Shown in pieces: positions 1 through 64,000 of a DNA stretch of 64,000 bases. The position numbers and the translations under genes were made by a program. Under the pieces are notes generated by a model. That model saw only the letters and a program-made list of their open reading frames with translations. It did not search any database and had not been told where the DNA came from. How positions within the stretch are numbered: position 1 is the first letter of the stretch; each line of letters begins with the position of its first letter. Origin of the DNA: an uncultured Candidatus Melainabacteria bacterium (lineage in GTDB: Bacteria; Cyanobacteriota; Vampirovibrionia; Gastranaerophilales; Gastranaerophilaceae); NCBI GenBank assembly GCA_949841365.1, contig CATKZI010000004.1, positions 959 to 64,958 on the forward strand, given 5' to 3'.

Positions 1-1110
1 TATAGAAATATTCATTCCGCCCAGAATTTGCATGAGTTTTGCACCGACGACACCTATGAATACTCCGATAAGTCCGCCGATTACCGATAATAAAAATGAT
101 TCTATCAAAAATTGAATGCGTATATCAGAAGCCTTTGCTCCGATTGCCATACGTATTCCGATTTCTTTTGTGCGTTCAGTGACGGATACAAGCATTATGT
201 TCATAATCCCGATACCGCCGACAAGCAAAGAAACTGATGCAATTGCGCCTAATAGTAACGACATTGTTTTTGCGGACGATTTAATTGTTTCCTGCATTTC
301 CGCAAGGTTTCTTATTTGAAAATCGTCTTCCTGATTTTTACCGATATGATGGCGTTTTCTAAGGATTTCGTTTATATCGCTTTCAAGCTGAGACATAACT
401 TCAGCATTTTGCGCCTGAACATTTATCATACTGACTGTGCCCGGGAATGCTGTTCCAAAAACTTTTTTCTGCGCGGTTGTAATAGGGATAAATACTAAAT
501 CATCCTGATCCATTCCCATTCCGCTTTGACCTTTAACCTTTAGTGTTCCTATAACTTTGAAAGGGATATTTCCTATTCTGATAGTTTTTCCTATAGGATC
601 CATATCGCCAAAAAGTTCAGTCGCGACTGTGTTGCCGATAATTGCTACTTTTGTTGTGTTTTTAATATCTTCGGGGATAAAATTTCTGCCGTTTTGAATT
701 TCGTAATTTCTTATTCCTAAATAAGATGCGGTTGTCCCTGCAACTGATGTTGCCCAGTTCTGGTTGCCGAAGGTAAGTTGTTTGGCTTCCGATGAGTATG
801 GTGCAACGGCAAGAACTCCTTGCGCGTTTGCATCAATTGCTTCGGCATCTTTAATTGTTAAGGTCGGTCGTGTTCCTGAACCCATTCTGACGCCGCCAGA
901 AGTTACTGAGCCTGAACGTATCATAAGCAGGTTACTTCCCATTGATTCCATATCTTTGGCGATTTTTTGGCTTGCCCCTGTTCCGACTGCAAGCATTATG
1001 ATAACTGCGCTTACACCTATGATTATGCCGAGACTTGTAAGCATTGAGCGCATCTTGTTTATTTTAAGCGATACTACCGCCATTTTTAGTGTTGATTTGA
1101 AGTCTATCAT
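1..1110 (-). CDS. ABC transporter permease, MacB/FtsX family (C-terminal end runs off the window)
   Basis: Absent from the ORF track because it stays open to position 1. My translation of the minus strand from the ATG at 1110-1108 gives [51 protein letters not shown]... The last readable residues (...[40 protein letters not shown]) look like the FtsX C-terminal TM bundle. ATGA start/stop overlap with the ATPase gene. Confidence 0.85.
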
Positions 1111-1790
1111 TTTGTTATATCCGAAATTATATTTCCGTCCTTAAATCTTACAACGCGTTTGCAATATTCTGCAATGTCGGGTTCGTGGGTTACGAGAACT
1201 ATTGTTTTACCCGTTTCTTTGTTAAGATTTACAAAAAATTCCATAACCTCAATACTTGTTTTTGTGTCGAGATTTCCTGTAGGTTCGTCGGCAAGAATCA
1301 GGGGCGGATCGTTTACTATAGCGCGCGCGATTGCAACCCTTTGCTGCTGCCCGCCTGACATTTGGTTCGGCATATGGTCCTCGCGTTTTGAAAGTCCTAC
1401 AATTTCGAGTGCTTTTTTAGCGCGGATAATTCTTTCCTCCTCGGGAATTCCTTTATAAATCATCGGAAGCTGTACGTTTTCAAGTGCAGATGTTCTTGCA
1501 ATCAGGTTAAATCCTTGAAAAACAAACCCCATTTTCTCATTTCTGACTTTAGCCAGACTGTTCGGGTCAAGCGAAAGCATATCAATTCCGTCAAGAAAGT
1601 ATGAACCGGAATTTGGTTTGTCGAGAGTTCCGAGCATATTCATAAAAGTTGATTTGCCGGAACCTGATGCACCCATAATTGCTACAAATTCACCTTTCTC
1701 AACGCTTAGAGAAACGCAGTTCAGGGCGTTGAAAGAGTCTTCGCCTGTTTGATAAGTTTTTATTGCATTTTTAACCTCTATTAGCGACAT
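1107..1790 (-). CDS. ABC transporter ATP-binding protein, MacB/LolD-like
   Basis: Walker [13 protein letters not shown] signature [14 protein letters not shown], Walker [13 protein letters not shown]. Sits in an operon with adaptor, TolC and FtsX-type permease. Confidence 0.95.
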
Positions 1791-2941
1791 TAGAACATCC
1801 TCGGTCCGCGGTGCATGTTATTTTTGTTGGATTTTTTGCCTAAAATCCCTGTTATTACCTTGTCGCCTTCTGCGAGTTCTGATGCTTTAATTTCAGTCGA
1901 ACTGTCATCGCTTGCACCTGTTTTTATATCAATGCGTTTTGGTTTGTTTTTGTCTAAAATCCAGATACCCTGATTTTTATATTTTTGCCCGTCAGTGTTC
2001 GGGGTGAATTTTAGCGCAATATTTGGAACGCAGATTACATCAACACTTTCATTTGTTATGATTGAAACGTTTGCGGTCATTCCGGGTTTGAGCTTCAAGT
2101 CCTCGTTATCAACATCGACGATTACCGTGTAGGTTACAACATTTGAAACTGTTGTAGGTGAAAGTCTTACCTGCGTAACTTTTCCAAAGAAATCCGTGTC
2201 GGGATAGCCGTCAAGCGTGTATTTAACTTCTTGTCCTTCTTTAACTTTCCCGATATCGGCTTCTGAAACGCTTACTTCTATTTGCATTTTGGTTAAGTCC
2301 TGAGCGATTGTGAAAAGTTCGGGAGCTTGAAAACTCGCAGCGACAGGCTGTCCGAGGTCGATTTTACGTGAAATTACCGTTCCGTCAACGGGTGCGATAA
2401 TTTTTGTATAGCCAAGGTTTGTCATTGCGGTTTTTAAAGAAGCCTGATACTGGTTAATCTGTGCTCTTGCAGAATTAATTTGTGCAAGGTCGGATTTATA
2501 TGTGCTTAATTTTTGGTCAAGTTCACTTTTTGCTACAAAGTTTTTTGCATACAAGTTTTTGTAGCGTTGATATTGCTTTTCATCAAAATCTGCGATTGCT
2601 TGCAGTTTGGCAAGGTTTGCGGATGCGTTGTTGATTTGTGCCTGATTTTGCTGAACCTGTGCTTCAAAATTTGCGGGGTCGATTTGAGCCAGAAGTTGTC
2701 CTTTTTTAACTTCCGAGTTGAAATCAACATAAATGTTTTTTATAAGACCTGATACCGTAGAACCGACAGAAACCGTGTTTACGGGGTTAATTGTGCCTGA
2801 TGCTTCTACAAATTCCGTGATTGTACAGCGGTCAATTTTTTCTGTCTTATAACGGACTTTTTTGCTTTGTGCAACGGCGATTGCACCGGCAATTAAAAGT
2901 ATAATAATTATTATTCCTATGAAAATGTAGCGTTTTTTCAT
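1790..2941 (-). CDS. Efflux periplasmic adaptor, HlyD/MacA family
   Basis: 383 aa with an N-terminal TM anchor, a long coiled-coil hairpin (QNQAQINNASANLAKLQ...) and beta-barrel/lipoyl-like segments typical of membrane fusion proteins. Start and stop are tightly coupled to the neighbouring genes. Confidence 0.9.
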   Translation of the reverse strand: MKKRYIFIGIIIIILLIAGAIAVAQSKKVRYKTEKIDRCTITEFVEASGTINPVNTVSVGSTVSGLIKNIYVDFNSEVKKGQLLAQIDPANFEAQVQQNQAQINNASANLAKLQAIADFDEKQYQRYKNLYAKNFVAKSELDQKLSTYKSDLAQINSARAQINQYQASLKTAMTNLGYTKIIAPVDGTVISRKIDLGQPVAASFQAPELFTIAQDLTKMQIEVSVSEADIGKVKEGQEVKYTLDGYPDTDFFGKVTQVRLSPTTVSNVVTYTVIVDVDNEDLKLKPGMTANVSIITNESVDVICVPNIALKFTPNTDGQKYKNQGIWILDKNKPKRIDIKTGASDDSSTEIKASELAEGDKVITGILGKKSNKNNMHRGPRMF

Positions 2942-2943
2942 TA

Positions 2944-4374
2944 TTAGTCCTCAATTGTTATTGTAATATTTTGCGGCAGTGCTATTGCTTTTTCAAGGTT
3001 TGCACGTGCGACGTTGTAATTATACACAGTTTGAACATAATTTACCTGTGCATTATTATAATTCACTTTAGCATCTTGAAGTTCGATATAGTCACCTAAA
3101 CCTACTGCATAGCGTCCGTCTGCAAGCTCAAAGTTTTCCAGTGTCTGTTTAACTTTTACGGCAAGAAGCGGAATTTGTTTTTCAAATTGTACCATATTTA
3201 CATACAGGTTTTGAACCTCAAAATAAATATCCTGTTTTGCAAGTTCAATATCGTTTTCTGCCATTTGAACCTGAATTTTTGCGTTATCAATTTTGTGTTT
3301 TTGACCTTTTATATTAAATGAACTTGAAAAATTTACGCCGACATTGTATGAATTTGCGTTATATTTATCGCGGTAACCGTAGCCTGCAGATGCTGATAAT
3401 TCCGGCAAATATTCGCGTTTTGTGTATTTTAAAGCTTCTTTAACGGCATTTAATGAAGCATCTAATGACATTAAATCAGGTCTGTTTTCGTATGCAAGAT
3501 TTACTGCTTCCTCAAATGTATAGGGAAACGGCTCGAATTTATAATTTTCAAGTACATTAATCTTTTCAACCTGAGAGGTTAAAAACGCATCTCCAACACT
3601 GTCAGGTGGTGTGCTTAAATCTTTTTTCTCGTCGATTTTTTCAAGATTTACGGGAGTGTAATTATGTTGGAAATTAAAAGTTTCCGTATTTTCGATTTCA
3701 TATTCGGGTGCAAAAGCTATATACATTGAGTTGTTAAGTTTTACAAGTGCATTTTGGTAAAGTTTTTCGGAATTTACCAGAGTAACTTTCGAATCGCTTA
3801 AATAAACTTCTGCGTTTACAAGGTCGATTTTTGATTTAATCCCTTCGTCAAAATAAGCTTTTGTGCGTTGGTAGTTGCGTTCGTTAATCTGAACATTTGC
3901 TCTGTTAACGTCAACTGTGGCTTTTGCTGCCAATACGCCGTAGTAATTTGTTTTTACGGTAAAAATTGTATCGAGAACTATGTTGTTAAAATTGTATAAT
4001 GCAGAAAGTTTGTCGAAGTTGTACATCCTGATGTTTGCGTTAGTTTTGCCAAAGTTCCAGATAAGCTGTTTTATATTGGCTTCGGCTGAGTAAATGTTTG
4101 ATGATGTGTTTAGTCTGTCTGTGCGGTTTTCGTTAATGTTGTAACCCGTTCCGACACCGATTGTCGGAAAATATCCCGATTTTGCAATACCGAGATTGCC
4201 TTTGGCAAGTCCGTAGTTATATCTTGCTTTTTTAATCTGCGGGCTGTTTTGTAGTGCAAGCTGAATACAATCGGTGATAGTAAGAACTGTATTTTTTTCA
4301 ACACTCATTTTCTCAATCGCGAAACAGGAGTTGAGTGTCAGACACATTCCGATTAGTAAAGCTAATTTTTTCAT
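2944..4374 (-). CDS. TolC-family outer membrane efflux protein
   Basis: 476 aa with a signal peptide and lipobox-like LNSC. Two repeated OEP halves rich in Y/N/A coiled-coil segments. First gene of the efflux operon. Confidence 0.88.
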   Translation of the reverse strand: MKKLALLIGMCLTLNSCFAIEKMSVEKNTVLTITDCIQLALQNSPQIKKARYNYGLAKGNLGIAKSGYFPTIGVGTGYNINENRTDRLNTSSNIYSAEANIKQLIWNFGKTNANIRMYNFDKLSALYNFNNIVLDTIFTVKTNYYGVLAAKATVDVNRANVQINERNYQRTKAYFDEGIKSKIDLVNAEVYLSDSKVTLVNSEKLYQNALVKLNNSMYIAFAPEYEIENTETFNFQHNYTPVNLEKIDEKKDLSTPPDSVGDAFLTSQVEKINVLENYKFEPFPYTFEEAVNLAYENRPDLMSLDASLNAVKEALKYTKREYLPELSASAGYGYRDKYNANSYNVGVNFSSSFNIKGQKHKIDNAKIQVQMAENDIELAKQDIYFEVQNLYVNMVQFEKQIPLLAVKVKQTLENFELADGRYAVGLGDYIELQDAKVNYNNAQVNYVQTVYNYNVARANLEKAIALPQNITITIED

Positions 4375-4428
4375 CTTACAATACTATAACGATTAAACGT
4401 AAAGTTTTGTTCATTTTAATAGATGAAA

Positions 4429-5868
4429 TTAGTCTTTAATCGTCCAAAAGTCTTTCTGTAACAGTACCAGAAACGGAATTAATTCCAAACGTCCGACAAG
4501 CATATTAACAGTAAAAATGAGTTTTGATGCAGTGTGCATACCGTCAAAATTACCCATAGGACCTGTTGAAACCGCAACGCCCGGACCGATATTTCCGAGT
4601 GATGAAATCGCTCCCGTCAAACCTACTGCTGTGCTTTGCTCAAGAATAGACATAATTACTGCAGTAGTACCAAAAATTAAAAAGTAGAAAAACACAAATA
4701 CGATTATCTGTCTTGCAACTTCGGGCTGAATTGTTTTATTGTCCATTTTAATATTAACAACTGCATTCGGGTGTAAAATTCTTACAATTTCACTTTTCAT
4801 TGATTTGAAAACGACAAGCCATCTTGCAATTTTTATACCGCCGCCGGCTGAACTTGCACATGAGCCCATAAACATTACAATAAACAGGATTAATTTTGAT
4901 GTGTAATCCCATTTTTCAAAATCAAAGCTTGCAAAACCGCAAGATGTTGTAATACTTACAACCTGAAAAAGTGCATCTGTAAAATTATGATAATGTAATG
5001 ATGCCGTAATCAGAAGTGCCATAAGTATTACAAGCAGAAAATATGTTCTGAATTCCTCATTTTTGAATAACAAAAACGGATTTTTTTGAGCTAAAACTTT
5101 ATATTGCAAGTTGAAACTTGCGCCCGCAAGGAACATAAATATAAGAACAATCCATGTAATTGTATTTGAGTGGTATCCCATTATGCTTTCCGGATTCGGA
5201 GAAAATCCGCCTGCAGAAAGGGTTGATAATGAGTTGCAGACCGCATCAAAAGCAGGCATTCCGTTCCAAACCAATAAAATTATTTCCAGTACGGTAAATC
5301 CCGCATAAATTTTCCATAAAGCAGATGCAGTATTCCTTATGCGAGGTGTGAATTTATCTTCGGTAGGTCCGGGGGCTTCCGCGAAAAACATTTGACGTCC
5401 GGCAACTGCAAATTGAGGTAAAATCGCAATAAACAAGACAATAATTCCCAAACCGCCCAACCATTGAGTAAACGAACGCCAAAAGAAAAACGCGTGCGGA
5501 TAATCGTAGTGTGTTAATATGGTTGCGCCTGTCGTTGTAATCCCAGAAACTGATTCGAATATAGCATTTACAGGACTTAAACCATAAAATAAGTATGGTA
5601 TTGAAGCAATTAAACTGAATACAATCCAAGATAGCGCAACTGTCAGTAGTGCTTCACTTTTTTTGATGTCATTCAAATTCTCTAATGTTGAAGGAACTGT
5701 TTTTCTTAAGACAGCCCCAATTGTCATAGAAATTATCGAAGCTGTCAAAAATGGCACAATTGAGCTGTATTCGCCATACATTAGCGCTACAATTACGGGG
5801 ATAAGAATCACCAATCCTATATATACTAATGTTAAACCTATTGCATAAGCCAGATAATTTAAGCGCAT
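4429..5868 (-). CDS. trkH: Potassium uptake protein TrkH/KtrB family
   Basis: 479-aa polytopic membrane protein with repeated pore-loop motifs (SGITTTGATI, LSAGGFSP, TSCGFAS, SLGNIGPG). Lies directly downstream of trkA. Confidence 0.9.
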   Translation of the reverse strand: MRLNYLAYAIGLTLVYIGLVILIPVIVALMYGEYSSIVPFLTASIISMTIGAVLRKTVPSTLENLNDIKKSEALLTVALSWIVFSLIASIPYLFYGLSPVNAIFESVSGITTTGATILTHYDYPHAFFFWRSFTQWLGGLGIIVLFIAILPQFAVAGRQMFFAEAPGPTEDKFTPRIRNTASALWKIYAGFTVLEIILLVWNGMPAFDAVCNSLSTLSAGGFSPNPESIMGYHSNTITWIVLIFMFLAGASFNLQYKVLAQKNPFLLFKNEEFRTYFLLVILMALLITASLHYHNFTDALFQVVSITTSCGFASFDFEKWDYTSKLILFIVMFMGSCASSAGGGIKIARWLVVFKSMKSEIVRILHPNAVVNIKMDNKTIQPEVARQIIVFVFFYFLIFGTTAVIMSILEQSTAVGLTGAISSLGNIGPGVAVSTGPMGNFDGMHTASKLIFTVNMLVGRLELIPFLVLLQKDFWTIKD

Positions 5869-5869
5869 A

Positions 5870-7210
5870 TTAATTTACCTTAAAGAATTCCTTAATTTCC
5901 TGAGCACTTTGAGCAGTTGTAAAGATTATCAAAATATCGTCTGTTGTAATCAATGTATCACCTTTGGGAATAATAACTTTATTGCGTCTTTGAATTATTC
6001 CGATAATTGCACGTGCAGGAAATCTTAAATCCATAACTTTTTTACCGTTGAATTCCGGCAAGACATTGATTTCCAAAACTTCACCCTGTCCCTGTTCAAC
6101 TGTTGCAAGGATGTCAATATCATTTTCCTGCAAGTCGTTGCGAACTTCATTAATTGCAGAGTTCTTAGGTGAAATCGCGATATCAATACCGACTTTTTCA
6201 AACAGCGGAATGTTTAATACTTTTGAAACTCTTGCTATAACTCTTTTTACTCCCAATTGTTTTGAAAGAAGCGAGCATAAAAGGTTTCTTTCGTCGTTGT
6301 TTGTTACACTAATGACAACATCTGCCGATCCGATTTCTTCATCATCAAGAAGTTTTAAATTTGTACCGTCGCCGTTTATTACAAGAGTATTGCGCAGTTC
6401 TTCGGCTAAATACTGGCATCTTTCGTAATTTTTTTCAATGATTTTTGTTTTAATTTTCATTGTTTCAAGAGTTTTGGCAAGCATTAAACCGACATTTCCG
6501 CCGCCGATTATGGCTGTAGATTTGACAATTTCTTTTTCATGAAAAAACGTACCTGCAAGAATGTCCAGCGAATGAGAAGTTCCCATAAAGATAAGCTTGT
6601 CGCCGTCTTGAATTTCGGTTTCGCCGTTAGGAATAAACAAACAGCAGTCGCGGGTTAAACCTACCATCAATGTGTCTTTGGTAAATCCGCAGTCTTTAAC
6701 CTTTTTACCAACGATTGAATGGTAGGGTTCGACTTTATATTCCAATAATCTTGCTTTGCCGTCTGCAAAGTTTTCAACATCTAACGCATGTGCAACTGTT
6801 ACGATGCGAAAAATTTCTTGTGTCAAAAGTTCTTCGGGCCAAATAATGTAATCAATAAAGAAATCGCAGAAATGTTCGTTATTTTTTTCAAAGCTTAAAG
6901 TTTTTTTGTATTCTTCCTTGCTTACAAAGCAAATTGTTCTTATTCCACCGAACTTTTTAGCTGAAAGACAGGCAACAATATTTGCTTCATCAATCGCCGT
7001 ACATGCAATAAAAATATCCGCATTTTTTATGTCTGCATTTTTTAAAACTTCTATATCTGACGCATTTCCCTGAACAAAACTTATATCAAGTTTGTTAAAT
7101 TCGTCGGTTCGATTTTCTTCTTTGTCGATTATTGTTATGTCGTGGTCTTCAAAAAATTCTGTTGCCAAAAGGCAGCCGATTTCTGTAGCACCGTAAATTA
7201 CTATTTTCAT
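5870..7210 (-). CDS. trkA: Trk system potassium uptake protein TrkA (two RCK/NAD-binding domains)
   Basis: 446 aa with two Rossmann-type N-termini (MKIVIYGATEIG and AIIGGGNVG), each followed by an RCK_C-like segment. Confidence 0.9.
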   Translation of the reverse strand: MKIVIYGATEIGCLLATEFFEDHDITIIDKEENRTDEFNKLDISFVQGNASDIEVLKNADIKNADIFIACTAIDEANIVACLSAKKFGGIRTICFVSKEEYKKTLSFEKNNEHFCDFFIDYIIWPEELLTQEIFRIVTVAHALDVENFADGKARLLEYKVEPYHSIVGKKVKDCGFTKDTLMVGLTRDCCLFIPNGETEIQDGDKLIFMGTSHSLDILAGTFFHEKEIVKSTAIIGGGNVGLMLAKTLETMKIKTKIIEKNYERCQYLAEELRNTLVINGDGTNLKLLDDEEIGSADVVISVTNNDERNLLCSLLSKQLGVKRVIARVSKVLNIPLFEKVGIDIAISPKNSAINEVRNDLQENDIDILATVEQGQGEVLEINVLPEFNGKKVMDLRFPARAIIGIIQRRNKVIIPKGDTLITTDDILIIFTTAQSAQEIKEFFKVN

Positions 7211-7217
7211 AAAACAG

Positions 7218-7246
7218 ATTATAGCTTAATTAAATTTTTTTTACAA
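7218..7246 (-). promoter_or_regulatory. Sigma70-like promoter placed for a leaderless trkA mRNA
   Basis: The minus strand reads TTGTAA, 17 nt, TATAAT, CTGTTTT, then ATG (trkA). No Shine-Dalgarno lies between the -10 element and the ATG. Confidence 0.4.
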
Positions 7247-7415
7247 GCAAAATTTAATATTTACGGCTTTTATTATATTATGTTTCCTATAAGTGCTACT
7301 GATTATCAAAGATGCTATCCAAAAAGATTGAAAAATTTTTCAAACATTATTTAGAATAAAGCTTGCTCAAAATCCTAAAACTCCGCACAGAGATAAAATT
7401 CAAAGAGCAATTAAA

Positions 7416-7685
7416 TTATTTAAGAAGGAGTAAGCCGTTAACAACCATATATTGAACTATCTGCAAAACAATGATTGCAACAATGGGTGAAAAATCCAAT
7501 CCGTTTACAGGTGGAATAATTTTTCTGAATAAGTTTAAATATATATCAGTAGAATCCTTTATGAATGTAAAAGGTTGTTTGTACCAATCAATTGACGGAA
7601 CAAAACTTAATAAACATCTTACAAGGATTATCCAAAAATATATTTCAAAAAGATTGTTGATTGCATATATTAAATTTGTCATCAT
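7416..7685 (-). CDS. YggT family membrane protein
   Basis: 89 aa with two TM segments. Size and hydrophobic pattern are typical of YggT/Ycf19. ATGA overlap with the upstream gene. Confidence 0.65.
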   Translation of the reverse strand: MMTNLIYAINNLFEIYFWIILVRCLLSFVPSIDWYKQPFTFIKDSTDIYLNLFRKIIPPVNGLDFSPIVAIIVLQIVQYMVVNGLLLLK

Positions 7686-8479
7686 AGTTGAGAGCTCTTT
7701 TTAGTATTTTTACATTCACAATTGTCTCTTGAAGCAGGAATATTTTCAATCATCTTAAAGAGCAAGTTTTTAAGGTTAGCAACATTAGAGTTAAACACCT
7801 GAATAACTTCGTGGTGAGAAACAGGTGGAACATCGCCTACCAAGCCCGCGTCGTAATCTGTGATTAATGAAATATTTAACGGACACATATCCATTTCTTT
7901 AACAAGGTATGCTTCTGGGAAAGCTGTCATATTGATAACTTCCCAACCTTGATTTGTAAAGAATTTAGATTCTGATTTTGTAGAAAAACGTGGTCCGTTG
8001 ATTACAACAACCGTACCTGTTTCGTGAATTGTAATTCCTAAATCTTTACCTGTTTTAATAGCAAGTTCGCGAAGTTCGGGGCAGTATGTTTCAGCTGCAG
8101 ACGGGTGAGTAACAATCGGTCCTTCAAAGAAAGTTGTTTTTCTGCCGTCAGTCCAATCAACAAACTGGTCGCAAATTACAAAATCACCCGGTTTAACGTG
8201 TTTTTGTAAACTTCCCGCAGCGCAGGGTGAAATAACTCTTTCACAACCAATATGTTTCATTGCCCAAACGTTAGCTCTATAATTGATTAAGTGAGGTAAA
8301 ATAGTATGGTTTCTGCCGTGACGAGGCATAAATGCAACTTTATGTTCGCCGACTTTCCCGATAAATAAGCTGTCGCTTGGCATACCATAAGGTGTTTCTA
8401 CTTTTACTTCTTCAATATCTTCTAAAAAACTGTAAAATCCTGATCCGCCAAATACGCCGATATCTGCTAATTTTCCCAT
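7682..8479 (-). CDS. mtnP: S-methyl-5'-thioadenosine phosphorylase (PNP/MTAP family)
   Basis: 265 aa. GVFGGSGFY N-terminus, FMPRHGRNH and INMT motifs typical of MTAP-type nucleoside phosphorylases. Confidence 0.85.
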   Translation of the reverse strand: MGKLADIGVFGGSGFYSFLEDIEEVKVETPYGMPSDSLFIGKVGEHKVAFMPRHGRNHTILPHLINYRANVWAMKHIGCERVISPCAAGSLQKHVKPGDFVICDQFVDWTDGRKTTFFEGPIVTHPSAAETYCPELRELAIKTGKDLGITIHETGTVVVINGPRFSTKSESKFFTNQGWEVINMTAFPEAYLVKEMDMCPLNISLITDYDAGLVGDVPPVSHHEVIQVFNSNVANLKNLLFKMIENIPASRDNCECKNTKKSSQL

Positions 8480-8679
8480 AAAATTTTTCCTCTCATATTA
8501 AATATTAACTGTTTAAATCTTAACATAAAAATACGAAAAAAGTATCCGGACTTGAAATTTATTTTTTTTGTAATAATATGTAAGTATAAAATATCTTTAA
8601 AAGTTTTTGACCGCAGTCGAAGAAACGGGTCGTTAGGGAATTTTTAGGGATTTCAATTTACAACATAGAGGATTACATT

Positions 8680-9312
8680 TTGAAAAAATTATTACTGTTA
8701 ACTTTTACACTTATGTGTATATTGTTTACACATGCGTCTGCACAAGCTGCTGATGTTAACTCTGTAAAAGCAACAATAGTAAAACATGCTATTGAAATGG
8801 GCGTGGATCCTGCAATTGCGTTAAGTATTGCGCGCACAGAATCAGGGTTCAGACATGAGGCAAGAAGTTCTCATGGTGCTGTAGGGGTTTTTCAATTGAT
8901 GCCTTCAACAGCAAGAAGAATGGGATACAATCCGTATTCTTTGAATGAAAACATTAAAGCAGGCATTACATATTACAAAAAAATGTATAATATGTTCGGC
9001 TCTGTAGAATTGGCACTTGCAGCTTACAATGCAGGTCCGGGGAATGTTAAAAAATACAATAACAAAGTTCCCCCGTATGGTGAAACAAGACGTTTTGTAA
9101 GTAAAATTATGACTGATGTAAACAGACAAAGAGTTGCTCCGGATCCGATAGTTGCAAAGGTCAGAAGCGGAGCATACACAGCTCAAAAACCTGCAGGAAC
9201 AATTAAACCTGCATCAGCTCCAAAATTAATTGATGCAAAAGATTTGCAGGTTGAGGTTTTAGAAGAAAAACCGATAGAATTAAAACTTGAAACATTAACA
9301 ATTGCAATTTAG
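8680..9312 (+). CDS. Secreted lytic transglycosylase (SLT domain)
   Basis: TTG start preceded by a GAGGA RBS, followed by a signal peptide. SLT motifs ESGF, GVFQLMPSTA and AYNAGPGNV are present. Confidence 0.85.
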   Translation: MKKLLLLTFTLMCILFTHASAQAADVNSVKATIVKHAIEMGVDPAIALSIARTESGFRHEARSSHGAVGVFQLMPSTARRMGYNPYSLNENIKAGITYYKKMYNMFGSVELALAAYNAGPGNVKKYNNKVPPYGETRRFVSKIMTDVNRQRVAPDPIVAKVRSGAYTAQKPAGTIKPASAPKLIDAKDLQVEVLEEKPIELKLETLTIAI

Positions 9313-9318
9313 ACAAAA

Positions 9319-9340
9319 GAACCGCGAAAGCGGTTCTTTT
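9319..9340 (+). terminator. Rho-independent terminator after the transglycosylase gene
   Basis: GAACCGC-GAAA-GCGGTTC hairpin followed by TTTT. Confidence 0.6.
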
Positions 9341-9475
9341 AATATTTCTTTACAAATATTAAAGATTTTGAATGTATGTTCCGTATATCTATTTAGAAAG
9401 GATTTTACGGAGGCTTTAGCCTCTGACCAAAATTCAAAAAGTACAACCAAAGTTTGCGGAAAGGGCAAAAGAAAA

Positions 9476-11314
9476 ATGGGAATGTCAGCATCACAGGCGA
9501 GATTATTAAGCATTACCAGTCGATTGACTAATAATGAATTTCGTTCGCAGACAATTACAAATTCTAAATTGCGTCTTGCTGAAAAGTCAGAAGAAGCAAG
9601 TGCCGAATACATGGATGCATTGAATTCGCAACAGTTAATGTATGGAGTTTATGACAGTACAGGTGAAAAAACTTATACAGCTTTAACTGCAAATACATTA
9701 TTAAGTTATGGTGATTTAAAAAATCAATATTCTCTTGTCGATGCAACCGGTAAAATATTACTTAACGGTTCTGATATTAAAAAATATAAAGAAGCAACCA
9801 GTATGAAAGATTTTATGTCTAAATACGGTATTGCAAGTGTAACTGTTGAAAATGATGATTTTACAGATATTTTACAAACAATTTTAGGTCCTGATTATCA
9901 GTCTGTTTTTCAAAGAGCTAATGTGAATTATACAGACGGTGATAAAGCTAAAGTTCTTTTAAACAGCTATTTAAATCAATTAAATTCTTCTGCTGGTCAG
10001 ATTAATTCGGCTTTTGGTTCTGTTCCGTCTAATCAAGCCGGATATGATGCTTTAGTTAATAAATTACCTGATTTGCTTAAAGGTTGTTCTGATTGTACTT
10101 TATTGTCAGGTGCAATAGGACGTTACTATAACACAATGGCAAATCCGCCTGCTTGGATTGGAGATGCTCCAGTAAAACCAACAGTGCCCGATTTTGCTTC
10201 ATTGGTAAATGCCTATAATGGTTCAAGATGTTATGACTCAGTTATTGATGCTACTGCGGAAAATGATATGGCTTGGCATATTGAACATAACTTATCTGCT
10301 TTGATTTTTGGTCAAAATGGTATGGGACGTAATTCAGATGGAACATATTCTTTGACAAATACTGATGGTTCAATTTCAATTACGGCAACAAGTGTTACTG
10401 ACACTAATGTTTCATTGACTAATACATCTGTTGATTCTACCAATGCATCTAAAAATTTAGCAGGTGCTATAAATCAGTTTGCATCTTATGAATGTATTGG
10501 AAAATTGAGAGAAAAACTTATTAATTTATATTGTGATACAGTCAATACATTGAATAATGCTAGTTATCAAATGGATAGTTCAAAATATACTATAACTTCA
10601 AGTTCTGCTTCTAAATCGGGTACTGATTTGCGAAATGAGTGGAAAGATTTTTATACACAATTGTCAAATGCGCAAGGTAAATTAAACAATGAAGTTCTGG
10701 CTGATTATAATAACCAAAAGGCAGAATGGGATTCTAAATATGCACAATTTAAAAAAGACATAGAGTCTTGGTTGAAAAGTTTTGATAAAATGAAGCAAGC
10801 TTTGATAGATGAAATTAACAAGCTTGGCGAGCCCACAAAAGAAATTCCTGACGAAAAGGATGCAAAATACCAATGGTATAAAAACTTATGGTATAGAATG
10901 GGCAGTACTGATGAGATTAATAATAACGGTACAAATTTTAAAGAAATTGATGAAAACTTAATAAATAATTCTGAATGGCTTGAATTTGCCTTTGAACATG
11001 GCGTTTTAACTATGGAACAGGCTCAGTTTGTTGAAAACGGCTCCGTTACTTATCCGCAGATGGGGCAGTATGATTGGGTGCCTATAATTTATACAAACGC
11101 TTCAGATATTATTTCTCAAGATGATGAAGTTGCGATTGCACTTGCCGAAGTTAAGTATAAAAATGCAATCAGAGAAATTGAAAACAAGGACAAAAAATTC
11201 GATCAGGATTTGAAAAAACTTGATACGGAACACACTGCACTTCAAACCGAATACGATTCAATAAAGGAAGTTATCAGTAAAAACGTAGACAGATCGTTTA
11301 AAGCATTTTCATAA
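9476..11314 (+). CDS. Hypothetical 612-aa protein with helical/coiled-coil termini and an S/T/N-rich core
   Basis: The ORF-track start at 9302 overlaps the upstream terminator. The likely start is the ATG at 9476 (MGMSASQARLLSITSRLTNNEFRSQ...). The C-terminus is heptad-rich (KFDQDLKKLDTEHTALQTEYDSIKEV). I recognise no family. Confidence 0.7.
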   Translation: MGMSASQARLLSITSRLTNNEFRSQTITNSKLRLAEKSEEASAEYMDALNSQQLMYGVYDSTGEKTYTALTANTLLSYGDLKNQYSLVDATGKILLNGSDIKKYKEATSMKDFMSKYGIASVTVENDDFTDILQTILGPDYQSVFQRANVNYTDGDKAKVLLNSYLNQLNSSAGQINSAFGSVPSNQAGYDALVNKLPDLLKGCSDCTLLSGAIGRYYNTMANPPAWIGDAPVKPTVPDFASLVNAYNGSRCYDSVIDATAENDMAWHIEHNLSALIFGQNGMGRNSDGTYSLTNTDGSISITATSVTDTNVSLTNTSVDSTNASKNLAGAINQFASYECIGKLREKLINLYCDTVNTLNNASYQMDSSKYTITSSSASKSGTDLRNEWKDFYTQLSNAQGKLNNEVLADYNNQKAEWDSKYAQFKKDIESWLKSFDKMKQALIDEINKLGEPTKEIPDEKDAKYQWYKNLWYRMGSTDEINNNGTNFKEIDENLINNSEWLEFAFEHGVLTMEQAQFVENGSVTYPQMGQYDWVPIIYTNASDIISQDDEVAIALAEVKYKNAIREIENKDKKFDQDLKKLDTEHTALQTEYDSIKEVISKNVDRSFKAFS

Positions 11315-11315
11315 T

Positions 11316-11344
11316 AAAAAAAGCCCCGTTAAGGGGCTTTTTTT
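11316..11344. terminator. Bidirectional rho-independent terminator
   Basis: A-run, GCCCC-GTTAA-GGGGC hairpin, then T-run. Lies between the convergent genes 9476-11314 (+) and 11343-12506 (-). Confidence 0.7.
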
Positions 11345-12506
11345 ATGAGTTATAAGCTCGGAAGATTTCTTGTAAAAGCTCGTGTCCTTTAAGGATTGAT
11401 TTGTAATCCAAATATTCATCTTTTGTGTGCATATTGCAGACTGTTGCCAAACCTACAAGATACGGGATGAATTTTTCACCGTTTGTGTTTGTTTCGTTTG
11501 CGTAAATATGAGTTTCCGCGCCTGCGTGGAAGGTTGTAACATCAGGTTCTACGCCGACTTTTTTCGCGCAGGCTTCAAAAAGTATCGGAATAAATTTATC
11601 GTCAACTTTTTCAAATGGCGGAAGGTGTTCTTCAAACTCGATTGTCACATCTGCAAGATTGGCGTGAGATTTTGCAAATTCGTTTACAGTTGACGTCATA
11701 ATTGCTTTTAATTCATCTTCTTTTTGACGGCTTGAGCTTCTTATTGAATAGCTTACAGCGGCTTCCGGATTAATAATGTTTGTAACATTAATATTTCCGG
11801 CTAAAATTCCGCCGAGGTTGCAGGAAGTTACAACTTTGCCGTCTTCTTCAAAATATGCGCCTTGAGGAAGTTTTGCAATCAGGTCTGCGATAAGTTTTGC
11901 GGCATTTGCGCGGGTTTTGTCGCCGATATCAATGCCCGAGTGACCTGCTTTATGGCTTTTTACGTTAATTTTTACTAAAGTATAGCTTGCGCCTGCAGTT
12001 TCAAGCTGTCCTAACGTATCGCTGTCACAAACCAATATATATTTTGATTTAATATCTTTAAAGTTTGTGTGGCGAATGCCTGACATTCCGGATTCTTCGT
12101 CGCGGGTAAAATTGCATTCAAGTCCGCCGTGTTTCATATCGGAATTTGCGATTTCTTTTGCTAAAAGAAGTGCGTTTGCAACACCTGCTTTATCGTCAGC
12201 TCCTAAGGTTCTGCCTTCTGCATGGATATTTCCGTTGTCATCAAGATAAGTTTTTACAGGGCTGTCATCGCCGATTACGTCCATGTGAGCAGATAGCAAT
12301 AAAGGTTCTTTTGTGCTGTCGGTTGCTGGAATATCAATTCTTACGTTTCCGTAATCGTCAAATCTGCAGTTCATATTATTTTGTTCGCAATAGGTTTTAA
12401 TCCGGTTTGCTACATTTTCTTCGTGAAGTGATGGTGACGGAATTTCTGCCAAGTTGCAGAAAAGGTCAATAAGTTCGTGTTCTTTTCTTAAATTTTCTAT
12501 ATTCAT
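11343..12506 (-). CDS. M20 family metallopeptidase (PepT/PepD-like)
   Basis: 387 aa. Motifs LLLSAHMDVIGDD and GADDKAGVANALLLAKE are typical of the M20 metal-binding sites. Confidence 0.82.
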   Translation of the reverse strand: MNIENLRKEHELIDLFCNLAEIPSPSLHEENVANRIKTYCEQNNMNCRFDDYGNVRIDIPATDSTKEPLLLSAHMDVIGDDSPVKTYLDDNGNIHAEGRTLGADDKAGVANALLLAKEIANSDMKHGGLECNFTRDEESGMSGIRHTNFKDIKSKYILVCDSDTLGQLETAGASYTLVKINVKSHKAGHSGIDIGDKTRANAAKLIADLIAKLPQGAYFEEDGKVVTSCNLGGILAGNINVTNIINPEAAVSYSIRSSSRQKEDELKAIMTSTVNEFAKSHANLADVTIEFEEHLPPFEKVDDKFIPILFEACAKKVGVEPDVTTFHAGAETHIYANETNTNGEKFIPYLVGLATVCNMHTKDEYLDYKSILKGHELLQEIFRAYNS

Positions 12507-12514
12507 TTTTCCTC

Positions 12515-14857
12515 CTAATTGATGTCAATAACACTTACGCCGTCGCCGCCTTCGGCATCCTCTCCGGGTCGGAATTTGGCAACATACGGCGAAGTCGATA
12601 AAAATTCTCTTACTGCCGATTTTAATGCGCCTGTGCCGTGACCGTGAATTACCGTAACGCAGGCAAGGTTTGCAAGACTTGCTTTATCAAGATAATTTTC
12701 TAAATCATCAAGTGCATCTTCAACCTTTAGACCGCGCAGGTCAAGTGTGTTTGAGATGTTTATGCGTCGAAGTTCAAAGCTGTCGAATGATGATGGTTTG
12801 TAAACATTTTGTTTTTTCTCGTAAGACGCGTCGTATGGAGCAAGTTTGTTGCATTTGATTTTTGTTTTTATGTTGCCCATTTGAACTGTAACGTATTTGT
12901 TCTTGTCAGGCAGGCTCAAAAGAGTTACGGGCTGGTTAAGTTCTTTCAAAATAAGCTTGTCATTTTCTTTAACAGATGCCCAGTCGATTTCATCATAGTG
13001 TTGTTTTTCATCGAATTCTGAGAGTTTACCGCGGAATTTTTGTTCCATTTGAGCAAGACGGGCGTATGAACGACGTGCAATTTTTTCGGATTTTTCACGG
13101 CGTAATTCATCTAAAATATCCTTAATCTCTGCCTTAACTTCAAGAAGTTCGCGGTCAAATTTATCTTTAATATTTTTTACTGTCTTTTTCTTATCTTTTT
13201 TGATGGCTTTTAGCGAAGTTTCATATTCTTCTTTAAGATTTTCTGATGTTTCTTTTAAACTTTCTGCTTCCTCAAGGTTTTGGGTTAATTTTGCCTGTGT
13301 CTCTTGAAGCTTTTCAACAACTGCAATCGACGGGTCTTTTGATGAAAGAATAATATCTTTTGCTTTCTGAGCTAGTTGAGCATCAAGTCCTAGGTTTTGC
13401 GCGATAGAAATTGCGTTGCTTAAGCCCGGAATGCCGATTAGAAGCTTGTATGTAGGTTTTAGGGTTTCCGTGTTAAATTCAACTGATGCGTTTTTGAAAT
13501 ACGGGTTTGTGTATTCAAGGGTTTTAAGTTCGCCATAATGGGTTGTGATAGTTGATGTAACCTCTTTTTGTGCAAGCTTTTCCAAAATTACCTGTGCCAG
13601 AACCGCGCCTTCTACAGGGTCTGTGCCTGCGCAAATTTCATCTAATATAACAAAAGTTTTGTCATTGCTCTGTTGCAGGATTTCGATAATATTTGTCATG
13701 TGTGACGAGAATGTGGACAAATTTTGTTGAATGCTCTGGTCGTCGCCTATGTCTGCAAAAACTTTTTCAAACGGATAAACTTTTGCGTGTGTACAGGGAA
13801 GGAACATTCCTGATTTTGCCATTAATATAAACAAGCCGATTGTTTTTATTGTAACGGTTTTACCGCCTGTGTTTGAACCTGTAATGACAACGGATTTGTA
13901 ATTTTTTCCGATTTCAAAATTATTTGTCACAATATTTTCGACATTGAGAAGCGGGTGCTTCATGTTCTCAAATTCAATAATTTTGTGAGTTAAAATCTCA
14001 GGTTCTACTGCCTGTAATTTTACGGCATAACGGGCTTTTGCAAAATGAAAATCAATTTCTGCCAGAATTTTTTCACTTAAAGCAAGAGATTTAAGATTAT
14101 CTTTTACAAGGTTTGTAAGCCCTGTCAAAATCTTAATCATCTCGGAATGAATTTGAGATTTAATTTCGCGGATTTTATTGTTCAGGGGGACGATTTGTGC
14201 TGGCTCGATATAAAAAGTTTTGTTTGTCGCAGAAACATCGTGAACAATTCCGGGGACTTTGTTTTTATCGGAGGCAATTACCTGAAAAACAATTCTGTCA
14301 TCACGTGTTGTGTAAATGTTTTCCTGCAAATGTTTTGAAAAATCAGGCGAATTTAAAAGTGATGAAACAGTTGTGCGCAAGTTTTTCTCATTATCGCGTA
14401 ATGCGCTGTAATGTCCTTTTAATTCAGGAGTTGCATCAGGTCTTATGTTTAGGTTTTCATCAAACGTATTAAAAATTTTTTCTTCAAGCTCTCTGTCTGA
14501 AATTAAAACTTGTGCTTTATCTTTTAAAATAGCATTTTCAAGATTGTCTGACAGGAATTTTTTAACCAGACGCGATGTTCTCAACGTTTTGGCTGTGTCA
14601 ATTAATTCTTCTTCTGAATAATATGTCTCGGGCGGGTTAATTTTTGCGACAAACTCAATCGGAATATCCGAGGGTATATCAAGGATAAACTTTGCCTCGC
14701 GGGTGTATTGAAGCTCTCGGTTAATTGCCACGATATCATCGAGCGGAGTTAAATTTAAGCATAATTCTTTGCTTTGCTCAATTTTGGCAAAGTTTGAAAG
14801 TTTTTCGAGAATTTTATCAAATTCAAGTGCTTTTCTGCTTTTGAGTGCAATTTCCAT
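12515..14857 (-). CDS. mutS2: Endonuclease MutS2 (MutS domain V ATPase plus C-terminal Smr)
   Basis: 780 aa. Walker A GSNTGGKT, DEICAGTDP, a long coiled-coil linker, and a C-terminal Smr domain (LDLRG...VIHGHGTGALK). Confidence 0.95.
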   Translation of the reverse strand: MEIALKSRKALEFDKILEKLSNFAKIEQSKELCLNLTPLDDIVAINRELQYTREAKFILDIPSDIPIEFVAKINPPETYYSEEELIDTAKTLRTSRLVKKFLSDNLENAILKDKAQVLISDRELEEKIFNTFDENLNIRPDATPELKGHYSALRDNEKNLRTTVSSLLNSPDFSKHLQENIYTTRDDRIVFQVIASDKNKVPGIVHDVSATNKTFYIEPAQIVPLNNKIREIKSQIHSEMIKILTGLTNLVKDNLKSLALSEKILAEIDFHFAKARYAVKLQAVEPEILTHKIIEFENMKHPLLNVENIVTNNFEIGKNYKSVVITGSNTGGKTVTIKTIGLFILMAKSGMFLPCTHAKVYPFEKVFADIGDDQSIQQNLSTFSSHMTNIIEILQQSNDKTFVILDEICAGTDPVEGAVLAQVILEKLAQKEVTSTITTHYGELKTLEYTNPYFKNASVEFNTETLKPTYKLLIGIPGLSNAISIAQNLGLDAQLAQKAKDIILSSKDPSIAVVEKLQETQAKLTQNLEEAESLKETSENLKEEYETSLKAIKKDKKKTVKNIKDKFDRELLEVKAEIKDILDELRREKSEKIARRSYARLAQMEQKFRGKLSEFDEKQHYDEIDWASVKENDKLILKELNQPVTLLSLPDKNKYVTVQMGNIKTKIKCNKLAPYDASYEKKQNVYKPSSFDSFELRRINISNTLDLRGLKVEDALDDLENYLDKASLANLACVTVIHGHGTGALKSAVREFLSTSPYVAKFRPGEDAEGGDGVSVIDIN

Positions 14858-14885
14858 AACTTTATTTTACATGCACAAAATACAT

Positions 14886-14914
14886 TTGCAATTTGTCGTT
14901 ATTTCTATTACAAT
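14886..14914 (+). promoter_or_regulatory. Sigma70-like promoter upstream of the gltD-like gene
   Basis: TTGCAA, 17 nt, TACAAT. Lies about 24 nt upstream of the AAGGGG RBS. Confidence 0.4.
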
Positions 14915-14937
14915 TCTCTTATAAGAAGGGGATAAAA

Positions 14938-16302
14938 ATGGAAAGACAGAGAGTAAAAGAACAAGATAAAATTCAACGCCGTTCGAATTTTGAACCGGTT
15001 GAAAGTAATTTAACTGAAGAACAGGTAAAACTTGAAGCATCAAGATGTTTGAATTGTAAAAACCCGAGATGCGTTCAGGGATGTCCCGTTAATATTCAAA
15101 TTCCACAGTTTATTAAGGCAATAAAAGACGGAGATTTGAACAAAGCCGGTGAAATTATCCGCCAAACAAGTATGTTACCCTCTGTATGCGGGCGTGTTTG
15201 TCCTCAGGAAAGACAATGTGAGGGCAACTGCGTTTTAGGGATTAAAGGTGAAGCAGTTGCAATCGGAGCATTGGAAAGATATGTCGGTGACAATACAAAA
15301 GCCGAAATGCCTGAAATTAAACCGTCAGGTAAAAAAGTAGCGGTTGTAGGTTCAGGATGTGCAGGCATGACAGCGGCATGCGATTTGAGAAAAGAAGGTC
15401 ACGAAGTTGAAGTTTTTGAAGCTTTACACGAACTTGGCGGGGTTTTGAGATACGGTATTCCGCCTTTCAGATTACCGCGTGTTGTTTTAGACCGCGAAAT
15501 TGAAAACCTTAAAGCAATGGGTGTAAAATTCCACACAAATGTTATCGTCGGTAAATCAATTACTCTTAAACAATTGAAAGAGGATGGGTTTGATGCTGTA
15601 TTTATCTGCTCAGGTGCGGGATTACCAAAGATGTTAAATATTAAGGGCGAAAACCTCAACGGAGTTTTCTCGGCTAATGAGTTTTTAACACGTGTAAACC
15701 TTATGCACGCAGGTCAGCCTGATAGCCCGACACCTTTGAGAGTAGGTAAAAAAGCCGCAATATTCGGAGGCGGAAACGTTGCGATGGATGCAGCCAGAAC
15801 TGCTGTACGCGTTGGCTTTGAAGAAGTTTATATTATTTACAGACGTACGGAAAAAGAACTTCCTGCACGTTTGGAAGAAATTCGTCACGCAAAAGAGGAA
15901 GGTATTGTGTTCAAATTCCTTTATGCTCCAAAAGAAATTTTAGGCGAGGATGGCTATGTAAAAGCTGTGGAACTTGAGGTTATGGAACTTGGCGAACCTG
16001 ATGAAAGCGGACGTCAAAGACCTGTTTCAACGGGAAAAACTGAAGTTATGGAACTTGATACGGTAATTGTTGCATTAGGAACAGGTCCAAACCCGATTAT
16101 TCAACGTTCTGCTGTTGAAGAGGGTTTGGAAATTATTACCGACAAACGCGGATATATTTCGGTTGACCCCGAAACCAGATGCACAAACCTTGATTGCGTT
16201 TACGCAGGCGGCGACGTTGCACCGGTTGGAGAATCAAACGCGATTAATGCAATGGGTGCAGGTAAAAAAGCCGCTAAAGCGATTAACGAAAAATTGTTAT
16301 GA
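14938..16302 (+). CDS. NADPH-dependent glutamate synthase small-subunit-like oxidoreductase (GltD/SudA family)
   Basis: Start moved to MERQRVKEQ, which has an AAGGGG RBS. Fe-S Cys clusters (CLNCKNPRCVQGCP, CGRVCPQERQCEGNC), FAD/NAD Rossmann motifs VAVVGSGCAG and IFGGGNVAMD, and C-terminal YAGGD. Confidence 0.85.
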   Translation: MERQRVKEQDKIQRRSNFEPVESNLTEEQVKLEASRCLNCKNPRCVQGCPVNIQIPQFIKAIKDGDLNKAGEIIRQTSMLPSVCGRVCPQERQCEGNCVLGIKGEAVAIGALERYVGDNTKAEMPEIKPSGKKVAVVGSGCAGMTAACDLRKEGHEVEVFEALHELGGVLRYGIPPFRLPRVVLDREIENLKAMGVKFHTNVIVGKSITLKQLKEDGFDAVFICSGAGLPKMLNIKGENLNGVFSANEFLTRVNLMHAGQPDSPTPLRVGKKAAIFGGGNVAMDAARTAVRVGFEEVYIIYRRTEKELPARLEEIRHAKEEGIVFKFLYAPKEILGEDGYVKAVELEVMELGEPDESGRQRPVSTGKTEVMELDTVIVALGTGPNPIIQRSAVEEGLEIITDKRGYISVDPETRCTNLDCVYAGGDVAPVGESNAINAMGAGKKAAKAINEKLL

Positions 16303-17138
16303 AAAAGATAATTTTTTTAATTACAATTATGATGTTTTGCAAGTGTCAGGCATTTGAACTTGACACATCTGTTGATGACGAGATAAGACGGAATTACAAT
16401 CCGTCTGCTATTGAGCAATCTTTGCCTGCGTTACCGAAAGTTACACCGACTAACACAACGACAACGCAAGCTCCGCCAAAAACTCAGCCTGTTACTCAGC
16501 CTGCAAAACCGCAGATTGTTGTCAAAAAACTTCCTACATCTCAGATTGATAAATCAACAGCTATAAGAATCCCGAAGGGTACAAAGTTTAAAGTCCGTTC
16601 AAGCGCTTACCTGTCGGATTCTACACGCGTTGGAGCAAGATTAAGTTTTACGACATTACAGCCGGTAACCAAACGTTATATCACGATTCCTGCGGGTACT
16701 GTTTTTAATGCCGTTGTTACAAATTCGCACCCGCCTCAGGCAAGCGGTAACGGCGGATTGTTGGAAATTGCCGTTGACGGTATGCGATACAATGGTAAAA
16801 CTTATTATTCACAAGGCAAAGTTACAAAAGCAAATCATAAAAAAATATTTGTAAATAATATAAAAGGAAAACGTCAGTACTGGAAAAATGTCGGCAAACA
16901 GATAGATAAAGGACAGAAGTTTTATAAGAAAACCCGCAGAGTTTCAAATAACTTGACTGATAACCCTATAACATTAATTGTTGCTCCTGTTCCTACAATT
17001 GTCGGAATGGGTGCTTATGCGGTGAATTTGGTCGGTTCACCGATAATTGCAATACCTGCAAAAGGCGGACGGCTTTCAATTCCTGCAGGAAGCGAGTTCG
17101 AAATTAAACTCCAAGAAGATATCTATTTGGAGTACTAA
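16299..17138 (+). CDS. Hypothetical secreted protein (P/T/Q-rich linker; IPAGT/IPAGS beta-rich C-terminal part)
   Basis: 279 aa with a signal peptide. ATGA overlap with the gltD-like stop. The repeated motifs IPAGTVFNAVV and IPAGSEFEIKL are reminiscent of TrbI/VirB10-type barrels; this is a tentative call. Confidence 0.6.
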   Translation: MKKIIFLITIMMFCKCQAFELDTSVDDEIRRNYNPSAIEQSLPALPKVTPTNTTTTQAPPKTQPVTQPAKPQIVVKKLPTSQIDKSTAIRIPKGTKFKVRSSAYLSDSTRVGARLSFTTLQPVTKRYITIPAGTVFNAVVTNSHPPQASGNGGLLEIAVDGMRYNGKTYYSQGKVTKANHKKIFVNNIKGKRQYWKNVGKQIDKGQKFYKKTRRVSNNLTDNPITLIVAPVPTIVGMGAYAVNLVGSPIIAIPAKGGRLSIPAGSEFEIKLQEDIYLEY

Positions 17139-17166
17139 TCTACCTGTATGATTTATTGTAAATTTA

Positions 17167-17195
17167 TTGTTTAAAATCTGAATTCAGGTTATAAT
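17167..17195 (+). promoter_or_regulatory. Sigma70-like promoter upstream of hppA
   Basis: TTGTTT, 17 nt, TATAAT. Lies about 30 nt upstream of the GGGAG RBS and ATG. Confidence 0.35.
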
Positions 17196-17225
17196 ATTTG
17201 CCGTAGAAAGTGAAAGGGAGAGACT

Positions 17226-19622
17226 ATGTTAAAAAAAGTTTATGCTTCTCTGCTTGCTGTTTTAGGGCTTGTTGCTCCTGTTTTTGCAAGCGAAGCTGAT
17301 TTAGTTGTTCCGAGTATCAAAGATGCTAATCCTGATTTCTATACTTATTTGCTTATAGGTATCGGAATTTCGGTTATAGGTCTTGTATTCGGATTTGTTG
17401 AATTTTTTAGAATTAAAAAACTTGATGTCCACAGCAAAATGGCTGAGGTCGGTAATACTATTTTTGAAACCTGCAAAACTTATCTTGTTCAGCAGGGTAA
17501 ATTCTTGTTTGTATTAGAAGTTTTAATCGGTCTTTGTATCGCATTTTATTTCGGATACTTACAGCATATGCCGTTAAATCACGTGTTGATTATCTTAGCG
17601 TGGTCAGTAATCGGTATTTTAGGTTCTTATGCGGTTGCATGGTTTGGTATCAGAATGAACACTCTTGCAAATGCCAGAACTGCTTTTGTTTCATTAAAAG
17701 GAAATCCTTTAAACATCTTGAATATTCCTTTAAAAGCAGGTATGTCAATCGGTGTTTGTCTTGTATCTGTTGAACTTATTTTAATGTTGACAATTTTATT
17801 GTTTGTACCGGGTGAAATTGCAGGTGCTTGCTTTATCGGTTTTGCAATCGGTGAATCTTTGGGCGCTTCTGCACTTCGTGTTGCAGGCGGTATCTTTACA
17901 AAAATCGCTGATATCGGTTCTGACTTGATGAAAATTCAATTCGGTATCAAAGAAGATGATCCGAGAAACCCCGGTGTTATTGCAGACTGTACTGGTGACA
18001 ATGCAGGTGATTCTGTAGGTCCTACTGCTGACGGTTTTGAAACTTACGGTGTAACAGGTGTTGCTCTTGTTTCATTTATCTTGCTTGCTGTTGCAGGTGA
18101 AGCTAATCAGGTTCAATTATTGACCTGGATTTTCGTTATGAGATTTTTGATGATTGTGACTTCTGTTGTTGCATACTGGATTAACGGTGTTGCAGACAGA
18201 ATTTATGCCGCAAAAACTTCAAAATTCGATTTTGAAAAACCGTTAACAAATCTTGTTTGGTTAACATCTATTTTATCAATTGTAATGACATTTGGCGTTA
18301 GCAAATGGTTATTGTCAGATATGGGCGGAAACTTGTGGTTAATCCTTTCTGCAATTATTTCTTGCGGAACATTGGGTGCTGCATTAATCCCAGAATTTAC
18401 AAAAATATTTACATCTCCAAAAGCAAAACACACAGAAGAAGTTGTTACAGCTTCACGTGAAGGCGGTTCATCTTTGACAATCCTTTCAGGTATTGTTGCA
18501 GGTAACTTCAGCGCTTTCTGGATTGGTATGGTAATCGTTCTTTTGATGGGACTTGCATACTATGCATCAACTTTCATTCCTGCTGATGTAATGATTTACA
18601 GCTCAGTATTTGCATTTGGTTTGGTAGCGTTTGGTTTCCTTGGTATGGGACCTGTTACAATCGCTGTTGACAGCTATGGTCCTGTTACAGATAACGCTCA
18701 ATCAGTTTATGAATTGTCTTTAATTGAAGATGTTTCAGCTGATGAAATCGAAAAAGAATACGGTTTCAAACCTGATTTTGAAAATGCTAAAAAATACTTA
18801 GAAGAAAATGACGGTGCGGGAAATACATTCAAAGCAACTTCAAAACCTGTATTAATTGGTACAGCGGTTGTTGGTGCTACAACAATGATTTTCTCACTTA
18901 TTCTTGTAATCAAATCAACTTTGGGTATTGAACCTGAAATGATTTTGAATATGTTGAACCCGTATACATTGCTTGGTTTATTATCTGGCGGTGCGGTAAT
19001 TTACTGGTTCTCAGGCGCTTCAATGCAGGCTGTTACAACAGGTGCTTACCGTGCAACAGAATATATTAAAGATAATATTACACTTGATGATGAAGGATGC
19101 AAAACTGCTAACGTTGCAAATTCAAAAGAAGTTGTAAAAATTTGTACTCAATACGCTCAAAAAGGTATGATTAATATCTTTATTGCATTGTTTGCGTTTG
19201 CACTTGCTTTTGCATGTCTTTCAGCTCCTGTAGGCGGAAATGCTCCCGTAGCATTCTTTGTAAGTTATCTTGTTGCAATTGCCGTATTTGGCTTGTTCCA
19301 AGCTGTATTTATGGCAAACGCAGGCGGATGTTGGGATAATGCTAAGAAAATCGTAGAAGTTGACTTGGCAGAAAAAGGAACTCCGCTTCACGAAGCAACA
19401 GTTGTCGGCGATACTGTCGGCGATCCTTTCAAGGACACATCATCAGTTGCGATGAACCCGATTATCAAATTTACAACACTATTTGGACTTCTTGCAATGG
19501 AAATTGCTATTTCTGAAAACTTCAGAAATGTCGCTCCGATTGCGGGCTGGGTATTTTTGATAATTTCACTGGTATTTGTAATCCGTTCGTTCTACGCGAT
19601 GCGAATACCTAACAAAAAATAA
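17226..19622 (+). CDS. hppA: Membrane-bound ion-translocating pyrophosphatase
   Basis: 798 aa and polytopic. Motifs DCTGDNAGD, GDTVGDPFKD and NAGGCWDNAKK are diagnostic for H+/Na+-PPases. Confidence 0.95.
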   Translation: MLKKVYASLLAVLGLVAPVFASEADLVVPSIKDANPDFYTYLLIGIGISVIGLVFGFVEFFRIKKLDVHSKMAEVGNTIFETCKTYLVQQGKFLFVLEVLIGLCIAFYFGYLQHMPLNHVLIILAWSVIGILGSYAVAWFGIRMNTLANARTAFVSLKGNPLNILNIPLKAGMSIGVCLVSVELILMLTILLFVPGEIAGACFIGFAIGESLGASALRVAGGIFTKIADIGSDLMKIQFGIKEDDPRNPGVIADCTGDNAGDSVGPTADGFETYGVTGVALVSFILLAVAGEANQVQLLTWIFVMRFLMIVTSVVAYWINGVADRIYAAKTSKFDFEKPLTNLVWLTSILSIVMTFGVSKWLLSDMGGNLWLILSAIISCGTLGAALIPEFTKIFTSPKAKHTEEVVTASREGGSSLTILSGIVAGNFSAFWIGMVIVLLMGLAYYASTFIPADVMIYSSVFAFGLVAFGFLGMGPVTIAVDSYGPVTDNAQSVYELSLIEDVSADEIEKEYGFKPDFENAKKYLEENDGAGNTFKATSKPVLIGTAVVGATTMIFSLILVIKSTLGIEPEMILNMLNPYTLLGLLSGGAVIYWFSGASMQAVTTGAYRATEYIKDNITLDDEGCKTANVANSKEVVKICTQYAQKGMINIFIALFAFALAFACLSAPVGGNAPVAFFVSYLVAIAVFGLFQAVFMANAGGCWDNAKKIVEVDLAEKGTPLHEATVVGDTVGDPFKDTSSVAMNPIIKFTTLFGLLAMEIAISENFRNVAPIAGWVFLIISLVFVIRSFYAMRIPNKK

Positions 19623-19626
19623 GTAG

Positions 19627-19653
19627 AAAGCACCTCGAAAGAGGTGCTTTTTT
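19627..19653. terminator. Rho-independent terminator (copy A of a 26-nt repeat)
   Basis: AGCACCTC-GAAA-GAGGTGCT hairpin followed by T6. Lies between hppA (+) and the convergent pilin-like gene (-). Confidence 0.7.
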
Positions 19654-20359
19654 ATTCGTATAAATATTTAGCTCCGCATCCTGAACCTGCCATTCCTCCC
19701 GGTCCGCAAGCACCAGCATCGCTTTCAGCTGATTTGTCACAACCTTTGAGTTCATATCCCTGAGCACCACCGGGGATTACTTTATTTCCTCTGAATAAAA
19801 CAATAAACATATCACGCCCTACAATGTTAGGACCTTTTGTGCCATTAACATCAACTAAAAAGGAGGGATGCGTCCAAATGTAACTCTGGGCATATATTCT
19901 GACACCGCTGTTTAATTGTGCATAACCTCCTCCTCCTGCATACATACACCATTTTTTGTCATCGTTTGGATTTAATGTTTTGCAGTCAGGAGAAACATTT
20001 TTTTGATTGCCAAATCCATTGGCGCATATTTTACCTTGTGTGCCGTCTACTACACAGTAATCTTCACTTAATCTTGATAATACTTGATAATATATTTCTG
20101 TTGAATATGGTTTTACAATTGTATCCAGACCGGTAAGAGGATGATTAATTGGGTTTTCAGCAAAAGCATTTTCATAAGCACTGCTTATTTGTGCAAAGGT
20201 CTTTTTCCACAATGCTTTAAAGTGTTTGTCTTGAATATTGTTTACAAGTGTTGGAATAGTTATAGCAGAAACAACACCTATGATTCCAAGTGTAATAAGC
20301 GTTTCAGATAATGTAAAACCTTTATTACTACGAAATTTTAAATCTGATAATTTACACAT
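19652..20359 (-). CDS. Type IV pilin-like protein (prepilin N-terminal cleavage/methylation domain), intact
   Basis: Start moved to MCKLSDLKFRSNKGFTLSETLITLGIIGVVSAITIPTLV, which has an AAGAGG RBS. It has the G-1/F+1/E+5 motif. The C-terminal VDVNGTKGPNIVGRDMF motif is shared with the two other paralogues. Confidence 0.85.
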   Translation of the reverse strand: MCKLSDLKFRSNKGFTLSETLITLGIIGVVSAITIPTLVNNIQDKHFKALWKKTFAQISSAYENAFAENPINHPLTGLDTIVKPYSTEIYYQVLSRLSEDYCVVDGTQGKICANGFGNQKNVSPDCKTLNPNDDKKWCMYAGGGGYAQLNSGVRIYAQSYIWTHPSFLVDVNGTKGPNIVGRDMFIVLFRGNKVIPGGAQGYELKGCDKSAESDAGACGPGGMAGSGCGAKYLYE

Positions 20360-20405
20360 ATTATATACCTCTTTTACTTTCCAAAAGCTCTTTTTAAGGT
20401 TTTTA

Positions 20406-20422
20406 GTAGACACTTTGTCTAC
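20406..20422. promoter_or_regulatory. 17-bp palindrome, candidate operator in the divergent pilin/XRE promoter region
   Basis: GTAGACA-CTT-TGTCTAC, with perfect 7-bp arms. Lies between the pilin-like gene start (20359) and the XRE gene start (20457). Confidence 0.35.
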
Positions 20423-20456
20423 GACAATTTGAAGTTATTGTAGCACAATAATTAAA

Positions 20457-20666
20457 ATGAGTAAAGATATCTGTAAAATATTCGGTAAAAAGCTTTATAA
20501 AATCCGTATTGCTAAAAATATGTCGCAGGAAGAATTAGGTTTTGAAGTTGGTCTGGACAAGTCGACAATCGGTAAGTATGAACTTGCAAAAAGATGTATA
20601 AATATCAGAACTGCAAAACAAATTGCTGATGCTTTGGGAGTAAAATTATCTGATATGTTGGATTAG
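20457..20666 (+). CDS. XRE-family helix-turn-helix transcriptional regulator
   Basis: 69 aa. The sequence LYKIRIAKNMSQEELGFEVGLDKSTIGKYELAKR is a classic Cro/C1-type HTH. Confidence 0.8.
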   Translation: MSKDICKIFGKKLYKIRIAKNMSQEELGFEVGLDKSTIGKYELAKRCINIRTAKQIADALGVKLSDMLD

Positions 20667-20763
20667 TTTGTTATAAGTTTTTGTAACAAAATTTTTATAT
20701 TGTTAAAGTTCTCTTTTGATTTTGCCGATACATAAAAATGTAGAAGAAATATAAGGAGAAAAT

Positions 20764-21249
20764 ATGGCTGGTGATGAATTAAAGTTAAATGTTACTAATA
20801 TTTCTATAGGCGGAAGTACAGAATATCTGCGTCCTGCAGAAGGTGAAACAACAAATTTTTACAGGCAGCAGGATATATTTACTAAAGCAAAAGAAAAAAC
20901 AATGGCTACTCCTGAAGTTGAAGATGTTACTATGGATATAACCGACGACGGTGCTTCAAAAAGAGATTTACAAGCTTATGATATTGCTGCAAGACCTTAC
21001 AATATAAGCGGATTCAAGGTTATGGCAGGCAGTGATATGTATAATAAATTTTTGGAACTTAACGGTGATGACTTTACTTTAGGTATGAACGACCGCGGAG
21101 AATCATTTATGTACTTTGACCAAACAAAATCAGACGGCAAGATTAAAATGTTTTCAACTGAGCTTGATGCAGATGGTAATGAGTATTATGCCATAAGAGA
21201 TAAAGACGGAGTTATTCATAAGTTTGATAAAGACGGAAAAGCAATTTAG
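20764..21249 (+). CDS. Hypothetical protein
   Basis: 161 aa with a GGAG RBS and no recognisable domain. Acidic and D/G-rich toward the C-terminus. Confidence 0.55.
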   Translation: MAGDELKLNVTNISIGGSTEYLRPAEGETTNFYRQQDIFTKAKEKTMATPEVEDVTMDITDDGASKRDLQAYDIAARPYNISGFKVMAGSDMYNKFLELNGDDFTLGMNDRGESFMYFDQTKSDGKIKMFSTELDADGNEYYAIRDKDGVIHKFDKDGKAI

Positions 21250-21252
21250 AAC

Positions 21253-21283
21253 AAAGCACCTCGAAAGAGGTGCTTTTTATTTT
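21253..21283 (+). terminator. Rho-independent terminator (copy B of the 26-nt repeat)
   Basis: AAAGCACCTCGAAAGAGGTGCTTTTT is identical to 19627-19652. Confidence 0.7.
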
Positions 21284-21320
21284 GTTTGTGATACCATGTC
21301 TTTAGAATAGAGGAAAAGAT

Positions 21321-22325
21321 ATGGGATTAACAGTATACTTAGGAATAGATGTCGGTTCGGTTACGACCAAATTAGCGTTAGTAGATGAAAACGGAAAATA
21401 TGTTGACAGTTATATGCTTAAAACAGCAGGGAAACCTGTTATGGCTGTCCAAAACGGTTTGACGGAACTCTATAAAAAAAGAATTACCGATTATGATGTA
21501 AAAGGTGTCGGAACAACAGGTTCGGGCAGAAACCTTGCAGGAGCATTAGTAGGGGCTGATGTTGTTAAGAATGAAATTACGGCTCACGCTGTTGCGGCAA
21601 GTATTAATGTGCCGGGGGTTCAAACAATCCTCGAAATCGGCGGTCAGGACAGTAAAATTATTATTCTTCGTGACGGTATTGTAACGGATTTTGCTATGAA
21701 CACTGTTTGTGCGGCAGGTACAGGATCTTTCCTTGACCATCAGGCTCAAAGACTTAATGTTCCTATCGAATTGTTTGGCGAAACTGCTTTGAAATCATCA
21801 AATCCTGCACGTATCGCGGGTAGATGCGGTGTATTTGCTGAAAGTGATTTAATCCACAAACAACAATTGGGTTATCCTGTAGAAGATTTGCTTTACGGGC
21901 TTTGTCAGGCACTTGTCCGCAACTACCTTGCAAACCTTGCGTTGGGTAAAGAATTACTTCCTGTATTCTCATTTCAGGGCGGTGTTGCTACAAATACAGG
22001 TATGGTAAAAGCTTTTGAAGAAGCTCTCGGGCATAAGGTTGTAGTTCCCGAAAATCACCAGACAATGGGTGCAATTGGTGCGGCATTGTTAGCTATGGAA
22101 AATCATCAGTACACAGAAGCCCAAACAAAATTCAAAGGTTGGGAAGTTGCTGATATGTCTTTCCATTCTATCACCTGTGATTGTACAGGCTGTTCAAATA
22201 ATTGTGAAGTTATCACAATTGTTGAAGGCGGTGAAGATATTAACCATGTTGAAAATATCAAAGATATTAAAGGCAATATTATCGCTCGTTGGGGCGGAAC
22301 TTGCGGAAGATGGGATATCGGTTAA
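21321..22325 (+). CDS. BadF/BadG/BcrA/BcrD-type ATPase (acyl-CoA dehydratase/reductase activase-like)
   Basis: 334 aa. ASKHA-fold motifs GIDVGSVTTK, GTTGSGR, EIGGQDSK and CAAGTGSF. A C-terminal extension carries CDCTGCSNNC and GGTCGRWD. Confidence 0.85.
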   Translation: MGLTVYLGIDVGSVTTKLALVDENGKYVDSYMLKTAGKPVMAVQNGLTELYKKRITDYDVKGVGTTGSGRNLAGALVGADVVKNEITAHAVAASINVPGVQTILEIGGQDSKIIILRDGIVTDFAMNTVCAAGTGSFLDHQAQRLNVPIELFGETALKSSNPARIAGRCGVFAESDLIHKQQLGYPVEDLLYGLCQALVRNYLANLALGKELLPVFSFQGGVATNTGMVKAFEEALGHKVVVPENHQTMGAIGAALLAMENHQYTEAQTKFKGWEVADMSFHSITCDCTGCSNNCEVITIVEGGEDINHVENIKDIKGNIIARWGGTCGRWDIG

Positions 22326-22996
22326 TGGCGGATTTAAACTCCAAAATAAATTCCATGAAGCAGAAATATCGTGAGATTTTTTTGACATCTGTTGAAGCTA
22401 TAAAACAACGCGTTGAAGAAATTAAACCTGAAGGATTTGAAGGCGATATTTTTGATACTTTTGAGGCGGATAGTCTTGGAGCACAATGGCAAAAAGCAGT
22501 GCTTGAGATGTTTGAAAATGATATTTCGCATGAAATTTACCGCAAATGGAAAGAAATTCTCGCATACAGAGAAAATTTTCACTGTAAAGGCTGTGCAACA
22601 TGCTGCAATTTGGCGTGCTCGGAATTTTCGCCCGAACAATTAAAAGAAAAAGCCCAAAACGGGGATAAATTTGCAACACAGTTCACAAGTATTTTTGTAC
22701 CTTATGAGACTCGTGAAGATGCAGAAAAAGTATATCCCGAATACTTGAAACTGTTAAAAGATACATTGGATGAGGACGTTTACTTTTATCACTGTCCGAA
22801 GTTGACAGAATGCAAACGGTGTTCAGATTATGAAAACAGACCTGAAATTTGCAGGGTATTTCCTGATAATCCGTTGAGTATTTTGCCCGAATCATGTGGA
22901 TTTTATCCATGGCGTCAGGAAGTTGAGCCTGTTGCGTTGATGCTTCATTCAATGGTAGAAATTATTGATTATTACAAAGAGAATATTAACAAATGA
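22325..22996 (+). CDS. YkgJ-family Cys-cluster (putative Fe-S/Zn) protein
   Basis: Start moved to MADLNSK, giving a TAATG overlap with the activase stop. CKGCATCC (CxxCxxCC) plus a second cluster CPKLTECKRCSDYENRPEICRVFP. Paralogue of 28905-29486. Confidence 0.72.
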   Translation: MADLNSKINSMKQKYREIFLTSVEAIKQRVEEIKPEGFEGDIFDTFEADSLGAQWQKAVLEMFENDISHEIYRKWKEILAYRENFHCKGCATCCNLACSEFSPEQLKEKAQNGDKFATQFTSIFVPYETREDAEKVYPEYLKLLKDTLDEDVYFYHCPKLTECKRCSDYENRPEICRVFPDNPLSILPESCGFYPWRQEVEPVALMLHSMVEIIDYYKENINK

Positions 22997-24012
22997 AAAT
23001 ATTATCAGGATTAAATTTACAAGAAATACAAGAGATTACAGATGAACTGGGTGCTTCAAAATTTAGAGCACGACAAATTCATAACTGGATTTATTTGAAG
23101 TCTGTTAATGAAATTGATGGAATGACCGATTTATCTGTGAAATTTCGCGAGGAATTGAAAAAGGTTGCAACAGTTTCCGATACAAAAATAAAAGTTAAAC
23201 AGGAAAGTTCGGACGGAACTTTGAAATATTTATTGGAATTTCCTGACGGCGAATGTGTTGAAACTGTTCTTATGCGCTTTGATAATCGTGCAAATTTGAC
23301 AGCCTGTGTAAGTTCTCAGGTTGGCTGTGCCGTTAATTGTTCTTTTTGCGCAACAGGAAAACGCGGGTTTATCAGAAATCTTTCTTATAAAGAGATTATT
23401 GAACAAGTTTTGACAATTCAGCGTGATACCGGTTTAAAGGTTACTAATATCGTGTTTATGGGGCAGGGTGAACCGCTTTTAAATCTTGATAATGTATTGA
23501 AGGCAATGGAAATTTTTAATGAAAACTTCCAAATCGGTGCGCGCAGAATTACTGTTTCAACATCAGGTATAATCCCCGGGATTGCAAGACTTGCAGAAAA
23601 TGACATGCAGTCAACTCTTGCAATTTCTTTGCATGCACCAAATCATGAAATCCGCTCACAGTTGATGCAGATTGAAAACAAATATCCTATGCCTGAATTG
23701 AAAAAAGCTTTGAAAAATTATATCGAAAAAACAGGTAGAAGAATTACGATAGAATACCTTTTGATAAAGGATTTGAATGACACACTTGAAAGTGCAAAAC
23801 AGCTTGTAAATTATTTGCACGATTTAAAATGTAATATCAATTTAATCCCTTATAACCCGACAGAAAAGAACGATTATCAAAAACCTTCGGGAAATTCAAT
23901 AATGCGCTTTAAATCTTTACTTGAGCAATCAGGTAAAAAGGTTACCGTACGTCTTGAACGCGGTGCTGATATTGACGCGGCATGCGGACAGTTAAGAGGT
24001 AAGGTTAAATAA
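22993..24012 (+). CDS. rlmN: 23S rRNA/tRNA adenine-C2 methyltransferase RlmN (radical SAM)
   Basis: 339 aa. N-terminal FRARQIHNWIY, radical-SAM CAVNCSFCATG, and the conserved C-terminal Cys in GADIDAACGQL. ATGA overlap with the ykgJ-like gene. Confidence 0.92.
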   Translation: MKILSGLNLQEIQEITDELGASKFRARQIHNWIYLKSVNEIDGMTDLSVKFREELKKVATVSDTKIKVKQESSDGTLKYLLEFPDGECVETVLMRFDNRANLTACVSSQVGCAVNCSFCATGKRGFIRNLSYKEIIEQVLTIQRDTGLKVTNIVFMGQGEPLLNLDNVLKAMEIFNENFQIGARRITVSTSGIIPGIARLAENDMQSTLAISLHAPNHEIRSQLMQIENKYPMPELKKALKNYIEKTGRRITIEYLLIKDLNDTLESAKQLVNYLHDLKCNINLIPYNPTEKNDYQKPSGNSIMRFKSLLEQSGKKVTVRLERGADIDAACGQLRGKVK

Positions 24013-24016
24013 ATTA

Positions 24017-24735
24017 TTATTTGCAAGAGGTTTTTCCATTCCAAGAAAGGTCTTTGCAATGTAAATAATCGAGATTCTCGTTGAAAATAACCCAAGCAGT
24101 ACAGCGGTCGCCGTAATTTTGACTTCCTCCTAAGCATCGAGTTAGAAATTCACTATCTTCGTTACCTATAGCAATAACCATGTTATTTACAAGATTAAAT
24201 TGAAATAAGTCTTTGCCGTATGTATTAGGACCATTTGCACCGTTCACATCATAAAAAATATAAAATTGAGGCCCGTCTTTTACATAATTTCCTGCTATAC
24301 CGCGAAAAGCAATAGATGCTCCATCAGCAAGAAGTACTTTATAATAGCGTGAATCTGTCCCGTAATTTGCGGAAACGCTGCTGCCATCAAGCCATTTATA
24401 ATTTTTCATATAGAAACAACCTTGACCATTAGCACCGCAATCTTTTGCAATTTTCAAATATGGCCTAAATATATTGAATACTTGTAAAGCTCCGTCATAA
24501 CTCCAAGGAAGTGAATATTCTCCCGGTTGCTCTTCATTGTTATACATATTATATGCATTACTTAATGTAGAATACATCTTTTTCATTTTATTAACGGTAA
24601 CTTTTTCTCGGTGTTTTTCAATAAGCACAGGCATGGTCATTGCTGCTACCACGCCGATAATACCAAGAGTAATCAAAACTTCAGCTAAAGTAAAACCTTC
24701 GGGGGGGGGGCACTCACAGCTTTTTTATTAAACAT
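24017..24735 (-). CDS. Type IV pilin-like protein interrupted by a frameshift at a C10 tract (candidate phase-variable gene, OFF as assembled)
   Basis: GGAGG RBS and ATG at 24735, then 8 codons, then C10 (24710-24701). After the tract comes EGFTLAEVLITLGIIGVVAAMTMPVLI in a different frame, continuing into track ORF 24017-24676. C11 or C8 would restore a single ORF. The C-terminal YDVNGANGPNTYGKDLF motif is present. Confidence 0.8.
24701..24710. repeat. G10/C10 homopolymer inside the pilin leader coding region
   Basis: Counted directly: gggggggggg at 24701-24710. It is one of only two such tracts in the window. Confidence 0.95.
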
Positions 24736-24810
24736 ATATACCTCCAATTATTATTTTTAATTATAAATGATTTTTTTACATTTTGCAAGATTTATAGTAG
24801 TATTTTTTTT

Positions 24811-25248
24811 ATGAAAACATTAATACAAAGAGTTAAACGAGCATCTGTTACGATTGACGGTGAATTGTATTCGGCAATTGATAAGGGATTGCTTGTTTTT
24901 GTCGGAGTTGAAAAGGCTGATGAGAAAGTTAATGCCGAAAAACTCGTTGAAAAAATCCTGAAACTTCGTATTTTTGAGGATGAAAATGAGAAAATGAATT
25001 TGTCTGTTACCGATGTTCAAGGCGAAATACTTATTGTTTCTCAATTTACGCTTTGCGGTGATTGCAAAAAAGGAACTCGTCCATCATTTGACAATTCTGC
25101 GCCTTTAGATAAAGCAATTGAACTTTACGAATATTTCGTGACTTGTGTAAAACAAAGCAGTTTAAATGTTAAGACCGGAAAGTTCCGTGCAATGATGGAC
25201 GTTGAGCTGATTAATGACGGACCTGTAACATTTTGGCTTGAAAAATAG
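24811..25248 (+). CDS. dtd: D-aminoacyl-tRNA deacylase
   Basis: 145 aa. MKTLIQRVKRASV N-terminus, SQFTL and NDGPVTF motifs. Confidence 0.93.
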   Translation: MKTLIQRVKRASVTIDGELYSAIDKGLLVFVGVEKADEKVNAEKLVEKILKLRIFEDENEKMNLSVTDVQGEILIVSQFTLCGDCKKGTRPSFDNSAPLDKAIELYEYFVTCVKQSSLNVKTGKFRAMMDVELINDGPVTFWLEK

Positions 25249-25257
25249 GGTATGCTA

Positions 25258-25286
25258 TTGCAAAAAAAATAAAAGCATGGTATAAT
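25258..25286 (+). promoter_or_regulatory. Sigma70-like promoter with extended -10
   Basis: TTGCAA, 17 nt (ending in TGG), TATAAT. Lies about 90 nt upstream of the 25377 start. Confidence 0.45.
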
Positions 25287-25376
25287 AAAGGCAATCTATA
25301 GAGAAATCGATTTTCATTTTTTTGAGGAGAAATTTTTTTAACCCGGAATTACGTTATTAATTAAGAGGCTTTCATT

Positions 25377-26387
25377 ATGTATGTAAACAAGTGTATCAAA
25401 TGTGGTCGTGAGTTTGAAACAAAAAACCCCAAAAGAGTAATTTGTCCAGATTGTTTGTATCCTGATAAAAATATGATGGTATCGTCAACTCCTGATGCTC
25501 CAAAACCTGAAGCACCGGCATCTGAACCGTTAAACGGCTATAGTGCCGGCGGTAATGATGAAGCTCCTCGTTATTACAGTGCAGGTGGCGGTAATGAGCA
25601 GCAGCCGAGATATAACAGACCGCAAAGACAATATAATAACAATTATAATAATCGCGGCGGGTACAATAATAATCGTCAACAGGGCGGTTATCAACAAAAT
25701 CGTCAGCAAGGCGGATATAATAGAAATAATAATTATAACCGTCCTCAACAAGGTGGTTACAATCGTCAACAAGGTAATTATCAACAAAATCGTCCGCAAC
25801 AGGGTGGTTATAACAGAAATAATAATTACAACAACAGACGTCCTCAACAAGGCGGCTTTAATCGTGGCGGATTTAACAACAGACGCCCAATGCAGAAAAA
25901 AGCTCCAAAACAATTGCTTGTAAGTAAGGAGCAATTGGAACAAATTGAATTGTTATACAAATTGATGCTTCCGCTTCCAAATCCGGATTGTCATGAAGTT
26001 ATTGGTGAAAAAATCGGGTTAGAACCAAGAAAAGTATTCTTTGGTATCAATTTGGTAAGACAAAAAATGATGCTTCCGAAATTGCCGTTCCCGAAACGTA
26101 AACTCGCAATTTCACCTGACCAGCTTTTTGCTATTAAAAACTTATATGAACCATTATTACCGCTTCCTCCAATCGGTTGTCACAAAATTATTGCGGCACA
26201 ATTGAAAATGGATGAGTGGCGTGTTCACGTTGGTATAGGATTAATTCGTTCTCAAATGGGATTGGGACGTTGGAATGAAGACAGACCTGATAAACCTGCA
26301 GAGTTTCAAAAGAAAGACGAAGTTGTAGCAGAAGAAGCTAAACCAAAAAGAGGCAGAAAAAAGAAAACGGAAGAAACTGCTGAGTAA
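25377..26387 (+). CDS. Hypothetical protein: N-terminal zinc ribbon, Q/N/G/R-rich low-complexity region, duplicated C-terminal domain
   Basis: Zinc ribbon CIKCG...CPDC. GGYN/QQNR repeats follow. Two ~60-aa repeats are present: LYKLMLPLPNPDCHEVIGEKIGLEPRKVFFGINLVRQKM and LYEPLLPLPPIGCHKIIAAQLKMDEWRVHVGIGLIRSQM. The stop lies 2 nt before the rimM start. Confidence 0.72.
   Translation: MYVNKCIKCGREFETKNPKRVICPDCLYPDKNMMVSSTPDAPKPEAPASEPLNGYSAGGNDEAPRYYSAGGGNEQQPRYNRPQRQYNNNYNNRGGYNNNRQQGGYQQNRQQGGYNRNNNYNRPQQGGYNRQQGNYQQNRPQQGGYNRNNNYNNRRPQQGGFNRGGFNNRRPMQKKAPKQLLVSKEQLEQIELLYKLMLPLPNPDCHEVIGEKIGLEPRKVFFGINLVRQKMMLPKLPFPKRKLAISPDQLFAIKNLYEPLLPLPPIGCHKIIAAQLKMDEWRVHVGIGLIRSQMGLGRWNEDRPDKPAEFQKKDEVVAEEAKPKRGRKKKTEETAE
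25689..25868 (+). repeat. Imperfect 90-nt tandem duplication within the Q/N-rich coding region
   Basis: TATCAACAAAATCGTC(A/C)GCAAC... begins at both 25689 and 25779. Each copy encodes YQQNR(Q/P)QQGGYNRNNNYN.... Confidence 0.6.
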
Positions 26388-26389
26388 TT

Positions 26390-26902
26390 ATGGCGAAATT
26401 TGTTTCTGTCGGTAAGATTTTAAATTTTCATGGAATTAAGGGTGAAGCGAAAGTCGGCTTTACCAAAAATCAGGAAGATTTTTTCTGTTCATTGCAAGAA
26501 GTTTATGTAAAAAAAGAACGGGACTATGAACTTTTGACAATTACAGCTTCAAGACTGCATAAGAATTTTGCACTTGTAAAGTTTGACGGGATTAATTCAA
26601 TAGATGAACTGTTACCTTATAAAGGTGCGTTTTTGTATGTTCAAGAAGATACAATAAGAGAAAATCTTGAAGAAGATGAATTTTTGATTGATGAGCTTGT
26701 CGGTTTGGAAATCTTTGATAACGACGGTAAAAAACAAGGGTTTGTAGTCGGTGTTTCCAATAACGGAGCACATGATATGTTATCTATAAAAACAAACTCC
26801 AAAAAGATTGTTTTAGTTCCGTTTGTTAAAGCTATTGTGACTGATGTGAGCATTAAAGATAAAAAAATATTTATCAATAATCTTGAGGGATTATTGGAAT
26901 GA
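26390..26902 (+). CDS. rimM: Ribosome maturation factor RimM
   Basis: 170 aa. VGKILNFHGIKGEAKV N-terminus and a PRC-barrel C-terminus. Immediately upstream of trmD. Confidence 0.9.
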   Translation: MAKFVSVGKILNFHGIKGEAKVGFTKNQEDFFCSLQEVYVKKERDYELLTITASRLHKNFALVKFDGINSIDELLPYKGAFLYVQEDTIRENLEEDEFLIDELVGLEIFDNDGKKQGFVVGVSNNGAHDMLSIKTNSKKIVLVPFVKAIVTDVSIKDKKIFINNLEGLLE

Positions 26903-27591
26903 TTTTTGATGTTTTAACACTTTTTCCTGAAATGATTCAAGAACATTGCAAGCATAGTATTTTGAAACGAGCTCTTGAAAAAGGTGTTTTTAGTGTAAAC
27001 ACGATTAATCCGCGTGATTTTACTTTAAATAAGCATAGAAAAGTTGATGATACGCCATACGGTGGCGGTGCAGGAATGGTTTTAATGGCACAGCCTTATG
27101 TTGATGCTTATGAAAGTGTTGAACGCTGTGAAAATTCAGTAACAGTAATGTTATCTCCACAAGGTGAACCGTTGAATGATAAAATTGTAAATGAACTTGC
27201 GCAGTATGAGCAAATTGTAATGCTTTGCGGACATTATGAAGGGTTTGATGAACGAATAAGAGAAATTATCAAGCCCAGAGAAATTTCTCTCGGCGATTTT
27301 GTTTTAACTGGAGGGGAACTTCCCGCTTTATGTTTAATTGATGCGGTTAGCCGTAAGATTGAAGGTACTTTAGGCAAGATTGAATCTGCGGATGAGGACA
27401 GCTTTTCAAACGGGTTAATTGAATATCCGCATTATACAAAGCCAAGAGAATACAGGGGATTACAAGTCCCTGAGGTTTTGTTGAACGGAAATCATAAGGA
27501 AATTAATGAGTTTAGACTTCAGCAAAGCATTGAGCGTACAAAGATAAAACGTCCTGATTTATATGAAAAATATATTAAAACTTGCGGTTAA
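26899..27591 (+). CDS. trmD: tRNA (guanine37-N1)-methyltransferase TrmD
   Basis: 230 aa. Motifs MIFDVLTLFPEM, YGGGAGMVL, CGHYEGFDERI and VLTGGELPA. Confidence 0.95.
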   Translation: MIFDVLTLFPEMIQEHCKHSILKRALEKGVFSVNTINPRDFTLNKHRKVDDTPYGGGAGMVLMAQPYVDAYESVERCENSVTVMLSPQGEPLNDKIVNELAQYEQIVMLCGHYEGFDERIREIIKPREISLGDFVLTGGELPALCLIDAVSRKIEGTLGKIESADEDSFSNGLIEYPHYTKPREYRGLQVPEVLLNGNHKEINEFRLQQSIERTKIKRPDLYEKYIKTCG

Positions 27592-28042
27592 GGTCGTTGT
27601 AGTGCCCGAAGCCTAGAACATCTTTAAAGAATTTAAATCCTGCGTAAATTCCCAAGCCTATTGCAGAACCTTTTGCCCAGTTACCTTTACCAAACAATGC
27701 ACCCAGACCTAACCCAAGTGGGACAACACTGTTTACAAGCATTGAGCCAAATCCTTTGAAGTAGCCGATTGCAGAGTTTACAAAGTGGCGTGAGTTGCTT
27801 TCCATTTCAAATCTGTGAACACCGTCTTTAAGTTTTGATGTTGTCATACTCGGACTTGAAAGATATTGAGTATTGCTGAATGTCTCTGCGCAGGCATCTG
27901 CATCTTTTGATTTTGAATAAACATCAGCCTGAAGTTTACCGACGATATGAGAATCGTATGCAACAACACCTAATGCTCCCAAACCGATTGCTTTTGGAAG
28001 ATATTTGACAAAATTAGTTTTTGCTGATCTGATAATACTCAT
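27575..28042 (-). CDS. Hypothetical membrane protein with glycine-zipper-like segments
   Basis: 155 aa containing AIGLGALGVV and PLGLGLGALFGKGNWAKGSAIGLGIYAG. TAATG overlap with the upstream gene. Confidence 0.55.
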   Translation of the reverse strand: MSIIRSAKTNFVKYLPKAIGLGALGVVAYDSHIVGKLQADVYSKSKDADACAETFSNTQYLSSPSMTTSKLKDGVHRFEMESNSRHFVNSAIGYFKGFGSMLVNSVVPLGLGLGALFGKGNWAKGSAIGLGIYAGFKFFKDVLGFGHYNDLNRKF

Positions 28043-28785
28043 TATTTACCTTTGTTTTCTGTTTTAGGAGGATTTTTTACTTCAAATTCTTTTTCGACTG
28101 TTTGTCCTGACATTTTCAACAGAACGTTACTTGCCTGCATTGCATCTTGACCGTATCCTGATTGTGAGTTTTGCATTTGTTGAAGAACTCCGACAGTGAA
28201 ATCATCACCTGTTACAATTCTTGAATCAAGTGCGCTTAATGCCATTACTCTGACTGCTGTTGAAGGGTCTTGAAGCATTTTGTTGATAAGTGCATTTAAA
28301 GCTTTATCGTCTTTTCTTGAATGATCTTCTTCAAGTCTTGCAACAACTTCTTTTGCACCCATTAATCTTACTTCTTTATCTTGACTGTTCAAATAATTTT
28401 CGAGGTTTCTGATATAATCGTCTGTTAGTTGAACAATTTCACGTTTTTCTGTTTTTTTATCTGTTGTGTTTGTTGTTGTCGTATTGGTTGTATTATTTTG
28501 TCCGTATTGTTTTGTATAGTAATCAGGCGGATAACATCCTGTTGCGTTTGTTGAACCGTAATTTGGAGCATTAACGTTATAAACAGGTGCAGTTGCTCCC
28601 GGTGGAGTTACTGACGGATTAAATATCTGAATATTTACGCCTGAATAGTTCGGTACTTGAACATTCTGATTTTGTGCCTGTGGAACTTGAGCCTGTTGTA
28701 CAGGCACTGTCTGATATTGCGGTTGTGCACTTTGAGGCGGACAATTGCATTGCTGTATACTTTGTTGACCTACTGTACTTTGCAT
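28042..28785 (-). CDS. Hypothetical protein: Q/P/N/T-rich N-terminal half, HEAT-like helical C-terminal half
   Basis: 247 aa. PQSAQPQYQTVPVQQAQVPQAQNQ and TTNTTTTNTT low-complexity stretches, then EVRLMGAKEVVARL...STAVRVMALSAL (HEAT-like). Confidence 0.55.
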   Translation of the reverse strand: MQSTVGQQSIQQCNCPPQSAQPQYQTVPVQQAQVPQAQNQNVQVPNYSGVNIQIFNPSVTPPGATAPVYNVNAPNYGSTNATGCYPPDYYTKQYGQNNTTNTTTTNTTDKKTEKREIVQLTDDYIRNLENYLNSQDKEVRLMGAKEVVARLEEDHSRKDDKALNALINKMLQDPSTAVRVMALSALDSRIVTGDDFTVGVLQQMQNSQSGYGQDAMQASNVLLKMSGQTVEKEFEVKNPPKTENKGK

Positions 28786-28904
28786 GAAAACTACCCTTTA
28801 CTACTACTTGTATATATAAAGTATTTTTTTTGAAATTTATTGCTTTTTCTTTAAGAAATGTTACAAAATTTTTTAAAAATTTCCATGACGCATATAATTT
28901 ATTT

Positions 28905-29486
28905 ATGGGCAGTTATGAAGAAAATTATTTGGATAAACGTCCTCAATCTCTTTGTAAAATGTGTGGTAAGTGCTGTAGAGTTGTGACAACTTCAATTCCT
29001 TATAAAAAATTGAAACTTATGGCGCATGAAGGAGATGAAGGTGCTGTTGATTTTTTGTCGTTATTTGTGCCTTATAAATCAATAGAAGAAGCCAGACAAG
29101 TTGATGCGTCAATTGTTGATAATATTGTTGAAAGACTTTCTGAAGATGGAAATTATAACGAAAAAGATACAACTTTTTATTACTGCAAATATTTGAGGGA
29201 TGATAATTTATGTTCAAATTATGAAAATCGTCCTGCATTGTGCAGACACTGTCCATCTACTCCTTGGGCTATTGTACCTCCCGGATGCGGGTTTGAAGGG
29301 TGGCTGTTTTGGAAGCGTGAGGAAGATAAACAGAAAGTCCGCAGAGCAAAAGAGGAACTTTTGGAACTTCAACTGCTTCGCAAACGTACAACAAATGAAG
29401 AAACTTTAAAGAAAATTTCTGTAGTTGAACAAAAAATTCAAAGAAATATTGACATGTACAAAAAATACGGCTCAGAAAATTGGTGA
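28905..29486 (+). CDS. YkgJ-family Cys-cluster protein (paralogue of 22325-22996)
   Basis: Start moved to MGSYEENYLDKRPQSLCKMCGKCC. Shares CxxCxxCC, FVPY, a C..YENRP..CR..P cluster and P..CGF..W with the other copy. Confidence 0.72.
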   Translation: MGSYEENYLDKRPQSLCKMCGKCCRVVTTSIPYKKLKLMAHEGDEGAVDFLSLFVPYKSIEEARQVDASIVDNIVERLSEDGNYNEKDTTFYYCKYLRDDNLCSNYENRPALCRHCPSTPWAIVPPGCGFEGWLFWKREEDKQKVRRAKEELLELQLLRKRTTNEETLKKISVVEQKIQRNIDMYKKYGSENW

Positions 29487-31973
29487 TTATTTTGATAACA
29501 TTAATTTATCCAATTTTCTTTTGTAGAACTCTGTATTAATGTTTAACTTTTCTCCGATGTCAAGAAGCATGTCTATAAACTTTCTGTCTGCAGGACGTTT
29601 AATCCCTGCTTCCAAAATATCGCCAATTCTATGATAAATTTTTGCAAAATAGATGTTTTGCGCTTCTGCAATATCAATTTGAAGTTCAAGTTTTTCTACA
29701 GTATCAAAGATTTCTAAAATTGCATCAGCCTGCTGGATTTCAAAGCTGTGAACAAGTCTGTTGATATTTTGTAAAATTTTTCTGCCAAATATAGTATTTG
29801 ACGGAGTTTTATCCAGTTGGATATCAATTTTTTTAGCTTCATAATTAATATCTGTTGCCTGCTGGATTAAATCTTCTTCGATAAATCCGCCTGAATGCAC
29901 AACTATGTCGTTAAATTTTCTGCTCAAAGCATAGCCTGCCGAAAGTTTAAACTCGTCAGGAATTTTAAGTCCCAAACCTTGAAGGTGATAGATTGAGCCT
30001 TTGCCTTCATCGTACATACTCTGGTAGATTTGAGAGAATTTTTCAAGTTTGCTTTTCAAAAGGATTTGAAGGATTTTTCTTCTTTCTTCAATAAATATAT
30101 CTTTTAACGTGAAATATTCTTTGCCAAAGTGTTCATCCATTGCACGAATAATCTCTGTAAGCGGATTTATAAGGAATGATTTAATTAAGTTTGTTTTAAG
30201 TTTGCTGTATTCATCAGAGTATTCTTTGATTGCACAGTGGAAATCACCGCCTGAATATTGCATTAGGGCAAACATCAGGTTAGATTTTTGCAGAGTGATT
30301 TTTGATTGAATTTCAATATGTCCGACAACAAAAGTTGACGAACCTTTTTGAACTTTTTTGTAATCATGTTTTTTTATAGTATAGCAGTATACATTTTCTT
30401 CGTCTTCAAAATCCTGATAAAGAGAGGATAAAGCCCATAAAGTCGCAATTTGTTTCGAAGTTACGACTGACGGTTTTACAAAACGTTCAAAAATCTCTTT
30501 ACCTGTGCCGTGTTCAGGGATATTGCTTTTTGCTTCTGCCAAAATATTCAGGAAGTTTTCTTCTAAATTTTTATCTGTGAATTTTTCAGCTAACTGCATA
30601 GCTCGTGCCGCATATTTCATTAATTGAACGGTTTCGATACCTGAAATTTCAGAGAAAAACCAACCGCAGCTTGTGTACATCAAAAGTGCTTGACGTTGAA
30701 TTTCCAATAATTCCATAGCTCTGACTTTATCTTCGTCAGACAAATCAGGTTTAAAGTTGGTATGTTGGAATTTTTTTACATTCATTTCGTTACGGTCAAG
30801 AATAACCTCAATGTAATTGTTTCGAACATCCCAAATATTCCCGTTAAAGTATTTAGAACCTTCTTTTTCAAATACTTTAACGAGTTCATCTCTCAAATAA
30901 TCAAGAGCTTCTCTAAGCGGTTTTCTCCATTTTTGATTCCAGCCGGGGTGTCCGCCTGTAGAGCATCCGCAGTCTTCTTTCCATCTGCCGACTCCATGGA
31001 AACAGCTCCAGCTTGATGCTTGCTTAATCTCAACTTCGCAATTGCTTCTGTATTTGTCTAAGTATTCTGCGTAGTTTGTGATTGTGAAACCTTCGTCTTT
31101 TGCTTTAATTTTTAAAACATAAGCAAGTGCCATATCACCGAATTTAGTGTGATGACCGTAACTTTCCCCGTCAGTTGCGATATTTATTAGCTGAGGGAAG
31201 TTTCTGCAATCTGATACCCCTTCTTTTAAACGGCGGATAAATTTATTGCCGTCTTTTAAAAGTTCATCAAATGCAACAGAGCGGGAAATTGCACCGTCGT
31301 AGAAAAATAAATCAATAAATTTGCCGGGAGCTGATTTTATATAGTATCTGTAAGAACGTGCAGGGTCAATGTTTCCCCAGCTTACGTCTGTCCATTCTTT
31401 ATCGCCTTCCTGTCTGAATTTGTCTGCTTGATATGGTGAAAGAACTGTGAATTTAATTCCGTTTTCTTCTAAAATTCTGAGTGTATCGTCGTCAACTGCA
31501 GTTTCTGCAAGCCACATACCTTCCGGTTTTCTGCCGAAACGGTATTCAAAATCTTTAATCCCCCATTTTACTTGAGTGATTTTGTCGTTTTCATTGGCAA
31601 GAGGCATAATCATGTGGTTATAAACCTGTGCCATTGCGTTGCCGTGACCGTTATGTTCTGCGATACTTTCAATATCTGCTTTTATAATTCTTTCATAAGT
31701 TAAAGGTGCAAAATGTTCCATCCACGACAATAATGTCGGACCAAAATTGAAGCTCATGTGTTCATAGTTGTTGACTACATCAAGTATTCTGTTTCTGCTG
31801 TCAACAATTTTTGATACCGAATTCGGGTTGTAGCATTCTTTGTTAATTCTTTCATTCCAATCGTGGCAGGGCAACGCACTGTCTTGCAGTTCAATAGCTT
31901 CCAGCCATGGATTTTCACGCGGGGGTTGGTAAAAGTGCCCGTGAATCGTCAAAAATACTTCATTATTGCTCAT
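29487..31973 (-). CDS. Glycoside hydrolase family 57 protein with a long C-terminal extension
   Basis: Start moved to MSNNEVF, which has GGAG 6 nt upstream. GH57 motifs HGHFYQPPRENPW, WLAETAV and ATDGESYGHH are present. Confidence 0.87.
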   Translation of the reverse strand: MSNNEVFLTIHGHFYQPPRENPWLEAIELQDSALPCHDWNERINKECYNPNSVSKIVDSRNRILDVVNNYEHMSFNFGPTLLSWMEHFAPLTYERIIKADIESIAEHNGHGNAMAQVYNHMIMPLANENDKITQVKWGIKDFEYRFGRKPEGMWLAETAVDDDTLRILEENGIKFTVLSPYQADKFRQEGDKEWTDVSWGNIDPARSYRYYIKSAPGKFIDLFFYDGAISRSVAFDELLKDGNKFIRRLKEGVSDCRNFPQLINIATDGESYGHHTKFGDMALAYVLKIKAKDEGFTITNYAEYLDKYRSNCEVEIKQASSWSCFHGVGRWKEDCGCSTGGHPGWNQKWRKPLREALDYLRDELVKVFEKEGSKYFNGNIWDVRNNYIEVILDRNEMNVKKFQHTNFKPDLSDEDKVRAMELLEIQRQALLMYTSCGWFFSEISGIETVQLMKYAARAMQLAEKFTDKNLEENFLNILAEAKSNIPEHGTGKEIFERFVKPSVVTSKQIATLWALSSLYQDFEDEENVYCYTIKKHDYKKVQKGSSTFVVGHIEIQSKITLQKSNLMFALMQYSGGDFHCAIKEYSDEYSKLKTNLIKSFLINPLTEIIRAMDEHFGKEYFTLKDIFIEERRKILQILLKSKLEKFSQIYQSMYDEGKGSIYHLQGLGLKIPDEFKLSAGYALSRKFNDIVVHSGGFIEEDLIQQATDINYEAKKIDIQLDKTPSNTIFGRKILQNINRLVHSFEIQQADAILEIFDTVEKLELQIDIAEAQNIYFAKIYHRIGDILEAGIKRPADRKFIDMLLDIGEKLNINTEFYKRKLDKLMLSK

Positions 31974-31994
31974 CTCTAACTCCAAAATTTATAG

Positions 31995-32483
31995 TTATTT
32001 TGTTTCAGTTTTTGGTTTTGTACTTATTACATTGAAATTTGTAACTTCTACCCAGGGGTCGCCGAGTGCTGTAGAGAAAACTCTTCCCGAAAATTCAACC
32101 ACATCGCCCGAGTTAAGTTCAATATATTTTTCAGCTTCAGTTCTGTCTAAGAATAGTTTAAGTTCTGATAGCGGAATGTTGTGATCTGTCACGTCAGGTC
32201 TTTGGATTAAGAACGAAATATATTTTTCGGAACTTTTCATTGCCGGTTTGTAATCCAAGCCGAGTGTAGAAAATTTATCAAATTTAGCTTTAATTTTTAT
32301 ATTTTTATTAAGATAAAAGTTGGGTCTTGCAACTAAATCAAGAGGGTTTACAAGTGCGCAAGTTTGCTGTTGAGTTTGAAGTGTCTGCGCATTTACGATA
32401 GTGCGTGACGGAATTTGTTGTGCGCCGACGCTTAAACCTGCTGCAATCATTAATATTAATACTAAACTTTTTATTTTATTCAT
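31995..32483 (-). CDS. Hypothetical secreted protein
   Basis: 162 aa with signal peptide MNKIKSLVLILMIAAGLSVGAQQ. No recognised domain. Confidence 0.55.
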   Translation of the reverse strand: MNKIKSLVLILMIAAGLSVGAQQIPSRTIVNAQTLQTQQQTCALVNPLDLVARPNFYLNKNIKIKAKFDKFSTLGLDYKPAMKSSEKYISFLIQRPDVTDHNIPLSELKLFLDRTEAEKYIELNSGDVVEFSGRVFSTALGDPWVEVTNFNVISTKPKTETK

Positions 32484-32582
32484 TTTTATCCCCTTTTTTA
32501 CAATAATATTCTATCACAATTTTTGTTTTTTGTAACTACCTGCGGTCTATTTTGTGGTATAATTTTTCTGAAAGAGGTTTAT

Positions 32583-32960
32583 ATGAACAAAAAATCTGCA
32601 ATGTCTGCAATGGGTTATGCCATAGTTTCGGTTATTATACTTGGAATTGTAATGATTATCAGCGCACCTATGCTGGTTACAAATGTTAAGGAAGAAGGAA
32701 AAACTTCCGAACCTGTCACTGAATACAATAAAGAACCTGAACAAAATGATTATTCAGAGTTGAGAATGCTTGAAGAACGTTTGACTTCAAGAATTGATGA
32801 TTTGGAACGCAGTCAGGCAAATAATCAGGGACAAAATACAGTTACGGATAAATATATTTGTTCGATTGAAGGAAAACTTAACGAAAATGGTGATGTAGTT
32901 CCTCTTGACGGTTCTGATAGTGGGGAAAAGATTGTTTTTGTCTGTGAATACAGACGATAA
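32583..32960 (+). CDS. Hypothetical membrane-anchored protein
   Basis: Start moved to MNKKSAMSAMGYAIVSVIILG, which has an AAGAGG RBS. One N-terminal TM segment and a C-terminal Cys pair. Confidence 0.55.
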   Translation: MNKKSAMSAMGYAIVSVIILGIVMIISAPMLVTNVKEEGKTSEPVTEYNKEPEQNDYSELRMLEERLTSRIDDLERSQANNQGQNTVTDKYICSIEGKLNENGDVVPLDGSDSGEKIVFVCEYRR

Positions 32961-32989
32961 AAAAAGACCCTTTTGAGGGTCTTTTTTTT
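32961..32989. terminator. Bidirectional rho-independent terminator
   Basis: A-run, GACCCT-TTTG-AGGGTC hairpin, then T8. Lies between the convergent genes 32583-32960 (+) and the ferredoxin gene (-). Confidence 0.7.
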
Positions 32990-33005
32990 GAATATTTATT
33001 GTAAA

Positions 33006-33182
33006 CTATTCAACTTCGATTGCTGATACAGGGCAAGCATCTGCTGCTTCTTTAACGCAATCCATATTATCTGCTACAGCTGATTCATCAACTTGAGCAA
33101 CACCGTCTACTGAAAATACTGCGTCGCAAATTGATTCGCAAGCGCCGCATCCGATACAAGAATCATTTACTTTTACTGTCAT
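33006..33182 (-). CDS. Small 4Fe-4S ferredoxin (58 aa, below the ORF-track cutoff)
   Basis: My translation is MTVKVNDSCIGCGACESICDAVFSVDGVAQVDESAVADNMDCVKEAADACPVSAIEVE. It has CxxCxxCxxxC plus a distal CP. AAGGAG RBS upstream. Confidence 0.8.
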   Translation of the reverse strand: MTVKVNDSCIGCGACESICDAVFSVDGVAQVDESAVADNMDCVKEAADACPVSAIEVE

Positions 33183-33252
33183 TTCTACATTCTCCTTATA
33201 TTATATACATTGCGGAATTTGTCCGCAAAAATATTCTACTATAGAAAATTTT

Positions 33253-34377
33253 TTATTGCAAATACTCTTTTATTTTTTTTGCGACATAGTCAAAACCGAC
33301 AATTGTACCTAAATCTCCGCCTTGAGAAGTTTTAGAATAAATAAGTACGGGAACTTTTTCTCTTGTATGGTCAGTACCTTCAACTGTCGGATCGCATCCA
33401 TGGTCTGCGGTAATTATAAGTAAATCTTCATCCGACATCGCATTCATTATCTTGTCAAGGTAGGTATCAATTTCCTCAATTGCTTTGCCGTAGCCTTTTG
33501 CATCATTTCTGTGACCGTAGAGCATGTCTGTATCAACAAGGTTTGTAAAAATAAACGATTTATCAGCATGGTTTTTTACAGCATCAAGCGTAAGCTCCAA
33601 ACCTTCCTTGTTTGAGCCTGTATGAACAGCATAAGTTACACCTGATTTTGAGAAAATATCTTCAATTTTTCCGATGCCGTAAACTTTTAACCCTGCAGCT
33701 TCAAGCTCATTCATAACAGTATGCGATGGAACCATTGAGTAGTCGCGTCTGTCTTTTGATATTCTTGTCGGTTTGCCGTCAATAATTTTATAAGGTCTTG
33801 CAATTACACGCGATACATTGTAATCGTTGAGGATTTTTCTTGCAGTTTCGCACCATTTGTAAAGTGTTTCAAGCGGGATGAAATCTGTATCAACAGCGAT
33901 TTGGAAAACACTGTCTGCGCTTGTGTAAACAATCGGGAAACCTGTTTTATGATGTTCTTCATTTAATTCCTCAATAATTGCAGTTCCGCTTGCGGGACGG
34001 TTTGCAAGAATTCCTCCGCAATTTGTTTTCTCAATAAATTTTTCGACAATTTCTGATTGAAATCCGTTTGGGAAAGTCGCAAATGGTTTTTCTGAAACAA
34101 GTCCCATCATTTCCCAGTGACCTGTAGTTGTGTCTTTACCTTTTGATTTTTCAAGCATTGTACCGTATTTTGCAATAGGAGTTTCACATTTTGCTATGCC
34201 TTTAAAATCTTGAATATTGCCCAATCCCATTTTTGATAAATTAGGAACATTCAGACCTCCGTTATATTCGCAGACATTTTTTAACGTATTGCATTCGGGA
34301 ACATCGTTGAATTCACTGCAGTCATCCATTGCTCCAATTCCCATCGAATCTATTACTATTACAATCGCTCTTTTCAT
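33253..34377 (-). CDS. deoB: Phosphopentomutase
   Basis: 374 aa. Motifs VIVIDSMGIG, TGHWEMMG and ITADHGCDPT. Confidence 0.92.
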   Translation of the reverse strand: MKRAIVIVIDSMGIGAMDDCSEFNDVPECNTLKNVCEYNGGLNVPNLSKMGLGNIQDFKGIAKCETPIAKYGTMLEKSKGKDTTTGHWEMMGLVSEKPFATFPNGFQSEIVEKFIEKTNCGGILANRPASGTAIIEELNEEHHKTGFPIVYTSADSVFQIAVDTDFIPLETLYKWCETARKILNDYNVSRVIARPYKIIDGKPTRISKDRRDYSMVPSHTVMNELEAAGLKVYGIGKIEDIFSKSGVTYAVHTGSNKEGLELTLDAVKNHADKSFIFTNLVDTDMLYGHRNDAKGYGKAIEEIDTYLDKIMNAMSDEDLLIITADHGCDPTVEGTDHTREKVPVLIYSKTSQGGDLGTIVGFDYVAKKIKEYLQ

Positions 34378-34456
34378 CTTTTTACCCTCTCCGTCAACCT
34401 TGGCTGGACTTTTAATATTTTTGTCAGTCGTTCGCTTAGCTCACTCCCGCTTTATC

Positions 34457-34963
34457 CTATTCTATATCTACAATTGCGTAAGCGTTAAAATCCACACCAC
34501 CATATATAATTTCAACATGATAATCTCCATGGGGCAACAATTTCACAAAATTTATTGTTTCCTCTCCAAAATCATCATCGGTTTCTTCTGCCGGAAGTTT
34601 TGCGATTACGTCATGTGCCTGATAAAGTTTTATATAAACTTCGCCGTTTTCTTTAACGCCCTCAACCTGATAGTGACCGATTGGAATTGATTTAAGGTTC
34701 AGCGGAATTAACAAAACAGGAAGTTCTTTTGTTGAATTTTTAAGCATTTCGGTTTCGTTGCTTTGTGAAAAGTTTTCACCTTTCGGAATATTTTTGTCGC
34801 GTTTTTTCTTTTTTTGCTTGCTTTCCAAAGCTTTGTCAAATTCTTGTTCGGTTACAGCTTTTTGCCCGTAAACATTTGTATCGCCGAAGTTATCCCACAA
34901 ATCTCCGTCAGCAAGTACACTGCTTCCGATAAAAATTATGCTCAAAATCGTAAAAAACTTTTT
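34457..34963 (-). CDS. Hypothetical secreted protein
   Basis: The likely start is MKKFFTILSIIFIGSSVLA (signal peptide); the track ORF extends to 34993. No recognised domain. Confidence 0.5.
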   Translation of the reverse strand, partial: KKFFTILSIIFIGSSVLADGDLWDNFGDTNVYGQKAVTEQEFDKALESKQKKKKRDKNIPKGENFSQSNETEMLKNSTKELPVLLIPLNLKSIPIGHYQVEGVKENGEVYIKLYQAHDVIAKLPAEETDDDFGEETINFVKLLPHGDYHVEIIYGGVDFNAYAIVDIE

Positions 34964-35016
34964 CATAACTTTATAATAATGATATTTTGTCAAAAATCAT
35001 ACATCTGTTTATATGA

Positions 35017-35487
35017 TTACTTATGGTAAGTTTCGCCTTTTATAATTTTAAACGCCCGATAGATTTGCTCGACAAGCAATAATCTTGCAAATTGATGCAG
35101 AAATGTCATTTTTGACATGCTGAGTTTAAAGTTTGCCCGTTCTGATACTATCGGAGAAATTCCGCAGGATGAACCGATTATGAATATGATTTCTCCAATG
35201 CCTTCATTTGTAAGTTCATTGATTTTTTTGGCAAATTCCTCAGATGACAGCATTTTGCCCTTAATTTCCATTGTAATAACATAAGATTGCGGTTTGATAT
35301 ACGAAAGGATTTTTTCGCCTTCCTGCTCCAAAACTCTTTGAGTTAAATTCTCATCTTTGATTTCTAATGCGGGAAGTTCAATAATTTCAACAGAAGCATA
35401 AGGAGAAAGACGTTTCATGAATTCATCAATTCCGTCTTTCAAAAATTTTTCTTTAATTTTTCCGAGTGCAATAATTTTAATATTCAC
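35017..35487 (-). CDS. rlmH: 23S rRNA (pseudouridine1915-N3)-methyltransferase RlmH
   Basis: 156 aa of SPOUT fold. IIALGKIKEKF N-terminus, FIIGSSCG, and C-terminal KIIKGETYHK. Confidence 0.9.
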   Translation of the reverse strand: MNIKIIALGKIKEKFLKDGIDEFMKRLSPYASVEIIELPALEIKDENLTQRVLEQEGEKILSYIKPQSYVITMEIKGKMLSSEEFAKKINELTNEGIGEIIFIIGSSCGISPIVSERANFKLSMSKMTFLHQFARLLLVEQIYRAFKIIKGETYHK

Positions 35488-35529
35488 TACTACGTAGGTA
35501 GCCCTTTCTGCCGATTTGCTATAAATTTT

Positions 35530-36348
35530 CTATATGCTTTTGTTGCTGTCTGCCATATACACAGTGGTTGACGGGAATGCAAAATCAATTTCCTCTGCAC
35601 GGAAGCGTTTTACAGCTTCAAGATAAACTTCGCTTCTGATTTTTGTAAATGTATCGTAAGCTTTAGCTTTTGTGTAACCTAAAAGTCTTATATTTATAGA
35701 ACTGCTGTCTAAAGTTTCAATAAATACGTTGTAATCATGATGGACATCACTTCTGTCTGCCATAATCTCTTTTATAATTTCTATTGCGCGGTTAAGTTTT
35801 TCATCACTTGTATCATAAGTCGCGCCAAAAGTAAGATCAAGTCTGCGTTTATGCGCTTTGCTTACGTTTGTTACAATGCTGTTTGCCATTTTATCGTTTG
35901 GAATGGTTACTAAAAAGTTATCCAGAGTTCTGATTTTTGTAGAACGCAGATTAATATTTTCAACGGTTCCCTCAATGTTATCTATTTTTATATAGTCGCC
36001 TGTTTTATAAACTTTATCTGTGAGAATTCCAAATGTTCCAAACATTGAAGCAATTGTCTGCTGGGCAGCAAAACCAACGGCAAGACCGGTAATTCCGAAG
36101 CCTGCAACAAGAGAAGTCAAAGAATATCCGTTATATTGCATAAACGATGCAACAAGTATGAATACAATAATGGTTTTAACTATTTTTTCAAAAATAGGCA
36201 AAATTTGACTGATTGGTGCAGCATTTTCGCTCTTGTCGAATTTTTCTTTAAGTTTTCCGATAAAAATATCGGTTATCTTAAATAAAACTGCAATAATAAT
36301 GATGTTTACAATAACACCGATGCTTAATTCAAGAATTTTGTCAGACAT
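35530..36348 (-). CDS. Small-conductance mechanosensitive channel (MscS family)
   Basis: 272 aa with three TM helices, then GDYIKIDNIEGTVENINLRSTKIRTLDN, a typical MscS beta domain. Confidence 0.85.
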   Translation of the reverse strand: MSDKILELSIGVIVNIIIIAVLFKITDIFIGKLKEKFDKSENAAPISQILPIFEKIVKTIIVFILVASFMQYNGYSLTSLVAGFGITGLAVGFAAQQTIASMFGTFGILTDKVYKTGDYIKIDNIEGTVENINLRSTKIRTLDNFLVTIPNDKMANSIVTNVSKAHKRRLDLTFGATYDTSDEKLNRAIEIIKEIMADRSDVHHDYNVFIETLDSSSINIRLLGYTKAKAYDTFTKIRSEVYLEAVKRFRAEEIDFAFPSTTVYMADSNKSI

Positions 36349-36386
36349 AAATTTCCTCTTTTTTATATAAATAATATCATAAAATA

Positions 36387-36650
36387 TTATTTTTCAATTA
36401 AAGAGAAATTTTCCGGTAATTCATCTTCAATAAGTTTAATAAATTCAGAAGGCTTCATGTCAAAAGCTTCTGCGATTTTGAAAACAGTAGTTAATTGCGG
36501 GTCTTTCATGACTCTTTCTATAGTGCTGATAATTGATGTAGATATATCATTTTCGCTGCAAAACATAAATTGGCTCTTGTCGCCTCTAAGTTCTTTTGTA
36601 AGTTTTGCTAAAGCTTGTAATATAAGTTTTTTATTTTCTTCAATATTCAT
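36387..36650 (-). CDS. XRE-type helix-turn-helix protein
   Basis: The likely start is MNIEENKK. The sequence SQFMFCSENDISTSIISTIERVMKDPQLTTVFKIAEAF resembles an HTH_3 domain. Confidence 0.6.
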   Translation of the reverse strand: MNIEENKKLILQALAKLTKELRGDKSQFMFCSENDISTSIISTIERVMKDPQLTTVFKIAEAFDMKPSEFIKLIEDELPENFSLIEK

Positions 36651-36716
36651 TCTGTCACTATAAATAAAGAAAAGTGTTCTCGCTTTCACGAGCAAGATAA
36701 TATTGAAAGATACAAT

Positions 36717-36749
36717 AAAAAAAGTCTCAGATAAATTCTAAGACTTTTT
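36717..36749. terminator. Bidirectional terminator-like hairpin
   Basis: A7, AGTCTCAG...CTAAGACT hairpin, then T5. Lies downstream of the minus-strand gene 36772-37209. Confidence 0.5.
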
Positions 36750-36771
36750 ACAATTTGAACAAACTTTTTTA

Positions 36772-37209
36772 TTAGTTTTTAACGCGGGATAAAAATTCAT
36801 TATAAAGAGCATTCATTTTTCCTTGTCTGACTAAACTGTTTTTTGGTGACCAGATGTCCTTTATTCCGTTTGTTTTGTCTTCATATCTCGTAAATCTGTC
36901 GCCGTCTGCGGTTTCAATAGACGTGCTTTTGGAAAATTGCCATTTTGCAGGTAACTCTTTTTGTACAGGTCTGTCTATTTCTACGGTAATTTTACCTTTA
37001 AGATTTTCCAATATTGTTTGGAATAAATTGCCGTTGCGGTAATAACCGGTAACTTCTGTTCCGTCTTTTCTCGTTACAACTTTTTTTATTATATCGTTGT
37101 CTTTTTCGAACTTAACAACAGCATTATTAAAGTTTTGTTCAGGAATCCATTTTGTTACTTGAGGATTGGAATTAAATATTTGAGTTGCTTTATTTAAGCT
37201 TATAGTCAT
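36772..37209 (-). CDS. Hypothetical protein
   Basis: Start moved to MTISLNKATQIF, which has an AAGGAG RBS. 145 aa, no recognised domain. Confidence 0.55.
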   Translation of the reverse strand: MTISLNKATQIFNSNPQVTKWIPEQNFNNAVVKFEKDNDIIKKVVTRKDGTEVTGYYRNGNLFQTILENLKGKITVEIDRPVQKELPAKWQFSKSTSIETADGDRFTRYEDKTNGIKDIWSPKNSLVRQGKMNALYNEFLSRVKN

Positions 37210-37321
37210 TTTTATCTCCTTGGTAAAATCAACAAGTATTGTAAAGATTTGATTTTGCTGGTTTGTTAAAGAAATGTAACATAAATAAAAAACACCCATC
37301 TAACGATGAGTGTTCTTTATT

Positions 37322-37394
37322 AGCGGAAGACGAGACTCGAACTCGCAACAACCTGCTTGGAAGGCAGGGACTCTAGCCATTGAGTTACTTCCGC
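37322..37394 (-). tRNA. tRNA-Gly (anticodon UCC)
   Basis: The minus strand reads GCGGAAGTAACTCAATGGCTAGAGTCCCTGCCTTCCAAGCAGGTTGTTGCGAGTTCGAGTCTCGTCTTCCGCT. Acceptor stem GCGGAAG/CTTCCGC, anticodon stem CCTGC/GCAGG with loop CTTCCAA, and a T-arm GTTCGAGTC. Confidence 0.9.
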
Positions 37395-37656
37395 ATATCT
37401 CTAATATAATATAAAAAAAAATTTTTGCAATAGGCTTAAATTAATTCTTAAGGATTAATTATTGTTCGCTATTTTGTTATCAAAAAGTCATTCCGCAGAA
37501 GGGTGAAAACTATTGAAAAAAACGTTATCATATATATGTAAGCTTGTTGTATCCAGGCACTTTTTCGGGGTTGCGATAAGATTTTTTCTTAACCGGGTTT
37601 GGTTTAAAATATGGCAGGCTTATCTTTTTGTCACAAACTCTATGTTTCATATACGG

Positions 37657-37693
37657 CAACTTGTCACTGCTCCTTTCGACAAGTTGTTTTTTT
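37657..37693 (+). terminator. Terminator-like hairpin in the leader upstream of the parvulin gene
   Basis: CAACTTGTC, 12-nt loop, GACAAGTTG, then T7. Lies 35 nt upstream of the ATG at 37728. Confidence 0.45.
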
Positions 37694-37727
37694 ATGGTAT
37701 TATAAGGGTGTAAAAAAGGAGAAAATT

Positions 37728-38015
37728 ATGGCAAATGAAATCAGAGCAAGCCACATTTTAGTAAAAACAGAAGATGAAGCTAAAAATTTACTGGCAGAAA
37801 TTAGTTCAGGTAAAACATTCTCAGAATTGGCCGAAGAATATTCTATGTGCCCATCAGGAGCTAATGGCGGAGATTTAGGTTATTTCGGACGCGGAATGAT
37901 GGTTAAACCGTTTGAAGATGCTGCGTTTGGACTTGACAAAGTCGGTCAAATTTCAGAGCCTGTTCAAACACAGTTCGGATGGCATTTAATCCAATTGACA
38001 GGAAAAGATGACTAA
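37728..38015 (+). CDS. Parvulin-type peptidyl-prolyl cis-trans isomerase
   Basis: Start moved to MANEIRASHILV, which has an AAAGGAG RBS. Motifs GGDLGYFGRGMMVKPFEDAAF and GWHLI. Confidence 0.85.
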   Translation: MANEIRASHILVKTEDEAKNLLAEISSGKTFSELAEEYSMCPSGANGGDLGYFGRGMMVKPFEDAAFGLDKVGQISEPVQTQFGWHLIQLTGKDD

Positions 38016-39519
38016 TTTGCAGAAAATTCGAGAATTTATGAATGAGCAGGGATTAAATTTCCTGCTCGTTAATTCTACCAATAAATATTTGGTGGAATAT
38101 ACACCACTGCAAGAAAATTCACGTTATGCACTTACGGGTTTTTCAGGTTCTACGGGTGATGTGCTTGTAACACCCGATGCAGTTTATTTGTTTGTTGACG
38201 GGAGATATCATATCCAGGCTGATTTGGAAGTTGACCATGATATAGTTACTGTTATGAAGCTTCAAACAGGACAAATATTCCTTGATGAACTTATTAAAAA
38301 AATACCAGAGGGGGAAGTTTTGGGAATTTTTTCAAAGAAAAATTCTCAAAAACGGGTTGAATATTTGCAGGAAAAAGGCGTTGAACTGAGATTTTTAAAA
38401 GATGATCCGCTGGATAACAATATTGAATATGACAGTTCAAATATTGTGCCTGTTGAAGGAGTTTCGGTTGAGGAAAAGATAAAAAATATTGAAGATACAA
38501 TTTTGATTACAAATCTTGAGGAAGTATCTTATTTGTTTAATTTGCGGGATTTTTCCAAGAATTATTCCTCAAAAATTCAAAGCAAGGCTGTGATTATTAA
38601 CGGCAGAGCTCGTCTGATTGATGATATTGATGATTTTGTCGAATGTTATAACGGCAAAATAGGAGTTGATAAATCTACAATTAACGCATATGATTTTGCG
38701 CTAATCGGCGACAAGGTAAAAGTCTTGAAAGACAGCCCTGTAAAGCTTATGAAATCAGTTAAAACTGATGATGAAATTGCTCATTATAAAGATGCTTTCA
38801 GAAGGACTGATTTGGCTGTAAAGGCAATCAGGGATTACATTGAAAACAATGATAATATCTCGGAATTTGATATTGCCGAACAGCTTGAAAAAGAATTTAA
38901 GCGTTACGGTGCAAAAAGTTTGAGCTTCAAATCAATTGTTGCAAAGGATAAAAATTCTGCACTGGCACATTATTCAAAATGCTCAAAAGATGAAATTTTA
39001 AAAGACGGAAGTCTTGTTTTGATTGACTGCGGAGCATATTATGAGCAGGGTTTGGCGACTGATATTACAAGAGTTTTTGTAAAAGGCGAGCCGTCCGAAT
39101 TGCAGAAAAAAGTTTATACAACAGTCTTAAAAATGTTTTTGAATGCGTATAATGCAAAACTCAGCACAGGCTATGAAATTGATGCACTTGCTCGTGAGGT
39201 TTATTCTCAAAACGAGATTGAAGGCTTTGTGTTTAATCATGGTCTCGGGCATGGTATTGGAATAAATGTCCATGAATATCCGCCGAATTTGAGCAAAAAC
39301 GAAATGGCAAAAGTTGAAATAAAAGACGGAATGTGTTTTACAATTGAGCCGGGGCTTTATAATGAAGCGCATTTCGGGGTAAGGCTTGAAAATTCCTGTT
39401 ATATGAAAGACGGTAAGATTAATTCTTTTGTAAAAATGAATTATGAAAAGAAATTGATTGATTTCTCGCTTTTGACAGAGCAGGAAAAAGAATGGCTTAA
39501 AGAGTTTGAGGTCTTATGA
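38008..39519 (+). CDS. Xaa-Pro aminopeptidase (M24B family)
   Basis: 503 aa. The pita-bread C-terminal domain carries LIDCGA, HGLGHGIGINVHE, EPGLY and VRLEN. Confidence 0.87.
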   Translation: MTNLQKIREFMNEQGLNFLLVNSTNKYLVEYTPLQENSRYALTGFSGSTGDVLVTPDAVYLFVDGRYHIQADLEVDHDIVTVMKLQTGQIFLDELIKKIPEGEVLGIFSKKNSQKRVEYLQEKGVELRFLKDDPLDNNIEYDSSNIVPVEGVSVEEKIKNIEDTILITNLEEVSYLFNLRDFSKNYSSKIQSKAVIINGRARLIDDIDDFVECYNGKIGVDKSTINAYDFALIGDKVKVLKDSPVKLMKSVKTDDEIAHYKDAFRRTDLAVKAIRDYIENNDNISEFDIAEQLEKEFKRYGAKSLSFKSIVAKDKNSALAHYSKCSKDEILKDGSLVLIDCGAYYEQGLATDITRVFVKGEPSELQKKVYTTVLKMFLNAYNAKLSTGYEIDALAREVYSQNEIEGFVFNHGLGHGIGINVHEYPPNLSKNEMAKVEIKDGMCFTIEPGLYNEAHFGVRLENSCYMKDGKINSFVKMNYEKKLIDFSLLTEQEKEWLKEFEVL

Positions 39520-40250
39520 TAACGAGCATAAATAACGAATTGGTAAAAGAAACCGTAAAATTACAGCAGAAAAAATACCGTGACAGAGAAAATAAATTTC
39601 TGCTTGAGGGTTTTAAAGCTATTGAGGAAGCTTTCAATGCCGGAGTGAAAATTGAGTATGTTTTTACAACTGATGAAAAACGATACGCATTTGTACCGAA
39701 TGTAATCCCTGCTTCAGAAGCGGTTTTGAAAAAAATCTCTACGACAGATTCTGCGCCTGATGCTGTCGGAGTTGCTGTTAAAAAGGTTTATTCCGCTGAA
39801 TATTTAAAAGATGCTAAAAAAGTAGTTTTGCTTGAGAATATCAAGGATTTGGGTAATCTCGGTACGATTTTGCGTACAGCTGTGGCATTTGGCGCAGATG
39901 CGGTTGTGCTTTACGGCAAGGAGTGCGCAGATTTATATAATCCTAAATGCGTCCGCTCATCTGTTGGAAATTTATGGAAAATCCCCGTTGTTTATATAGA
40001 AGATTTCAGCGGTTTGAATGTGTTTGAAAGATTTGAGAAAGTTGCGACTTTACCGCGTACAACTCAGTATTTAAAAGATTTCAGCATAAAAGAACCTGCT
40101 CTTGTGATGTTTGGCTCGGAAGCCGACGGACTTTCCGATGAGTTGATACGTTTTGCGACGAAGGAAGTAAAAATTGAGATGGCAGACAATGTCGAATCTT
40201 TGAATTTATCAATTTCTTGCGCTGTTGTTTTATACAAATTATTTTTATAG
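39516..40250 (+). CDS. TrmH/SpoU-family RNA 2'-O-methyltransferase
   Basis: 244 aa. Motifs DLGNLGTILRTA, FGSEADGLS and ESLNLSISCAV. Confidence 0.85.
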   Translation: MITSINNELVKETVKLQQKKYRDRENKFLLEGFKAIEEAFNAGVKIEYVFTTDEKRYAFVPNVIPASEAVLKKISTTDSAPDAVGVAVKKVYSAEYLKDAKKVVLLENIKDLGNLGTILRTAVAFGADAVVLYGKECADLYNPKCVRSSVGNLWKIPVVYIEDFSGLNVFERFEKVATLPRTTQYLKDFSIKEPALVMFGSEADGLSDELIRFATKEVKIEMADNVESLNLSISCAVVLYKLFL

Positions 40251-40262
40251 TAAAATATTTTT

Positions 40263-41645
40263 ATGGATGAAAAAGAAATTTGGAAGTTAGCAAAAGAGGA
40301 GTTAGCCCAAACGGTTCCTACATACAAAATGTGGATTGAACCCTTGGAAGCAACAGCTTTCGACGGCAACATTTTAACTCTTATTACGGCTCATGCTCTT
40401 GCTCCTCAATTGATTAAGTCACAGCATAATGCAAAAATTCTTGAAGCTTTGAAAAATGTCTGCGGAAAAGATGTAAGCTACACGGTTGTGCACGATGAGG
40501 AATTTGCCGAGCGTTATCAGAAAGAAAAAAAGAAAGAACTCCAAAAACAAAAACGTACACCTGTAGAAACCGAAGAAACTAAGTTGATGGATAACCTTGC
40601 GCAGATGCAGTCATCAGCAAATCTTAATTTAAAATACAAGTTTTCTAATTTTGTAGTTGGTGAAAACAGCCGTTTTGCACATGCAGCAGCGATGTCGGTT
40701 GCACAAAATCCTGCAAAAAAATATAATCCGCTGTTTATATATGGTGCATCAGGCTTGGGAAAAACCCATCTTATGCAGGCAATAGGTCATTATATAATTT
40801 TCAATAAGCCGAAATTAAAAGTTAAATATATTAAAACAGAAGAATATTTTAATGAACTTATTAAAAATCTTCAAACAGGCGGGAATGATAAAACTAACCG
40901 CATGGATAAATTTCGCCAAAAATACAGAAATGTAGATGTTTTGCTGATTGATGATATTCAGTTTTTGGAAAGCAAGACTTTTACAATGGAGGAAATTTTC
41001 CATACCTTTGACAGTCTGCACAATAACAATAAACAGATAGTAATCACATCTGACAGACTTCCGAAAGATATTCCGACCCTGCCTGACAGGTTGAGAACAC
41101 GTTTTGAAATGGGTTTAATGGTTGATATCACTCCACCTGATTTTGAAACCAGAGTTGCAATATTGAAAAATCTTGCAGATTTGGCAGGGATTAAGGCCGA
41201 ATTTGACGTGTTTGAATATATCGCGAAAAACTTTATTAATAACGTAAGAGAGCTTGAAGGTGCATTTAATAAAGTCAGTGCTTACGCTGATATTGAACAG
41301 ACTGATTTGACGCTTGAATTTGCCAAAAAAGTTTTGAATTGCGAAGCTGTAAAACAGGAAATTTCTATTGCGCAGGTTGCAAAAGCTGTCGGAGATTATT
41401 ATGGGGTTTCCATTGCGGATTTTTTAAGCTCTGCAAGAAACCAGAGAGTATCGTCAGCACGCCATGTTGCCGTTTATTTGGCTCGTGAGATTACACAGAA
41501 AAGTTTTGAAGCTATTGCGGAATATTTTAATAAAAAACATACGACAATGCTTTATTCTCACGATAAAATCAAAGACGATTTAAAAACAAACAAAAATCTT
41601 GAACAGGATATTGCAGTTATTCGCAGAACTTTGAGGGAACAGTAA
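40263..41645 (+). CDS. dnaA: Chromosomal replication initiator protein DnaA
   Basis: 460 aa. Motifs NPLFIYGASGLGKTHL, LLIDDIQFL, NVRELEGA, and the C-terminal DNA-binding signature SARHVAVYLAREIT. Confidence 0.96.
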   Translation: MDEKEIWKLAKEELAQTVPTYKMWIEPLEATAFDGNILTLITAHALAPQLIKSQHNAKILEALKNVCGKDVSYTVVHDEEFAERYQKEKKKELQKQKRTPVETEETKLMDNLAQMQSSANLNLKYKFSNFVVGENSRFAHAAAMSVAQNPAKKYNPLFIYGASGLGKTHLMQAIGHYIIFNKPKLKVKYIKTEEYFNELIKNLQTGGNDKTNRMDKFRQKYRNVDVLLIDDIQFLESKTFTMEEIFHTFDSLHNNNKQIVITSDRLPKDIPTLPDRLRTRFEMGLMVDITPPDFETRVAILKNLADLAGIKAEFDVFEYIAKNFINNVRELEGAFNKVSAYADIEQTDLTLEFAKKVLNCEAVKQEISIAQVAKAVGDYYGVSIADFLSSARNQRVSSARHVAVYLAREITQKSFEAIAEYFNKKHTTMLYSHDKIKDDLKTNKNLEQDIAVIRRTLREQ

Positions 41646-42250
41646 TGTACGATTACATAAAAGGAATTTTGGCAGGTAAATCAAATACATCAAAGGGTGT
41701 TTTTTTGACTGTAGAAACTGGCGGAATAGGGTATTTGATTGAAACGACCGTACGCGATTATAATCTGGCAAATGCTGATGAGGTAAAAGTTTATACTGTT
41801 CTTATTCACCGTGAGGATAAGATGAGCCTTTGCGGTTTTTTGCATAAAGAGGACAGGGATATTTTCAATATTTTGACCTCTGTTTCGGGTGTCGGGTCTA
41901 AAATGGCGCTTACACTTTTGGATGAATTTGAAGCATCGGAACTTATCGGATTTGTAATTGACGGGAATTATAAAGAGATTACGCGTGCCAAAGGTGTTGG
42001 TCCTAAATTAGCGCAGAAAATAATTCTTGAATTAAAAGACAAGTTAATGAATTACAAAACAAAAGAACCGATAAAAATTACATCATCAGTTAAGGTTGAT
42101 GACAGTGCAGTTGAAGATGCACAAATGGTATTAGTTTCTCTCGGTTATGAGCGCAAAGAAATTCAAGATGCTATATCAAAAGCAGTTGCAGATAGTAAAA
42201 CAACTGCTGAAGAAATCTTAAAAGAAGCCTTGAAAATTTTATCTTTATAA
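41645..42250 (+). CDS. ruvA: Holliday junction branch migration complex subunit RuvA
   Basis: 201 aa. MYDYIKGIL N-terminus and HhH motifs SVSGVGSKMAL and AKGVGPKLAQKI. TAATG overlap with dnaA. Confidence 0.92.
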   Translation: MYDYIKGILAGKSNTSKGVFLTVETGGIGYLIETTVRDYNLANADEVKVYTVLIHREDKMSLCGFLHKEDRDIFNILTSVSGVGSKMALTLLDEFEASELIGFVIDGNYKEITRAKGVGPKLAQKIILELKDKLMNYKTKEPIKITSSVKVDDSAVEDAQMVLVSLGYERKEIQDAISKAVADSKTTAEEILKEALKILSL

Positions 42251-43165
42251 TAATAACATTGCAATCAATCCTGCAAGAACCATTGCAGGTCCAAACGGCA
42301 TATATGTTTTTGGTTTTTCTTTCAAACCTTTCAAGATAAATACGCAGGTTAATACGCCAAGAACTGCCAACAGGATTGCGCCGATTAAGTATGCTGTGCC
42401 ATCAAGTTTTAACAAACAAAACGCGATTGCATAAGCAACAAATGCTAAGAAAGAAATTAAAGTTTTCCAATCTTTATTTGTAACAAGCCCTTTTATAAAT
42501 ATCGGTAAAAATGCAATTACTTGAATAATAACACTCAAGGCAAGAACAATAAGTAATATTTTCCACCCTAAAAGTGCGCCCAAACCGATTGCGATAAATG
42601 TATCACCTTCGCCGAAAGCTCTTGTTCCCGCAATTAAATATCCCGAGCGTGCGCAAACTTCCATAATTACCGCACCTAAAACAGCACCGATAACAGATGA
42701 GATAATAATTTCAAATGTGTGGTTTACAACTGACAAATATATGGTATTCAAAAATCCGAGCCCGATAAATGTATATGTATGTGCATCAAAAACAACTTTT
42801 TCTTTAATATCAGTTCCCGCCATAGCTACCATAACAGATGCGATTGCCCACATAAACAATGTTTCAATGCTCATTCCGAATTTTATAAAAATCAAGGTAA
42901 AAATTATACCTGTGACAAGTTCAATAATCGGATATTGAATGCTGATTTTTTCTTTGCAGAATGCACATTTCCCGCCGAGTAATATATATGATAATACAGG
43001 GATATTATGCCACCATTTCAAAGGATTTTGGCATTTTGGGCATTTGGAAGCCGGAAAAACGATTGATTCTCCGCTCAATGCTCTTAAAATTACTACGTTT
43101 AAAAAACTTCCGATACAAAGTCCGATTATAAATACGAATGCTAATACTGCAATTAATAGTGCCAT
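42245..43165 (-). CDS. pilD: Prepilin peptidase (A24 family, PilD-like)
   Basis: Start moved to MALLIAVLAF, which has an AAGAGGA RBS. Zn-finger CPKCQ...CAFCK, and catalytic Asp contexts AGTDIKE and GEGDTF. Confidence 0.88.
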   Translation of the reverse strand: MALLIAVLAFVFIIGLCIGSFLNVVILRALSGESIVFPASKCPKCQNPLKWWHNIPVLSYILLGGKCAFCKEKISIQYPIIELVTGIIFTLIFIKFGMSIETLFMWAIASVMVAMAGTDIKEKVVFDAHTYTFIGLGFLNTIYLSVVNHTFEIIISSVIGAVLGAVIMEVCARSGYLIAGTRAFGEGDTFIAIGLGALLGWKILLIVLALSVIIQVIAFLPIFIKGLVTNKDWKTLISFLAFVAYAIAFCLLKLDGTAYLIGAILLAVLGVLTCVFILKGLKEKPKTYMPFGPAMVLAGLIAMLLL

Positions 43166-43166
43166 T

Positions 43167-43934
43167 TTAGATGTCCTCTTTTGCTTCAATTATTTCATAC
43201 ATTTTGTGTAAAGCTTTTTTTAATCTCCTTGAAACCTGCATTTGTGATATATGCAAGATTTCCGAGATTTCTCGCTGGTTTAAGTCGTGATAATAACTTA
43301 ATTCAATTATTTCTTTTAAATCTGCAGGGAGCTTTTCAATAGCCTGTTCCAGCATAATTTTATTCTCATTGGAAGTAATAATTTCCTGATAATCGCCTGA
43401 GGGGATTTTGTCAATAAGTGTTAAATCGTCGTCATCAACGGATGAAATAGCCTGATCAAGAGAAAGAGTTGTTTTGCAAAGCTCTATTTCCATAACTTCA
43501 TGAATTTTTACTTCATCAACTCCGACAATTTCTGCAATCTGTTCTTCTGTCGGTTCATCGAACCCTTTTTCTTTTAACTGTTTAACTGCGGAACTGATTT
43601 TAAAAACGAGTTCTTGAAGTTCTCTCGGGGCTTTGATTATCGACGCTTTATCGCGCAGATAATGTTTGATTTCACCGCGGATAAAATATGATGCATAAGT
43701 TTTAAACTTTGTATTTTTATCGGTGTTGAAAAATTCTATAGCTTTAATAAGCCCGATAGAGCCTACCTGTATCAAATCTTCATTGGAAATTCCTGCCTGC
43801 ACGGTAATACTGCATGCAATTTTTTTAACTAATTGCATAGCATTTTCAACAATTTGCAGATGAAGCATTCGCTTTTTTTTCTCGTCATTACAGGTTTTGT
43901 AAGCGAGAAGTTGTCTATCCAACTCTTCTGACAT
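43167..43934 (-). CDS. Sigma-70 family sigma factor, group 3 (SigF/SigB/FliA-like)
   Basis: 255 aa. Region 2 (DLIQVGSIGLIKAIEFFN, FKTYASYFIRGEIKHYLRD) and a region 4 HTH (REISEILHISQMQVSRRLKKAL). The stop lies 1 nt from the pilD start. Confidence 0.87.
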   Translation of the reverse strand: MSEELDRQLLAYKTCNDEKKKRMLHLQIVENAMQLVKKIACSITVQAGISNEDLIQVGSIGLIKAIEFFNTDKNTKFKTYASYFIRGEIKHYLRDKASIIKAPRELQELVFKISSAVKQLKEKGFDEPTEEQIAEIVGVDEVKIHEVMEIELCKTTLSLDQAISSVDDDDLTLIDKIPSGDYQEIITSNENKIMLEQAIEKLPADLKEIIELSYYHDLNQREISEILHISQMQVSRRLKKALHKMYEIIEAKEDI

Positions 43935-44034
43935 TTTATCTCCTGTTGATATTATAACATAACTTTTAAAATTTTGAAATATTAATAAGCATGCCGTATT
44001 TTTGTGTTATTATTTAAAAAGGAGTAGAGGAAAA

Positions 44035-44316
44035 ATGATTACAATAAAAGATGTTGAACACGTTGCAAAACTTGCAAGACTTGAATTAACAGAAGATGAA
44101 AAAGAACTTTATACAAAACAATTAGGCGATGTTTTGAAATATGTTGATCAAATGAACGAAGTTGACACAACTAACGTTAAACCGATGACTCAGGTTATTG
44201 ATTTTTATAACGTTATGAGAGAGGACAAAGTTGTTCAGGAAATCAGCAAGGAAGCTTTAATGTCTAATGCGCCCGAGGAAGAAAACGGGTTCTTTAAAGT
44301 TCCGAAAATTGGATAA
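44035..44316 (+). CDS. gatC: Asp/Glu-tRNA amidotransferase subunit C
   Basis: Start moved to MITIKDVEHVAKLARLELTEDE. The C-terminal part reads REDKV...NAPEEENGFFKVPKI. Confidence 0.88.
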   Translation: MITIKDVEHVAKLARLELTEDEKELYTKQLGDVLKYVDQMNEVDTTNVKPMTQVIDFYNVMREDKVVQEISKEALMSNAPEEENGFFKVPKIG

Positions 44317-44402
44317 GGCTGGTAAAACAAAAGTGGTGCGAAGGGGATAAGTAACGGGATATTTATTAAGTGTATAGAATTTCCCCCTGAGTGCGTGGGT
44401 AG

Positions 44403-46530
<2,128 letters not shown>

Positions 46531-46630
46531 GACATTCTCCTTGTATGTTACATTTTTAACATAAAATTTGCAATTTTGCTATGTTCGTCGTAGCATGGAT
46601 AAGCACGTACACTTTAGATTGGAATATGTT

Positions 46631-47503
46631 ATGGCTTTAAATTTTCAAGAACTAGTTTTTAATTTACAAAAATTTTGGTCGGATTACGGTTGTATTATTC
46701 AACAGCCTTATGATATTGAAAAAGGTGCTTCTACAATGAACCCAGCAACTTTTTTGCGTTCATTAGGACCCGAACCTTGGAATACCGCAATGATTGAACC
46801 TTGCAGACGTCCGACAGATGCAAGATACGGTGAAAACCCCAACAGACTCGGGCATTATTATCAGTTTCAGGTTATCTTGAAACCGTCTCCCGATAATGCT
46901 CAGGAACTTTATTTGAAAAGTTTGGAAGCTATGGGAATTGACCTGAAAGAACATGATGTAAGATTTGTTGAAGACAACTGGGAATCTCCAACCCTCGGCG
47001 CGGCAGGTGTAGGTTGGGAAGTTTGGCTTGATGGTATGGAAATTACCCAATTTACTTACTTCCAGCAAGTCGGCGGTGTTGAAGTTAAACCCGTTGCTTT
47101 GGAATTGACATACGGTCTTGAACGTATTGCTATGTATCTTCAAAATAAGGAATCTGTCTACGATATTATGTGGAACGATACTTTGAAATACGGCGAAATT
47201 TTCTTACAAAACGAAATTGAAATGTCAAAATATAACTTTGAAGTAAGCGATTCAAAAGCGTTATTTACAATGTTTGATTTATACCAGAAAGAAGTTGATA
47301 ATTGTATTAATGCAAAACTTGTTTTGCCCGCTTATGATTACGTTTTGAAATGTTCTCATACTTTCAACCTTCTTGATGCAAGAGGAGTAATCAGTAAAGA
47401 TGAAAGAATTAACTTTATCAATAGAGTAAGAACAATGGCTTCTGCTGTTGCAAGATTGTATGTAGCTCAAAGAGAAGAATTAGGTTTCCCTCTTTGTAAA
47501 TAA
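46631..47503 (+). CDS. glyQ: Glycine--tRNA ligase alpha subunit
   Basis: Start moved to [21 protein letters not shown]. Motifs [18 protein letters not shown] and [12 protein letters not shown]. Confidence 0.95.
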
Positions 47504-47518
47504 TTATAAGGAAAATAA

Positions 47519-49111
47519 ATGGCTGAAAAATTTCACCGCGCGACATTTACTCGCAATTTTTTGAAAACCGTTACCCGTATTAAAAACCCTGATGAAATGC
47601 TTGCGGAAGCTAAGGCTGAAGGGTTGGAAAAAACTTTAGGCGTTTGGGATTTGATTATTCTGGGTGTCGGAGCAATTATTGGTTCGGGAATTTTTGCGGT
47701 TGTTGGTATTGCAGCTGCAGGAAGTGCTGACGGCTCATCTTTGGGTGCAGGTCCGGGGCTTATGGTATCAATGGTAATTGCGGCTATTGCGTGTATTTTT
47801 TCGGCACTTTGTTATTCGGAATTTGCAACTATGATTCCTGTTGCGGGCGGTGCTTATACTTATACTTTTGCAACGCTTGGTGAATTTGCAGCATGGATGG
47901 TAGGCTGGGTTTTGATGTTAGAATATGCAATCGGATTTATTGCCGTAGCGTGTGCTTGGTCAAACCACTTTGTACAATTTATGGCAGGATTTGAGAAAGT
48001 TTTACCGGCTTGGTTGGCTCATCCGCCGGCATGGCTTGTGAATGATGTATTCTCTGCAGGTAAAATTGTAGCAGAAAATCCTGACACATTTGTGCCGACA
48101 TTATTTGGAATTCCGATTTGCATAAATCTTCCTGCAATATTGATTGTGCTTTTAATTACTGCAATTTTGGTAAAAGGTACAAAAGATTCTACTAAAATGG
48201 CAGGTTTAATGGTTGTTGTAAAACTCGGTGTTATTGCATTATTTGTGCTCGCAGGCGCGTTTTATGTAAGACCTGAAAACTGGACACCTTTTGCTCCAAA
48301 CGGGTTTGAAGGTATCTTTGCTGGTGCGTTTTTAATATTCTTTGCATACATCGGATTTGATGCTCTTGCAACTGCTGCAGAAGAATGTAAAAATCCTCAA
48401 AAAGATTTGCCGATTGGTATTATCGGTTCGCTTTTGATTACAACTGTTGTATATGTGCTTGTAGCATTAGTTTTGACAGGGCTGCAGGATACAAGTTCAG
48501 CTGTTCCTTTAGGATTTTTGAAGGCTCCGATGGCATATTGCATGTCTTTGCATAATATGAACTGGGCGGCAGGTTTGATTTCTATAGGTTCACTTGCAGG
48601 TTTAACTTCCGTACTTTTGGTATTGGAAATGGCTGCAACGAGAATTTTGTACGCAATGAGCAGAGACCATTTTATTTCTCAAAGATTTCAGAAATTACAT
48701 CCGAAATTTAAAACTCCTGCACTTCTAACCTGGACTGTGGGATTGCTTGCAGTTTTGGGTATTTTAACCTTGAACCTTGATGTTGCGGCAGAACTTTGTA
48801 ACTACGGCACATTTACATCATTTATAATTGTTTGTGTTGCAGTTTTAATTTTGAGAAAAACAGACCCTGACAGACCAAGACCGTTTAAAGTTCCGTTCTC
48901 GCCTGTTACACCTGCTTTGGGTATAATTTGCTGCGGAGGATTAATGATTTATAAATCAATGCAGCCTTCAGGTTCTGCGTTACTTTTCCCCGTATGGTTA
49001 GGTTTTGGTGCGATAATATATCTTTTGTACGGTTTTGTTAAAAACAGACTTAATGAAAATAGAATCCATAATGAAATAGTAGAACGTAAAAAACAAGAAA
49101 TGATGAAATAA
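47519..49111 (+). CDS. Amino acid permease, APC superfamily (cationic amino acid transporter-like)
   Basis: 530 aa and polytopic. Motifs GVGAIIGSGIF, YSEFATMIPVAGGAYTY and FFAYIGFDALATAAEE. Confidence 0.9.
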   Translation: MAEKFHRATFTRNFLKTVTRIKNPDEMLAEAKAEGLEKTLGVWDLIILGVGAIIGSGIFAVVGIAAAGSADGSSLGAGPGLMVSMVIAAIACIFSALCYSEFATMIPVAGGAYTYTFATLGEFAAWMVGWVLMLEYAIGFIAVACAWSNHFVQFMAGFEKVLPAWLAHPPAWLVNDVFSAGKIVAENPDTFVPTLFGIPICINLPAILIVLLITAILVKGTKDSTKMAGLMVVVKLGVIALFVLAGAFYVRPENWTPFAPNGFEGIFAGAFLIFFAYIGFDALATAAEECKNPQKDLPIGIIGSLLITTVVYVLVALVLTGLQDTSSAVPLGFLKAPMAYCMSLHNMNWAAGLISIGSLAGLTSVLLVLEMAATRILYAMSRDHFISQRFQKLHPKFKTPALLTWTVGLLAVLGILTLNLDVAAELCNYGTFTSFIIVCVAVLILRKTDPDRPRPFKVPFSPVTPALGIICCGGLMIYKSMQPSGSALLFPVWLGFGAIIYLLYGFVKNRLNENRIHNEIVERKKQEMMK

Positions 49112-50655
49112 TGAAAACAATTTTAAAAAATGCTTTCAAAATAAAAAGCCCCGATGAATTAATAGCAGTCAGTAAAAAATCAGAGTTGAAAAAAACTTTG
49201 AATGTATTTGACCTGATTGTTTTGGGGATTGGTGCGGTTGTAGGTACGGGAATTTTTACGATTATCGGTACAGCAATTCAAGGCGGTCCTGAAAGCGCCG
49301 GAGCAGGCCCTGCTATTATAATTTCCATGATTATGGCTGCTGCGGTATGTGTGTTTCCTGCACTTTGCTACAGTGAAATAGCTTCTTTAATTCCTGTTGC
49401 GGGAAGTGCTTACACCTATACTTATGCAACTATGGGTGAATTTATGGCATGGATGGTCGGTTGGATTTTAATGCTTGAATATGCAATCGGAAATATTACC
49501 GTTGCAAGTGCTTGGACAGGTTATTTTGTCCAGTTTTTGAAAGGGTTCAAGCATGTTTTGCCTGACTTTATCGTAAATTGCCCAATGTGGTTGAGAAGCG
49601 ATTACAGATTTATGCTTTCATATTGTGACAAATACGGACTAGATCCGCACAGTCAGATGCCGTTTTTGTTTGATAAAATACCTTTTGCGGTTAATTTGCC
49701 AGCAATTATTCTTGTTTTGCTTTTGACTATTTTGCTTATTAAAGGCGTAAAAGAATCGACAAGGTTTGCGAGCGTAATGGTTGGTGTTAACCTCTTTATG
49801 ATAATTTCATTTATTGTGGTCGGTTCATTTTATGTAAAACCGGAAAATTGGACGCCTTTTATGCCTAACGGTTTTGAGGGTGTATTTATGGGAGCGTTTT
49901 TAATTTTCTTTGCATATATCGGATTTGATGCAATTTCAACTACTGCCGAAGAAACCGAAAACCCGCAAAGAGATTTGCCGATTGCTATTTTAGGAACTCT
50001 TGTTATATGTACCGTGTTGTATATTTTTGTAGCACTTGTGCTAACGGGTAATGTAGCTATGGGACATATTAATATTCAGGCACCGATTGCGCATGCGATG
50101 AGTGTGATTAATAAAAACTGGTTTGCAGGCTTGCTTTCTGTCGGTGCATTATGTGCTTTGACATCAGTTTTCTTGATTTGCCAGTTAGGTACAACAAGGA
50201 TTTTATATGCAATGAGCAGGGATAGATTTTTACCAAAATCTTTGAGATTAATCCACAGAAAATACAGAACTCCGCATGTTTTAACATGGATTTCAGGCAT
50301 TGTTGTTATTGTGTGTGCTTTGTTTATGGACTTGAATATATCGGCAGAACTTTGTAATTTCGGTACATTTACATCATTTATTATAATTTGTATTGCTGTT
50401 TTAATTTTAAGAAAAACAGATCCCGACAGACCGCGTGCGTTTAAAGTCCCGTTCTGTCCGACATTCCCTATTTTGGGGATATTGACTTGCGGTGGATTGA
50501 TGCTTTATTCAATGAAGTTTTTAACCACATCGGCATTATACTTCCCGCTATGGTTATTAATCGGTTTTGCAATTTATGCAGGTTACGGATATAAACAAAA
50601 AAGACTTGAGGAAAAGCCCAGAGTCTTAAAACAAAAAGAAAAAATTTCAGTATAA
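49111..50655 (+). CDS. Amino acid permease, APC superfamily (tandem paralogue)
   Basis: 514 aa and collinear with the previous gene. Motifs GIGAVVGTGIF, YSEIASLIPVAGSAYTY and FFAYIGFDAISTTAEE. The stop and start share one nucleotide. Confidence 0.9.
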   Translation: MKTILKNAFKIKSPDELIAVSKKSELKKTLNVFDLIVLGIGAVVGTGIFTIIGTAIQGGPESAGAGPAIIISMIMAAAVCVFPALCYSEIASLIPVAGSAYTYTYATMGEFMAWMVGWILMLEYAIGNITVASAWTGYFVQFLKGFKHVLPDFIVNCPMWLRSDYRFMLSYCDKYGLDPHSQMPFLFDKIPFAVNLPAIILVLLLTILLIKGVKESTRFASVMVGVNLFMIISFIVVGSFYVKPENWTPFMPNGFEGVFMGAFLIFFAYIGFDAISTTAEETENPQRDLPIAILGTLVICTVLYIFVALVLTGNVAMGHINIQAPIAHAMSVINKNWFAGLLSVGALCALTSVFLICQLGTTRILYAMSRDRFLPKSLRLIHRKYRTPHVLTWISGIVVIVCALFMDLNISAELCNFGTFTSFIIICIAVLILRKTDPDRPRAFKVPFCPTFPILGILTCGGLMLYSMKFLTTSALYFPLWLLIGFAIYAGYGYKQKRLEEKPRVLKQKEKISV

Positions 50656-50687
50656 AAAAAGTTCCTTTTTGAGGAGCTTTTTTAAAT

Positions 50688-50891
50688 CTAGTTATTACTC
50701 AGAACAAGTCTGAATGTTGCAAGATTTTTAATTGACAGCATAGTATGTTTGTTATGCTGATTATCTGCAATATTAAAAATTCTAATTATACGTTGAATTT
50801 CTTCCAAGTCTTTGCGTGAATTAATTTTATAAACATTTTCTATCGGGTCTGAAACTACAGACATTAAAGTATTCAATTCCTGTTCTTTCAT
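50688..50891 (-). CDS. Hypothetical small protein
   Basis: A 67-aa ORF in an otherwise empty gap. No recognisable motif, so coding status is uncertain. Confidence 0.3.
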   Translation of the reverse strand: MKEQELNTLMSVVSDPIENVYKINSRKDLEEIQRIIRIFNIADNQHNKHTMLSIKNLATFRLVLSNN

Positions 50892-50976
50892 TAGATTATA
50901 AATCCTCTTTCCTGTATATTTATATAAAGGATTTTTTGCTTCAGGAATTGCCTTTTTTATGTTTTTTTAGTTAACA

Positions 50977-51732
50977 TTAGTTAACATTCTTTTTCGCCTG
51001 TTTCCAAAGAGTGTCAAATTCCTCGAAAGAATACTGCTCTAAAGGCTTTACAGCTAACTCTTCCATTTTGCGGAAACGTGTTATAAATTTTTTGTTTGCA
51101 TGTAAAAGTGCCTGTTCTGCATCAATTTTGTTCCAGCGCGCAAGATTTACAACCGCAAAAAGAATATCGCCGAGTTCGTCTTCCATGTGGTCTTTGTCGC
51201 CTTTTGCTTCTTGGAATTCTTTAATTTCAGAAAAAACACATTCATAAAGCGATTTCTCATTCGGCCATTCAAAACCTGTTTTTACGGCGCGTTTACTTAT
51301 TTTTTGTGCGCTCATTAATGCTGATTGAGATTTGGAAATACCGTCCATTGCGGATTTTCTGTCTTTTTTCTCTTCTTTTTTAAGTTTATCCCAATTGTCG
51401 ATTATGTCTTGTGTTCCACCGACTTTAACATCTCCGAATACATGCGGATGACGGTGGATAAGTTTTTCGTTTAATTCTTTGGCTACATCGTCAAGATTGA
51501 AGCATCCGTTATCATCTGCTATTTGAGAGTGTAAAAGAACCTGTAAAAGTACATCGCCAAGTTCCTCTCTCAGATTTGCCATATCGCCTGTATCAATAGC
51601 ATCAACGGCTTCGTAAGCTTCTTCCAGCATATTTGGTTTTAATGTTTTATGAGTTTGCGCTCTGTCCCATTCGCAGCCTTCTGGTGAGCGTAAAATTCTT
51701 ACTGTTTCTATAAGTTTATCAAGATTTTCCAT
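50977..51732 (-). CDS. mazG: Nucleoside triphosphate pyrophosphohydrolase MazG
   Basis: 251 aa. CEWDRAQTH plus two EExxE/D-type repeats (EELGDVLLQV and DELGDILFAV). Confidence 0.92.
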   Translation of the reverse strand: MENLDKLIETVRILRSPEGCEWDRAQTHKTLKPNMLEEAYEAVDAIDTGDMANLREELGDVLLQVLLHSQIADDNGCFNLDDVAKELNEKLIHRHPHVFGDVKVGGTQDIIDNWDKLKKEEKKDRKSAMDGISKSQSALMSAQKISKRAVKTGFEWPNEKSLYECVFSEIKEFQEAKGDKDHMEDELGDILFAVVNLARWNKIDAEQALLHANKKFITRFRKMEELAVKPLEQYSFEEFDTLWKQAKKNVN

Positions 51733-51853
51733 GTCTTTATTCTATAACTAAAGTATAAGAAATTCAATCGAGAATACATCAAAAGGTGGAGTTATAATAT
51801 TTTCTCTAATGTTATCCTTATATAGTCAAATAGGTAAACGAAAGGATATAAGA

Positions 51854-52360
51854 ATGGCAAATTTATCAATCCCATCAATTCGTGAAAGATTGTTTAACAC
51901 AAGCAAACACGAACAAACTACTCAAAGAAATTCCACTAACCCGTTTGCAGCAACTTCTTTTAAAGGTAATGTTTTGACTGCAGATGTGTTTGAATCTTCT
52001 ACAAAGCAAAACGAAAATCAAAACAACGGCAAACTTAAAGCAAGTGCACTTGTTGGTTCTATTTCAGGTTACGGCGAAAAATTCCAAAACATGATTAATT
52101 CTGTAATCTCTTTTGGAAACAGAGTTAAAGAAAATGTTGTTAACGGTTGGAACAAAATGAACAGTATCGAAATCTCATTTGCACCTGCAAAAGAAGTAAT
52201 GGGTAATTTCTATGGTTCAATTAAAGATACATTAAACACTCCGATGAGTGATATTTTCTTTACAGGTATCAGTGCTAAGTCAGTTTCCAAAATGGATGAC
52301 ATGGCGCAAGCGAGAGAATTAATGGCTTCTCATGTTGAAGCATGGGAATCTATGGTATAG
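51854..52360 (+). CDS. Hypothetical protein
   Basis: Start moved to MANLSIPSIRERLF, which has an AAAGGA RBS. 168 aa, no recognised domain. Confidence 0.5.
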   Translation: MANLSIPSIRERLFNTSKHEQTTQRNSTNPFAATSFKGNVLTADVFESSTKQNENQNNGKLKASALVGSISGYGEKFQNMINSVISFGNRVKENVVNGWNKMNSIEISFAPAKEVMGNFYGSIKDTLNTPMSDIFFTGISAKSVSKMDDMAQARELMASHVEAWESMV

Positions 52361-52372
52361 GGAGAATAAAAT

Positions 52373-52750
52373 ATGGTAACAGTAGATAAAAAAACAGTTA
52401 AAAACGTATCAAATATAATTGAAGGATTAGGAATGAACCCTAATTCAGAATGTATCGGTATTTTGGAAGATGTTGGTACAAATTCTAAAATCGATGCAAT
52501 TAGAGAAATGACTTCTCGCGCTCTTGTTAAAAGAAATGAAGAAGATGCATTGAGAGTTGTTATTGCTAACAAAGGAAAAGGTATCAATGATATGTCTACA
52601 GTTGTTGCAATGAGCACAATTAATGAACTTTTATCATTGACAGATAAAACTATAGCTATGAAAGTTTTGTCAAATACTGTTGAAATGCACTCTGATGAAG
52701 AAGTTAGAGATAATGCACGTTCAGTAAAAGCTTTAATGGCTCTATCTTAA
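52373..52750 (+). CDS. Hypothetical helical (HEAT-like) protein
   Basis: 125 aa with a GGAG RBS. Helical repeats end in DEEVRDNARSVKALMAL. Confidence 0.5.
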   Translation: MVTVDKKTVKNVSNIIEGLGMNPNSECIGILEDVGTNSKIDAIREMTSRALVKRNEEDALRVVIANKGKGINDMSTVVAMSTINELLSLTDKTIAMKVLSNTVEMHSDEEVRDNARSVKALMALS

Positions 52751-52772
52751 ATAAATTTGCCTTATAAATATA

Positions 52773-52802
52773 AAAAACCGCTTTAACATAAGCGGTTTTT
52801 TT
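52773..52802 (+). terminator. Rho-independent terminator
   Basis: AACCGCTT-TAACAT-AAGCGGTT hairpin followed by T7. A TGTTATAAT extended -10 for the next gene follows immediately. Confidence 0.7.
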
Positions 52803-52832
52803 GTTATAATAATAAAAAAGGAGGAAGCAGAT

Positions 52833-53560
52833 ATGAAATTTAATCAAAATATCGGGGGGGGGGCACTCATAGCTTAACTCCTGCGTTTACTTTAGCTGAG
52901 GTTTTAATTACTCTCGGAATAATCGGAGTTGTCGCGGCGCTTGTTATACAAGCCCTTGTAACTAATATAACTAATAAGGGATATGTTGAAAGATTAAAGA
53001 AGGCTCAAGCTGTATTACAAATTGCTACGGATACTATACTAAATGAGAATAGTGCTATTTTTGTACCAAATGGTAAAGAAATTTGTGATACTGTCGGTGC
53101 TGAAGCTGAAAAAAAGGCCTATGAAGAATTTATTGAATCCTATGCGTCTAAAATGAAAGTAATAAAAAGATGTGAAAGAACCAGCTGGAACTCTAATCAA
53201 TGTGTTAACGGCTGGAATTCATATAAAGGGCTTGATAATAGTATATTGCAAAATGTTGAGAATAACATGCCGTTTTATTTTACTTATCCGCTTGTATTAG
53301 CAGATGGTATGACTATTGCATTTAGATTTCAATCGAATGGCGGTGGAGGATTTTTCTGGACTCAGGATGCATCAGTACGCTTTACTGTAGATGTTAATGG
53401 AAAAAAAGGTCCTAATAAACTTGGCAGGGATGTGTTTTTGTTGTATCTGCGTGATGGAAAAATTGTCCCCAACAGTAAATATATTGGGGACTGTGAAACA
53501 AATAAAACAGGCTTGAGCTGTGCATACAGGGTTCTGACTGAAGGCGGTATGAACTATTAA
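52833..53560 (+). CDS. Type IV pilin-like protein interrupted by a frameshift at a G10 tract (candidate phase-variable gene, OFF as assembled)
   Basis: AAAGGAGG RBS and ATG at 52833, then 7 codons, then G10 (52854-52863). A frame without stops runs from 52844 through AFTLAEVLITLGIIGVVAALV (52883 onward) into track ORF 53153-53560. G11 or G8 would fuse it to the ATG. The C-terminal VDVNGKKGPNKLGRDVF motif is present. Confidence 0.8.
52854..52863. repeat. G10 homopolymer inside the pilin leader coding region
   Basis: Counted directly: 7 G at 52854-52860 plus 3 G at 52861-52863. Confidence 0.95.
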
Positions 53561-54802
53561 TTAAAAAGTAAATCCGTCTTCTTTCAAGCGGTCAATAACC
53601 TCTTGCAGTTTTTCATCAGAACATACGTATGAAAGTCTGAAAAAGCCTTCTCCGCATTCACCGAATGCGTTACCGGGAACTAATACTACACCAGATTTTC
53701 TCAATACATCCTGACAAAAGTCAAATGCTGATGTATAACGTCTTGGAATTGGAAGCCACAGATAGAAAGTTGTATGCGGGACTTTATCCATATTCCATCC
53801 AAGTTCCTTAAAGCCTTTGACCATAATCGCCTGTTTGCGGGCAAAGCCTTTGTTTGCTTCTTCGATATATTTGTCGCCTTCTTCAGAATTTAATATTTCT
53901 GCGCATGCTTTTTGCAAAGCTTTAAAAATTCCGTTATCAATTGTAGATTTTCCTTTGCCTAAGCGCTGTACAACTTCTTTATTACCGCAGACCCAGCCTA
54001 AACGCCAGCCAGTAATAGCATAAGGTTTCGATAAACTGAAAAATTCAATACCCACATCTTTTGCGCCTTCTATTTCAAAAATACTGAAAGGTTTTTCATC
54101 TTCTGCAAAATATAAGTCGCAATATGCAGCATCGGATACAAGCAGAATATCGTATTTTTTACAGAAATCAACAATTGATTTAACGTATTCTTTTGTTGTA
54201 GAAATACCCATAGGGTTGTTCGGATAATTAATAAATACAGCTTTGATGTTTTCGGGTTTGTAACCGTCTTTTAAAGCTTGGTGATAAATTGCTTCAACAT
54301 CGGGTTTGTAATCGTTTTCGGCAGTCAACGGCATTGGATAAGCTTTTGCACCCGAACATTGAATAAACTGTAAATATGATGCGTAACAAGGATCCGGAAT
54401 CATTATTACATCTTTTTCAAGTTCTTCTGTTTTAGGTGTTGTAATAAATCTTACAAGGTTTGCAATCCCTTCTTTTGAACCGACAAGTGAAAAGATTTCT
54501 GTTTCAGGGTCAAGTTCAACACCAAAACGATTTTTCATACGTTCTGCTGCGGCTTTTCTGAAATATGGTTCGCCTTTCGGAGTTGAATATGTATGAATTC
54601 CGTCCTCATCAAGAATTTCTTTCAAGCGATCAGTAAGACATTTGGGCGGGTTTGCCGTAGGTGCTCCCATTGAAAGCGCAATAGGTGCTCTGTTTCTTGC
54701 TGTTAATTCATCTTTTAATCTTGCGGTTTCCTCTTTTAATTTGAACATAATGTATGTATCAAGCGACATTACGTCTTTATTAAAAAGTTTTTCTATATTC
54801 AT
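53561..54802 (-). CDS. Pyridoxal-phosphate-dependent aminotransferase, class I/II
   Basis: 413 aa. Motifs NYPNNPMG, and SLSKPYAITGWRLGW with the PLP lysine. The stop abuts the convergent pilin-like gene. Confidence 0.88.
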   Translation of the reverse strand: MNIEKLFNKDVMSLDTYIMFKLKEETARLKDELTARNRAPIALSMGAPTANPPKCLTDRLKEILDEDGIHTYSTPKGEPYFRKAAAERMKNRFGVELDPETEIFSLVGSKEGIANLVRFITTPKTEELEKDVIMIPDPCYASYLQFIQCSGAKAYPMPLTAENDYKPDVEAIYHQALKDGYKPENIKAVFINYPNNPMGISTTKEYVKSIVDFCKKYDILLVSDAAYCDLYFAEDEKPFSIFEIEGAKDVGIEFFSLSKPYAITGWRLGWVCGNKEVVQRLGKGKSTIDNGIFKALQKACAEILNSEEGDKYIEEANKGFARKQAIMVKGFKELGWNMDKVPHTTFYLWLPIPRRYTSAFDFCQDVLRKSGVVLVPGNAFGECGEGFFRLSYVCSDEKLQEVIDRLKEDGFTF

Positions 54803-54812
54803 ACTTCTCTCC

Positions 54813-55538
54813 TTAGTTTTCTGAAATCATTTGCATCGGACCTTCTAACGATGCCGTTACAAACTGTTTTGTATATTCGTTATCTTGACGGAGCATATCT
54901 TCAGGAGTTCCTTCAAAAACAACTTTACCATCATACAACATTATAACACGATTTGCCGTTCTTGTAATAGTTGACATCTGGTGTGTTACAACAACGGATG
55001 CCGCGTTGGTTTCATCCTTTAATCTTACAATATAATCCTCTATAAGAGTTGATGAAATCGGGTCTAACCCTGCTGTAGGTTCGTCATAAAGTATTGTGTT
55101 CGGTTCTGTAACAATTGCGCGGGCAAAACTTACGCGTTTTTGCATTCCGCCCGAGAGTTCCGAGGGAAATTTGTTTTCAATCCCTTTTAAACCTACAAGT
55201 TCAAGTTTTTCCGCTACAATTTTTCTTATTTCTTTTTCCGAATATTTTTTGCGGAGTTCTTTTCTCTCGTGGAGTGCAAAAGCAATGTTGTCGGCAACAT
55301 TAAGTGAGTCAAACAAAGCAGAATACTGGAAAACCATTGCAATGTCGCCTTCTGATGTTATAATTTCTCCGCTGTCGGGAGTAAGAAGTCCGCAGATAAG
55401 TTTCAAAATAGTACTTTTCCCTGAACCTGAAAAACCTACTATTGCTAAAGTTTCACCGTCGTTAACTTTGAATGATACATTGTCAATGACGCGCCTTTCT
55501 CCAAAATTCTTTATTAAATTTTTAACTTCTATACTCAT
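54813..55538 (-). CDS. ABC transporter ATP-binding protein, MlaF-like
   Basis: 241 aa. Motifs GFSGSGKST, LSGGMQKRVSFARA and ILYDEPTAGLD. Lies downstream of the MlaE-like permease. Confidence 0.87.
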   Translation of the reverse strand: MSIEVKNLIKNFGERRVIDNVSFKVNDGETLAIVGFSGSGKSTILKLICGLLTPDSGEIITSEGDIAMVFQYSALFDSLNVADNIAFALHERKELRKKYSEKEIRKIVAEKLELVGLKGIENKFPSELSGGMQKRVSFARAIVTEPNTILYDEPTAGLDPISSTLIEDYIVRLKDETNAASVVVTHQMSTITRTANRVIMLYDGKVVFEGTPEDMLRQDNEYTKQFVTASLEGPMQMISEN

Positions 55539-55550
55539 TAATTTACCTCG

Positions 55551-56360
55551 TTAAAAGAAAAATGCCATAGCAAAGAACATATCAAGAATTACGATAGCCA
55601 CAAATGACCATACTACGGCTTTTGTAGTTGCTTCGCCTACGCCTTTTGCACCGCCTGATGCATAATATCCGCAAGAACAGCTTATCAGAGCGATAACTCC
55701 GCCGAAACAAAAAGCTTTAAGCATACTTACGCCTAAATCTTTCATATAAATTCCGAGCCATGCCGAATCAAAGAATGCTCTATATCCTAAGCCTGATGTT
55801 AAATTTGCGGTTACTGCGCCTGTGATAACTCCGACTGCAGATGCAATCAATACAACGGGAGGCATCATTATAAAGCCCGACAAAACCCTCGGAACAAAAA
55901 GATATCTGATAGGGTTAACTTTCAAAACTTCAATAGCATCAATTTGTTCTGTAACGCGCATTGTTGCAATTTCAGAGGCAAGTGACGAGCCTATCATGGA
56001 AATTATTGCAAAACCTGACATTATAACACCGACTTCTCTAACAATCAGGATTGTCATTAAAAGTCCGACAAAGTTTCCGCCGCCCTGTTTAACCATTTCA
56101 AGCGCAACCTGTGAAGCTACGATAATTGATGTCATTCCGACAATGGAAAGTGTTATGGGAAGTGAGCTTACGCCAAATCTGCTGCATTGTTCTATAAGTT
56201 CTTTTATGTCAATCTGCAATTTTAAAATGCATTTAATTACTTCAATCCCGTTGAGTGCAATTTTGCCCAGCGTGTCAAGGAATTTTTCAAGCTCTTTCAA
56301 TATCCCTGATGCAATTTTATATGTTGCCGATTGTTTGTAATATTTTTGCAGACTGCTCAT
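55551..56360 (-). CDS. ABC transporter permease, MlaE family
   Basis: 269 aa. Its TM pattern and motifs (ATMRVTEQIDAIEVL and the PRVL segment) are typical of MlaE/TGD1. Confidence 0.82.
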   Translation of the reverse strand: MSSLQKYYKQSATYKIASGILKELEKFLDTLGKIALNGIEVIKCILKLQIDIKELIEQCSRFGVSSLPITLSIVGMTSIIVASQVALEMVKQGGGNFVGLLMTILIVREVGVIMSGFAIISMIGSSLASEIATMRVTEQIDAIEVLKVNPIRYLFVPRVLSGFIMMPPVVLIASAVGVITGAVTANLTSGLGYRAFFDSAWLGIYMKDLGVSMLKAFCFGGVIALISCSCGYYASGGAKGVGEATTKAVVWSFVAIVILDMFFAMAFFF

Positions 56361-56450
56361 TGATTTGATTATACAAAAAATTTGTTTTTATTGCAACGGC
56401 TTGTATAAAAACATTTAGCAGGTAAAATATAATTATTGAGAGGGACGTTA

Positions 56451-57818
56451 ATGATTAAATTATGTTGTAATTATGTTGATGAGGCAGTTATAGGCTGTGA
56501 AAACGGCTTGAATATTAAACAAGAGTTTGAAAATTATAAAGACAGAATTGCAAATATTATTTCTGATTTGAATAAAAGAAAAGATAAACCCGGACAGTGG
56601 CTTCAGTGGATGAATTTGGGCTATAGCGAAGAAACCGTCTGGTATGTAAAAGAATATGCTTCAATGGTTCAAGGCAGGTTTGAAAATATTCTGGTTCTCG
56701 GTATCGGTGGCTCAGCTTTAGGCGGACTTGCTGTGACTGAAGCTTTGTTAAAACCTTATTGGAACTTGTTGACAGAAGAACAAAGAGAAGGATTACCAAG
56801 AATATTTTTCCTTGATAATATCGACCCTGATACAATGACTGGTTTGTTAAATATGCTTGATTTGAGCAAAACCCTTGTTAATGTAATTACAAAATCAGGT
56901 TCGACAGCCGAAACAATGTCGCAGTTTATGATTGTAAAAAATATTTTAGAGCAGGAATTGGGCTCAAATTACAGATACAATATCGTTGCTACAACTGATA
57001 AAAGAACGGGTGTTTTAAGACAGATTGCGGAACAGGAAGGATACAAAACTTTTGTTGTGCCAGATGATGTCGGCGGAAGATTTTCTGTATTTTCAGCTGT
57101 TGGACTTTTACCGTTTGCGCTAGTGGGACTTGATATTGATGAAATGGTTAACGGTATTAAAGATATGGATTTGGCGTTAAAAAATACTGATATTAATGAG
57201 AATATCGCGGCTCAAAATGCTTTAATTCATTATCTTTTGGATACTCAAAAAGGCAAAAATATGTCTGTAATGATGCCTTACTCAAGCAGATTAAAATATG
57301 TTTCCGACTGGTTTGTACAGCTTTGGGCAGAATCTTTGGGTAAAAGTGATTATGTCGGTCCGACACCGATTAAAGCTCTCGGGGCAACTGATCAGCACTC
57401 GCAAATTCAGCTTTACAATGAAGGACCGAACAATAAAGTTATTAATTTTATCAGAGTTGATGAATTTGATAATACATTGGAAATCCCGAATATTTTTGAA
57501 TATACGGGCATTGGTTATCTTGGCGGAAAGTCCGTAAATCGTCTTTTAAATGCGGAAGCGGATTCAACAAGGGTTGCGCTGACCGATAATAAACGCCCTG
57601 TTGTCACAATTACGCTCGATAAAATTAACGGATATAATCTTGCCCAGCTTCTTTATATGTTGGAAGTTCAAACTGCAATTACGGGTGAATTATATGGAAT
57701 TGATGCGTTTAATCAACCCGGTGTTGAGCAAGCCAAAAATTATACTTATGCTTTGATGGGCAGAGCAGGTTATGAAGAATCCGCTCAGGAACTTGAAAGA
57801 AAAATGGCTGCGGTATAA
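56451..57818 (+). CDS. pgi: Glucose-6-phosphate isomerase
   Basis: Start moved to MIKLCC, which has a GAGAGGGA RBS. Motifs GIGGSALG, TKSGSTAET, DDVGGRFSV, and GATDQHSQIQLYNEGP. Confidence 0.92.
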   Translation: MIKLCCNYVDEAVIGCENGLNIKQEFENYKDRIANIISDLNKRKDKPGQWLQWMNLGYSEETVWYVKEYASMVQGRFENILVLGIGGSALGGLAVTEALLKPYWNLLTEEQREGLPRIFFLDNIDPDTMTGLLNMLDLSKTLVNVITKSGSTAETMSQFMIVKNILEQELGSNYRYNIVATTDKRTGVLRQIAEQEGYKTFVVPDDVGGRFSVFSAVGLLPFALVGLDIDEMVNGIKDMDLALKNTDINENIAAQNALIHYLLDTQKGKNMSVMMPYSSRLKYVSDWFVQLWAESLGKSDYVGPTPIKALGATDQHSQIQLYNEGPNNKVINFIRVDEFDNTLEIPNIFEYTGIGYLGGKSVNRLLNAEADSTRVALTDNKRPVVTITLDKINGYNLAQLLYMLEVQTAITGELYGIDAFNQPGVEQAKNYTYALMGRAGYEESAQELERKMAAV

Positions 57819-58306
57819 TGAAAAAATTATTATTAGTTTTATTAATATTGATAGGAATTTCCGTACAGGCAGAGACTCTGCAGGCAGGAGTTTCGAAAAT
57901 TGACATGCTTCCTGATGACTTTTTCGGAAACTGGAGAGTTGTTGCTAAAATTGATAAGCAATCAGGCAGTACTAATTTTAAGCCTAATACGATAGATTTG
58001 TGGAACTTATCACGCAACGGAGACGTCATAAATTTAAATAACCCGTTTACAGGAGCATCGGCTTCTGTTAAACTGGATTATGTTGAGGGAAATATTATCA
58101 GATTTACCAAAGTCGGGGATTATGATAATAAAAAATTAACGGATACCGTTGATTTGAAACTTAACGGTGATACGTTTACAGGGATAAATTCTTTGAAGCT
58201 GGAAACTTTTTCAACGTATGATAATTCCTTGATCAAAACAGATACGGCGTTATATATTTTAAAGGGTGAAAAGATTTCGGGTTCATTGGAAGAGAAAGGA
58301 AAATAA
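57818..58306 (+). CDS. Hypothetical secreted protein
   Basis: 162 aa with signal peptide MKKLLLVLLILIGISVQA. Coupled by overlaps to pgi and trxB. Confidence 0.55.
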   Translation: MKKLLLVLLILIGISVQAETLQAGVSKIDMLPDDFFGNWRVVAKIDKQSGSTNFKPNTIDLWNLSRNGDVINLNNPFTGASASVKLDYVEGNIIRFTKVGDYDNKKLTDTVDLKLNGDTFTGINSLKLETFSTYDNSLIKTDTALYILKGEKISGSLEEKGK

Positions 58307-59238
58307 TGGAGCAATTGAATTTTGATACAGTGATTTTAGGCGGCGGGCCTGCAGGGCTTGCTTCAGCTATATATGCAGGCAGAGGTGCGGTTTCTACAGC
58401 AATTGTGGATTTGAATATGCTTGGCGGACAGCCTTCTAATTATTTGGAATTAGAAAATTATCCGGGATTTTCGCTCGTTGGCGGATATGATTTAATGGAA
58501 AAATTTGAAGAACATGCGGATAAATTCGGGGTTCAAAAATATCCTATGCAGGAAATTCAAAGTATTGATTTAAAATCAAAAACAATTGTCACTAATGAAT
58601 ACGAATTTAAGGCAAAAACAATTATTATTGCAACAGGTGCGCAGCCTATGAAACTTGGAGTTCCGGGTGAAAAAGAATTTGTCGGACGCGGTGTAAGTTA
58701 TTGTGCGGTTTGTGACGGAGCTTTTTACAGAAACAAAGTTGTTGCGGTTGTTGGCGGCGGTAATTCTGCTGTTGAAGAAGCTATGTATTTGACAAAATTT
58801 GCGGATAAAGTTTATGTAATTCACAGACGCAATGAACTTCGAGCAGACAAAATTGTTCAGGAACGTGCTTTCAAAAACGAAAAAATTGAATTTATCTGGG
58901 ACAGCGTTGTTAAAGAAATTAAGGGTGACAATCTTGTAAATACAGTAGTTTTGGAAAATGTTAAGACAAAAGAAATCTCAAACTTGGCTGTTAATGGTGT
59001 TTTTCCATATATTGGAATTACTCCGAATGTTGAACAATTCTCAGGACAGCTTGAACAGGATGCATCAGGGTTTATTATTACTGATGAAACAATGGCAACA
59101 TCTGTTGAGGGTGTATTTGCAGTAGGAGATGTCAGAAAAACTCCTTTAAGACAGGTGATTACAGCGGCATCAGATGGTGCTGTAGGTGCTGTTTTTGCGG
59201 TTAAATATATAGAAACTCATAAAGAAGTTGCAGTATAA
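58306..59238 (+). CDS. trxB: Thioredoxin-disulfide reductase
   Basis: 310 aa. Motifs GGGPAG, redox-active CAVCDG, GGGNSAVEEA and GDV. Confidence 0.93.
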   Translation: MEQLNFDTVILGGGPAGLASAIYAGRGAVSTAIVDLNMLGGQPSNYLELENYPGFSLVGGYDLMEKFEEHADKFGVQKYPMQEIQSIDLKSKTIVTNEYEFKAKTIIIATGAQPMKLGVPGEKEFVGRGVSYCAVCDGAFYRNKVVAVVGGGNSAVEEAMYLTKFADKVYVIHRRNELRADKIVQERAFKNEKIEFIWDSVVKEIKGDNLVNTVVLENVKTKEISNLAVNGVFPYIGITPNVEQFSGQLEQDASGFIITDETMATSVEGVFAVGDVRKTPLRQVITAASDGAVGAVFAVKYIETHKEVAV

Positions 59239-59353
59239 TTTGTAACACCAATACAAATAAAAAGCGCAACTTACAAAATAAGCAAAATATTTTCAATGCA
59301 GAATAATAGCGTTATTTAAGTCGTAGATCCAATGTGTCTACGCACGTAGTGCC

Positions 59354-59380
59354 AAAAAAAAGTTGCCTTTGAGAGGCAAC
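59354..59380 (-). terminator. Orphan rho-independent terminator on the minus strand
   Basis: The minus strand reads GTTGCCT-CTCAA-AGGCAAC followed by T8. No minus-strand CDS lies upstream of it within the 413-nt intergenic region. Confidence 0.5.
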
Positions 59381-59604
59381 ATTAAATAAACACGAGGATA
59401 TTAAGAGAGAGAGTATAAATAAGACCTTTTTCTTTAATCTTTTTCGTCCTAACGCATAAGACTTTTGATTATATTGTTAATATCCAATTAATTTTAATTT
59501 AGAAATTTTCCCGTTTGTTTTTGAGATTTCCCTTACTCTTATATAAAGTATTTTTCTTTTAAAGAATTGTCTTTTTGTTTTTAAATATTACAATTTCGTT
59601 ACAA

Positions 59605-59633
59605 TTGTCAGATTTTTATATAAATGGTATAAT
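59605..59633 (+). promoter_or_regulatory. Sigma70-like promoter with extended -10 upstream of pilT
   Basis: TTGTCA, 17 nt (ending in TGG), TATAAT. Lies 18 nt before the ATG, with an AGAGGAG RBS between. Confidence 0.45.
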
Positions 59634-59651
59634 TCTTTTAAGAGGAGAACT

Positions 59652-60749
59652 ATGGAAAATACTTTTGATATTGAAGCTTTTTTGAGAAAAGCTGTAGCTA
59701 TAGGCGCATCAGATGTGCATTTACAGGCTAATGAACATCCTGTAGTAAGAGTTGACGGTAAAATCACAAAGGTTAACATGCCGATTTTATCGGATGAAGA
59801 TTTGGTTAATATTTATCAGGCTTTGTTGCCAAATCATTTTACCGAAAAATTTCAAGATGCGTTTGATTTGGATTTTGCTTATGAGATTAAGGGCTGTTCT
59901 CGTTTCAGGGTAAATTTGAGCAGGCAGCTGGGCAGATGTGCGCTTGTTATAAGAACAATTCCATATAATATCAAAAAGATTACCAGTTTAAGTCTGCCAG
60001 AATCTATTGAACAATTTGCATCATTAAATAACGGACTTGTTCTGATTACAGGACCTACCGGCTCGGGAAAATCAACTACGATTGCTTCTTTGATTGACTA
60101 TGTTAATACAAATTATCCGAAACATATTATTACAATTGAAGATCCTGTTGAATTTATATTTACAAATAAAAAATCTATAGTTTCCCAAAGACAGGTACAG
60201 ATTGATACAGCAAGTTTCCCTGACGGAATTAAGTATGCTTTAAGACAAGATCCCGATGTTATTTTTATCGGTGAAATCAGGGACAGAGAAACTGTTACGG
60301 CTGCATTGAAGGCTGCCGAAACAGGTCACCTTGTGTTTGCTACAATTCACACCAACGATGCTATTCAAACAGTTAACAGAATTGTCAATATGTTTGAACC
60401 TTCGGACAGAGATTTTGTAAGACAGCAGTTGGCAGCTGTTTTGAGAGGTACTGTTTCTCAAAAATTAGTTCCGCTTTCAACTTCATCAGGTCGTCGTCCT
60501 GCTGTGGAAATGCTTGTTGTAACACCAACCGTTAAAGATTTTATTGAAAAAGACAAGTTGGAAGAAATTTATGACCTTGTTAAAAAAGGTTCGTTTAACA
60601 ATATGATTACAATGAATGCTTCATTGTACAGTCTTTACGAACAGGGATTTATTACCGAAGAAACTGCTATGATTTATTCTGATAATAAGAATGAGCTTCA
60701 GCAAATGTTTAGAGGTGTATTCCATGGAACTTTCGGCGGTAATGCATGA
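59652..60749 (+). CDS. pilT: Type IV pilus retraction ATPase PilT
   Basis: 365 aa. Motifs SDVHL, Walker A GPTGSGKST, ITIEDPVEF, DPDVIFIGEIRD and GHLVFATIHTN. Confidence 0.93.
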   Translation: MENTFDIEAFLRKAVAIGASDVHLQANEHPVVRVDGKITKVNMPILSDEDLVNIYQALLPNHFTEKFQDAFDLDFAYEIKGCSRFRVNLSRQLGRCALVIRTIPYNIKKITSLSLPESIEQFASLNNGLVLITGPTGSGKSTTIASLIDYVNTNYPKHIITIEDPVEFIFTNKKSIVSQRQVQIDTASFPDGIKYALRQDPDVIFIGEIRDRETVTAALKAAETGHLVFATIHTNDAIQTVNRIVNMFEPSDRDFVRQQLAAVLRGTVSQKLVPLSTSSGRRPAVEMLVVTPTVKDFIEKDKLEEIYDLVKKGSFNNMITMNASLYSLYEQGFITEETAMIYSDNKNELQQMFRGVFHGTFGGNA

Positions 60750-61507
60750 ACAATTTCGTAACTGATGCGATAAATTTAAAAGCTTATAATTTGAGTGAAG
60801 CTGATAAAATTATTGTAATGTATTCAAAAGAAAAAGGGCTTATCAGAGGGGTTGCAAAAGGTGTTAAAAAACCTAAAAGCAAGCTCGGTGCGAGAATGGA
60901 TTTGCTTGTTGCAAATAAATTGATGCTTTATAAAGGTAAAAATCTTGATAGGATTTGTCAGGCTGAAGCTTTGAATACTTTCCACAAAACGCGTCAGAAT
61001 ATGGATAAAATTTTTTATTCTATGTATGTAACCGAGGTTGTGAATAACTTTGGTGTTGAAGATGACCCTTGTTCAAAAGAAGTTTATGAAATTCTTTATA
61101 AAGCGTTGGATAAGATTTCAAACGCTTGTGATACTGTAGAAATATTGTTATCAGTAATAAAATTTCAATTAAAAATGATGCAGATTTCGGGGTTTGGAAT
61201 TGAACTTGATTGTTGTCTTTGCTGTGGTGAGCAAATAAAAGATGAAAATATGTATTTTTCACCGCAAATGGGCGGAATTATTTGTTCTGAGTGCAATGAA
61301 ACTTTTAAATTAAAAACTGTTTTGCATCATAAACTCAGAGATTTTTTGAATGCCTGTCTGCAATATGATTTTGATTATGTGTCAGAGTATGACAAAAAAG
61401 CAAATGAGAAAGTTTGTCAGGTGTGTTTTGAACTTTTGAAAGAATATATTAATATACATTCTTCCAAAAAATTCAATTCTACTGATATTTTGCAGGAAAT
61501 CAGATAA
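60746..61507 (+). CDS. recO: DNA repair protein RecO
   Basis: 253 aa with an OB-fold N-terminus and a Zn motif CCLCCGE...CSEC. ATGA overlap with pilT. Confidence 0.85.
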   Translation: MNNFVTDAINLKAYNLSEADKIIVMYSKEKGLIRGVAKGVKKPKSKLGARMDLLVANKLMLYKGKNLDRICQAEALNTFHKTRQNMDKIFYSMYVTEVVNNFGVEDDPCSKEVYEILYKALDKISNACDTVEILLSVIKFQLKMMQISGFGIELDCCLCCGEQIKDENMYFSPQMGGIICSECNETFKLKTVLHHKLRDFLNACLQYDFDYVSEYDKKANEKVCQVCFELLKEYINIHSSKKFNSTDILQEIR

Positions 61508-63824
61508 CTCGTTTCAGTTCGTATACTCTAAATTCACTCGCTTCAAGTTTATCAAAATGAAGCGTAGAAACCTCAGCCAAGCTAATGGTATCTTTACCAG
61601 AATTTGCGCAGTGTGGCGAAAAAGTTTCTGTATCAAACGGCGCGGATACAAATTCATCTCCGTCAATATAATATTCTTTTACAATTGTAAAGTCTGACGG
61701 AAGGTTAATTGTTTTATCAAAAACAGGTGACCCGTGCATAATTTCTGAGTAGCTGTTGTTGTTTTCATCAAACATCGTTACGCGTTCAGTTGTATATTTT
61801 GAATTTGAAACGACAAGGAATGATTTTCGGTCAGGGACTTTTGAAATCATCCATACTGCAAATCCGTCGTCATCTTGAATTATAATTTGCGCTTCGCCGT
61901 CAGATATAATCGGATTATTTTTTACAAACATATCAATTGCATTGAATTTTTTGTAGAAATCATAGTGTTTTTCTCTTGGCATAGAAATTTCTTCGCCGAT
62001 TACACTTTCAATTCCCTGCTGAGTAAAACTTTCATCTCCGTCTACATAAAGCATCGGACGTTGTGCAAATTTTCCGCCGGGTAAGAATTTATATTTAAAC
62101 CATTTATACAAAGCTCCGTTTTCGCTTAATTGACCGGGGTATTGATTTATACAACGGAATTCGCCGTCTTGGTTGTTATAAGTTTTCAGGATAGAAAGTT
62201 TTTCACCTTTTTTGAAGTTTACGTTGTAGTTATAAAGATGCTGGTTATCTTCCATAATCTTTTCGGGAGTTTTTTCGCACTGTGATACAATGTCGTTACC
62301 CCAAAGAAGGTCAAAATTCATACCTTTATGGTATTCTTTCAAGAAGTCATCCCAGAGCATGTATTCTGCAAGTGTTCCGAAATACGGTACTTTACTTTTT
62401 AGTGTTTTGTTTAATTTATTCAAAACAACACGTGGCGCTCTGTAGCTTATGGGTTTGCCATGTTCTTCAGAAACCTTATCTACAATATGGTCAATGTGGT
62501 CTACTCTGAAACCGTCAAAGTTATATTCTTTCTGCAATTCGACCATATAATTTACAAAGTAATCTATAACTGGTTTATTAAATGTACCGTTTTCAAGGTA
62601 ACAGAAGTAGTAAGGTGTCTGGCAGTCGAGGTTTGCAAAACTTGTTACGTCCTCGCCTTTGTAGTCATAGTGTTTGAATGTCGGATATCCTCCGCATTCG
62701 CTCATTTTGTCATAAATCGGAATACCTGCGGAGCACCAGGCACCGCCGGGGGCAGGCCAGAGTCCTTCTTTTATAAGCTCTTGAATTGTGTCAATTTGTT
62801 TTGTAATATCGTCTTCTGTAAGTTTTTGGTTTGGTTTAAAATCATGAACTCTTGCCATAATTGCTTTTGCGCGTTTATGAAGTTTTTCCTGATTAGCTTT
62901 TTTAAGCATTGCATTAGAGAGTTCTTTTTTAGCTTCGTTCATAAGGCTGTCAAAAGTGTCATAGATATTTTTGAAATGACTGCTCAATTCGCCCGAGCAT
63001 CCGTCTTTATAGATATTTTTAACGAGTTCGATATCTTCATCATCAAAAGCTTCAGGCATATTTTTTGCGATTTTATCAATATTTTTATCAAGTTCTGTGT
63101 TTAAAAGGTTAATATCATACCATCTTGCAATTTGAGGGTTTGCAAGAACTGCTTTTGAAAATCTGCCTGTCTGTGGCAAGATATCATAGATTACGGGGTG
63201 TCCCGCGAGCTGTGAGAGCATAATGAATGTTTGAACCTGTTCTTTTGCATTCATTCCTGTTATTTCTTCAATGTTTTTATCAAAGAGTTCTTCACTTATT
63301 TCTGAGCTTTTCGGTAAATATGCACAGCCGAATTCTCGCGGGTGAAACGGAATTAAGTATATTGTTGTATTATAGATATTGTTTTCAAGGTTGCCTGTAG
63401 GCAATATTAAAAGTTGGCGAAGCCAGTCTATAAATTTCCCAGCTTCTTTGGTTTTGTTTCCGTCACCAAGTCCCGCAAGGTTGATAAGTTTGATATCATG
63501 ACCTTCTTTTTGTATCCAGGATGAATTTTTGGCATTGTTTCTGGCTAGAACACTGATTTTGTTATTAGGAAATGCAAATTTCCCGTCAGAAAAAATTTTA
63601 TTGTTTTTCCATTTAATTTCCAGCCCGAAAAGAATTTCCTCTGGAGAAAGTTCTTCTAAAGCTTTAATATACGGATAAGGGAGATAACCGTATTTATTTA
63701 TAAGTTTTGAAAGTTCCTCTTTGCGTTCGGAACTTACCTCAGGGTATGAATTTTTAAGGTTTGTGTATATTTCATTAAGTCTGATATCTTTTGCAGGTTC
63801 AATTTTTTTAGAAAACAATCCCAT
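61500..63824 (-). CDS. Alpha-amylase-superfamily (GH13-like) glucan-active enzyme
   Basis: 774 aa. FDGFRVDHIDHIVD matches GH13 conserved region II (GFRxDxxxH). The rest is not assignable to a subfamily by eye. Confidence 0.65.
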   Translation of the reverse strand: MGLFSKKIEPAKDIRLNEIYTNLKNSYPEVSSERKEELSKLINKYGYLPYPYIKALEELSPEEILFGLEIKWKNNKIFSDGKFAFPNNKISVLARNNAKNSSWIQKEGHDIKLINLAGLGDGNKTKEAGKFIDWLRQLLILPTGNLENNIYNTTIYLIPFHPREFGCAYLPKSSEISEELFDKNIEEITGMNAKEQVQTFIMLSQLAGHPVIYDILPQTGRFSKAVLANPQIARWYDINLLNTELDKNIDKIAKNMPEAFDDEDIELVKNIYKDGCSGELSSHFKNIYDTFDSLMNEAKKELSNAMLKKANQEKLHKRAKAIMARVHDFKPNQKLTEDDITKQIDTIQELIKEGLWPAPGGAWCSAGIPIYDKMSECGGYPTFKHYDYKGEDVTSFANLDCQTPYYFCYLENGTFNKPVIDYFVNYMVELQKEYNFDGFRVDHIDHIVDKVSEEHGKPISYRAPRVVLNKLNKTLKSKVPYFGTLAEYMLWDDFLKEYHKGMNFDLLWGNDIVSQCEKTPEKIMEDNQHLYNYNVNFKKGEKLSILKTYNNQDGEFRCINQYPGQLSENGALYKWFKYKFLPGGKFAQRPMLYVDGDESFTQQGIESVIGEEISMPREKHYDFYKKFNAIDMFVKNNPIISDGEAQIIIQDDDGFAVWMISKVPDRKSFLVVSNSKYTTERVTMFDENNNSYSEIMHGSPVFDKTINLPSDFTIVKEYYIDGDEFVSAPFDTETFSPHCANSGKDTISLAEVSTLHFDKLEASEFRVYELKRVI

Positions 63825-63949
63825 GTCTTAATCCCTCTTTCTTATCAAGATTATATCATAAAGATATGTGTTTGAATAAATTGCCTTGTTGGCTAATAGA
63901 TTATTAGTTTTTATATTATTTAATTAACTTAAGTAGAAAGGGGCAATTA

Positions 63950-64000
63950 TGGTAAATACAGAAGTAAAACCTATTAGTGTAATTATTATTGAGGATTTTA
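63950..64000 (+). CDS. Start of a probable response-regulator receiver protein (truncated by the window end)
   Basis: AAAGGGG RBS, then MVNTEVKPISVIIIEDF. The hydrophobic strand plus ED is typical of a REC domain N-terminus. Only 17 codons are visible. Confidence 0.35.

Follow-up and report, generated by a model that had tools for sequence, protein, structure and literature searches.

Two pilin-like genes with G/C tracts in their leaders

The stretch of DNA analysed here (64 kb, 36% GC, hereafter the window) contains exactly two G/C runs of at least 6 nucleotides (nt), each 10 nt long (24701–24710 and 52854–52863), and both lie in the leader-coding part of pilin-like genes. Chance alone would give approximately 0.005 runs of this length, which makes the excess more than 100-fold, and runs of 6–9 nt number zero across the 64 kb. 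These counts bear out a preliminary description of the DNA, in which only two 10-nt G/C runs had been noted and judged unlikely to arise by chance. With its adjoining bases, each run forms a 20-mer, G10-CACTCAYAGC, of which the window holds 2 copies compared with 0.00 in 100 shuffles.

Gene 1 is encoded on the minus strand. A putative sigma-70-like promoter (24760–24788; TTGCAA, 17-nt spacer, TATAAT), proposed from its match to the consensus at 10 of 12 positions, is followed by a Shine–Dalgarno (SD) sequence, GGAGG (24741–24745), which is read directly from the letters 5 nt 5′ of the start codon (24735–24733). From the start of the ATG, 25 nt (24711–24735; ATG TTT AAT AAA AAA GCT GTG AGT G) lead up to a presumably hypermutable C10 tract (24701–24710; G10 on the plus strand), and the last 10 nt of this pre-tract leader constitute the conserved flank GCTGTGAGTG (24720–24711). 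Beyond the tract follow GAA GGT TTT ACT TTA GCT GAA GTT, which specify the prepilin cleavage motif EG/FTLAE (Phe+1 codon at 24694–24692; the slash marks the predicted cleavage site), and the pilin-like body (motif and body, 24017–24700). In the C10 allele, the motif is one base out of the ATG frame, which yields the product MFNKKAVSAPPPKVLL and terminates at a stop codon at 24685–24687, while the pilin frame contains no stop from the tract down to its own stop codon at 24019–24017. Re-reading the sequence recovered the same letters and coordinates for the SD–ATG, the C10 run and the out-of-frame motif as had been described before.

The gene 1 product scores 23.1 bits against NCBIfam TIGR02532 (prepilin cleavage/methylation motif; cut-off 16.3) and slightly under the gathering score of Pfam N_methyl (18.9 compared with 21.2). 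Its AF2 model (pLDDT 90.8, pTM 0.83) has the ‘lollipop’ architecture of an approximately 50-residue N-terminal alpha-helix carrying an alpha/beta head, with a predicted helix of 53 residues (17–69) followed by a mixed alpha/beta domain. Foldseek comparison of this head with the PDB gave no match with E below 1 that would indicate kinship to solved pilins or pseudopilins, and the head of its homologues corresponds to DUF6613 (PF20318) in precomputed Pfam annotation; ‘pilin-like’ is therefore the best name for it.

Gene 2 lies on the plus strand. Its candidate sigma-70-like promoter (52783–52810; TTAACA, 16-nt spacer, TG-TATAAT) matches 11 of 12 consensus positions and includes an extended −10 element. 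The promoter is overlapped by a hairpin followed by a T-run (52772–52801), called by the scan as a minus-strand terminator, which could be the plus-strand terminator of the upstream gene at 52373–52750. Downstream, an SD sequence GGAGG (52820–52824), the ATG (52833–52835) and the pre-tract leader ATG AAA TTT AAT CAA AAT ATC (the SD-to-leader segment spanning 52820–52853) precede a presumably hypermutable G10 tract (52854–52863). The conserved flank CACTCATAGC (52864–52873) comes next and, with the linker TTAACTCCTGCG, occupies 52864–52885; it is followed by the mature part (52886–53560), which begins FTLAEVLITLG and stays open to the stop codon at 53558–53560. The zero frame of the G10 allele ends at a TAA at 52875–52877; with G11, the predicted product would begin MKFNQNIGGGGTHSLTPA/FTLAE. 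Gene 2 scores 18.2 bits against TIGR02532 (cut-off 16.3) and, like gene 1, slightly under the gathering score of N_methyl (17.1 compared with 21.2).

The run is read as G (Gly codons) by gene 2 and as C (Pro codons) by gene 1. As gene 2 lies on the plus strand and gene 1 on the minus strand, the two tract-and-flank units repeat directly along the chromosome and face opposite ways with respect to their genes. The earlier claim that both runs occupy the same relative position thus stands for the position within the leader and fails for the strand sense.

Further genes in the window are pertinent to pilus assembly. A third pilin-like gene (19652–20359, minus strand; Pfam N_methyl 25.1 compared with 21.2) is without a tract and has an intact leader, MCKLSDLKFRSNKG/FTLSE, providing an internal comparison. 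A prepilin (type IV leader) peptidase of the Peptidase_A24 family (42245–43189, minus strand; PF06750 at 120 bits and PF01478 at 39 bits, both over cut-off) and a 365-residue T2SSE-family pilus/secretion ATPase (59652–60749, plus strand; PF00437 at 169 bits) supply a cognate processing enzyme and an assembly ATPase within the window itself. Judged by their promoter-like sites, SD sequences, open bodies, TIGR02532 scores over cut-off and pilin-like model, together with this peptidase and ATPase, genes 1 and 2 look functional. The pilus genes pilA, pilB, pilC, pilD and pilT have been recorded in a Gastranaerophilales genome (PMC5877343).

Tract length varies among near-identical assemblies

Tract lengths were taken from the assembly consensus sequences of public assemblies. 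At site 1, in gene 1, the run comprises 8 (L009), 9 (L010), 10 (the window, L001 and L104–L113), 11 (L005–L008) or 12 bases (L004); at site 2, in gene 2, it comprises 10 (the window, L002/L160, L003/L164 and L161–L163, that is, G10 in 5 of 5 other assemblies) or 11 bases (L011). In L004, L005, L007, L008, L010 and L011, the tract indel is the sole difference from the window over 2.7–6.7 kb, and the ten C10 loci L104–L113 are 100% identical to the window over 4–20 kb except for one single-nucleotide polymorphism. A strain of 98.4% identity (L009) has kept the tract, as C8; in an attempted dN/dS comparison between strains, the gene differed at two positions only. A single fixed tract length in reads and relatives, together with further inactivating mutations, had been named in advance as the sign of a plain pseudogene; lengths of 8–12 at site 1 and 10–11 at site 2, within identical flanks, are what was found.

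The corresponding proteins also exist in databases. The predicted ON protein start MFNKKAVSAPPPEGFTLAE, its C8 form and MKFNQNIGGGGTHSLTPAFTLAE are all present: P0123 is MFNKKAVSAPPPEGFTLAE (C11), P0124 contains SAPPEGF (C8) and P0130 corresponds to gene 2 with G11, in line with the preliminary description, which had proposed that C11 or C8 would restore the prepilin frame. On the OFF side, the same cluster includes P0001 (C12), P0126 and P0127 (C9), and P0121 and P0122, which are truncated OFF calls.

Distribution across the Gastranaerophilales

The family survey drew on other species of the Gastranaerophilales and covered 80 homologous loci, in a pilin-like family that is large and redundant, with many divergent paralogues and orthologues of the same layout. 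Approximately 35% of the loci (28 of 80) carry a tract of 9–13 nt (mode 10) located 21–40 nt past an SD-preceded ATG, in either orientation; in total, 37 tracts of at least 9 nt were observed in the 80 loci, compared with 0.07 expected. Orthologues of gene 2 from other species (L081 and L146) both have G10, and at four loci with tracts of 10–11 nt (L028, L032, L081 and L091) the ATG and the pilin are in frame, so that translation would run straight through. The linkers between tract and prepilin motif, 1,220 codons altogether, contain 2 stops in the pilin frame, whereas the two alternative frames contain 83 and 111. Because only the pilin frame is almost free of stops, translation through the tract is taken to be under selection.

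A search for the module in viral contigs gave zero matches. JGI metagenomes gave 46, mostly chance matches in GC-rich DNA; those of low GC content are G-sense pilin genes, and a further C-sense CACTCA example was absent from the 46.

A flank conserved in both orientations

The flank beside the tract is conserved irrespective of the strand read by the gene. When the two copies in the window are placed in the ON register, each is the reverse complement of the other over seven codons but for one base, reading GGGGTHS and AVSAPPP. In a test for homogenisation of the flank within genomes, its identity is 0.75–0.88 for pairs from the same genome and averages 0.65 for pairs from different genomes, 23% of which reach at least 0.75. 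Without the block, plausible short leaders would remain. A simple slippage model does not predict this orientation-independent conservation.

Several ideas about the tract and its flank were considered and set aside. A hairpin around the tract was rejected after 36 tracts, each with 25 nt on either side, had been subjected to constrained folding (mean z −0.12; cross-flank pairs at the shuffled value), and Rfam contains no element at either tract site. Site-specific recombination between the 20-nt repeats is ruled out on geometry: they are direct, 28 kb apart and placed between divergent genes, each of which would lose its 5′ end in such an event. The plus strand of the window is G-rich throughout and bears both G-runs, but replication strand as the determinant of module orientation found no support among the 37 other tracts, of which the G-rich strand carries only 24 (p = 0.10); the C-sense loci split 5 of 11, and the G-sense loci resemble controls without a tract.

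More speculatively, the block TC-Gn-CA… (in the window, G10-CACTCAYAGC) might constitute a portable, codon-aligned ‘switch cassette’ that has been copied or inverted into many pilin-like leaders in either orientation, with the prevalent alleles one base short also yielding a little product through −1 frameshifting or transcriptional slippage, which would make the switch graded and not binary. We regard this extended proposal as unlikely.

A probable translational switch and its alternatives

Both genes are, in our judgement, very probably translational phase-variable contingency loci controlled by a homopolymer. They combine a G/C run of at least approximately 8 nt far in excess of chance, length polymorphism between invariant flanks, ON and OFF alleles with an intact open reading frame, and retention of the tract in diverged strains and orthologues. 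The slipped-strand ON/OFF switch envisaged in the preliminary description gains support from the length polymorphism with identical flanks, from the ON alleles and from the open bodies.

The homopolymer lies 21–25 nt past the start codon, within the part of the gene that encodes a predicted cleavable prepilin leader; in the proposed mechanism, slipped-strand mispairing during replication would add or remove single bases. Runs of 11 or 8 bases bring the SD–ATG into frame with the prepilin motif and would permit a full-length prepilin; runs of 9, 10 or 12 bases lead to a stop 4–6 codons beyond the tract and would hence give no pilin. With 10 bases at both sites, the window has the OFF allele. 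The prepilin peptidase encoded in the window should cleave off the tract-encoded leader and, as the run codes only for leader Gly or Pro residues, in-frame length variants would leave the mature protein unchanged. Switching would be reversible within a population, and each cell would probably display its own random selection from a large set of pilin-like proteins, hedging against pressure from immunity, phages or the niche.

The alternative that survives best, although we consider it quite unlikely, holds that the 10-nt allele is not truly OFF: programmed −1 ribosomal frameshifting, or slippage of RNA polymerase adding one base, would supply prepilin constitutively at a low level, and DNA length would only modulate that level. 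In its favour, the downstream frame is −1 to the ATG, both genes need one additional nt and a slippery heptamer of the type X XXY YYZ (C CCC CCC or G GGG GGG) can be read directly in their zero frames (GCC CCC CCC CCG and ATC GGG GGG GGG GCA). ON alleles account for just 4 of the 32 species-representative loci (p = 0.007 against 1/3), and most loci, both window genes among them, require +1 and so have the −1-frame configuration (19 of the 28 OFF loci); C10 is the dominant allele within the species of the window, the sampled OFF alleles of which (C10/G10 sets) have exactly 10 bases, and the linker stays open in the pilin frame. Slippage that is neutral and symmetric would not by itself produce such a skew of states, which needs selection for OFF, mutational bias or frameshift decoding of the OFF allele. 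Yet the frame relation varies, with the other nine OFF loci requiring −1 and the four in-frame loci having tracts of the same lengths (including L081, ON at G10), and the ON alleles C11, C8 and G11 occur in nature. Moreover, the folding and Rfam results described above give no conserved structure that could act as a stimulator, in C-sense genes the flank precedes the run, a position from which it would not stimulate frameshifting, and the distance to the conserved pilin motif ranges from 6 to 425 nt across loci.

That the true length is fixed, and the spread from 8 to 12 merely reflects homopolymer miscalls or assembler choices, seems to us highly improbable. G/C homopolymers of at least 10 nt are error-prone and trouble sequencers and assemblers; in contigs L101 and L102 the assembly breaks off at such a tract, leaving approximately 100 nt of poly-C junk at the end, so some single length calls could be wrong, and coverage is low in several assemblies (for example, approximately 8.7× for L004). 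However, C10 is agreed on by at least 11 independent assemblies and C11 by four to six, and lengths differ between samples inside a single study (C11 in SRR27010023; C10 in SRR27010004 and SRR27010013). One sample, SRR21392035, has 11 bases at both sites (C11 and G11), compared with C10 in SRR21392045 and G10 at site 2 in SRR21392031. An assembler cap at 10 is out of the question, as tracts of 11–13 do get assembled, and an artefact would not respect the restriction of tracts to one position of one gene family. The length differences among samples are not a platform artefact. The more specific concern, raised at the outset, that a uniform C11 had been miscounted as C10 is answered by C10 in 10 of 10 additional assemblies and C11 in other samples of the same studies.

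Least probable of all, and barely credible, is that the genes are plain pseudogenes in which the frameshifts are inactivating mutations of decaying paralogues: most alleles are out of frame and the family is large and redundant, but both bodies are open and free of further stops or frameshifts, the promoter-like sites, SD and ATG are all kept, in-frame alleles circulate, the tract persists in L009 and in the orthologues L081 and L146, and the linkers are nearly stop-free in the pilin frame.

Discussion

Slipped-strand contingency loci have been documented mostly in a few cultured pathogens, for example Neisseria, Haemophilus, Campylobacter and Helicobacter, and full-text literature searches found no prior report of simple sequence repeat phase variation in Melainabacteria. 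The likeness to Neisseria pilC and to the poly-G loci of Campylobacter, drawn in the preliminary description, is apt. In Neisseria pilC, the tract lies within the cleaved signal-peptide region, so that in-frame variants keep the mature protein unchanged. Like the homopolymer described here, the pilC tract is a genic run early in the coding sequence of a type IV pilus protein; frameshifts there switch expression ON or OFF, as is proposed here. PilC differs in being a Sec-exported pilus-associated adhesin, as opposed to a prepilin bearing a class III leader, and pilC is present as one or two genes in Proteobacteria, whereas here a large paralogous family in another phylum is involved; we know of no conserved orientation-independent flank described for pilC. 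The poly-G phase variation of pilC1 and pilC2 in N. gonorrhoeae and N. meningitidis spans G9–20 (Jonsson et al. 1991, summarised in PMC5953494).

Campylobacter jejuni is likewise an AT-rich gut bacterium whose long G/C runs occur only in a set of switchable genes, its many independent loci giving rise to combinatorial phasotypes. The tracts of its poly-G/C ‘phasome’ are mostly 9–10 nt long, a length maintained because G8 tends to gain bases and tracts of G11 or longer tend to lose them (PMC8355987; PMC6321876), and the mode of 10 and range of 9–13 in the Gastranaerophilales parallel this G9–G10 constraint (PMC8355987). Unlike here, the C. jejuni targets are mainly glycosylation, capsule, lipooligosaccharide and restriction–modification genes and not pilins, and tract positions within the open reading frames are various. 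Loss of mismatch repair is documented in C. jejuni.

Other systems share single elements with the loci described here. The length of a poly-C promoter tract controls fimbrial expression in Bordetella pertussis fim2/fim3. A poly-C promoter tract also controls expression of the surface protein encoded by Neisseria opc according to its length (PMC3960869). Both act transcriptionally, since the number of bases in the tract determines how far apart the promoter elements lie, whereas the tracts described here lie inside the open reading frame and act on the frame. Programmed −1 frameshifting at the dnaX A AAA AAG site and transcriptional slippage at homopolymers are known recoding systems. The resemblance to dnaX-type sites consists of a slippery homopolymer in the zero frame with the downstream open reading frame in the −1 frame; the differences are that a conserved stimulatory element is lacking here, the frame relation varies among orthologues and in-frame alleles exist. 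The R64 shufflon and Moraxella piv inversion vary type IV pilins by DNA rearrangement. Gene conversion between Neisseria pilE and pilS does so too (for pilS, PMC5953494). The outcome, stochastic variation of type IV pili, is the same, but it is reached by inversion or gene conversion and not by slippage.

Public assemblies thus provide population-level evidence for the strategy of those pathogens in an uncultured, non-photosynthetic gut lineage, the Gastranaerophilales, that is kin to cyanobacteria, where the switch would control a large family of pilin-like surface proteins that diverge fast. A tract located in a leader predicted to be cleaved off makes for a neat and testable design. It follows that many pilin genes that look ‘truncated’ or have odd starts in metagenome-assembled genomes of Gastranaerophilales would be OFF alleles or GTG miscalls and not pseudogenes, and that tract lengths offer a ready marker for reading phasotypes straight from metagenomic reads. 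Pressure from immunity, phages or the niche appears to drive the Gastranaerophilales to vary their surface.

Two tract sites in pilin-like leaders

Reading the minus strand of 23900-24900 bore out the layout that the preliminary description had given to the pilin-like gene 1: GGAGG (24745-24741) and an ATG (24735-24733) are followed by TTT AAT AAA AAA GCT GTG AGT G, a C10 tract (24710-24701, site 1) and GAA GGT TTT ACT TTA GCT GAA GTT TTG ATT ACT CTT GGT. As claimed, the ATG frame is broken, its product being MFNKKAVSAPPPKVLL before a stop, and the pilin frame (EGFTLAEVLITLG...) runs without stops to 24017. The window (GC content 36%) indeed contains exactly two G/C homopolymers of at least 6 nt, each of 10 nt (24701-24710 and 52854-52863), against a chance expectation of about 0.005 for 10-nt runs. 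The second (site 2) lies in a pilin-like leader, as had been stated, but the arrangement is not the same throughout, its host gene 2 being on the plus strand, unlike gene 1 on the minus strand. Gene 2 begins ATG AAA TTT AAT CAA AAT ATC, G10, CACTCATAGC TTAACTCCTGCG, then TTT ACT TTA GCT GAG; it is likewise one base short of in-frame, with a body open to 53560. In chromosome coordinates both sites read G10-CACTCAYAGC (two matches in the window, 0.00 expected), so that one shared 20-mer is oppositely oriented relative to the two host genes. The third pilin-like gene of the window, at 19652-20359 on the minus strand, carries no tract, and its leader is intact.

Each of the two genes has a strong SD and ATG and a sigma-70-like promoter match; gene 1 scores 10/12 and gene 2, whose -10 is extended, 11/12. 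Their ON proteins, encoded when tract length puts the SD-ATG in frame with the prepilin motif (C11 or C8; G11), exceed the cut-off for TIGR02532, the NCBIfam prepilin domain, and fall marginally under the gathering score of Pfam N_methyl. AlphaFold modelled the ON protein of gene 1 with confidence (pLDDT 90.8), as an N-terminal helix of 53 residues plus an alpha/beta head; since Foldseek found no relative of this head in the PDB and the heads of homologues are DUF6613 in precomputed Pfam, we keep 'pilin-like' as the safe label. Genes for a prepilin peptidase (42245-43189) and for a T2SSE ATPase (59652-60749) also lie in the window, and pilA, pilB, pilC, pilT and pilD have been reported in a Gastranaerophilales genome (PMC5877343).

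Elsewhere in the window, a MutS2/Smr-type protein is encoded at 12515-14857 (minus strand). Poly-G instability in Campylobacter rests on the absence of MutS1/MutL mismatch repair. Runs of G or C of 6-9 nt are absent (about 3.9 runs of at least 6 expected; P of none about 0.02); the longest A/T runs are of 8-9 nt. Away from the two switch sites, the sequence appears to avoid G/C runs of intermediate length. On the minus strand of the gene 2 flank (52864-52886), AGGAG-N7-ATG AGT G-C10 forms an SD and start entering the tract from the opposite side; the antisense ORF, only MSAPPPIF before its stop, resembles the 5' end of a pilin gene whose coding strand reads the tract as C. A 336-aa ORF (25377-26387, plus strand), with no Pfam match on record, combines a zinc-ribbon-like N-terminus, a long low-complexity N/Q/G/R/Y-rich repeat region (NNYNNRGGYNNNRQQGGYQQNRQQGGYNR...) and two similar C-terminal segments.

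Tract length varies within a nearly clonal lineage

The reconstructed C11 protein of gene 1, used as a query, led to a cluster at 90% identity, the members of which are distinguished by the N-terminus alone. Both predicted ON products exist in it, that of C11 as P0123 (N-terminus MFNKKAVSAPPPEGFTLAE) and that of C8 as P0124 (...SAPPEGF...). Further proteins imply C12 (P0001, MPPPPEGF, called from GTG) and C9 (P0126 and P0127, MPPPEGF), P0121 and P0122 are truncated OFF calls from 22 and 21 contigs, respectively, and P0130 (MKFNQNIGGGGTHSLTPAFTLAE) is the G11, ON form of gene 2. Fetched DNA confirmed the protein-implied lengths, with identical flanks. Compared across public assemblies, as had been proposed, tract length is therefore not fixed, ranging over 8-12 at site 1 (8 in L009, 9 in L010, 10 in the window and L001, 11 in L005-L008, 12 in L004) and 10-11 at site 2 (10 in the window, L002 and L003, 11 in L011), every call being an assembly consensus and the sampling of alleles being biased by exact-protein-sequence retrieval. 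Six of these loci match the window over 2.7-6.7 kb in everything but the tract indel.

Site 1 is C10 in 10/10 further assemblies, sampled via the common OFF call and 100% identical to the window over 4-20 kb, one SNP aside; site 2 is G10 in 5/5 loci sampled, two being the contigs already counted as L002 and L003. Within one study site 1 is C11 in SRR27010023 and C10 in SRR27010004 and SRR27010013; SRR21392035 has 11 at both sites, SRR21392045 has C10 and SRR21392031 has G10 at site 2. Such differences between same-study samples argue against a platform artefact. With the lineage nearly clonal across many samples and the tract almost the sole variable, this variation is, as far as assembled sequence can tell, the signature of a hypermutable repeat.

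In contigs from at least six sequencing projects (L104-L113 and L160-L164; ERR3199xxx, SRR21392xxx, SRR27010xxx, SRR31212xxx, SRR31801356 and SRR32607912), identity to the window is 100% over stretches of up to 20 kb, a clonality unusual for a gut commensal that suggests a strain common to closely related hosts or facilities. Two metaSPAdes contigs, L101 (1-110) and L102 (1-75), are broken precisely where a G12 tract lies; what follows is about 70-100 nt of near-pure poly-C junk, probably an artefact of two-colour chemistry or the assembler. Long G/C tracts can fragment MAGs and hide the 5' ends of pilin-like genes.

A tract-bearing family in Gastranaerophilales

The source organism belongs to Candidatus Gastranaerophilales, within Melainabacteria. 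We surveyed homologous loci in species-representative genomes (80 loci, 269 kb of sequence) and observed 37 G/C runs of at least 9 nt where 0.07 were expected (seven of 9 nt, 19 of 10, six of 11, two each of 12 and 13, and one of 16). A tract lies at most 250 nt upstream of the prepilin motif in 28/80, in a constant layout of SD, ATG, 21-40 nt, tract, a 6-425 nt linker and G/A followed by FTLAEVLITLG; about 25 loci are G-sense (the coding strand reads the tract as G) and nine C-sense. Per 1,220 linker codons there are 2 stops in the pilin frame versus 83 and 111 in the other two, and this near-absence indicates that the selected route is to start at the upstream ATG and translate through the tract. 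P0002 and P0011, the closest relatives of gene 1, proved to be OFF alleles, alike in layout, whose start had been miscalled at a GTG.

Many family members, among them P0017, P0021, P0037, P0046, P0060, P0091, P0092 and (in its linker) L016, contain a duplicated prepilin motif (for example, MKLKFYAFTLAEGATHVAHWNNSRKIA followed by FTLAEVLITLGI), in which a first AFTLAE precedes the real AFTLAEVLITLG by about 15-25 residues; within the leader, this resembles either a recombination scar or a small insert that duplicated its target. In the species that encodes P0002 (L092-L097), a tract-bearing pilin gene separates a CxxCxxCC gene from a GH57 gene; in the window (28830-31985) no pilin gene intervenes, and the two neighbours meet directly at 29486/29487. 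Scattered housekeeping loci gain and lose pilin-like genes.

Among the 32 loci with an assignable SD-ATG (five start codons hand-corrected from sequence), 4 are ON, 19 need +1/-2 and 9 need -1/+2, counts that depend on which start codon is assigned; the ON deficit has p = 0.007 and the non-uniformity over three states p = 0.004. The dominant site 1 allele of the window species, C10, is itself one base short of ON. In Campylobacter, biases towards insertion at G8 and towards deletion at G11 or longer keep tracts at G9-G10 (PMC8355987), and the family resembles them in the mode and range of tract length; a mutational bias of this kind, acting together with selection against expression, would account for the skew in states. 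Decoding of OFF alleles through transcriptional slippage or -1 frameshifting deserves consideration as a rival or a complement, because the most frequent state, needing +1, places the downstream ORF in the -1 frame and the G/C runs provide perfect slippery heptamers. As the main mechanism, however, recoding is opposed by four loci in frame at tracts of 10-11, including the gene 2 orthologue L081, by nine loci needing the opposite shift, by the natural circulation of ON alleles and by tract flanks that have neither conserved structure nor an Rfam match.

A conserved flank beside the tract

Read in G orientation, the tract has a C on either side (-1 in 31/36, +1 in 29/36), and approximately CA(A/C)yyyTAAGCTyC follows it 3'. 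Against a profile from G-sense genes alone, C-sense genes score well only once reverse-complemented, an orientation effect that holds without the two tract-adjacent positions and with orthologues collapsed (p = 7e-4, n = 5). Between the two window copies, 9/10 flank positions agree (chance 6e-5), and the encoded proteins are only 29% identical; in ON register the copies are codon-aligned reverse complements (GGG GGG GGG GGC ACT CAT AGC versus GCT GTG AGT GCC CCC CCC CCC), a block of 7 codons whose deletion gives plausible short leaders. The flank doubles in G-sense genes as a conserved leader segment, G-T-H-S or N-L-S-S, and flanks are far better conserved than gene bodies (100% versus 47% amino acid identity for L019 versus L059). 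Tract and flank possibly form a portable in-frame cassette. Neither a hairpin as the cause of flank conservation nor replication strand as the cause of its orientation found support on testing. For within-genome homogenisation, a third candidate, flank identity was 0.75-0.88 in pairs from one genome and averaged 0.65 between genomes, where 23% of pairs reached at least 0.75.

A 12-nt palindrome, CTACGTACGTAG, lies 4-6 nt from the tract, just upstream in G orientation, at L040, L046 and L064, from several different species, with a related sequence in L053. An unrelated organism (41% GC) has a G-run with CACTCACAG at one locus (L148, L151 and L156); on the C-run strand, an ATG follows shortly after the run. 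This tract too is variable (G10, G10 and G12 across three metagenomes), but it does not lie in a recognisable pilin gene.

Relation to known systems

The mechanism matches that of homopolymer contingency loci and is unlike switches that work through promoter spacing (fim, opc) or systems that vary pilins by inversion or gene conversion. In Neisseria pilC the tract sits in the signal-peptide region. The analogies with pilC and Campylobacter drawn in the preliminary description were upheld: we judge pilC, with its genic G9-20 tract (PMC5953494), the nearest analogue, and the Campylobacter phasome the closest at genome level. Full-text literature searches turned up nothing on SSR phase variation in Melainabacteria or Gastranaerophilales. 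The features that stand out here are the placement of the tract in the prepilin leader, its family-wide spread and its orientation-independent flank.

Follow-up and report, generated by a model that had tools for sequence, protein, structure and literature searches.

Introduction

Among the switches already described for bacterial surface structures, those closest to the one reported here are found in Neisseria pilC, in the contingency loci of Campylobacter jejuni and in invertible pilin segments. The tract of pilC lies in the region coding for the signal peptide, the mature protein being unaffected, whilst in the Piv system of Moraxella and the shufflon of R64 pilins are switched by site-specific inversion. 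Programmed inversions are surveyed in PMC9881135. Jonsson et al. 1991, as cited in PMC5953494, are the source for phase variation of pilC through a poly-G tract at the 5′ end of its coding region; the gene is listed with genic G(9-20) tracts. In C. jejuni, with about 29 polyG/C tracts per genome (PMC4965091), the modal length of polyG/C loci is G9, and tracts of G11 are 10-fold more mutable than tracts of G8, with deletions taking the place of insertions (Bayliss et al. 2012, PMC3401435).

The present work concerns two genes, locus 1 and locus 2, in a stretch of 64,000 nucleotides (the window) from a Candidatus Melainabacteria bacterium. Melainabacteria (Gastranaerophilales) are uncultured, non-photosynthetic cyanobacterial relatives living in animal guts, and to our knowledge almost nothing is known of their dealings with hosts or phages. 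Full-text searches of a paper library gave no report linking pilins of Melainabacteria or Gastranaerophilales to phase variation, and a broader search for homopolymers and prepilins gave none among its top matches. We argue that locus 2 is very probably a live type IV pilin-like gene, with a hypermutable homopolymer in the leader-coding region acting as the gate of its translation, which is ON at G11 or G8; a homopolymer slippage switch is of a known kind and is newly seen in this lineage.

Results

A reading of the window made from its letters only (the sequence-only reading) had described locus 2 as a ribosome-binding site and an ATG followed by six codons and a G10 tract, with an early TAA in the ATG frame and a pilin frame lacking a start of its own. 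All of this is directly legible in the sequence (Table 1). The codons after the ATG are AAA TTT AAT CAA AAT ATC, and the ATG frame gives MKFNQNIGGGALIA, i.e., 14 codons; a TAA precedes the opening of the shifted frame at 52844, and this frame has no ATG, GTG or TTG before 53153, encodes ...GGGTHSLTPA followed by FTLAEVLITLGIIGVVAA..., and stays open over 239 codons. When the tract was repaired in silico, G11 gave 242 aa and G8 gave 241 aa, in agreement with the about 240 aa foreseen for a gain of one or a loss of two nucleotides, and G9, G10 and G12 gave only 12-14 aa. The 135-aa product called from 53153 is a gene-caller fallback without the pilin N-terminus, since the stretch from the tract to the FTLAE motif contains no in-frame start; 53153 is the internal start whose use the earlier reading had named as speaking against its view. 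The hairpin sets locus 2 apart from the two preceding ORFs, and the putative promoter, to judge from its match to the consensus, could serve the gene by itself.

Table 1. Coordinates of features at the two loci (positions in the window; a slash marks the predicted cleavage site).
Feature	Position	Strand	Remark
Locus 1, whole gene, MFNKKAVSAPPP(E)G/FTLAEV...	24017..24735	-	ATG at 24735-24733; 239 aa at C11, 238 aa at C8
Locus 1, C10 tract (G10 on + strand)	24701..24710	-	sense order 24710-24701; out of frame
Locus 1, ~24-bp block TC-G10-CACTCACAGCTT	24699..24722	+	antisense to the gene
Locus 1, RBS GGAGG	24745-24741	-	from sequence
Locus 1, putative promoter TTGCAA, 17-nt spacer, TATAAT	24760..24788	-	10/12 consensus matches
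Hairpin AAAAAACCGCTT..AAGCGGTTTTTT	52772..52801	.	terminator-like site, ends upstream unit
Locus 2, putative promoter TTAACA, 16-nt spacer, TATAAT with TG (extended -10)	52783..52810	+	11/12 consensus matches
Locus 2, Shine-Dalgarno GGAGG	52820..52824	+	from sequence; 8 nt before ATG
Locus 2, whole gene	52833..53560	+	242 aa at G11; leader ends with Ala at -1
Locus 2, start codon ATG	52833..52835	+	from sequence; start of prepilin leader and of P0121
Locus 2, conserved ~24-bp block TC-G10-CACTCATAGCTT	52852..52875	+	sense in the gene
Locus 2, G10 switch tract	52854..52863	+	G10 out of frame; G11/G8 in frame
Locus 2, TAA closing the 14-codon G10 product	52875..52877	+	from sequence
Locus 2, FTLAE, predicted start of mature pilin-like protein	52886-52900	+	stop codon 53558-53560

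The like architecture claimed for 24701-24710 was borne out on the minus strand, where the tract of locus 1 reads as C10 in the sense strand and where C11 and C8 restore full-length products; both of these occur in other assemblies (P0271 from C11 and P0272 from C8). Measured from the start codon, the tracts lie at 21 and 25 nt in what are the window's only two FTLAE-type pilin genes, and they are the only runs of G or C longer than five in the 64 kb at 36% G+C. The 21-mer shared by both loci (GGGGGGGGGGCACTCAYAGCT) had no match in 100 shuffles, and chance origin of the two tracts is excluded. The run of locus 2 is, as in contingency loci, a homopolymer of at least about 7 bases that is exceptional for the composition of the genome, and by computation a change of one unit in it toggles between the full-length and a shortened product. 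A designed, non-natural version of the tract with the run interrupted would read GGAGGTGGAGG. When all 64 kb were scanned against Rfam, a tRNA at 37322-37394 was the one match.

The repaired products resemble type IV pilins. With TIGR02532 (cutoff 16.3) the protein of locus 2 scored 18.2 bits and that of locus 1 23.1 bits, and with Pfam N_methyl they scored 17.1 and 18.9, under its cutoff of 21.2. A cleavage/methylation motif of the G/FxxxE type (FTLAEVLITLGIIGVVAA) is followed by a hydrophobic helix, and a homolog search returned thousands of proteins with such N-termini. The residue at -1 of the cleavage site is Gly at locus 1 (EG/FTLAE), as in prepilins, and Ala at locus 2 (TPA/FTLAE), Ala being the majority residue there in the family alignment (consensus xAFTLAEV). 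The AlphaFold model of the locus 2 protein (pLDDT 85, pTM 0.78) has an N-terminal helix of 53 residues (21-73) and then six strands (a beta head); with this model Foldseek found no match in the PDB at E<1. Amongst those of the window's ORFs that carry Pfam labels (a part of all ORFs), no pilus assembly gene or prepilin peptidase was identified. Taken as part of the reading we hold very probable, locus 2 would be a live gene, its product being a pilin-like protein of type IV (prepilin-type) with a leader that is presumably cleaved. The mature protein is predicted to begin with N-methyl-FTLAEVLITLGIIGVVAALVIQALVTNITNK, and its body contains the peptides GYVER and CERTSWNSNQCVNGWNSYK.

If the tract is a switch, its length should vary between otherwise identical genomes, and this is what assemblies show at both loci. 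Tract lengths were taken from assemblies, and in short-read assemblies homopolymer lengths carry some risk of error. At locus 2 the window and two other assemblies (L001 and L002) have G10. G11 is carried by a contig of a different sample (L088; Logan SRR21392035), whose alignment to the window, 7,195 bp long, has no mismatch and a single gap, the additional G; the protein called from this allele (P0121) is identical to the 242-aa protein predicted. The truncated out-of-frame call recurs in 26 other contigs and the ON form in one contig, present in 2 samples; a further contig (L003) ends inside the tract. Near-identical strains carry C8, C9, C10, C11 and C12 at locus 1 (all except C10 among L089-L096), C10, which is out of frame, being by far the commonest, and one of these assemblies (L089) differs from the window across 20,720 bp by the tract alone. 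Two assemblies of one study have C10 (ERR3199652) and C11 (ERR3199645), and the difference is therefore no platform artefact. In a second species one locus occurs with G9, G10 and G11, the last in frame, and over three loci in two species G10/C10 is the majority allele. Such repeat-number polymorphism between identical or near-identical genomes is what characterizes contingency loci, and it upholds the phase-variation reading together with the heterogeneity that this reading had foreseen. By sample, both loci are ON in SRR21392035 and both OFF in the window, whilst locus 1 is ON in ERR3199645, where locus 2 is presumably OFF, because no in-frame product of locus 2 is recorded from any ENA assembly; this suggests, at the level of assemblies, that the ON states of the two loci are independent. 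The assemblies support a switch of which both the ON and the OFF alleles are in circulation, differing from sample to sample.

Conservation of a tract at this position in relatives, also anticipated, was surveyed in 80 related loci (885 kb) for G/C runs of at least 7. There are 65 of them, nearly all in pilin leader-coding regions, with lengths of 9-12 and a mode of 10 (40 of the 65 are exactly 10), and almost all lie 20-35 nt downstream of an RBS and ATG. As assembled, only 7 of 57 tract-bearing genes are in frame, which is far from the one-third expected under unbiased switching, and 36 of the 57 need one more base; among loci with G10 this holds for 31 of 39, although relatives with in-frame G10 and G11 exist. 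The out-of-frame loci (n=50) keep the shifted frame open for 150-450 aa, the computed chance of an open frame of 200 codons being about 8e-6. A scan of JGI metagenomes with a pattern covering both loci gave one relevant match, from another species (L087), with G10 in the same out-of-frame register. This gene and that of a further related locus (L010) have leader and N-terminal helix in common with the window gene and differ from it in their globular domains; from one species to another, leader modules are shuffled against the pilin bodies. A dN/dS analysis of the out-of-frame body against these two was uninformative, the bodies being non-orthologous and dS saturated (1.0-1.8). From their sequences, the two loci are members of a Gastranaerophilales-wide family of pilin paralogs with such tracts.

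The tract stands in a conserved block of about 24 bp. At both loci the run and its 11-nt flank, CACTCAYAGCT, are on the same DNA strand though the genes are opposed, a point absent from the sequence-only reading; the block, nearly identical at the two loci (20/21 in the 21-mer), thus sits in homologous surroundings but points in opposite directions with respect to the gene. Family-wide, the runs stand in the setting tC[run]C(A/G), with an enrichment of AGCT on their 3′ side; both orientations occur, and the polarity of the flank follows the run, not the gene. In the window and in two related loci (L007 and L076) the G-run keeps to one DNA strand whatever the strand of the gene. An effect of replication polarity was not borne out: the G-run lies on the G-rich strand in 49 of 65 cases, a figure confounded by gene orientation, and in the informative C-sense class in 11 of 19. 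The window's own pair of flanks reaches a similarity of 11 of 14 (top 1%); between G-sense and C-sense blocks generally, similarity averages 6.2 for pairs within a genome (n=15) and 5.6 +/- 2.0 for pairs from different genomes, which in general does not support selected complementarity or homogenisation between blocks within a genome. Pairing of GCTCC/CTCCT after the tract with the RBS (anti-Shine-Dalgarno) was likewise set aside, four folded leaders having no significant structure.

Discussion

In the mechanism we propose, locus 2 would be transcribed from its own near-consensus promoter and ribosomes would start at ATG 52833; at G10 translation would halt after 14 codons and no pilin would be made. 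We infer that slipped-strand mispairing during replication gains or loses one G in a reversible way, G11 (or G8) bringing leader and pilin body into one frame. Because the tract lies upstream of the predicted prepilin cleavage site (A/FTLAE), changes in its length would touch only the discarded leader and not the mature subunit. Locus 1 would switch in the same way, its tract being read as C10. Most copies in the family lack a single base for the frame to be restored (G10, ON at G11), and cells would therefore express a small, stochastically changing subset of pilins, the benefit possibly being a varying surface structure under pressure from host, phage or immunity. The modal length and the presumed deletion bias of long G tracts agree with the behaviour measured in C. 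jejuni, and a deletion bias of long tracts would explain the relaxation of G11 (ON) to G10 (OFF). The skew to 7 of 57 needs an added assumption, be it deletion bias, selection for OFF or a contribution of recoding.

Recoding could in principle be the main route, with G10 as the designed state, slippage of RNA polymerase on G10/C10 or -1 frameshifting on G GGG GGG/C CCC CCC giving a constitutive low level of pilin, and the DNA variants being noise. It would account for the strong preference for G10 with ON at G11, for G10/C10 being the majority allele in two species and for the intact out-of-frame bodies across many species, and homopolymer slippage would function in either orientation of the tract. 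A recoding site would, however, be expected to be fixed, and therefore lengths of 8-12 at one locus in near-identical strains count against programmed recoding, as do the relatives in which G10 or G11 is in frame. Moreover, for the bacterial RNA polymerase the documented cases of elongation slippage are mostly on A/T runs, and the conserved flank is downstream of the tract in one class and upstream of it in the other, so that it cannot be a common RNA stimulator. Neither the fixed run length nor the RNA structure that mark programmed slippage and -1 frameshifting was found, lengths being 8-12 at one locus and 9-12 in the family, and four leaders folded for a stimulatory structure near the tract having z = -0.24, +0.37, +0.13 and -1.21, none significant. 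We consider recoding as the main route unlikely; it does not exclude DNA switching, to which leaky expression may be an addition.

That the gene is instead a decaying pseudogene, or an intact gene with an error of sequencing or assembly in the homopolymer, might be thought of given that homopolymers are error-prone, that one contig breaks inside the tract and that most databases call the truncated 135-aa product only. Yet the same G10 comes from independent assemblies of three sources (26 contigs by the truncated call), one and the same pipeline returned another length at locus 1, promoter, RBS, ATG and the shifted frame of 239 codons are all intact, 50 out-of-frame relatives keep their bodies intact, and the window's only two long G runs sit in its only two FTLAE pilin leaders, all of which makes this explanation very improbable. 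We give scarcely any credit to the idea that the ~24-bp block is the site of a recombinase and the switch a DNA rearrangement, i.e., inversion in situ or recombination of the copies 28 kb apart. The near identity of the inverted blocks, the occurrence of both orientations across the family with the flank polar to the run, and the shuffling of leader modules against pilin bodies would suit it; but inversion of the block leaves the length unchanged and cannot restore the frame, and the copies are direct repeats, whose recombination would delete 28 kb of housekeeping genes. In addition, all 13 assemblies of this species (13/13) have the block in equal orientation at both loci and differ only in run length, without the orientation polymorphism by which invertons and shufflons are recognized, and active inversion in situ is rejected accordingly; nor do the gene tables (window positions ~14-35 kb and 49.5-59 kb) show a recombinase gene beside either locus. 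A slippage switch in DNA is therefore the reading we retain.

The one-G-short bias and the two orientations of the block are oddities of these loci. Tentatively, and as a rather improbable reading, the tract could be the core of a dedicated cis-module of ~24 bp (tC-G10-CAxTCxxAGCT), installed in either orientation in pilin leaders with the register set so that the stable length of 10 is OFF, making a default-silent expression lottery of the whole family. The orientation-independent flank could then act at the DNA level, as a candidate protein binding site tuning slippage or transcription; alternatively, it could serve in pairing between transcripts of the G-class and the C-class, whose blocks are complementary. 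Were such a module real, dozens of pilin paralogs would stand a single insertion away from ON while keeping to a length, 10, that is mutationally stable.

If the slippage switch is correct, Melainabacteria carry classic contingency loci, in the form of a large family of pilin-like surface proteins with a G10/C10 tract in the leader. Since gene callers systematically shorten these genes (e.g., to products of 135 aa and 205-207 aa), MAG catalogues under-annotate the pilin repertoires of the lineage. The loci would be a ready-made marker for following, from metagenomic reads, the within-host population dynamics of an unculturable commensal, and the one-short-of-in-frame bias, together with the orientation-independent flank, could teach how repeat registers evolve.

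With known systems the likeness is partial. The homopolymer tracts of Mycobacterium tuberculosis (PMC10334774) also show frameshifting polymorphisms across many sequenced genomes, but they are shorter, lie in a GC-rich genome and in diverse genes, and belong to no dedicated pilin family. The Moraxella Piv system and the R64 shufflon share with the present loci a DNA change near a conserved 5′ end that controls pilin variants and a short conserved element in both orientations; they differ in that here there is no orientation polymorphism, no adjoining recombinase in the gene tables examined and variation purely of run length. C. jejuni is alike in several respects: its genome is AT-rich, its G/C runs of at least 7 are rare and concentrated in genes for surface structures, its tract length is sharply modal (G9 there, G10 here), its long tracts are biased to deletion and its many independent loci yield combinatorial phasotypes. 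However, its loci are mostly genes for glycosyltransferases, capsule, LOS and flagellar modification, with tracts at varied positions as opposed to the fixed leader position in one family, for its ON/OFF ratios no skew to one register as strong as here (7 ON of 57) is reported, and its rates have been measured by experiment. PilC of N. gonorrhoeae and N. meningitidis is a pilus-associated adhesin or retraction modulator with a Sec signal peptide, encoded by one or two genes per genome of a pathogenic proteobacterium and with no conserved flank in either orientation described, whereas the present genes would encode pilin subunits whose prepilin leaders are of class III and form a large paralog family in a commensal Melainabacterium. 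Still, pilC and locus 2 are alike in their basic device, a homopolymeric G tract within the reading frame of a pilus-related gene, in which the gain or loss of G means ON or OFF.

Results

In the ATG frame as assembled, locus 2, the pilin-like gene on the + strand, encodes MKFNQNIGGGALIA and stops at a TAA (52875-52877), an exact match to the ribosome-binding site, ATG, six codons, G10 and early stop described in the sequence-only reading. The pilin frame (...GGGTHSLTPA followed by FTLAEVLITLGIIGVVAA...) opens at 52844, ends at the stop at 53558-53560 and is indeed start-less, with no ATG, GTG or TTG before 53153. The pilin of about 240 aa foreseen for G11 or G8 is borne out by the computed ORFs (242 and 241 aa, respectively), and G9, G10 and G12 yield 12-14 aa. 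Two + strand ORFs (51809-52360, 183 aa; 52373-52750, 125 aa), neither with a Pfam match, lie directly upstream and adjoin locus 2 in every assembly examined.

Features of the two tract loci and of the third pilin-like paralog (window coordinates)
Feature	Position	Strand	Details
Third pilin-like paralog	19652-20359	-	leader MCKLSDLKFRSNKG followed by FTLSE, uninterrupted; no homopolymer tract
Locus 1 promoter	24788-24760	-	TTGCAA-17-TATAAT
Locus 1 RBS	24745-24741	-	
Locus 1 ATG	24735	-	
Hairpin, end of upstream unit	52772-52801		
Locus 2 promoter	52783-52810		near-consensus extended -10: TTAACA, 16 nt, TGtTATAAT; 11/12 matches
Locus 2 Shine-Dalgarno	52820-52824		GGAGG
Locus 2 ATG	52833		six codons, then G10
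Locus 2 G10 tract	52854-52863		
Block of about 24 bp, TC-G10-CACTCAYAGCTT	24699-24722 and 52852-52875	+ at both	sense in one gene, antisense in the other

The sister gene, locus 1, follows the same logic on the minus strand (promoter, RBS, ATG, a tract of ten at 24701-24710, correction by +1 or -2); its tract is C10 in the sense strand, and C11 and C8 give 239 and 238 aa. The equal architecture claimed for the two loci therefore holds for tract length and register; the orientation of the surrounding block relative to the gene, which that reading missed, is opposite. With their tracts repaired, both loci encode paralogs (30% identity, E = 3e-19). No other G or C run in the 64-kb window (36% G+C) exceeds 5; each of the two tracts is in one of its only two FTLAE-type pilin genes, and their placement and sharing by chance is excluded (0 matches in 100 shuffles). 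Not all family members are switchable, as the third paralog is without a tract; its N-terminus, MCKLSDLKFRSNKG followed by FTLSETLITLGIIGVVSA, matches PF07963 at 25.1 bits. According to the gene table of contig L089, an HTH_3 regulator gene adjoins this paralog, and a MutS2-type gene (MutS_V and Smr domains) lies at about 12515-14857 on the minus strand; for tract instability, a mutS/mutL mismatch-repair pair would be the relevant one.

The claimed pilin-like identity is upheld by TIGR02532 (prepilin-type N-terminal cleavage/methylation domain), whose curated cutoff both repaired proteins pass, although they fall slightly under that of Pfam N_methyl. The N-terminus FTLAEVLITLGIIGVVAA and a C-terminal DVNGxKGPNxxGRDxF...C...C motif are common to thousands of database proteins, the few named homologs being type II secretion, GspH-family or prepilin-type proteins; related loci come almost exclusively from Candidatus Gastranaerophilales/Melainabacteria MAGs of animal guts. 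A confident AlphaFold model of the locus 2 product built with 28 homologs (pLDDT 85, pTM 0.78) predicts a 53-residue N-terminal helix and then a beta-sheet head; as Foldseek returned no PDB structure with E <1, the predicted fold would be pilin-like by topology only. Public calls at 53153-53560 (135 aa) and 24017-24640 (205-207 aa) are truncated fall-backs, starting at internal Met codons and without the pilin N-terminus; they include the 53153 call, which might have been the true start. Some callers place GTG or TTG starts within or beside the tract (MPPPPEG..., MEFRGGGAHG...).

Public assemblies show the tract-length heterogeneity proposed as a check on the switch. Locus 2 is G10 in the window, in ENA ERZ17811043 and in GCA_949052885.1, and its truncated 135-aa call (P0001) occurs on 26 contigs in the protein database. 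P0121 (242 aa), from the same 90% cluster, is identical to the predicted G11 product, and its contig L088 (Logan SRR21392035) aligns to 7,195 bp of the window without a mismatch; the single gap in the alignment is G11. Another contig, L003 (Logan SRR25741836), ends within the G tract after 6 Gs (window 52858), as would be expected if mixed tract lengths, or read errors in poly-G, had made the assembly graph branch there. For locus 1, truncated 205-207-aa calls occur on about 45 contigs, the exact C11 product (P0271) on five verified contigs (ENA, NCBI, Logan), and the other alleles are C8 (product P0272), C9 and C12; its tract is the sole difference between L089 and the window in 20,720 bp. 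A second species repeats the pattern at one pilin locus: the majority allele is an out-of-frame G10 (24 contigs read), an in-frame G11 is found on one contig (a single gap and no mismatches in 3.6 kb) and G9 on one.

Both loci are in frame in SRR21392035 (L088 G11, L092 C11), and other assemblies have locus 1 alone in frame, or neither. Since locus 1 is in frame in ERR3199645 and ENA records hold no in-frame locus 2 product, the loci appear to switch independently; their joint state in SRR21392035 may reflect this independence or co-selection in that host.

The tract is also conserved at an equal position in relatives. In 80 related loci (L006-L085, e.g., L018:5967 and L053:5930/8503/11849; 885 kb) there are 65 G or C runs of at least 7 (one each of length 7 and 8, nine of 9, 40 of 10, nine of 11 and five of 12), nearly all 20-35 nt past the RBS and ATG that open a pilin-like ORF. 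In gene orientation, 37 are runs of G (leader ...GGGG-x-NLSS...) and 19 are runs of C (leader M..(K/E)ALRIAPPP(E)..). For 57 tract genes, the window's two included, an ORF of 150 aa or more can be reached; as assembled, just 7 of them are in frame, while 14 would be corrected by -1 and 36 by +1 (3, 5 and 31, respectively, among G10 loci). At the modal tract length, most family genes are OFF.

Both window loci belong to the roughly half of the family in which at most 20 codons separate the tract from FTLxE and no alternative start exists, so that the tract necessarily gates translation. The other half or so has a longer leader, with the tract more than 20 codons upstream of FTLxE, an internal Met in 9 loci and a promoter-like TGnTAnAAT in 4. 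Some of these (e.g., the G10 runs at L007:2205, minus strand, and L062:6764) have promoter-like TGTTATAAT, read as Cys-Tyr-Asn, between tract and FTLxE, and then another RBS and ATG, which start a short canonical leader; expression of such loci may not be gated by the tract. Shuffling of leader modules against pilin bodies is seen in several cases (P0277/P0152; L010:6017; L087:161): the sister-species ortholog of locus 1 (P0277/P0152, 68% identical) has a long G-class leader, MKTITDRTFGGGGNLSKSPFLESLSNTGVSGQVARLG followed by FTLAEV, and in L010 and L087 the locus 2-type leader GGG(G)THSLTP precedes unrelated globular domains.

Read on the + strand, both window loci share the 21-mer GGGGGGGGGGCACTCAYAGCT, yet their genes lie on opposite strands, which means that the block of about 24 bp is inverted in gene orientation between homologous flanks (ATG..TTTAAT..AAA upstream, TTTACTTTAGCTGA downstream); its translation is GGGGTHS in locus 2 and AVSAPPP in locus 1. 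Family members have the block in either orientation, and the polarity of the flank follows the run rather than the gene: C stands on both sides of the run in 80-90% of cases, and AGCT and TAAGCT within 22 nt 3′ of the G-run are enriched independently of gene strand (35/67 and 11/67, against backgrounds of 6.6% and 0.4%). The similarity of the window pair (11/14) is in the top 1% of G-class versus C-class pairs. Replication polarity as the cause of block orientation was tested and not supported, and the same holds for complementarity or homogenisation between the G-class and C-class blocks of one genome. An anti-SD RNA element also found no support, as no RNA structure accompanies the tract.

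Discussion

These sequences are best explained by slipped-strand phase variation of the classic kind, acting on a homopolymer in the 5′ coding region; the finding is real, and the phase-switch interpretation is supported. Such a tract would gain and lose bases by slipped-strand mispairing and, because it lies upstream of the predicted prepilin cleavage site, length changes would alter only the discarded leader. Were the genes pseudogenes, their bodies should not be intact, yet long intact bodies follow the tract in all out-of-frame genes (a 200-codon frame would be open by chance with a probability of about 8e-6), which means that they are maintained and not decaying. Sequencing error is likewise contradicted by specific results: ERR3199652 (C10) and ERR3199645 (C11) differ at locus 1 within one study, so that this difference is not a platform effect. 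So is a recombination site, and block orientation is not polymorphic among 13 assemblies.

Recoding from G10, by RNA polymerase slippage or -1 ribosomal frameshifting, may be a source of leaky expression. As a designed route to the protein it is unlikely, given that tract length is not fixed, that the tract comes with no RNA structure and that the side of the run on which the conserved flank lies changes with the orientation class.

Under slipped-strand phase variation the stable length would be OFF, making this a default-silent family with few paralogs expressed at once. In Campylobacter jejuni the modal poly-G length is G9, and from G8 to G11 mutability rises 10-fold and mutations shift from insertions to deletions (PMC3401435). 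The family's narrow peak at length 10, one base below the length at which most genes are ON, fits this behaviour, and a similar deletion shift in long tracts would let ON alleles (G11) relax to G10.

These results establish contingency loci in an uncultured gut lineage, expose a systematic mis-annotation that makes its pilin repertoires wrong in catalogues, and yield predictions directly testable in existing read data. Full-text searches found no paper on phase variation of Melainabacteria/Gastranaerophilales pilins, nor did a broader homopolymer/prepilin search among its top matches. The kind of system is familiar to phase-variation specialists: it shares with SSR contingency loci a homopolymer exceptional for its genome, a toggle of the reading frame and tract lengths that differ among identical genomes. 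Nearest among known systems is Neisseria pilC, a pilus gene whose switch is a poly-G tract within the gene (G 9-20, as PMC5953494 relates in citing Jonsson et al. 1991); in genome-wide logic, the C. jejuni polyG/C contingency loci come closest (PMC3401435; PMC4965091). The present system differs from both in its lineage, in its target, a large prepilin-type subunit family whose class III leaders carry the tract at a constant position, and in the two features worth following, its strong OFF-by-one bias and its orientation-independent flank.

Follow-up and report, generated by a model that had tools for sequence, protein, structure and literature searches.

Phase variation through a homopolymer in the signal-peptide coding region of a gene is a classical mechanism. 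In pilC of Neisseria, which Jonsson and colleagues are said to have described in 1991, a poly-G tract within the signal-peptide coding region reportedly brings about frameshift phase variation of a pilus protein. Poly-G/C contingency loci are also well known from Campylobacter jejuni and Helicobacter pylori, and we know of no report of a shared flanking consensus or of replication-strand locking for these loci. Replication-polar motifs include Chi and the KOPS/FtsK-orienting sequences, and an orientation bias is likewise a property of the IS200/IS605 and REP elements. The contingency-locus concept has been reviewed elsewhere (PMC10710837).

The poly-G element described here, which lies in pilin-like genes of Candidatus Gastranaerophilales, resembles that of pilC in that a G homopolymer situated just past the start codon, in the part that encodes a presumably cleaved signal, sets the reading frame by its length and would leave the mature protein unaltered. 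Unlike in pilC, there are many pilin paralogues per genome, a length of 10 is dominant, ON lengths of 11 or 8 are nearly universal, the flanks are conserved and the element occurs in either orientation relative to the gene. With the loci of C. jejuni and H. pylori it shares the presence of many G/C homopolymers of 8-12 in genes for surface structures, a length polymorphism between populations and a mode probably set by length-dependent insertion/deletion bias, whereas the ON lengths in those two species vary from gene to gene. The likeness to Chi, KOPS, IS200/IS605 and REP is one of orientation only, in that the direction of a short G-rich motif appears tied to replication and not to genes; unlike these, the element is part of coding leaders, where it works as a frameshift switch. 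Both the lineage and the gene family are new for the poly-G/C contingency phenomenon, Gastranaerophilales being relatives of cyanobacteria that live in animal guts and do not photosynthesise. Literature searches that combined Gastranaerophilales or Melainabacteria with phase variation, pilin or homopolymer retrieved no prior description, and a search on repeat orientation versus leading or lagging strand retrieved no prior description of strand-locked tracts, only a general statement on G tracts. The host lineage, the scale (many pilin paralogues in a genome), the one ground-state length and its OFF-by-default rule, the shared one-sided flank and the locking of orientation to the chromosome strand appear to be undescribed in the literature searched.

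Two switchable pilin-like genes in the window

The 64-kb stretch of DNA analysed here, referred to as the window, carries two copies of the element on its plus strand (Table 1). As the sequence-only reading had reported, the copies are identical at 23 of 24 positions, the single difference being C/T in TC-G10-CACTCA[C/T]AGCT-T, and they are oppositely oriented relative to gene 1 (minus strand) and gene 2 (plus strand). A search for G8CACTCAYAGCT allowing up to two mismatches identified two sites in the window, both of them the known copies, against zero expected from 100 shuffles, and the window (36% GC) has no G or C runs of six or longer besides these two elements. In both cases the host gene is a pilin paralogue, and the copy follows its start codon and precedes the stretch for the prepilin N-terminus (FTLAEVLITLGIIG). 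The ON frames encode unrelated peptides across the element, KAVSAPPP in gene 1 and GGGGTHSL in gene 2, and the earlier description of the likeness as one of nucleic acid and not of protein is upheld. The same reading had placed the potential mRNA duplex 20-25 nt past each start codon; this is corrected here to an element start of +14 and a run start of +26 in mRNA 1, and of +20 and +22, respectively, in mRNA 2. Since both G runs are on the plus strand, which is G-rich throughout the window, the two copies are direct repeats of each other at the level of DNA.

Table 1. Coordinates of the two elements, their pilin-like genes and associated signals in the window
Feature	Position	Strand	Remarks
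Element copy 1	24699..24722	+	TC-G10-CACTCACAGCT-T; gene 1 mRNA reads AAGCTGTGAGTG-C10-GA
G10 homopolymer of gene 1 (C10 in gene sense)	24701..24710	+	OFF at 10; in frame at 11 or 8
Gene 1, type IV pilin-like protein	24017..24735	-	ON product MFNKKAVSAPPPEG followed, past the predicted processing site, by FTLAEVLITLGIIGVV..., 239 aa
Gene 1 Shine-Dalgarno GGAGG	24745-24741	-	
Gene 1 promoter-like site TTGCAA-17-TATAAT	24788-24760	-	Strong site of the gene's own; spans 24741..24788 together with the Shine-Dalgarno
Element copy 2	52852..52875	+	TC-G10-CACTCATAGCT-T; gene 2 mRNA reads UC-G10-CACUCAUAGCUU
G10 homopolymer of gene 2	52854..52863	+	OFF at 10; in frame at 11 or 8
Gene 2, type IV pilin-like protein	52833..53560	+	ON product MKFNQNIGGGGTHSLTPA followed, past the predicted processing site, by FTLAEVLITLGIIGVV..., 242 aa
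Gene 2 Shine-Dalgarno GGAGG	52820-52824	+	
Gene 2 promoter-like site TTAACA-16-TG-TATAAT	52783-52810	+	Strong site of the gene's own; spans 52783..52824 together with the Shine-Dalgarno
Terminator hairpin of the gene upstream of gene 2	52772-52801		

The products of both genes score above the cutoff of the prepilin N-terminal motif TIGR02532 (23.1 and 18.2 bits, cutoff 16.3) and below that of PF07963 (18.9 and 17.1 bits, cutoff 21.2). Both have the [G/A]-F-x-x-x-E motif, with processing predicted before the F, followed by a hydrophobic helix, as expected of type IV pilins, and the start of the helix (FTLAEVLITLGIIGVVAA) is identical in the two proteins, which are paralogues sharing 30% identity overall. 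The ATG of gene 1 is at 24735-24733 and not at 24737, and the C run begins 25 nt after its A; at C10 the ATG frame ends in a stop at 24687-24685. In gene 2 the G run begins 21 nt after the ATG at 52833, the ATG frame at G10 stops at 52875-52877 and the predicted mature N-terminus is the TTT codon at 52886. In either gene, adding one G or removing two puts the ATG in frame with the pilin sequence (FTLAEV...). Thus, both genes have what characterizes a contingency locus in sequence, viz., a homopolymer of at least about 7 near the 5' end of the coding sequence, with the reading frame dependent on its length.

Another hallmark of such loci, variation in run length at one locus against an otherwise identical sequence, is also present. 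Exact-sequence look-up of the predicted ON and OFF products in a collection of 15 billion proteins revealed run lengths of 8, 9, 10, 11 and 12 for gene 1 and of 10 and 11 for gene 2, i.e., 8-12 over the two genes together in public assemblies, with 10 by far the commonest. For gene 1, the C10 products (P0122 and P0125) were found on 22 and 21 contigs, and the C11 protein (P0123) on three contigs by exact-sequence look-up and on six by direct look-up; C8 is represented by P0126, while C9 (P0128, P0129) and C12 (P0124) are implied by products that start at a GTG beside the run. For gene 2, the shortened OFF product (P0001) was found on 26 contigs and the G11 protein (P0121) on one. The DNA of five contigs has C11 at element copy 1 (L254-L257) or G11 at element copy 2 (L258) with otherwise identical flanks, so that the length variation is genuine at the level of DNA, with a strong mode at 10. 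As judged from assembly consensus, the variation in run length at the two genes is therefore DNA-level phase variation, and the phase switch proposed earlier at both genes is borne out; the run lengths given here are states of consensus assemblies and not measures of within-population heterogeneity or switching rates.

A family of elements in Gastranaerophilales

The 24-nt element shared by the two genes is one copy of a poly-G on/off switch that is common in the pilin genes of Gastranaerophilales, with the family consensus [T]C-G10-C[A/G]-(4-9 nt, mostly A/T)-[A/G]GCT. A census of one genome per species (185,579 species) with the pattern TCG10CAN{4,9}AGCT, which itself selects for G10 and the flanks, recovered at least 119 loci; among those listed, 115 are from Gastranaerophilales/Melainabacteria MAGs (36 assemblies) and four are chance matches elsewhere. 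The motif thus recurs in related genomes, with up to at least nine copies per genome among the matches listed, where nearly all elements are in pilin leaders, in both orientations. Of 125 elements listed, 74 are upstream of FTLAEVLITLGIIG in the G orientation (G-type) and 25 in the C orientation (C-type), a ratio of about 3:1, and the remaining ones are mostly in long leaders or at contig ends. Homologues of gene 2 frequently have GGG or PPP in their leaders, and the DNA of other species has the element in both orientations. Among viral contigs, the specific pattern gave five matches, four of which are high-GC chance matches while the fifth (L383) looks like a Gastranaerophilales chromosomal fragment; with the broad pattern G8CAN{4,9}AGCT, matches on viral contigs were swamped by noise.

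The run length is strikingly uniform and its consequence for the reading frame nearly invariant. In the pattern-selected set, 90 of the 98 listed pilin loci with a Shine-Dalgarno and an ATG are OFF at G10 and need +1, in both orientations, and among runs not selected by the pattern G10 is found in 24/30. An independent sample of metagenome contigs, anchored solely on the leader start ATGAAAAGATTT followed by at least 8 G, yielded about 103 real elements, with G10 in 92, G9 in about 8 and G11 in 3. All 87 G10 pilin loci of this sample need +1 (87/87), two clean G11 loci are in frame and the G9 loci are in the other OFF frame; a further G11 locus (L007) is also in frame. Across the sets, about 90% of runs are G10, and this length is OFF for about 92-100% of pilin loci. 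Locked derivatives occur too, for example a G5 that is in frame with a gene 2-type flank (L004), an interrupted run, G6TG3 (L008), and a run-less leader (L379). Of the few elements in other genes, one is in a GT2 glycosyltransferase gene and one in a gene for a YD-repeat protein, and both of these non-pilin hosts are in frame at G10, so 10 is better described as the ground state of the run than simply as 'OFF'. The uniform length is best explained if run length mutates fast and with a length-dependent bias, 10 being the mode, and the frame of each gene would then set its default state.

Orientation follows the chromosome strand

For each 8-kb locus, GC skew at third codon positions (GC3) was computed from the long ORFs, with the G-run strand as reference. 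On this strand the skew is about +0.14 and is alike for ORFs of both orientations, and hence it reflects the chromosome strand and not transcription. The G3-rich strand carries the G run in 78 of the 86 loci listed (59/65 G-type, 19/21 C-type), and the pilin gene runs with the skew in 59/65 G-type loci as compared with 2/21 C-type loci (Fisher p = 6e-12), a comparison in which p-values are inflated by the non-independence of the loci (paralogues, orthologues and related MAGs) and effect sizes are large. The metagenome sample replicates the result, with the G run on the G3-rich strand in 91/95 loci. When the sets are combined, 169/181 G runs (169:12, about 14:1) are on the G-rich strand, whichever strand the gene is on, and pilin genes that run against the skew carry the element as C10.

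The window conforms to this rule. Its cumulative GC skew climbs across the whole 64 kb, with a GC3 skew on the plus strand of +0.12 for plus-strand ORFs and +0.25 for minus-strand ORFs; gene 2 runs with the G-rich plus strand, whereas gene 1 is on the opposite strand and runs against it. The 'opposite orientation' of the two elements is accounted for by the direction of the G run, which follows the chromosome strand and not the gene. The leading strand of bacterial chromosomes is normally the G-rich one, and to judge from the skew this is presumably the case here. The per-site G/C ratio at third codon positions is about 1.33, and 1.33^10 predicts a strand preference of about 17:1, as compared with the observed value of about 14:1. 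Strand-asymmetric mutation, for instance if C runs are lost faster on the strand that is more exposed, would be a sufficient cause of the strand rule and is the likeliest one. Contingency tracts can apparently be polarised by replication strand and share a flank, and this makes strand-specific slippage and the maintenance of runs directly testable.

One-sided conservation of the flanks

Conservation around the G run is one-sided, extending over 2 nt on its 5' side and about 12-14 nt on its 3' side. For flank statistics, we considered loci in which the run was not the reason for fetching the locus (G-type n=65, C-type n=8). In these, the run is G10 in 89% of G-type and 8/8 C-type loci, a C is present on the 5' side in 88% and 8/8 and on the 3' side in 95% and 8/8, and C[A/G] follows on the 3' side in 61/65 and 8/8, respectively. 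The extended 3' flank, C[AG]-N4-9-[AG]GCT, with a run-to-AGCT spacing of 4 to 9 nt, is found in 83% of G-type loci as compared with a background of 4%, and in 5/8 C-type loci, while NGCT is present at the place of AGCT in 8/8 C-type loci. The 3' flank subfamilies CAATT... and CACTC... are represented among G-type and C-type copies alike.

In G-type leaders that are in register, where the commonest spacings between ATG and run are 21, 30 and 84 nt, both bordering C residues are at third codon positions (xTC GGG ... GGC). A conserved C at such positions in an AT-rich genome suggests a constraint at the level of nucleic acid. According to a review, mutation of G tracts is different on the leading strand, and substitutions are concentrated at the base after a G tract, a hotspot (PMC10710837); the latter makes a role for the bordering C plausible. 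In C-type leaders, which have the recurring peptide [K/E]-A-L-R-[I/V]-A-P-P-P, loss of AGCT goes along with synonymous Ala codons (GCT to GCA/GCG), and hence a part of the flank similarity may reflect shared history and constraint on the peptide and not a function of the DNA.

Alternative readings of the shared element

The sequence-only reading had proposed a reciprocal antisense interaction, in which G-type and C-type leaders pair in trans, over 24 bp in the window, and cause mutual exclusion or RNase III cleavage atop the phase switch. The 24-bp intermolecular duplex with its single G:U wobble is indeed predicted at -54.6 kcal/mol (G10:C10 alone at -25.6), a trivial result in thermodynamic terms, both RNAs can exist given that each gene has its own promoter, and the window pair is unusually alike, only 0.9% of between-genome C/G pairs being within one mismatch over 12 nt. 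Extended complementarity near the 5' ends of two independently transcribed RNAs is also what trans-acting antisense pairs have; unlike in these, there is neither covariation nor a recurrence of matched pairs, and the polarity of the DNA strand explains the complementarity, which under the strand rule is automatic whenever genes on opposite strands carry the element. In a nearest-partner test, the variable middle of C-type copies is no closer to a G-type copy from its own genome than to G-type copies from elsewhere (p = 0.07, not significant), so that there is no covariation of this part between paired loci, and with 0/95 within-genome C/G pairs within one mismatch over the 12-nt flank, matched pairs are not a feature of the lineage. 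Further, many genomes show G-type copies only among the matches listed, genes 1 and 2 are both ON in the sample consensus of SRR21392035, at odds with strict exclusion at the population level, and an Rfam search (E up to 1) around both loci found nothing near any gathering score. The antisense proposal thus found no support and we consider it very unlikely; the complementarity of the mRNAs is most likely a by-product of strand polarity, and serves as a warning that complementarity explained by the polarity of a DNA strand needs no meaning at the level of RNA. An RNA-level role of another kind would be programmed recoding on a fixed G10, with low constant expression through slippage by RNA polymerase (+1 G) or -1 frameshifting by the ribosome on G GGG GGG / C CCC CCC and no heritable switching. 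The RNA:DNA hybrid is about ten base pairs long, which together with about 90% of the runs being exactly 10, and about 92-100% of pilin loci needing the same +1/-1 correction in both orientations, would agree with recoding. However, these genes have DNA variants of 8, 9, 11 and 12, of which 11 and 8 are in frame, the strand rule argues for a property of replication and not of transcription or translation, and the non-pilin hosts are in frame at G10. As a replacement for phase variation recoding is therefore unlikely, though it could operate alongside it and add leaky expression.

Among readings at the level of DNA, the earlier suggestion of a unit that brings the slippery tract with it gives the best fit to the at least 119 loci and to their tracking of the strand; of the forms suggested for it, a target for a protein or methylase is conjectural, and a mobile insertion does not hold for the GT2 host, where the run grew in place. 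Gene conversion between the two loci, also suggested earlier, fails in its homology-guided form, which could not give the inverted arrangement relative to the genes, whereas short-patch copying between the direct repeats is possible, given that few C/G pairs are as similar as the window pair (top ~1%). A further reading is a portable, replication-coupled unit, in which the run and its 3' flank are copied as DNA between loci, either by a nascent G run that re-anneals on another C10 template, copies a few bases and returns, or by a single-strand-specific enzyme. Either route would keep copies in one fork orientation and homogenise the flank on one side only. The sharp borders of the element, its constant strand polarity whichever way the gene runs, the asymmetric conservation (2 nt 5' vs about 12-14 nt 3' of the G run), the flank subfamilies common to G-type and C-type copies and the similarity of the window pair are consistent with such copying, and a strand-polar orientation is what single-strand transposition typically gives (IS200/IS605, REP). 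Against it, the element lacks terminal repeats, a hairpin and a target duplication, the run-to-AGCT spacing is variable and within-genome homogenisation is weak. The leaders of each orientation class are paralogous families, so that descent explains much of the similarity, and the run of the GT2 host is a +3-codon expansion of a Gly-rich loop. We hence regard the portable unit as doubtful. Insertion of a cassette into the GT2 gene is ruled out, since its homologues differ by just three codons and the apparent flank consists of conserved, ancestral S-K-L codons, which indicates that the run arose in place. A miniature mobile element (MITE/REP-like) was also considered and rejected: the orientation bias expected of one is seen (169/181) and is explained equally well by strand-asymmetric mutation, while the element has no self-complementarity, the copies listed are almost all in pilin leaders and the GT2 run arose in place. 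Finally, the same short sequence at the 5' ends of several pilin paralogues, and a near-palindrome (CTACGCACGTAG) that adjoins the element in some other genomes, would suit a site for a site-specific recombinase in invertible-DNA or shufflon-type switching. The copies are, however, direct repeats 28 kb apart, between which recombination would delete the segment and not invert it, each gene has its own promoter, Shine-Dalgarno and ATG, and the alleles differ in run length only. There are no inverted repeats around either locus, a search for these having found only A/T-rich chance pairs and the terminator hairpin, and we deem this kind of switching extremely improbable.

Proposed mechanism and implications

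Based on the observed family, run-length polymorphism, frame rule and strand rule, we propose, with a probability of roughly 75%, that the element is a conserved slipped-strand switch module of Candidatus Gastranaerophilales, whose G run is kept on the G-rich strand and for which the complementarity of mRNAs is a side effect. The module is positioned in the leader-peptide coding part of a pilin-like gene, about 20-30 nt past the ATG, where slippage during replication likely alters the length of the run. Ten G represents the modal ground state, in which the ATG frame of a pilin gene is out of register with the prepilin domain and meets a stop within a few codons, and a run of 11 (or 8) G brings the frame back. 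The Gly or Pro residues encoded by the run are upstream of the predicted processing site between G/A and F and would be removed on maturation, so the length of the run probably never alters the mature pilin. Each of the many paralogues would be OFF as its default state, with a minority of cells having it ON. Genes co-oriented with the G-rich strand have G10 in their mRNA, and those on the other strand C10 with the reverse-complemented flank.

If the switch module operates in this manner, an uncultured lineage of the human and animal gut would possess a very large stochastic pilin repertoire, with at least nine switchable paralogues per genome among the matches listed, each OFF by default, and the state of each pilin gene could be read from its sequence (10 = OFF, 11 or 8 = ON). 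More tentatively, and with rather low odds, the run and its one-sided flank may form a self-propagating 'switch cassette', for which replication-coupled, strand-specific copying installs an OFF-by-default switch on either strand and keeps its ten G; were this so, it would be a portable contingency module and not a set of many independently evolved repeats.

The element also leads to a systematic error of annotation, in that gene callers shorten the pilins or assign false N-termini to them (for example, P0001, P0007, P0010 and P0091), and owing to such errors the pilin family is under-annotated in public databases. We also note that some of the assemblies recovered in the census are mislabelled as Clostridium sp. 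CAG:768 or CAG:967.

Modular architecture of the pilin leaders

The leader sequences suggest that the 5' ends of the pilin genes have undergone mosaic recombination with one another. In some leaders a decoy half N-terminus (FTLAE-GATHV...) precedes a second FTLAEV that is complete, the start of the mature pilin N-terminus (proteins P0074, P0080 and P0116 of the public collection; fetched DNA loci L135, L200 and L233), and the GGTGCTACGCACGT of these decoy-type leaders matches a second conserved module found in a class of long leaders. In this long-leader class the run begins 84 nt after the ATG and the module, ...TGTGTTGAAGTGCCTACGCACGTAGTGC, which includes the near-palindrome CTACG-CA-CGTAG, lies directly 5' of TC-G10. 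The core of the module, ACGCACGT, is also seen 3' of runs (L148, L163 and L166). At some loci, palindromic repeat-like inserts, for example CCCTCTCCTAAATTAGGAGAGGG (translated as ...PSPKLGEGA...), separate the run from the pilin N-terminus and thereby give rise to very long pseudo-leaders.

Features of the pilin leaders, related elements and other runs (a slash within an N-terminal sequence marks the predicted prepilin processing site)
Feature	Location	Strand or orientation	Details
Second module ...TGTGTTGAAGTGCCTACGCACGTAGTGC	L138, L144, L174, L192, L203, L220, L229, L241, L249, L250		~30 nt 5' of G run
Second module of long leaders	L215	C orientation	
Palindromic repeat-like inserts / long pseudo-leaders	L008 10075-10125; N-termini of P0003, P0006, P0031, P0097, P0117		
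Long leaders with palindromic repeat-like inserts	L186, L194, L196, L219, L221, L231		
Third pilin-like gene	window 19652-20413	-	N-terminus …SNKG/FTLSETLITLGIIGVVSAITIP…
Decayed/locked relative	L004 310-335		G5, in frame, gene 2-type flank CACTCATAGTTTAAC
Decayed/locked relative	L008 9990-10010		G6TG3
Decayed/locked relative	L379 88-110		leader TCTACTCACAGCC without run
G10 run, same C borders as pilin elements	L169 ~6704-6730		inside GT2 glycosyltransferase
G10 run, same C borders as pilin elements	L150 ~1999-2021		N-terminus of YD-repeat protein
Element in contig filed as viral	L383 8804-8829	C-type	start codon, Shine-Dalgarno
A9 then T5	window 37413-37426		

Switch states, decayed relatives and other hosts

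Relatives of the element exist in decayed or locked form at three loci (L004, L008 and L379). In sample SRR21392035 (L257 and L258), gene 1 carries C11 and gene 2 carries G11, so that both are ON in the consensus. The window also holds a third pilin-like gene, ~4 kb from gene 1, which lacks a homopolymer and seems to be a paralogue that can be read constitutively. The GT2 glycosyltransferase, whose run lies in a loop that carries GG[DE]/GP[ES] in homologues, and the YD-repeat protein are both in frame at G10 and, unlike the pilins, are thus ON by default. The only A/T run of at least nine in the window is an A9 joined without a gap to T5 (AAAAAAAAATTTTT), in A/T-rich and apparently intergenic surroundings.

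Annotation in public data

Gene calls for switchable pilins in the public protein collection are wrong in P0001, P0007, P0010, P0091, P0122, P0124 and P0128, the errors being truncation to an internal Met, a start at a TTG or GTG adjoining the run, and upstream extension in another frame. Because gene callers mis-annotate these genes, pilin counts for Gastranaerophilales in public data are unreliable. A typical C-type element is also found in a 10-kb contig of 35% GC filed as viral (IMGVR_UViG_2523533517_000007), which could represent part of a prophage or else a piece of chromosome that was misclassified.
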